20,000 bases of DNA from IMG/VR virus record IMGVR_UViG_3300010885_087985; one strand, 5' to 3'. Position 1 is the stretch's first letter; each line of letters starts with the position of its first letter. Source of the DNA: an uncultured virus (IMG/VR IMGVR_UViG_3300010885_087985) (lineage: Duplodnaviria; Heunggongvirae; Uroviricota; Caudoviricetes). Positions 1 to 20,000 of this stretch are shown here, piece after piece. The notes under the pieces were generated by a model, which worked only from the letters and a program-made list of their open reading frames with translations, made no database searches and had not been told where the DNA came from. The translations under genes and the position numbers were made by a program.

Positions 1-2
1 AT

Positions 3-407
3 AAAGGAATTAAATTTGATTGCATAGACACCTGGCTCGGAAGTACGGAGCATATAGAAACCATGAAGAATCTTGGCAATGATTTGTTGTATAGTACTTT
101 TATAAACAACATGAAACCATTAGAAGACTACTATAGTGCCGTTAGAATGTCATCTGTGGACGCTAGCAAAACATATAAAAATGAATCTTTGGACTTTGTA
201 TTTATTGATGCCGCTCATGAATGCGAAAGGGTTAAAGAAGATATTGAAGCATGGTTCCCTAAAGTTAAAATAGGAGGATATTTAGCTGGACATGATTATG
301 ATTTTTATGCTCCTGATGTAGAAAAAGCAGTGAACGAATCCCCTCTTGTTCAACCTTTTACAGTGTCAGAATCGTGTTGGATACATCTAAAAATTAGAAA
401 GTCGTAG
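3..407 (+). CDS. Class I SAM-dependent methyltransferase (Methyltransf_24-like), 5' end outside window
   Basis: Frame is open from base 3 (KGIKFDCIDTWLGSTEH...) into the listed ORF; motifs IDTWLGS, LDFVFIDAAH, KVKIGGYLAGHDY typical of this family. Confidence 0.85.
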   Translation, partial: KGIKFDCIDTWLGSTEHIETMKNLGNDLLYSTFINNMKPLEDYYSAVRMSSVDASKTYKNESLDFVFIDAAHECERVKEDIEAWFPKVKIGGYLAGHDYDFYAPDVEKAVNESPLVQPFTVSESCWIHLKIRKS

Positions 408-423
408 AATAGAGTTTTTGTGT

Positions 424-451
424 TTGATTTTTAAATAAATTCTGGTAGAAT
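424..451 (+). promoter_or_regulatory. Putative sigma70-type promoter for the tRNA region
   Basis: TTGATT (424-429), 16 nt spacer, TGG-TAGAAT (extended -10, 443-451). Confidence 0.5.
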
Positions 452-528
452 CAGAATACCGCGAAGTGGCGAAACGCAAGGGAATTGCTCGTAATATCTT
501 TTAATTGTCTTGTATTCGCTGCTATTGT

Positions 529-550
529 GCCCCTATGGTGAAATTGGCAA
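529..550 (+). pseudogene. Orphan 5' fragment (acceptor strand and part of D-arm) of a disrupted tRNA-Leu(UAA)
   Basis: GCCCCTA-TG-GTG-AAATTGGCAA has tRNA-Leu 5' architecture; GCCCCTA (529-535) pairs 7/7 (one G.U) with TAGGGGT (1618-1624) of the 3' tRNA half. tRNA-like sequence stops at about 550. Confidence 0.75.
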
Positions 551-573
551 TGATGTGTAGCTTGGAAGTAAAT

Positions 574-648
574 GGCCCGGTAGCCCAATTGGCAGCAGGC
601 ACGACACTTAAAATGTCGCAAGTATCGGTTCGAATCCGATCCGGGCTA
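574..648 (+). tRNA. tRNA-Leu(UAA), intron-less, short variable loop, CCA not encoded
   Basis: Acceptor GGCCCGG/CCGGGCT, D-stem GCC/GGC, anticodon stem CGACA/TGTCG with loop CT-TAA-AA (anticodon 609-611), 5-nt variable loop CAAGT, T-arm ATCGG-TTCGAAT-CCGAT, discriminator A648. Confidence 0.93.
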
Positions 649-726
649 CTTAAAAAGCAGACATGATATTCTTTATTTTTGGTGTATACCTATTAGGTCA
701 CTACTCCCTTCAATAAAGGATTAAAA

Positions 727-1197
727 ATGAAAATATGTTTGAATTGCAATCAGTCATTCCCTGCTTATGCTATAGTAAATGGTAAACAAAAACAATTAAC
801 TTCAAGAACGTATTGTTTAAAATGTTCACCATTTGGTAATAGAAACACAAAAAGATTACATATGCCACCAAGAGATAAAAATAGCAAAAAAGAATGCACA
901 GAATGTGGCAAAGAGTTCAACTGGACAAAAAATAGTGTTTGTTCTACTTGTAGAAATTGGAAAAGTAGAAAGAATAATAGAAACAAAGCAATAAAATATT
1001 GTGGAGCAAAATGCTCTAAATGTGGTGTTAAAGATAATGAAGTATTAACTTTTCATCACAAAAACGAAAAGACAAAAAAATTTAATTTGTGTCAAAATTG
1101 GAATTGTGCATGGTCAATGATCTTATCAGAAATAAAAAAATGCGAACTACTTTGTGCTAATTGTCACATGAAACATCACAGAAAAGAAATGCTATGA
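727..1197 (+). CDS. Free-standing HNH endonuclease with N-terminal CxxC zinc-ribbon motifs
   Basis: C-terminal CSKCG...LTFHH...EIKKCELLCANCHMKHH is the typical phage HNH signature; four further CxxC pairs (CLNC, CLKC, CTEC, CSTC); SD AAAGGA upstream. Confidence 0.85.
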   Translation: MKICLNCNQSFPAYAIVNGKQKQLTSRTYCLKCSPFGNRNTKRLHMPPRDKNSKKECTECGKEFNWTKNSVCSTCRNWKSRKNNRNKAIKYCGAKCSKCGVKDNEVLTFHHKNEKTKKFNLCQNWNCAWSMILSEIKKCELLCANCHMKHHRKEML

Positions 1198-1380
1198 TTT
1201 TTGATCACTGGAGAATGAAATTGAAGGATATAGCGTTAGAAACGAAAAAGCAATAAGCGACATAATAAACTGTGTTGCAAAAGGCAAAAAAGACGATATA
1301 ATCAAGGGGATTGATGCCAGCTTATGCTATGGGGCATGAACAAGGTTATGATGTTGGATATTATGACGCTAATGAGACTT
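1194..1380 (+). pseudogene. Frameshifted remnant of a small (~60 aa) phage protein
   Basis: ATG overlaps the HNH stop (ATGA). With two opposite 1-nt shifts it reads MIFDHW/ENEIEGYSVRNEKAISDIINCVAKGKKDDIIK/GLMPAYAMGHEQGYDVGYYDANET, ending at the intron 5' splice site; no single frame is open throughout. Confidence 0.45.
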
Positions 1381-1576
1381 ATTTATTTGAGTGTTTAAGG
1401 AGAAATCTTTAAAATAGAACCTGTCAAATTCGGTGAAGGCTTAACTGCTAATACCGAGCCAAGCATAGAAATATGAAGGTGTAGAGACTTGACGGCAGGA
1501 ACCTAAAACATAAAGTTATGGTTAAGGTAAAGTCCAGACCACAAACAGAAATGGTAGTGAAAACTATAGTGGTAAG
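1381..1576 (+). ncRNA. Group I intron (IC3-like, cyanobacterial/plastid trnL(UAA) type), 196 nt, no internal ORF
   Basis: P1 ACTT|A with TGAGT (U1380.G1389 splice pair); P2 TTTAAGGA-GAAA-TCTTTAAA; P3 CCTGTC/GGCAGG; P4 TTCGGT/ACCGAG; R GTAGAGACTTGACGG (1481-1495); S AAGGTAAAGTCC (1524-1535); P9 region ACCAC/GTGGT with GAAA loops; terminal G1576 followed by exon AAAATCCGT. Confidence 0.92.
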
Positions 1577-1625
1577 AAAATCCGTTGCCTGCAAGGGCTT
1601 GTCGGTTCAAGTCCGACTAGGGGTA
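1577..1625 (+). pseudogene. 3' exon of tRNA-Leu(UAA) (class II, long variable arm), separated from its 5' end
   Basis: AAAA-TCCGT anticodon 3' side, variable arm GCCT-GCAA-GGGC, T-arm GTCGG-TTCAAGT-CCGAC, acceptor TAGGGGT, discriminator A1625. Only GACTT of the expected ACGGACTT 5' exon precedes the intron. Confidence 0.88.
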
Positions 1626-1654
1626 TTTTTTCTTGCCAATGTATTGGTATAATT

Positions 1655-1873
1655 ATGGAAAAACTAAAATTTTTAGCAGAAGAAATTTTTGAAGACATTG
1701 CTGGAGATCCGGATAACGTCATTCTGAAAATTCCTTCACAAATACTAGAACGTAATGGATGGAAAGAAGGAGATGAGCTAAACATTGAAGTTGAGGATGG
1801 CTCCATTGTAATTTCAAAAGCAACTGGAGTGGTTGAAGAGTTGCCTGTTCAAATTCCGCCTTCGGTAACTTAA
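1655..1873 (+). CDS. AbrB/MazE/SpoVT-family DNA-binding protein
   Basis: ILKIPSQILERNGWKEGDELNIEVEDGSIVISK matches the swapped-hairpin IP-x-I-x4-W-x2-GD-x-L-x-I pattern. Confidence 0.8.
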   Translation: MEKLKFLAEEIFEDIAGDPDNVILKIPSQILERNGWKEGDELNIEVEDGSIVISKATGVVEELPVQIPPSVT

Positions 1874-1882
1874 AAAAATATT

Positions 1883-2962
1883 ATGAGTGAAAAAATATTA
1901 ATAACCGGCATCGGTGGATTCTTAGGTCACCATTGTTTAAAGTATTTTCTTGATCATACTGATTATAATATAATTGGTTTGGATAGTTTCGTTCACAAGG
2001 GTACTTGTCAAAGAATTGAAACGGTCACAGGTCCTAATCCTCGTGTTAAAATTTTTAAACATGATCTAACTGTTCCAATAGACCGTCAATTAGAAAATTT
2101 GTTATTAGATAGAAAAATTGATAAGGCAGGCAATATTGTTGATGATAGAATTGATGCCATAATCAATATTGCAAGTGATAGTGCTGTAGAACGGTCTATA
2201 TCAAATCCGTCGCTTTGTTGGAAAAACAACTGCGATTTGATGCTCACAATTTTAGAGTTCGCCAGAATTGCCAAGCCAAAAATATTTATACAGGTATCTA
2301 GTGATGAAGTGTATGGTGAAGCCCAACCACTACCATCAAAAGGGCACGAAGAATGGTCAACTATAATGCCAAGTAATCCTTATGCGGCGTCAAAAGCCGC
2401 ACAGGAAGCATTGTGCATTAGTTATTTTAGGTCATATGACGTACCAATTGTAATCACAAACTGCATGAATCTTATAGGGGAATGCCAAGACCCTGAAAAG
2501 TTTATTCCAAAAATCATACAATGCGTAGCACAAGGTCACACTGTTCCCATTTACGGCGATGCAGACCAATCTGGAAGTCACACTGATTCTAATGGAGTGC
2601 GGTGGAATATTGGTAGTCGAGTTTATTTAGATGCTCTCAATAAAGCTGATGCACTAGTTTTTTTAACAAAACAAAAGGTTTCTAAATATTCACAAGGATT
2701 TAAGTCCCCAGACCGGTATAATATTTGTGGTACAGAATCTCTTGATAATTTAGAAATTGCAGTATTGATTTCAAATATAATGCAAAAGCAATTAAATTAT
2801 AAATTAGTAGCATGCGAAAGTGCTCGTGCGGGTTATGACAGACGATATGCTTTAGATGGATCTAAATTAGCGTCAAAAGGTTGGGTTGCACCAATACCAT
2901 TTGATAGTACAATTTTGAGAATAGTTAATTCAAGTTTAAAAAATGCTCAATGGATAATTTGA
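1883..2962 (+). CDS. NAD-dependent nucleotide-sugar dehydratase (dTDP-glucose 4,6-dehydratase/RfbB-like)
   Basis: ILITGIGGFLG Rossmann motif, ASDSAVERSI, VSSDEVYG, catalytic YAASK, PEKFIPK, RAGYDRRYALD. Confidence 0.88.
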   Translation: MSEKILITGIGGFLGHHCLKYFLDHTDYNIIGLDSFVHKGTCQRIETVTGPNPRVKIFKHDLTVPIDRQLENLLLDRKIDKAGNIVDDRIDAIINIASDSAVERSISNPSLCWKNNCDLMLTILEFARIAKPKIFIQVSSDEVYGEAQPLPSKGHEEWSTIMPSNPYAASKAAQEALCISYFRSYDVPIVITNCMNLIGECQDPEKFIPKIIQCVAQGHTVPIYGDADQSGSHTDSNGVRWNIGSRVYLDALNKADALVFLTKQKVSKYSQGFKSPDRYNICGTESLDNLEIAVLISNIMQKQLNYKLVACESARAGYDRRYALDGSKLASKGWVAPIPFDSTILRIVNSSLKNAQWII

Positions 2963-2967
2963 TTGTT

Positions 2968-3387
2968 TCATTCTTCTAATTGAACCTTGCTAACATTCCT
3001 TTGATTTCGCAAGGACTCCAGAAATAATTTTATATTTTTAAAACCATTTATTTTTATTTTAACAACATAAATATTTGAAGTCGAAGGCGTTACGCTTAAA
3101 ACAGTCGCACCATACTGATTGATCAATCCAGTCACATCATTGCTGCTAAGGTTTGTTGTATCCATTATTACTGTAATATTTGTGCTAGAAAAATTTCTAT
3201 ATGTGACAATAGATCCAGACGCTAGAAATAAGCATAGAGCACAAATAGCCGCAAAGTTGGATAAGGTGCGAAATCCACGATTATTTTGTAATGATCCCAT
3301 ATCAACAACAACATCATTATCAGGAGGCGTGCCGCTTCTTAAAGATTTTAGATATTTTGGCAACTCATTAATGGGCATAATTTTCAT
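2968..3387 (-). CDS. Hypothetical single-pass membrane protein with small alpha/beta C-terminal domain
   Basis: 139 aa, hydrophobic FAAICALCLFLASGSIV segment, AAAGG upstream of ATG. Confidence 0.6.
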   Translation of the reverse strand: MKIMPINELPKYLKSLRSGTPPDNDVVVDMGSLQNNRGFRTLSNFAAICALCLFLASGSIVTYRNFSSTNITVIMDTTNLSSNDVTGLINQYGATVLSVTPSTSNIYVVKIKINGFKNIKLFLESLRNQRNVSKVQLEE

Positions 3388-3426
3388 ATTAACCTTTTTT
3401 AATATTTAGGGCATAAGATCAAATTT

Positions 3427-4392
3427 TCATAAAATTCCATAGCGACTAATTATGAATTTACGCAAATTGATATCAAGAACTTCATTTACCCATAAAGGGT
3501 CTATATCGTATTTTAGAATTTTATCAATATATTGTTCCAAATGCTCATATCGAGATGCTCGATATAAACCGACTAAAAGTCCACTTTCAATGCGTGGGAA
3601 AGATGTCGTAAATCCGTAAAATTGATCGTAGACTTGCACATTAATCTCATCTTTTGTTAATAGCGATATGTAAGTGTGTAGGTACTCATCAGATGTAAAA
3701 AAGGGTATACCTAGTGTTCCATGAAAACCATAAGTTGGATATTGGTTACATTCCCTATCAAATAGATCATAATTCCAGCTTAAAGCTCCATTCTGTACTG
3801 CTAAGCCCAAAATTTCTGTACTAAATGTGCGGGCTAATTTGGCAGGAGCATATCTAACACCAAGACTCGTAAACAAATCATGGTAGCATATGCAAATACG
3901 AGTATCTTCAGGCTGCTGCGGATCAAAGACAACATCATCACTTAAACAAACATCAAGCAACAACCGGCTTCGTATGCTAAAGCCACCATTTCCAACATTA
4001 TGTCCTTTAATGCAACGATCAGAATGATACCCTGTATTAAACATACAGGCACCACATTCAAAGCACGCACCTATATAATCGTAGTACAGAAATTCATTGT
4101 TCCAACGTGAAGAGCACGCTGGCATTCCATCATATTGAACTATCATGAAGTGATTTCCCACCACATGTTTGCCCAACTCTTTTAATATAAATTTTGAATA
4201 ATCTTCACGATTTTTTAAACGATCTATTTTAAAAAAAATGCTACCAGGATAAAAATCTATGTCACTAAAAACATAAACTTTTTCACATCCTGTACACCTT
4301 ATAGTGTGATCCAAAACCAATTTACATAGTTCATGTTTAAACGTACTAACCATCACAATGGACAGTCCGTTTGTTTTACAGCTAGGATTCAC
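3427..4392 (-). CDS. DUF5672 family (glycosyltransferase-like) protein
   Basis: Motifs HFMIVQYDG, WNNEFLYYDYIGA, VGNGGFSIRS, PEDxxIC, ARTFSTE, YGFHG; GTG start uncertain. Confidence 0.82.
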   Translation of the reverse strand: MNPSCKTNGLSIVMVSTFKHELCKLVLDHTIRCTGCEKVYVFSDIDFYPGSIFFKIDRLKNREDYSKFILKELGKHVVGNHFMIVQYDGMPACSSRWNNEFLYYDYIGACFECGACMFNTGYHSDRCIKGHNVGNGGFSIRSRLLLDVCLSDDVVFDPQQPEDTRICICYHDLFTSLGVRYAPAKLARTFSTEILGLAVQNGALSWNYDLFDRECNQYPTYGFHGTLGIPFFTSDEYLHTYISLLTKDEINVQVYDQFYGFTTSFPRIESGLLVGLYRASRYEHLEQYIDKILKYDIDPLWVNEVLDINLRKFIISRYGIL

Positions 4393-4559
4393 TGTGTCGC
4401 TTTACAAAAAACCTACAAGGTATTTTCGCAGATCATAGGCATATTCAGAAACATCTGCAAGACCGCCTCAACATTCTTATTCACTAATGACATTCTAACA
4501 ATATATAGGATATTTCAAGCAATAGCTAGTGTAGATTAATTCACTATGGAGGGTCATCC

Positions 4560-4715
4560 ATGTTGCTTAAAAACATAATGCTTATTTTCACCAATAAAAA
4601 AGAAGAAGAAACAAAAGAAGCTAGAATAGAGCGAAAATATTTCAAATATTTAACGAAAAAAGCCGATAGGTCTACGAAAAAATATGGAGGATTTAATCAG
4701 AGCTTGGGGAGATAA
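4560..4715 (+). CDS. Putative 51-aa basic small protein (not in ORF track)
   Basis: GGAGG (4548-4552) 7 nt before ATG; MLLKNIMLIFTNKKEEETKEARIERKYFKYLTKKADRSTKKYGGFNQSLGR*; overlaps csrA 3' end on the opposite strand. Confidence 0.45.
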   Translation: MLLKNIMLIFTNKKEEETKEARIERKYFKYLTKKADRSTKKYGGFNQSLGR

Positions 4716-4869
4716 GTTCGCTTCTTAAAACGGTAATCTCCTTGTCTGCTTCAATTCCAATTCGAACTTTATTACGGTTGTCGATTCTGACAACCGTAAT
4801 TTTGATATCGTCCATATTTGGACCTCTCAATATTATCGTTTCGTCTTTTTTCCTGCTTAAAACCAACAT
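4693..4869 (-). CDS. csrA: Carbon storage regulator CsrA/RsmA RNA-binding protein (58 aa)
   Basis: MLVLSRKKDETI...IKITVVRI...KVRIGIEADKEITVLRSEL; start reassigned to ATG at 4869, which has SD AAAGGA. Confidence 0.92.
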   Translation of the reverse strand: MLVLSRKKDETIILRGPNMDDIKITVVRIDNRNKVRIGIEADKEITVLRSELISPSSD

Positions 4870-5019
4870 AAGTATCCTTTCTTTTCCTTGTTGTTCTGTC
4901 AAGTTAAATGAGTGCAATTTCTAAATAAATGCATAAATATTTCAAAATATTTAAAAATTTTTTTTGCCTATTTTAAAGCGTTTTTTGTGTATATTCCTGT
5001 AAATTCTTATGAGTATGAC

Positions 5020-5047
5020 TTTACAATCAGAATGCTTGGCGTATACT
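5020..5047 (+). promoter_or_regulatory. Putative sigma70-type promoter
   Basis: TTTACA (5020-5025), 16 nt spacer, TATACT (5042-5047). Confidence 0.55.
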
Positions 5048-5130
5048 TGTATGGAGACTTGTTCAGGACCTTTTAAGAATATCGCCGTTATTTTAAGGTC
5101 TTTTATTTTGCAGGCGTTAGGAGAGATGTC

Positions 5131-5625
5131 ATGTCGATGAAGAGTGTTTCTAATAGAGTAGAAAAGGAGTTGTCTAACACAGTCAAAGGCTTTGAAAACC
5201 TTTTTCAGGCAATGACTGAGTATGTTGAATCTGCGATGGATCGGCTTGTTGATACGTTTGAGAAGTGTGGCAATTTAGTTGAAAGCAAAACAATTAAATT
5301 GGCAAAGAAATCCACACAAACAAACCCAAAGAAGACTTCTAAGAAGTCTATTAAGCCATCCAAGAAGACTGCTGCTCCTAAAAAGGCTAGAAATGTTGGT
5401 GGTTTGAAAAAGAGTCTGTTAGACATTTTGCAAAATGAGAGTAATCCGCTTACAGAAGAATCCATTGCAAAGAAGCTGATGGAGAATCCTGAAAAGTATA
5501 AGTGGAATAAGAATGAAAGTACTCTTTACCAAACCCTAAGAAGGGCTGTAAAAGAGCAGTTGATTTCGGAGTCAGAAGATAGAAGTAAAGAGTCTAAAAC
5601 TTACAAAGCTAGCAAGGTTGCTTAA
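5131..5625 (+). CDS. Basic putative DNA-binding protein (Lys-rich linker, possible C-terminal winged helix)
   Basis: SD AGGAG; KKSTQTNPKKTSKKSIKPSKKTAAPKKAR linker followed by LKKSLLDIL..PLTEESIAKKL..TLYQTLRRAVKEQLI helix pattern. Confidence 0.6.
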   Translation: MSMKSVSNRVEKELSNTVKGFENLFQAMTEYVESAMDRLVDTFEKCGNLVESKTIKLAKKSTQTNPKKTSKKSIKPSKKTAAPKKARNVGGLKKSLLDILQNESNPLTEESIAKKLMENPEKYKWNKNESTLYQTLRRAVKEQLISESEDRSKESKTYKASKVA

Positions 5626-5639
5626 AGAAAGGATTTAAA

Positions 5640-6011
5640 ATGGATAATGCTAAAAAGCCGACGAAGGCATCTACTGCCAGAGCGTTCATGGAGAAAATAG
5701 GAGCTTTTCAAAAAGTACCACCAATAGGATGGGCGAAAAAAGTTGAAGATCACTTGGAGGAAAATGGATTTAAAACCTCACCTTCAGGTAAGATGCAAGT
5801 TTATTCCATTCGTTGGCAGGCGATGAAGGACAAACTTGGCGGCAGTAAGAAAGGCATTAAAGAAGCGTTCATTGAAAAAGCGAAAAAGAATCCCGGAAAT
5901 AAAGTTTCTGTTGGAGATCTTGCTTCTGCCAAGAAGTTTGCTTTTTCAAATGGTGGCATCACTAAGTGTATTGAAATTTTTAAGGCATTAGACTCTTTAA
6001 TTAATTCTTAA
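5640..6011 (+). CDS. Hypothetical basic protein
   Basis: SD AAAGGA; 123 aa; C-terminal DLASAKKFAFSNGGITKCIEIFKAL helix hairpin recalls small planctomycete proteins (from memory, unverified). Confidence 0.7.
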   Translation: MDNAKKPTKASTARAFMEKIGAFQKVPPIGWAKKVEDHLEENGFKTSPSGKMQVYSIRWQAMKDKLGGSKKGIKEAFIEKAKKNPGNKVSVGDLASAKKFAFSNGGITKCIEIFKALDSLINS

Positions 6012-6032
6012 AGATTCCTAGTTCTTATTATT

Positions 6033-6074
6033 GCAAGCCCGCTTGGAAGTTTTCAAGCGGGCTTGCGTCTTTTT
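6033..6074 (+). terminator. Intrinsic terminator
   Basis: Perfect 13-bp stem GCAAGCCCGCTTG/CAAGCGGGCTTGC (6033-6066) followed by GTCTTTTT. Confidence 0.8.
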
Positions 6075-6089
6075 CACAAGGCTGTGTAA

Positions 6090-6401
6090 ATGAGATATGC
6101 ATTCGATATAGATAATACTTTATTGCATACTGTTGGAAATGACTATGAAAAATCCACGCCTATACAGCATCGGATAGATCGAGTAAATCGTCTATTTGAT
6201 GAGGGGCATATCATTTATTTGTTTACGGCAAGAGGTATGGCTTCTGGTAGGAACCTATACCCACTAACAGAAAAACAAATAAATGACTTCGGCATTAAGA
6301 ACCATGGAATTATAATGGGCAAACCAGATGTTGATGTGTTCGTAGATGACAAGGCTATTTCTGCCCACGAATGGGATAAGCAGTGTGACAAGAGCATTTA
6401 G
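6090..6401 (+). CDS. Small HAD-superfamily phosphatase (capsule-biosynthesis phosphatase-like)
   Basis: Motif I FDIDNT, motif II FTARG, motifs III/IV GKP...FVDDK. Confidence 0.85.
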   Translation: MRYAFDIDNTLLHTVGNDYEKSTPIQHRIDRVNRLFDEGHIIYLFTARGMASGRNLYPLTEKQINDFGIKNHGIIMGKPDVDVFVDDKAISAHEWDKQCDKSI

Positions 6402-6403
6402 CA

Positions 6404-6432
6404 TTGACAAGTTGCCTTGTTTGCTGTAGTAT
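6404..6432 (+). promoter_or_regulatory. sigma70-type promoter
   Basis: TTGACA (6404-6409), 17 nt spacer, TAGTAT (6427-6432). Confidence 0.7.
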
Positions 6433-6501
6433 GTCTGGCACCGTGATTCACACGGTAGCTAATTGGACACGATTCCTAATATCTGAGAAATAGGAAGTAT
6501 A

Positions 6502-7071
6502 ATGCGCCTAGACCACATTGCATACAGAGTAAAAGACAGAAAAAAAACATCAGAATTTTTTATTGATGCTTTTGGCTATAAAGTTCAAACGGAATTCGAC
6601 ATAGACTTTCCAGACGGAAGCCAGGCAAAATGCATAGCATTAGAGCCTCCAGAAAAACCAAAAATTGAAACATTGCACTGGGTAATCAATCAGTATGTAG
6701 GAAACCCTTTCTTAGAGAACATTCAAAAAGAAATGTTTGCTCAATTCCACATGCCGCCAGAAATATTTATCTCCGATGGCACTCCAGATTCAATCGTTGG
6801 AAAGTGGGTCGAAAAAAGAGATAATGTTGGTGGGGTTCACCACATGGCTTATCAAGTACAAAGTGTTGAGAACACCATGAAGGAGTGGAAAGACAAAGGA
6901 TACGCAGAATTCGCATCAGAAAAACCTTTAACTTGTCCTGGACTAACGCAAGTTTTTACTCGTCCATCAAATTTAACAGGAGTAATTTTTGAATTCATAG
7001 AAAGAGGAGCCAAAGGATTTTGTGTGGCTAACGTTAAAGAATTAATGGAAAGCACAAAAGAAAACATTTAA
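6502..7071 (+). CDS. VOC/glyoxalase superfamily metalloenzyme
   Basis: LDHIAYRV, GGVHHMAYQV and FEFIER provide the His/His/Glu metal-ligand pattern of VOC proteins. Confidence 0.8.
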   Translation: MRLDHIAYRVKDRKKTSEFFIDAFGYKVQTEFDIDFPDGSQAKCIALEPPEKPKIETLHWVINQYVGNPFLENIQKEMFAQFHMPPEIFISDGTPDSIVGKWVEKRDNVGGVHHMAYQVQSVENTMKEWKDKGYAEFASEKPLTCPGLTQVFTRPSNLTGVIFEFIERGAKGFCVANVKELMESTKENI

Positions 7072-7120
7072 AAACAAAGTTGCCAACAAATAGACAAACC
7101 ATTTTATACAGGATGTAATT

Positions 7121-8377
7121 ATGAACAGAAACAATTTATGTTGCGATTTTTGTGGTCAATCAAATAAGTTGGTTGGCAATTTAATAGAATCGCCTAATAT
7201 CACGGAAGAGACTAATGGAAGAAAAAAGGGCACAAGCTTTTTCATTTGCCACGGGTGCGTGGAGCTTGTTTCCACTATGTGCAAGTCAGGTAAAAAATAT
7301 AAAAAAGAAAAGAGCAAATACACGCTTGATATTCCAAATCCTAAACATGTAATTGAGTACATGAACCAATATATTGTTGGTCAAGAAACAGCAAAAAAAA
7401 CTTTGGCTGTTGCTGTTTGCAACCATTACAAAAGAATATTCGCTCCTAGCATAAGCAAAGCTATGAACGAAACCACTATTGAAAAATCTAATGTTCTTTT
7501 GGTTGGACCAACTGGTTCTGGAAAGACTTTATTTGCAAAAACACTTGCACAATATTTGGATGTCCCGTTTGCGATAGGGGACGCAACCACTCTCACCGAG
7601 GCAGGATACGTTGGCGAAGACGTAGAAAACTTAATCTTAAAGCTTTTGAATAATGCTGATTTTGATGTAGAGGCGGCAGAAAATGGCATCATTTATATTG
7701 ATGAAATAGATAAAATCGGCAGAACGAACCAAAATGTTTCGATCACTAGAGATGTGTCAGGTGAAGGTGTGCAACAATCTCTTTTAAAGATTATTGAAGG
7801 CACTATTTGCAATGTACCTCCAGCAGGAGGTAGGAAGCATCCAGAACAGCAGTTTATCCAAGTAGATACCACCAATATTCTTTTCATATGTGGCGGCACG
7901 TTTGTTGGTCTAGATAAGATTATTAATCGTAGATTGTGTAAGAAATCAATTGGATTTAATCCAATAGAGTCTAAAGAGTGGACAGAAGAAAACTTAATAG
8001 AAGAGGATCTTGTTCAGTATGGTTTAATTCCAGAGCTAATCGGTCGCCTTCCTTGTGTCGCTCCACTGAAAAAGTTTGATGTGGAATCTTTAGTTTCTGT
8101 TTTATCTGAACCTAAAAACTCCATTATTAAACAATATCAAAAATTATTTTTGTGTGACAAAGTCAAACTAGAATTCACAAAAGAAGCTTTGCTTTTAATT
8201 GCTAAAAAAGCAATTGATAAAAATACGGGAGCTAGAGGACTTCGGAGTATGATAGAAAAAATTCTTTTGGAAATAATGATAGAATCCGCAGATAATCCAA
8301 ACGCAACGGTTACTGTTACCGATAAAATCGTCTCTGGCGAAGAAAAGCCTACTTTTAAAAAAAATAAAGCAGCGTGA
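7121..8377 (+). CDS. clpX: ATP-dependent Clp protease ATP-binding subunit ClpX
   Basis: N-terminal C4 zinc domain (CDFC...CHGC), Walker A GPTGSGKT, pore loop GYVG, Walker [22 protein letters not shown] loop, IGF loop, sensor-2 GARGLR. Confidence 0.96.
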
Positions 8378-8549
8378 AAAAGTCGATCTTTAGAGCATGA
8401 TTTCTATGGCTTTTAGATCTTTACTCTGCCAGAAATTTAATTTTTTTGTGGCAAAGTACTATATTAATTTAGACAAAAACGGCTATCATGATTTAGCAAG
8501 TTTTGCTTGATCGCTTTTTTGCCATGTTCTCTTATTAACGGAAATTTTA

Positions 8550-9146
8550 ATGTATATAGCATCTACTTTTTTTAATGAAAAAACATGGGAAGACTTGGGC
8601 AGCAATTGGCTTAATAAGGCAAAAAGACTAAGGCTTTCTGGTATAATAATAGTATCAAATTTTAGCGAAGAAAATAAAAAAAAGGTGCAGGCTGCTTGTT
8701 CTTCAAATAATTTTTCTGTTGTGGAATCGTTATCTGGAGATCCTGTTGATATTTTTTGTAGTTTAGCTTCAAACCTAAAAAACGAAAGATGCCTTTTCTC
8801 TTTGCCTACCATAGACCCCACTTTAAAGCTATCAGAAACTAGGGATGCACTTTGCAAGACTGTATCTGCTGAGCCTATTAAAATGATTCGTTCAATTATG
8901 AACCTAAACGACAGAGTAAATGCAATTAATTCAATAGACGAAATAAAAAAGAAGTATGGAGGAATTCTTTGCTCTGATTCTATTTTGGGAACCGCAGATT
9001 TTTGGAAAAGCTTTGCCGGTTTTCAACTTTACCTTAAAAAAAGAAGTTTTTTTGAAAGCTATTTTGACCCTTTCTATATGAACTTGTCTTTAAACTTGTT
9101 TTTTTCTAATGCAGACTCTTTTTCTCTAGAAACATACGAGTCCTAA
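8550..9146 (+). CDS. Hypothetical protein
   Basis: 198-aa ORF translationally coupled (TAATG) to the next gene; no recognisable catalytic motif. Confidence 0.65.
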   Translation: MYIASTFFNEKTWEDLGSNWLNKAKRLRLSGIIIVSNFSEENKKKVQAACSSNNFSVVESLSGDPVDIFCSLASNLKNERCLFSLPTIDPTLKLSETRDALCKTVSAEPIKMIRSIMNLNDRVNAINSIDEIKKKYGGILCSDSILGTADFWKSFAGFQLYLKKRSFFESYFDPFYMNLSLNLFFSNADSFSLETYES

Positions 9147-9517
9147 TGGTATATTTTATTACTATATTAGTGCTTTTATTTCCATGCTTTATTTTTTTAA
9201 TTTACTATTTTTTTTCATCAAGAAAAAAAATTAGCGATCTTGAAAAAAAATTCAAAATAAACATAGATGAAAGTTTAGAGCTAGCCACCGCAAAGCAGCT
9301 ATTCAAAGAAATGAGGAAAAGAACAAATATTCCGTTTGTTCTTTTGCTTCCAATAAAAGAAAAAGATTTTAATGGGCTAACCATTGAAACACACAGCATG
9401 AGTTCTTCTGCTTGCTTGGCTGTGGTTCACTTAGCAAAAGCTATTATAACACATAATTTTAGAGTTAAAGGTGATAGCATACCACAACTTCCTCCATTAG
9501 ATGACTACTTAGCTTGA
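9146..9517 (+). CDS. Hypothetical membrane-anchored protein
   Basis: N-terminal hydrophobic helix VYFITILVLLFPCFIFLIYYFF followed by RKK. Confidence 0.7.
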   Translation: MVYFITILVLLFPCFIFLIYYFFSSRKKISDLEKKFKINIDESLELATAKQLFKEMRKRTNIPFVLLLPIKEKDFNGLTIETHSMSSSACLAVVHLAKAIITHNFRVKGDSIPQLPPLDDYLA

Positions 9518-9524
9518 AGTGCCT

Positions 9525-9553
9525 TTGACAATGCCGTTCTAATTTGGTATGAT
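9525..9553 (+). promoter_or_regulatory. sigma70-type promoter with extended -10
   Basis: TTGACA (9525-9530), 17 nt spacer ending TGG, TATGAT (9548-9553). Confidence 0.75.
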
Positions 9554-9589
9554 GATTTTTTAATCTCAAAAAGAATTATTTACAATAGC

Positions 9590-10609
9590 ATGATAAAGAT
9601 TTGGCCTGACTCCCTTGATGCCAACTGGCACCGCCCAATGGGTTCGTTCCTGTTCTGCAAAGACCTCGTTACTTACAATCCTGAAGAGTTTGAAATAGCT
9701 TCAAGCATACAATCCTGTGATTGTATAATGTTGCCACAGTTTAGCAATTGCCCAGTTTCTTATATATTTGATTTCAATAAAGCTGATTATATAGAAAAAA
9801 TACGAAAACCAATTATACTTCAAAACGATGGGGGCGGTATACCGGCTGGGTGGGAGCAAAGTGAACTTGGCAAATATATATGGGGGACATTTTGTAGTCT
9901 GATAAAGGTGTTCTTTTCAGTAGAGTGCTATCCGTGGCATAGGAAGGAGTTGCCAGATGGGATTAATTATGTACCGTTTGACTTTGTTGGTTATTCTGAT
10001 TTTGGCTTAGGATTGCGGGAAGTTCCACCACTTCAATCAAAGGAAGATTATCTAAAAAGACCATTGGCAACATCAGTCGCCATGAGTGTATATCCACCAA
10101 CAAGAGATGTACTGTGGGAACTGTTGCACGAAAATCATTGGAGTCATTATAGCTTTAACACAAACCCGACGTATAGCCCATACAGAACACAAAGAATATC
10201 ATGGGAGGAAATGGCTAACCAAATGAAATCATCAAGGATTAGCTTTGCTCCGGATGGAGCAACCGCAAAAACAGAACGCCACTTATTTGTACCAGCATTC
10301 TCAGCAATGATGCTTCAGGAAGATAGTGTTGAATTTGCCTTCCCTTGGATTGATGGAGAAAATTGTTTTAAATTAGAACATGATTTCTTTGAAGGGTTTG
10401 AACGAGAAAAAGAACAAGAGTACAAAATGAATGGTCACAACATAAGAGTATTGAATAAAGAAAATACAAGAGAGAAAATACTCGGGCTATTAGACAACCC
10501 AGACCTTCTTTATGAAGTTTACAAAAACGGGTATGAAAATGCAAGAAACTATGAACTTCCAAACTACTTCAAAAACCATATTGGAAAAACAATAAAAAAA
10601 CACCTATGA
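9590..10609 (+). CDS. Putative glycosyltransferase (GT-B-like C-terminal domain)
   Basis: EMANQMKSSRISFAPDG..KTERH...PWIDGENC...LLDNPDLLYEVYKNGYENA resembles the Glyco_trans_1_2/CgeB-type C-terminal region. Confidence 0.6.
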   Translation: MIKIWPDSLDANWHRPMGSFLFCKDLVTYNPEEFEIASSIQSCDCIMLPQFSNCPVSYIFDFNKADYIEKIRKPIILQNDGGGIPAGWEQSELGKYIWGTFCSLIKVFFSVECYPWHRKELPDGINYVPFDFVGYSDFGLGLREVPPLQSKEDYLKRPLATSVAMSVYPPTRDVLWELLHENHWSHYSFNTNPTYSPYRTQRISWEEMANQMKSSRISFAPDGATAKTERHLFVPAFSAMMLQEDSVEFAFPWIDGENCFKLEHDFFEGFEREKEQEYKMNGHNIRVLNKENTREKILGLLDNPDLLYEVYKNGYENARNYELPNYFKNHIGKTIKKHL

Positions 10610-10729
10610 CATGGCATTTAAAAAAGAATGAAACGAATTTCTTACAGTAGAAGAATATTACCGTGGCTTCATCGTTTGATTCAAGAAAAACTGCACAAAG
10701 TTAATTGAAAAATTTGGGGGTTCATATCA

Positions 10730-10960
10730 ATGAGAATAAAAAAATACAAGGTTAGCAGCGGCAACTTTTCAATAATTACCTACAATAAAAACGCAAAGTG
10801 TGCAGCCAATCGTGCTATGAGATTACATCATGAAAGCAGACATCATAGCGTTTTGGGTAAAATAACAATGGTAGAAGACAGCCTGTGTATTGAAAAAACA
10901 CTATTTTTTTCTACAAAGACGTTAATTTTAGAACATGAGTTCCTACTGCAAGTTATTTAA
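10730..10960 (+). CDS. Hypothetical protein
   Basis: 76-aa ORF with GGGGG SD-like run upstream. Confidence 0.5.
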   Translation: MRIKKYKVSSGNFSIITYNKNAKCAANRAMRLHHESRHHSVLGKITMVEDSLCIEKTLFFSTKTLILEHEFLLQVI

Positions 10961-11028
10961 TTCTGGTACCGCAGTGTCCAGTAATGACGGAAAATAAGGA
11001 GCCTCTATGCTAATTTGTTCTTTTGTAA

Positions 11029-11232
11029 GACGTAAGTCGTTCCTAACAAAGACTTTACGTGCTTTTCTTCTTAATTAACGACGTAAGTCGCTTCTACCAA
11101 AGACTTTACGTGTTTTTCGATTGAATTAACGCCGTAAGTCGTTTATATCAAAGGCTTTACGTGCTTTTCTTCTAAATTCATGCCGTAAGTCGTTTCTATC
11201 AAAGACTTTACGTGCTTTTCCATGGAATTACA
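11029..11232. repeat. Tandem array, 4 x 51 bp, each unit with imperfect inverted repeat CGTAAGTC-N12-GACTTTACG
   Basis: CGTAAGTCG starts at 11031, 11082, 11133, 11184 (exact 51-bp period); consensus G(A/C)CGTAAGTCG-N8-AAAGACTTTACGTGCTTTTC-N5-AATT-N3. Confidence 0.95.
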
Positions 11233-11244
11233 GTCAAAATTTAA

Positions 11245-11273
11245 TTGTACCTTATGGTATTGTGTGCTATAAT
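11245..11273 (+). promoter_or_regulatory. Strong sigma70-type promoter directly downstream of the array
   Basis: TTGTAC (11245-11250), 17 nt spacer ending TGC, TATAAT (11268-11273). Confidence 0.78.
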
Positions 11274-11313
11274 TAGAAGTGTGGTAATTAAGGAATTTTT
11301 GGAAATTAAAAAA

Positions 11314-12267
11314 ATGTCTAAGTCTAAAAAGATCACTGTTAAATCAGACGATGTTGTAAAAAAGGCAGTACAGATTGTTCGTGGTATGAGTTCGCTTCCT
11401 CGTTCTTCCGATGTCATGGCGAACTTAAACAAGACATTGCAACAGCATGGTCTACAGGTAACGCCACAACCAAAAGGCAAGCAGGATCGCTGGGAAATGG
11501 TACTAAGCCCAGAAATGACTACGGTTGCTAAAAACTGGGTTGAAGCTAAGACTGTTTATGATTCTGTTCTATCCCGTCTTGAAAATACAAAGGCTCAACT
11601 TTCTGAATATGCAGAAGGTCAGATGATTGATAAAATTTTTGAGAACAAATCTAGACCATCAAATCCACAAATCGTTATCAATGACAGCGATGGTAAAGTG
11701 GATCATCAGTTCATATTCATTTTCCAAGACAAGTTCAAAGTTGAATTTAAAAAGATGCCAGAGAACGCTGACCCTGTTGATTTTTTTAAGGGGCTTTTTG
11801 TATCGTTAGGGCTTTCTCAATCGAATGCTTCTGATCTAGTAAACAATGAACTTGATTTCAACCCTGTTACAGGAATCAGAAGTTTATCTGAGTTGCTTGA
11901 TGGTCATTATGGTGCTGGTCGTGAATGGTTCGAATCTAGCATAGAAGAAAAAACCGCCGGTGCAAAGCTATCTGCTCTCTTGATGTGGGATGGAACAACG
12001 CATGTAGAGGCACTTACTCCACAAGAGAAAGCAACGGTCGTAAAAACGGATCCTGGTGTTGTTGTAAAAACAGATTTTTATGCGAGGGTAGCATCGTACT
12101 GTGAGACAGCAGAACAGCTTTCAGCCGTATTTGCTGTGATTAAGCCGATTGCATATCCAAGTCATGTAAAGTTTGCTGTTGGAGATAGTGATGTAGAGAG
12201 GACAAAGAGAAAAATTTCTGCTGCCTCTGATATTATGACAAGAAATAATTCCGATGATACGAAATAA
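11314..12267 (+). CDS. Hypothetical protein (317 aa)
   Basis: Start reassigned to ATG 11314 (MSKSKKITV...) because the listed TTG at 11245 is the promoter -35 box; no family recognised. Confidence 0.8.
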   Translation: MSKSKKITVKSDDVVKKAVQIVRGMSSLPRSSDVMANLNKTLQQHGLQVTPQPKGKQDRWEMVLSPEMTTVAKNWVEAKTVYDSVLSRLENTKAQLSEYAEGQMIDKIFENKSRPSNPQIVINDSDGKVDHQFIFIFQDKFKVEFKKMPENADPVDFFKGLFVSLGLSQSNASDLVNNELDFNPVTGIRSLSELLDGHYGAGREWFESSIEEKTAGAKLSALLMWDGTTHVEALTPQEKATVVKTDPGVVVKTDFYARVASYCETAEQLSAVFAVIKPIAYPSHVKFAVGDSDVERTKRKISAASDIMTRNNSDDTK

Positions 12268-12298
12268 TTAACTTCTAAATTTAAAAATAGGTTTTATA

Positions 12299-12781
12299 AT
12301 GAAAAAATGCTTTATATCGATTGTACTGTTCTTTTCAATGTCCTCTTTTGCTTTTTGTGTAGACAAAGCAGTTGAACAAAAAGTCAATGAGGCTATGCAA
12401 AGAAATTTTGATGCTTGCAATAAAGAAGATGTTCGTGCTGTTATGAACTCTTGTTCAAATGAAATGCCAGATAGAGATAAGTTTGAAAAAGAGTCATTTT
12501 CCGTGTTTGCAGAAAAAGATATACACTATAGCCTTGTAGAGTGCGAACTTATTGAAATTAAGTTTCCATATGCACTAGCTAGAATAGTGCAAGATACATA
12601 TGTGCAAAATAGGGATGCTCCAACGAAACCACAAAAGGCATATAGGAACTCAAGTGCTCTCGTACCGGACGAAAGAGTAGAGTACCTTAACACTTTTAAA
12701 TTTGAAAATGGAGTTTGGAAACTACTTGTTATTGTAAGTGAAATGAAACAAGTTAATGTCGATAAAGCTGAAGCCGAATAG
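12299..12781 (+). CDS. Secreted NTF2/SnoaL-like protein
   Basis: Signal peptide MKKCFISIVLFFSMSSFAFC; NFDACNKEDVRAVM...FKFENGVWKL pattern of the NTF2-like fold. Confidence 0.65.
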   Translation: MKKCFISIVLFFSMSSFAFCVDKAVEQKVNEAMQRNFDACNKEDVRAVMNSCSNEMPDRDKFEKESFSVFAEKDIHYSLVECELIEIKFPYALARIVQDTYVQNRDAPTKPQKAYRNSSALVPDERVEYLNTFKFENGVWKLLVIVSEMKQVNVDKAEAE

Positions 12782-12810
12782 AATTACCTGAAATAATCTA
12801 GGGCATAATA

Positions 12811-13215
12811 ATGAAAAAAAAATTAAGTAAAAAAAACATAACTTCTGCTAAAAAGAAAGCTATAGGTTTTGCGGAAGAAAAAAAATGCTGGAAAAGCCCT
12901 CCGCAGGAAGTTGAAAATGTTTTTGAAGAAATGAAAAAGAGAGGAGCAAATAAGGCTGTTTTAAAATATCAAGGAGGAGGAGAGGAAGGTTGTTGCTACG
13001 AGGCGAACCTATATAAAGGCAAAAAGCTTGTAGAAGAACTGGATTCTTTCAACCATAAAGACCCATTCATTGGTTTGCTTACGCAGCCTATATGGGAAAG
13101 ATATGGAAATTTTGACTGGTTTGAGCGTGTTAATGGTATTCTAACTTGGAATGCAACGAAGAAGAGCTTTCAATGGAGCGGAAATTGTGAGCCTGTAAAC
13201 AATAAAAATAGCTAG
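12811..13215 (+). CDS. Hypothetical protein (possibly DUF6878-like)
   Basis: AVLKYQGGGEEG and NGILTWN segments resemble that family; assignment from memory only. Confidence 0.55.
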   Translation: MKKKLSKKNITSAKKKAIGFAEEKKCWKSPPQEVENVFEEMKKRGANKAVLKYQGGGEEGCCYEANLYKGKKLVEELDSFNHKDPFIGLLTQPIWERYGNFDWFERVNGILTWNATKKSFQWSGNCEPVNNKNS

Positions 13216-13231
13216 ATATGGATATTTAATA

Positions 13232-13771
13232 ATGATAGAAAAAATGAATGCATCCGCCTCTTTTGAAGATAAATGTGGTGTTGTATGGGAACATTATGTT
13301 TCAAGAAAATTGAAAAATAACTTTGAACCATTTTGGACGCATTACCCTTATACATTAGTGCGTAAATTTCTTGATAAAATCAGTTTAAATCAAGAAGAGG
13401 GGTTTGTTCTACAGGAAACAATTAAAAGCCACCAGCAAATAGATGGCACAGAAGTTCCTATAAAAAGTGGATTTCCTAATGAAGGAACAAGATTAATGCA
13501 TGATTGTTGGAAAGCTGGAAGTTTTACTTGGATATTCATGGGCCGATCTTTTGTTGAAGCAACCCAATACAATGATTTTGTTGTTGTGAGCCGAACACTA
13601 CCAAATGAAATATATAAAATGATGGACACAAACGCACCACAAACATTATATGGAGCATATTTAATAGATAAGCCTTCTATTATAGGTCCAGCCGTTGACA
13701 CAGAGTCTCTTTTTGAAGCAATTGATAATTCGTCATATTCGACACATAATAATTTTGCAGGGAAAAAATGA
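13232..13771 (+). CDS. Hypothetical protein
   Basis: 179-aa ORF, ATGA-coupled to the next gene. Confidence 0.7.
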   Translation: MIEKMNASASFEDKCGVVWEHYVSRKLKNNFEPFWTHYPYTLVRKFLDKISLNQEEGFVLQETIKSHQQIDGTEVPIKSGFPNEGTRLMHDCWKAGSFTWIFMGRSFVEATQYNDFVVVSRTLPNEIYKMMDTNAPQTLYGAYLIDKPSIIGPAVDTESLFEAIDNSSYSTHNNFAGKK

Positions 13772-14358
13772 ATAAATTACTTTTTATATACGTTTCTTTG
13801 TTTGCTACCATTGCAATTGCAGATAGACCTACAATGTCTAGTATAGGTGGCGATCCTTCATCAAACCCATCAAAGGAGGAAACAGGCATAAGACAAACAA
13901 TAGAAGGAATCGCAAAGGCGTTGAATGCACAAGATTGTGTAGAATACGCATCATTTTTTTCTAAAGAATTACAATCAAAAGCAAGAAGAGATTCTGGTTT
14001 ATTTTTTGCTAAAAATAATACTTCTTTTAATTTGTTAGAACAACACATCCTTTCACAGGAAGAAGATTCTGCGGAAGTTGCTATTTCTTATGAAGGATCG
14101 GGCAAAGAAACTGTTTCTAGAGTATTTCTAAAACGTGAAGATGGATGTTGGAAAGTAATAAAAGAAGTTCCTGTAAAGACAGAAAATAATTTTCAGCAAT
14201 CATATCCAGAAAGAATACCAGTACAAACTACGTCTACACCAAATAGATGTGGAAGTAACAATACATGCTCACCTAGCAACCCATTTAATGTGATATCAGC
14301 GTGTAGAGATTATGGGCTTTCTCCAACAAGCAGTTGCTCAGGCGGATCATGCCGATAG
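13768..14358 (+). CDS. Secreted NTF2-like protein with Cys-rich C-terminal tail
   Basis: Signal peptide MNKLLFIYVSLFATIAIA; ALNAQDCVEYASFF...AEVAI...LKREDGCWKV; ends SSCSGGSCR. Confidence 0.65.
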   Translation: MNKLLFIYVSLFATIAIADRPTMSSIGGDPSSNPSKEETGIRQTIEGIAKALNAQDCVEYASFFSKELQSKARRDSGLFFAKNNTSFNLLEQHILSQEEDSAEVAISYEGSGKETVSRVFLKREDGCWKVIKEVPVKTENNFQQSYPERIPVQTTSTPNRCGSNNTCSPSNPFNVISACRDYGLSPTSSCSGGSCR

Positions 14359-14625
14359 TCAAATTAACTTAATCTCTGTTTCCATTCTGTCGCATTCTGC
14401 TTGAATTCTAAGAAGTTTAAAAACCATAATTCCACAAAAAGCAGCACCTTTTTTATCTTTTGTCTTTTTTGAAAACGATTTAATCCAAAAGTATAAAACA
14501 GGGTTTTCCTTTTGAATAATTTTTAATTGTTGCTTTATATATGCTGCATCTTTTTTGCCAGTAAGTTCATGCTCTAAAGAAGCACTAATCTCAATACTAA
14601 CTCTTGGCAAAAGATCCTTGTTCAT
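14359..14625 (-). CDS. Hypothetical protein
   Basis: 88-aa ORF whose stop abuts the convergent gene. Confidence 0.65.
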   Translation of the reverse strand: MNKDLLPRVSIEISASLEHELTGKKDAAYIKQQLKIIQKENPVLYFWIKSFSKKTKDKKGAAFCGIMVFKLLRIQAECDRMETEIKLI

Positions 14626-14678
14626 TTTGTCGATTGTAAACTATTTTTTATCCCTAAAGAATACCAGTTATGGATAAA

Positions 14679-15065
14679 TTACAAGTTTTTAAACGTTGAT
14701 TGTTGCATCGCACCAGCATTATCTAAAATGTTATTAAATAAATCTAACATTGCTGGATTGTGGCCTAAAAATGAAACTAATGGTCTGTATTTACCAGAAT
14801 GCTCACCAGTTTTTTTAGAAATTTTATTCAGCAACGAAGATGTGTCTCGTGATGTTCTAGGATCAGGAATTCCCTGAGTCTGATCAGGACTTCCCGGATC
14901 TGCCTGTTGTGTGCTTCCTGCCTTCGCCTGCGAGGCGTTCATCGTGAGCGGTGTGCTTCCTTGGCCTGGCATTTGACCCTGACCCGCCTGTGCGGAGCCT
15001 TGGCCTGGCATCCTTAAAAAATTTGGAGTTTCTGTAATTATTTTGTTCAAATCATGAAAATTCAT
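14679..15065 (-). CDS. Hypothetical low-complexity Gly/Gln-rich protein (possible virion protein)
   Basis: SD AAAGGA; MNFHDLNKIITE N-terminus; internal MPGQGS duplicated. Confidence 0.65.
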   Translation of the reverse strand: MNFHDLNKIITETPNFLRMPGQGSAQAGQGQMPGQGSTPLTMNASQAKAGSTQQADPGSPDQTQGIPDPRTSRDTSSLLNKISKKTGEHSGKYRPLVSFLGHNPAMLDLFNNILDNAGAMQQSTFKNL

Positions 15066-15079
15066 TTTCGTTTCCTTTT

Positions 15080-15571
15080 TTAATTGTTTAATGACTCAAG
15101 ATATTCAATGTCTTTATCTGTTAATTCAAGATATATTGGACGCTGATTTAATGTCCAGTTTTTATTTAAATTGAGCATTTGCTTCTTACTTTTTCCCTGC
15201 TTTAAAATAAAAGTGTTTTCATTGGTAATTAGACCTAATAAAAAAGTTTTTTCTTCTTGTCGCTTTATTCTTTCTTTTATTTTTTCCAATTCATCTGATG
15301 AGTATGGCTCTGGTGGCTTGCTTTGGGATTGATCCAAATATATTTGATTATTGTTGTTTTCTTTAATGCTAATAAATCTAAAAATGTCTGTTTTAATATC
15401 TAAAAAGAAAATAAATGATAAAATTAAAAAAACGAACATAGAAATATAAAATGTAAAATCATTCGTTAAATTAATTGCTTTAATTTCTTGAATTGCTTTA
15501 ATTTCTTTTTTTACGGATTGTACGTTTTCTAATTGTTTTCTTAAATTAATTTCCCATTGTTCTAATGCCAT
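15080..15571 (-). CDS. Hypothetical single-pass membrane protein with coiled-coil segments
   Basis: SD GAGGT; TM FTFYISMFVFLILSFIFFL; short EIKAI duplication. Confidence 0.7.
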   Translation of the reverse strand: MALEQWEINLRKQLENVQSVKKEIKAIQEIKAINLTNDFTFYISMFVFLILSFIFFLDIKTDIFRFISIKENNNNQIYLDQSQSKPPEPYSSDELEKIKERIKRQEEKTFLLGLITNENTFILKQGKSKKQMLNLNKNWTLNQRPIYLELTDKDIEYLESLNN

Positions 15572-15690
15572 TTTACCTCTTTCTGATAAATATATATGAA
15601 AGATTAATGAAATATTGATGAATGTGCTTTTAAATCTTATAACATATATATAGTGATTAATTTGCCTGTTTTATAAGTGAAAGAAAAATA

Positions 15691-18600
15691 TTGTCTGAAG
15701 AACTGTTCGTTAAATTAGATGTGGGAACTCAAGGAGTTCAAGGAATTCAAGGAATTCAAGGAATTCAAGGAATTCAAGGAATTCAAGGAATTCAAGGAAC
15801 GCAAGGAACGCAAGGAACGCAAGGAACGCAAGGACCCACAGGTGCTCAAGGAACTCAAGGAACTCAAGGAATTGGGTCACAAGGTATTATTGGACTTCAA
15901 GGCATCCAAGGCATTACTGGGTCGCAAGGCATCCAAGGAGTCGCTGGATCACAAGGAGTCTCTGGTTCCCAAGGAATCGCTGGTTCACAAGGCATACAAG
16001 GTCGGCAAGGAATTAATGGATCACAAGGAGTAACTGGTTCACAAGGAGTCACTGGTTCACAAGGAACTCAAGGAACTCAAGGTGCCACAGGAAACCAAGG
16101 AACTCAAGGCACTCAAGGTATTTCTGGATCGCAAGGTACTCAAGGAGCTACTGGTTCACAAGGAGTTACTGGGTCGCAAGGAATCCAAGGAGTCGCTGGC
16201 TCGCAAGGCATACAAGGTCGGCAAGGAATTAATGGATCACAAGGAGTCTCTGGTTCACAAGGAATTATTGGATCCCAAGGCATTCAAGGAACACAAGGAA
16301 CGCAAGGGGGAACAGGAGCACAAGGTACACAAGGAACGCAAGGACTACAAGGCGTTACTGGATCTCAAGGCACTCAAGGAGTACAGGGCATCACTGGCAT
16401 CACTGGATCACAAGGAGTTGTTGGATCGCAAGGAGTCGCTGGATCTCAAGGCGTACAAGGAGTCGCTGGGGCACAAGGCACACAAGGTCAACAGGGAGTT
16501 ACTGGATCACAAGGCACTCAAGGTACACAAGGTGTACAAGGTATTACTGGATCACAAGGGGTACAAGGAATTACTGGTTCGCAAGGAGTTATTGGGATAC
16601 AAGGAACTCAAGGAACGCAAGGGGGAACAGGAACTCAAGGAACTCAAGGAACTCAAGGATTACAAGGCGTTACTGGATCACAAGGCATTACTGGTTCACA
16701 AGGTGTTCAGGGGATTCAAGGGGTTACTGGCTCACAAGGAGTCGCTGGATCGCAAGGTATACAAGGAATTACTGGATCACAAGGTACTCAGGGCATACAA
16801 GGCACTCAAGGTATACAAGGAATTACTGGATCACAAGGAGTCGCTGGTTCGCAAGGTATACAAGGAATCACTGGATCTCAAGGTACACAAGGACAACAAG
16901 GTATCCAAGGAATCACCGGATCTCAAGGTACACAAGGAGTACAGGGCATCCAAGGAATCACTGGATCTCAGGGTACACAAGGAGTACAGGGCATCACTGG
17001 GTCTCAAGGCACACAAGGATCTCAGGGCACTCAAGGTACACAAGGAGTACAGGGCATCCAAGGAATCACTGGATCTCAAGGCACTCAAGGCACACAAGGT
17101 GCTCAAGGTGCTCAAGGAGTACAGGGCATCACTGGATCTCAAGGCACACAAGGCACACAAGGCACTCAAGGAGTACAGGGCATCACTGGATCTCAAGGCA
17201 CACAAGGTACACAAGGAGTACAGGGCATCACTGGATCTCAAGGTACACAAGGCACTCAAGGATTACAGGGCATCACTGGATCTCAGGGCACTCAAGGTAC
17301 ACAAGGAGTACAAGGTATCACTGGATCTCAAGGTACCCAAGGTACTCAAGGAGTACAGGGCATCACTGGATCTCAAGGTACACAAGGTACTCAAGGAATT
17401 CAGGGCATCACTGGATATCAAGGCACTCAAGGGACACAAGGCTTACAAGGTACTCAAGGGATTCAAGGGATTCAAGGCATACAAGGCACTCAAGGACTAC
17501 AAGGCGTTCAGGGTAGACAAGGCATTCAAGGTGTTCAAGGCATTCAAGGACTACAAGGGATTCAAGGCGTACAAGGTATAAGACCTGATTTTTCTATTGA
17601 GTTGACTGGATCATATAATCTTTCAACTAATCTAATAGGATTGCAACTTTTCAACACTACTCCGCGTTCTGAACTTTCAGTAGGTTTTGTTATAGGCTCT
17701 AGAGTACGAGCGGCAAAGTCTAACTCTCCTGGTAACACAGCACTTGGTGGTTATGCAACTCACTATGTGGAAGGATTGCTGTATCTCGCCACTAATTGGC
17801 CCAACGGTAACGTCTATATTAATGTTGATACACAATTTGGATCCGGCGCAGTAAGTTCATGGGTTTTATCGGTTGCAGGTATTCAAGGTACTCAAGGTGC
17901 TCAAGGTATTCAGGGTATTCAAGGTATTCAAGGTATACAAGGAATTTCTGGGTTTTCTGGTAGAGGCATTCAAGGTATACAAGGCATTCAGGCAGCACAA
18001 GGTACTCAGGGTGTTCAAGGAACACAAGGAACACAAGGAACACAAGGAACACAAGGAACACAAGGTACTCAAGGTACTCAAGGAGTACAGGGCATCACTG
18101 GATCTCAAGGCACTCAAGGTACTCAAGGTACTCAAGGCACTCAAGGTACTCAAGGTACTCAAGGTACTCAAGGTACTCAAGGTACTCAAGGAGTACAGGG
18201 CACCACTGGATCTCAAGGCACACAAGGTACACAAGGACAACAGGGCATCACTGGATCTCAAGGTACACAAGGTACTCAAGGAGTACAGGGCATCACTGGA
18301 TCACAGGGCACTCAAGGAGTACAGGGAATCACTGGGTCTCAAGGCACACAGGGACAACAGGGCATTACTGGATCTCAAGGTACACAAGGAGTACAAGGCG
18401 CCACTGGATCACAGGGCACTCAAGGACAACAGGGCATACAAGGAAGTACTGGGTCACAAGGCACGCAAGGACAACAAGGTATACAAGGAATCACTGGATC
18501 TCAAGGCATACAAGGTACTGAAGGAACACAAGGAATTACTGGATCTCAAGGCACTCAAGGCACTCAAGGCACTCAAGGCACTCAAGGCACTCAAGGAGTA

Positions 18601-20000
18601 CAGGGAATCACTGGATCGCAAGGTACTCAAGGAGTACAAGGCATCACTGGATCACAGGGCACGCAAGGACAACAGGGCATCACTGGATCTCAAGGTACAC
18701 AGGGACAACAAGGTATCACTGGATCTCAAGGCACTCAAGGAGTACAGGGCATCACTGGATCTCAAGGCACTCAAGGAGTACAGGGCATCACTGGATCACA
18801 GGGTACACAGGGACAACAAGGTATCACTGGATCTCAAGGTACTCAAGGAGTACAGGGCATCACTGGATCTCAAGGGACACAAGGAGTACAGGGCATCACT
18901 GGATCTCAAGGTACACAAGGAGTACAAGGCATCACTGGATCTCAAGGTACACAAGGACAACAGGGAGTTACTGGGTCTCAAGGTACACAAGGACAACAGG
19001 GCATCACGGGATCTCAGGGCACACAAGGACAACAGGGAGTTACGGGATCTCAAGGTACACAAGGGCAACAGGGCACTCAAGGACAACAAGGCATACAAGG
19101 AAGCACTGGGTCACAAGGCACTCAAGGACAACAAGGCATCACTGGATCTCAAGGTACACAGGGACAACAGGGAATCACTGGATCTCAAGGTACACAAGGG
19201 CAACAGGGCATCACTGGATCACAGGGCACTCAAGGACAACAAGGCATACAAGGAAGCACTGGATCTCAAGGTACACAAGGACAACAAGGCATAACTGGAT
19301 CTCAAGGTACACAGGGACAACAGGGAATCACGGGATCTCAAGGCACACAAGGACAACAGGGAGTTACGGGATCTCAAGGTACACAAGGGCAACAGGGCAT
19401 CACTGGATCTCAGGGCACTCAAGGAGTACAAGGCATCACTGGATCACAGGGCACTCAAGGACAACAAGGAATACAAGGAGTGCAAGGGCTAGCCGCTGTT
19501 ATGTCCGTAACATCAACTAGTTCCAGATACCTTGGAATCGGACTATACGGCAGGATTTTTGCATACGCATCAACACCATCAATAGGGTTCGCAGTTGGAC
19601 AAAGACTACGGGCAGCAGTCACGGCTAGCCCAACAACAGAATACATGGAAGGAAACGTAACTTCAGTAAGTGACACCGAAGTAGCAATAACAACAGATCT
19701 TTCTGTTGGATCTGGTCTGTACAGTGCATGGACATTATCAGTTGCAGGAGTTCAAGGCACTCAAGGCATTCAAGGAGTTACTGGTTCGCAAGGTACTCAA
19801 GGTGTACAAGGAGTTACTGGTTCTCAAGGTACTCAAGGACAACAGGGAGTTAATGGGTCTCAAGGTACACAAGGAGTACAAGGCATCACTGGATCACAGG
19901 GCACTCAAGGACAACAAGGCATACAAGGAAGCACTGGGTCACAAGGCACTCAAGGACAACAAGGCATCACGGGATCACAAGGTACACAGGGACAACAGGG
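15691..20000 (+). CDS. Very large collagen-like fibre protein (>1430 aa, runs off window; not in ORF track)
   Basis: Frame 1 open from TTG 15691 (MSEELFVKLDV-GTQGVQGIQ...) to window end; Gly-X-Y blocks 15724-17580 (~206 triplets), 17878-19488 (~179) and 19747 onward, separated by non-repetitive domains that stay in frame. Confidence 0.93.
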   Translation, partial: MSEELFVKLDVGTQGVQGIQGIQGIQGIQGIQGIQGTQGTQGTQGTQGPTGAQGTQGTQGIGSQGIIGLQGIQGITGSQGIQGVAGSQGVSGSQGIAGSQGIQGRQGINGSQGVTGSQGVTGSQGTQGTQGATGNQGTQGTQGISGSQGTQGATGSQGVTGSQGIQGVAGSQGIQGRQGINGSQGVSGSQGIIGSQGIQGTQGTQGGTGAQGTQGTQGLQGVTGSQGTQGVQGITGITGSQGVVGSQGVAGSQGVQGVAGAQGTQGQQGVTGSQGTQGTQGVQGITGSQGVQGITGSQGVIGIQGTQGTQGGTGTQGTQGTQGLQGVTGSQGITGSQGVQGIQGVTGSQGVAGSQGIQGITGSQGTQGIQGTQGIQGITGSQGVAGSQGIQGITGSQGTQGQQGIQGITGSQGTQGVQGIQGITGSQGTQGVQGITGSQGTQGSQGTQGTQGVQGIQGITGSQGTQGTQGAQGAQGVQGITGSQGTQGTQGTQGVQGITGSQGTQGTQGVQGITGSQGTQGTQGLQGITGSQGTQGTQGVQGITGSQGTQGTQGVQGITGSQGTQGTQGIQGITGYQGTQGTQGLQGTQGIQGIQGIQGTQGLQGVQGRQGIQGVQGIQGLQGIQGVQGIRPDFSIELTGSYNLSTNLIGLQLFNTTPRSELSVGFVIGSRVRAAKSNSPGNTALGGYATHYVEGLLYLATNWPNGNVYINVDTQFGSGAVSSWVLSVAGIQGTQGAQGIQGIQGIQGIQGISGFSGRGIQGIQGIQAAQGTQGVQGTQGTQGTQGTQGTQGTQGTQGVQGITGSQGTQGTQGTQGTQGTQGTQGTQGTQGTQGVQGTTGSQGTQGTQGQQGITGSQGTQGTQGVQGITGSQGTQGVQGITGSQGTQGQQGITGSQGTQGVQGATGSQGTQGQQGIQGSTGSQGTQGQQGIQGITGSQGIQGTEGTQGITGSQGTQGTQGTQGTQGTQGVQGITGSQGTQGVQGITGSQGTQGQQGITGSQGTQGQQGITGSQGTQGVQGITGSQGTQGVQGITGSQGTQGQQGITGSQGTQGVQGITGSQGTQGVQGITGSQGTQGVQGITGSQGTQGQQGVTGSQGTQGQQGITGSQGTQGQQGVTGSQGTQGQQGTQGQQGIQGSTGSQGTQGQQGITGSQGTQGQQGITGSQGTQGQQGITGSQGTQGQQGIQGSTGSQGTQGQQGITGSQGTQGQQGITGSQGTQGQQGVTGSQGTQGQQGITGSQGTQGVQGITGSQGTQGQQGIQGVQGLAAVMSVTSTSSRYLGIGLYGRIFAYASTPSIGFAVGQRLRAAVTASPTTEYMEGNVTSVSDTEVAITTDLSVGSGLYSAWTLSVAGVQGTQGIQGVTGSQGTQGVQGVTGSQGTQGQQGVNGSQGTQGVQGITGSQGTQGQQGIQGSTGSQGTQGQQGITGSQGTQGQQ

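Follow-up and report, generated by a model that had tools for sequence, protein, structure and literature searches.

In the 20,000-nucleotide stretch of phage DNA analyzed here (the window), a class II tRNA-Leu(UAA) gene containing a group I intron was found to be split by 825 bp of donor-type DNA, and these 825 bp carry a complete tRNA gene of different sequence with the same UAA anticodon, a free-standing HNH endonuclease gene and the remnant of a further gene, ORF-X. Taken as a whole, the arrangement is probably best explained by a break made by the HNH endonuclease and its repair with a non-homologous 825-bp patch from a donor, through which the resident tRNA was replaced by an imported isoacceptor. 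The window belongs to a metagenome contig of 153,917 bp, and record L016 is 100% identical to positions 1-6565 of the window. The DNA is AT-rich, with 31-39% GC up to 16 kb, and contains phage-like genes for a methyltransferase, an AbrB/MazE-like protein, a nucleotide-sugar epimerase and a ClpX-like ATPase as well as a collagen-repeat tail-fibre-like ORF. ARAGORN called a single tRNA in the 20 kb, at 574-649, with the anticodon UAA. The phage group of the window and the donor-type loci is freshwater. The anatomy observed in the window is given in Table 1.

Table 1. Features at and around the split tRNA-Leu(UAA) gene (positions in the window)
Feature	Position	Strand	Evidence and remarks
Methyltransferase gene, upstream neighbour	3..407	+	PF13578, 5.5e-11; differs from donor slot
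Putative fossil of a third tRNA-Leu(UAA) gene, D-loop to anticodon loop, L019-type class II	466..486	+	19/21 identical
Split tRNA-Leu(UAA), 5' piece: acceptor 5' strand, D-stem 5' strand, D-loop	529..550	+	Identical to 5' ends in L006/L007/L010/L005
Donor-derived stub, 23 nt preceding the class I tRNA in donor-type loci	551..573	+	22/23 identical to L011
Complete class I tRNA, anticodon UAA	574..648	+	ARAGORN; Rfam, 57.7 bits; 97% to L014 tRNA
Free-standing HNH endonuclease gene, full length, 156 aa	727..1197	+	PHROG profile; annotated relatives
ORF-X remnant (MTFDHW...), donor's next gene, 5' two thirds	1194..1375	+	85-89% to L011, L013, L014
GACTT, 5'-exon end of the split tRNA (5 nt; anticodon-stem end, C32 U33 U34)	1376..1380	+	
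Group I intron, classical tRNA-Leu(UAA) type	1381..1576	+	196 nt, no ORF, between U34 and A35
3' exon of the split tRNA-Leu(UAA), A35 to A73, long variable arm	1577..1625	+	49 nt, 98% to L006/L007
AbrB/MazE-like small protein gene, downstream neighbour	1655..1873	+	PF04014, 8.5e-09; differs from donor slot

The first-pass annotation had described two parts of one tRNA-Leu(UAA) gene lying ~825 bp apart, and comparison with the intact alleles of loci L006, L007 and L010 confirmed this. The sequence at 529-550, GCCCCTATGGTGAAATTGGCAA, is the same as the first 22 nt of the tRNA-Leu(UAA) genes in these loci, where it is followed by ACACAACG, GACTT, the intron and AAAATCCGT..., so that the 5' exon reads ...GGCAA-ACACAACG-GACTT and a complete, uninterrupted class II tRNA-Leu(UAA) gene is formed. 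In the window, exactly the 8 nt ACACAACG are missing, where 8-10 nt had been estimated, and the 825 bp at 551-1375 occupy their place. The 3' part had been taken to begin at 1381; it does comprise the intron and the 3' exon, the latter 91-98% identical to those of L006/L007/L010, but the GACTT in front of the intron also belongs to the split gene. The exact complementarity stated for the acceptor strands does not hold, since they form six Watson-Crick pairs and one G-T wobble (G1-T72). The uninterrupted intron-bearing allele that had been postulated was also observed in L062/L067, with a slightly different acceptor stem.

The match of the 22-mer is not due to chance, because it is exact in nine viral contigs and lies each time at the 5' end of a tRNA-Leu gene. 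These nine loci hold five tRNA-Leu(CAA) genes, one intronless 82-nt tRNA-Leu(UAA) gene (L005) and the three intron-bearing genes of L006, L007 and L010. At the last three, ARAGORN calls no tRNA; in L006 and L007 the Rfam group I intron begins 3 nt past the 22-mer, and sequence comparison revealed an intron in L010 that is 90% identical to that of the window. Since eight nucleotides of it have been lost, the old split tRNA gene is dead. A search for fossils in the window gave one match, at 466-486, with 2 mismatches, while none of 200 shuffled sequences matched at up to 3 mismatches; apart from this fossil, no further tRNA-Leu fragment was found in the 20-kb window, and the missing 8 nt are absent from it. 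The fossil stops at about U33/U34. We read it as what probably remains of an earlier replacement at this position, and it shows repeated turnover at this spot of the window.

Judged from its predicted structure, the intron of the window is not decayed. None of the 49 RNAalifold consensus pairs, derived by comparing 31 distinct introns, is broken, as is also the case in 19 of the other 30, and the intron guide GAGT(G) is still able to pair with GACTT at 1376-1380. Rfam model RF00028 matched at 1370-1558 with 50.6 bits (gathering score 50), and its scores in L006, L007, L011 and L036 were 62.6-72.6; the introns of L006/L007/L010 are 90-92% identical to that of the window. The borders read GACTT/a...g/AAAATCC, with U before the 5' splice site and G 1576 before the 3' splice site, and those of the classical tRNA-Leu(UAA) intron are CUU/a...g/AAAA (Williams 2020 preprint). 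The insertion point, the U before the intron and the G at its end are thus those of the classical bacterial tRNA-Leu(UAA) intron, whereas here the intron is found in phage genomes and in tRNA-Leu genes of either class. The final 24 nt of the window intron and the 6 nt of exon that follow have exact matches in 28 bacterial MAG contigs, which belong to Bacilli, cyanobacteria, Bacteroidota, Alphaproteobacteria, Actinomycetota and others; alignments extend over up to 76-83% of the intron.

The DNA at 551-1375 is colinear with the donor-type loci L011, L013 and L014, starting 23 nt upstream of the tRNA and extending through roughly two thirds of ORF-X. All three elements that the first-pass annotation had placed in the insert, namely a complete UAA tRNA of different sequence, an HNH endonuclease gene and a decayed ORF, were recovered. 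The tRNA, found by both ARAGORN and Rfam, has a variable loop of only 5 nt, the discriminator A73 and no encoded CCA. Bacterial tRNA-Leu is class II; with respect to the criteria for a bacterial-type tRNA-Leu, this tRNA has A73 and lacks the long variable arm (class II), and it is named Leu by its anticodon only. The decayed ORF is a frameshifted remnant of ORF-X, which in the intact donor encodes 73 aa and has an ATG that overlaps the HNH stop codon; the alignment revealed one 1-nt deletion, one 1-nt insertion and an in-frame stop in the window. One A is common to recipient and donor at the left junction, and at the right junction no nucleotide is shared with an L014-like donor. Given a junction homology of 0-1 nt, the stub and the truncated neighbour gene, the insert is, as judged from its sequence, an ectopic illegitimate patch repair and not regular homing. 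No direct donor of 551-1375 was found among the viral contigs, in which the best matches form a mosaic (tRNA, 97% to L014; HNH, 66% aa identity to L011; ORF-X, 89% to L011), and the sequence of the left junction had no match there.

The family membership of the endonuclease rests on PHROG profiles and annotated relatives. The ORF matched phrog_2255, 'HNH endonuclease', at 3.5e-28 and four PHROGs annotated as HNH endonuclease in all, and relatives, many of them annotated HNH, occur in 206 phage records. It had no match in Pfam, NCBIfam or the PDB sequences and only a weak fold match; no GIY-YIG domain was matched, the hits being to HNH-type profiles instead. All 27 family-invariant Cys/His/Asn positions are kept in the window. 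A search of the viral contigs with the protein gave four relatives and, with a profile, 28 loci, and the best relatives among GenBank phages are those of Bacillus Bastille-like phages (32-36%). In the tree of the family, the window enzyme stands alone on a long branch and the L014 enzyme groups with class II tRNA-linked enzymes (support 97/95); the tree disagrees with tRNA type.

We found the HNH gene to be constantly linked to tRNA-Leu(UAA). In agreement with the first-pass annotation, which had taken the tRNA and the HNH gene for a unit, a tRNA-Leu(UAA) gene lies about 75 nt upstream of HNH in 21 of 21 close relatives with upstream DNA; close relatives are the 23 loci at 52% identity or more, two of which were left out for want of upstream DNA, and L012 was counted as linked by its identity with L011. 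The tRNAs before these 21 genes comprise 4 class I intronless, 8 class II intronless and 9 with an intron. In L013 and L014, a 74-75-nt tRNA-Leu(UAA) lies about 75 nt 5' of HNH, as in the window, and L011/L012 have the same kind of tRNA, but with a group I intron. Among distant relatives (35-41%), four of five are beside or within tRNA genes. In the Bacillus phages Anthony and Bastille (both of the two inspected), the HNH relative lies inside a tRNA cluster, in Bastille between two tRNA-Asn genes.

The tRNA type of the window (GCCCCGG/GGCCCGG acceptor) was found only together with HNH, in four contexts: the window, L014 at the donor slot described below, L022 and L034. L022 is a compositional island, the HNH stretch having 27% GC and the flanks 40-41%, and in L034 the tRNA and HNH are located downstream of a metallophosphoesterase gene; the two loci have a TTGAC...TATAAT promoter, the tRNA and HNH in common as a unit. 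Additionally, identical class II tRNA alleles occur with and without HNH (L063 versus L027/L084; L047 versus L036), and no systematic difference in the broken region was found between HNH-linked and HNH-free tRNA alleles. This comparison of alleles argues against a simple rule by which the tRNA linked to HNH would be the resistant one.

To place the donor-type loci, the slot was surveyed via the F2 protein in the best 80 of 228 loci. ORF clustering revealed the conserved order ...F8 F18 F2, tRNA-Leu, optional HNH, optional ORF-X, F6/F32, F21, F1 F3 F4..., and L006, L007 and L010 represent this same slot without HNH. The window is not syntenic with the F2 slot, because only HNH and an epimerase family are common to both. 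Classical tRNA-Leu(UAA) group I introns are common here in phage tRNA genes: among the best 80 of 228 F2 loci, 39 have the intron, 38 have an intronless tRNA-Leu (37 UAA, 1 CAA) and 3 have too little downstream DNA. All 37 complete intron-bearing loci gave an ARAGORN tRNA-Leu(UAA) after scripted removal of the intron, and 2 more are cut by contig ends. These introns run counter to a passage of a 2014 review, in which all phage introns then known are placed in protein-coding genes despite the many phage tRNA genes (PMC3984707). In the portion of the literature covered, no later report of group I introns in phage tRNA genes was found, and such introns appear not to have been reported before.

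HNH itself is sporadic at the slot, being present in 8 of the best 80 of 228 F2 loci. Upon comparison of filled with empty sites (L084 with L063; L056 with L054 and L058), HNH was seen to stand as a separate block of about 530 bp inserted after the 3' end of the tRNA and before the next gene, and in all syntenic loci the endonuclease ORF lies between genes, outside any intron or intein. Because of this sporadic presence and discrete insertion between tRNA and next gene, the pattern at the slot is, at the level of gene order, that of a free-standing homing endonuclease gene. In the F2 slot, class I tRNA-Leu(UAA) genes are common without HNH. Class I tRNAs have 73-77 nt and class II tRNAs 82-86 nt, and their acceptor stems are wholly different. 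All loci together gave 97 tRNAs with 54 distinct sequences. The free alternation of class I and class II alleles at one slot suggests that they may be used equally.

The preferred explanation would involve the following events. The tRNA-Leu(UAA) gene in the phage of the window would once have been intact and of class II, with a group I intron, presumably self-splicing, lodged in its anticodon loop, and the donor would have been a co-infecting phage of the related freshwater group. The HNH endonuclease expressed from the co-infecting genome may have broken or nicked the resident tRNA-Leu gene near positions 22-31, in its D-stem/anticodon-stem part; many HNH homing enzymes act by nicking. By analogy with T4 SegB, which targets its tRNA region, the target would be tRNA-Leu(UAA) genes or their close surroundings. 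Without homologous flanks, repair would have copied an 825-bp donor stretch made up of the stub, the class I tRNA, HNH and two thirds of ORF-X; the HNH region would have been a necessary part of this stretch, as would, by its position, the donor tRNA. The imported UAA tRNA, presumably charged with leucine, would then have taken over the decoding of UUA/UUG; TTA and TTG make up 55% of the 339 leucine codons in 22 ORFs. The event was probably tolerated because the replacement tRNA came in the same patch.

A misassembly had been considered from the outset, and an assembly chimera of two phages sharing tRNA-Leu sequence could be imagined for a metagenome contig in which the intron ends, on its 3' side, in a repeat common to many organisms in the same samples, with loose ends at 1582-1589. 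This is very improbable, as both junctions are present in assemblies of other samples. L015, a record from a different metagenome, matches 1-1138 at 99%, left junction included, although L015 itself looks strain-chimeric beyond the region. Logan contigs (contigs rather than raw reads) of four runs were also placed on positions 300-1900. For the probable source run, the contig made by an independent assembler covers 300-1582 without a difference, and both junctions are spanned, with strain-level differences, in contigs from two other studies: run X2 covers 300-1106 with 11 differences, bridging the left junction, and 1346-1581, which extends 30 letters to the left of the right junction, one below the criterion of the tool; run X3, from a third study, covers 300-641 and 1319-1495 and bridges both. 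A variant in X2 has position 1648 directly after the class I tRNA. Since the arrangement is common to strains 1-3% apart, it is, on the evidence of these contigs, established in a lineage. In none of the four Logan runs was an uninserted allele found between the flanks of the window. It is more improbable still that the two pieces make a working tRNA, as a split gene or by trans-splicing. The structurally intact intron and its guide pairing with GACTT speak for it, but the eight nucleotides of D-stem and anticodon stem that such a tRNA needs are nowhere in the 20-kb window, no complementary leader sequences are present, and the break falls within the exon and precedes the 5' splice site, and therefore splicing cannot remove the insert.

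Two further readings explain the insert differently. A dedicated, compact tRNA+HNH cassette that regularly homes into this position of intron-bearing tRNA-Leu genes is quite unlikely. The tRNA type and HNH do occur together in four contexts, with promoter, tRNA and HNH as a unit in L022 and L034; however, the ends differ by context (an F2-type stub in the window, the promoter in L022/L034), the patch includes a truncated bystander gene, the left junction is without a match in the viral contigs, and a split tRNA-Leu or this junction was seen in 0 of 21 HNH loci and 0 of 80 slot loci (best 80 of 228). The unit, which the first-pass annotation had proposed to search for at the same site in other genomes, was not seen at this site in any of these loci. 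The selfish element proposed in that annotation holds in its main lines, namely that endonuclease-bearing DNA destroyed a tRNA gene and supplied an isoacceptor; it did so as a one-off patch from a donor locus and not as a tidy cassette. We regard it as rather unlikely that the same patch followed a break unrelated to HNH specificity, through random illegitimate recombination or another nuclease (homing or host defence), and survived only because an isoacceptor tRNA happened to come along. A random insertion in the 153,917-bp contig would land in the 280-bp isoacceptor gene with a chance of about 0.2%, the inserted DNA begins 23 nt before the donor's isoacceptor gene, tRNA genes accompany the HNH family at all levels that were examined, and a further tRNA-Leu fossil lies at the same spot. 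An unrelated break would nevertheless agree with the junction homology of 0-1 nt, with the lack of an immune/sensitive polymorphism separating HNH-linked from HNH-free tRNAs, and with an endonuclease-like ORF near the tRNA in L006 (2240-2737; weak HNH_3 match, 4.8e-4, below Pfam's cut-off).

Beyond the single event, we tentatively propose that the HNH family consists of tRNA-gene-directed homing endonucleases which displace isoacceptor genes serially in phages: the enzyme would break the tRNA-Leu(UAA) gene of a rival phage and be copied in along with its own tRNA, even where flanking homology is lacking. If this is true, three generations of tRNA-Leu(UAA) genes would lie at one spot of the window (the fossil at 466-486, the split intron-bearing gene and the current class I gene), and the diversity of the F2 slot, where over 50 distinct tRNA-Leu(UAA) alleles belong to two classes and half have an intron, would result from the same conflict. 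Free-standing homing endonucleases spread via homologous flanks, and how they reach new genomes has mostly been inferred from laboratory T4 crosses. On our preferred explanation, a break by HNH and repair from a non-homologous donor, the locus would be a natural outcome of a jump of this kind, for which alleles of both donor and recipient type can be recovered, and would illustrate a harmless route in which the patch supplies a working copy of the function destroyed. It also offers a concrete test substrate for the HNH family.

The arrangement was finally compared with known systems. In collaborative (trans) homing, a free-standing endonuclease gene lies next to an ORF-less intron, as a review describes for cyanophage psbA and T4 mobE/I-TevIII (PMC3984707). 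This logic is not evident from the loci at the F2 slot, because the intron is not associated with HNH there (present in 4 of 8 loci with HNH versus 35 of 72 without, best 80 of 228), and the host gene is a tRNA. Free-standing HNH genes split nrdA in Aeromonas phage Aeh1 (mobE) and gene 39/60 in T4 (mobA) (PMC2988022). There, too, such a gene lies inside a formerly continuous gene, but those genes work as two polypeptides, whereas the tRNA of the window lost 8 nt and was replaced by the isoacceptor in the patch. Illegitimate repair of breaks in T4 in the laboratory (PMC2988022) resembles our case in its non-homologous donor, its microhomology junctions and some loss of target; the T4 system involved an intron, while the window is natural and a free-standing endonuclease gene moved together with a tRNA gene. 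A further comparison is with T4 SegB, which targets the T4 tRNA region (PMC2988022) and whose homologues are over-represented within 1 kb of tRNA genes (PMC13096335). Members of the HNH family lie in tRNA clusters of phages that range from the freshwater group to those of Bacillus, a parallel to SegB, whose part in tRNA-based escape from host defence was demonstrated in 2026. In both cases the endonuclease gene lies outside introns, is sporadic among related phages, is found among tRNA genes and has flanking markers that are inherited along with it, here a tRNA. In contrast, SegB is a GIY-YIG enzyme and that of the window is HNH-like, with an activity predicted from sequence, and is linked to one isoacceptor, tRNA-Leu(UAA); the window also shows an ectopic insertion in a tRNA gene and not a conversion through homologous flanks.

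We found classical group I introns of tRNA-Leu(UAA) in 39 of the 80 phage loci (L041-L120) that matched best among the 228 loci with an F2 gene, and these introns, one of which lies in L044, occurred in both class I and class II tRNA genes. A passage of a 2014 review (PMC3984707) described phage introns as known solely from protein-coding genes. The core of the window's own intron showed matches of 65-98% in other phages.

Features of the window and of the compared loci, with their coordinates
Feature	Found in	Coordinates
Intron-core matches	Two 735-kb uncultured phages; Agrobacterium phage Atu_ph07; crAss-like phages	window 1424-1583
Intron-core match	Capsid gene of Pelagibacter phage HTVC120P	window 1424-1583
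Group I intron at the F2 slot (example)	L044	2232-2428
tRNA-Leu(UAA) relic	Window	466-486
Collagen-repeat ORF	Window	15691-19998
Step-back region	L015	1353-3249
HNH-like ORF	L006	2240-2737 (+)
TTGAC...TATAAT	L022	2310-2350
TTGAC...TATAAT	L034	2315-2345
HNH between tRNA-Asn genes	L157	1821-2649

In the same best 80 loci, dozens of distinct tRNA-Leu(UAA) alleles occupied a single syntenic slot approximately 100 nt downstream of F2; their acceptor stems were unrelated and their arms were mosaic. For example, the tRNA of L119 combined the body of the class II type seen at L019 with the window-type anticodon stem (CGACA/TGTCG). A third tRNA-Leu(UAA) gene, of the L019 type, survived in the window as a relic that extends from the D-loop to the anticodon loop and lies 42 nt ahead of the split gene, which suggests that the tRNA was repeatedly replaced at this spot.

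We also observed a variant in X2, a Logan assembly run from another study, where a contig aligned to window 558-688 and 1648-1677. This variant contained a class I tRNA-like stretch, followed by 17 other letters and the region around the AbrB-like gene's start, and it carried no HNH gene, intron or 3' exon. The tRNA-like stretch differed from the window at 10 positions, among them a compensatory anticodon-stem change. The variant depth was 7.1 (12.8 + 7.1 = 19.9, as found downstream), and the variant may be an allele of the same phage, either cleaned up or separate.

L015, a record from another metagenome that matched the left part of the window, stepped back after position 1317 by approximately 580 bp relative to L016 (identical to window 1-6565) and continued at 95.8% identity; this reflects either an assembly chimera between strains or, upstream of the window, a tandem duplication. 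At the other end of the window, an open-ended ORF of more than 1436 residues consisted of collagen triple-helix repeats (Pfam 7e-188) and had a GC content of 46-50% versus approximately 35% in the remaining window.

A similar promoter-like sequence (TTGAC...TATAAT) preceded the class I tRNA and HNH pair in L022 and L034, the two non-F2 copies; the window's donor stub lacks it. A different HNH-like ORF (Pfam HNH_3, 4.8e-4, below the cut-off) adjoined the intact intron-bearing tRNA-Leu gene of L006 on the opposite strand. In Bacillus phage Bastille (L157), an HNH gene (32% identical) was flanked by two tRNA-Asn genes annotated as 73 and 68 nt, and this isoacceptor pair around an endonuclease resembles the arrangement in the window.
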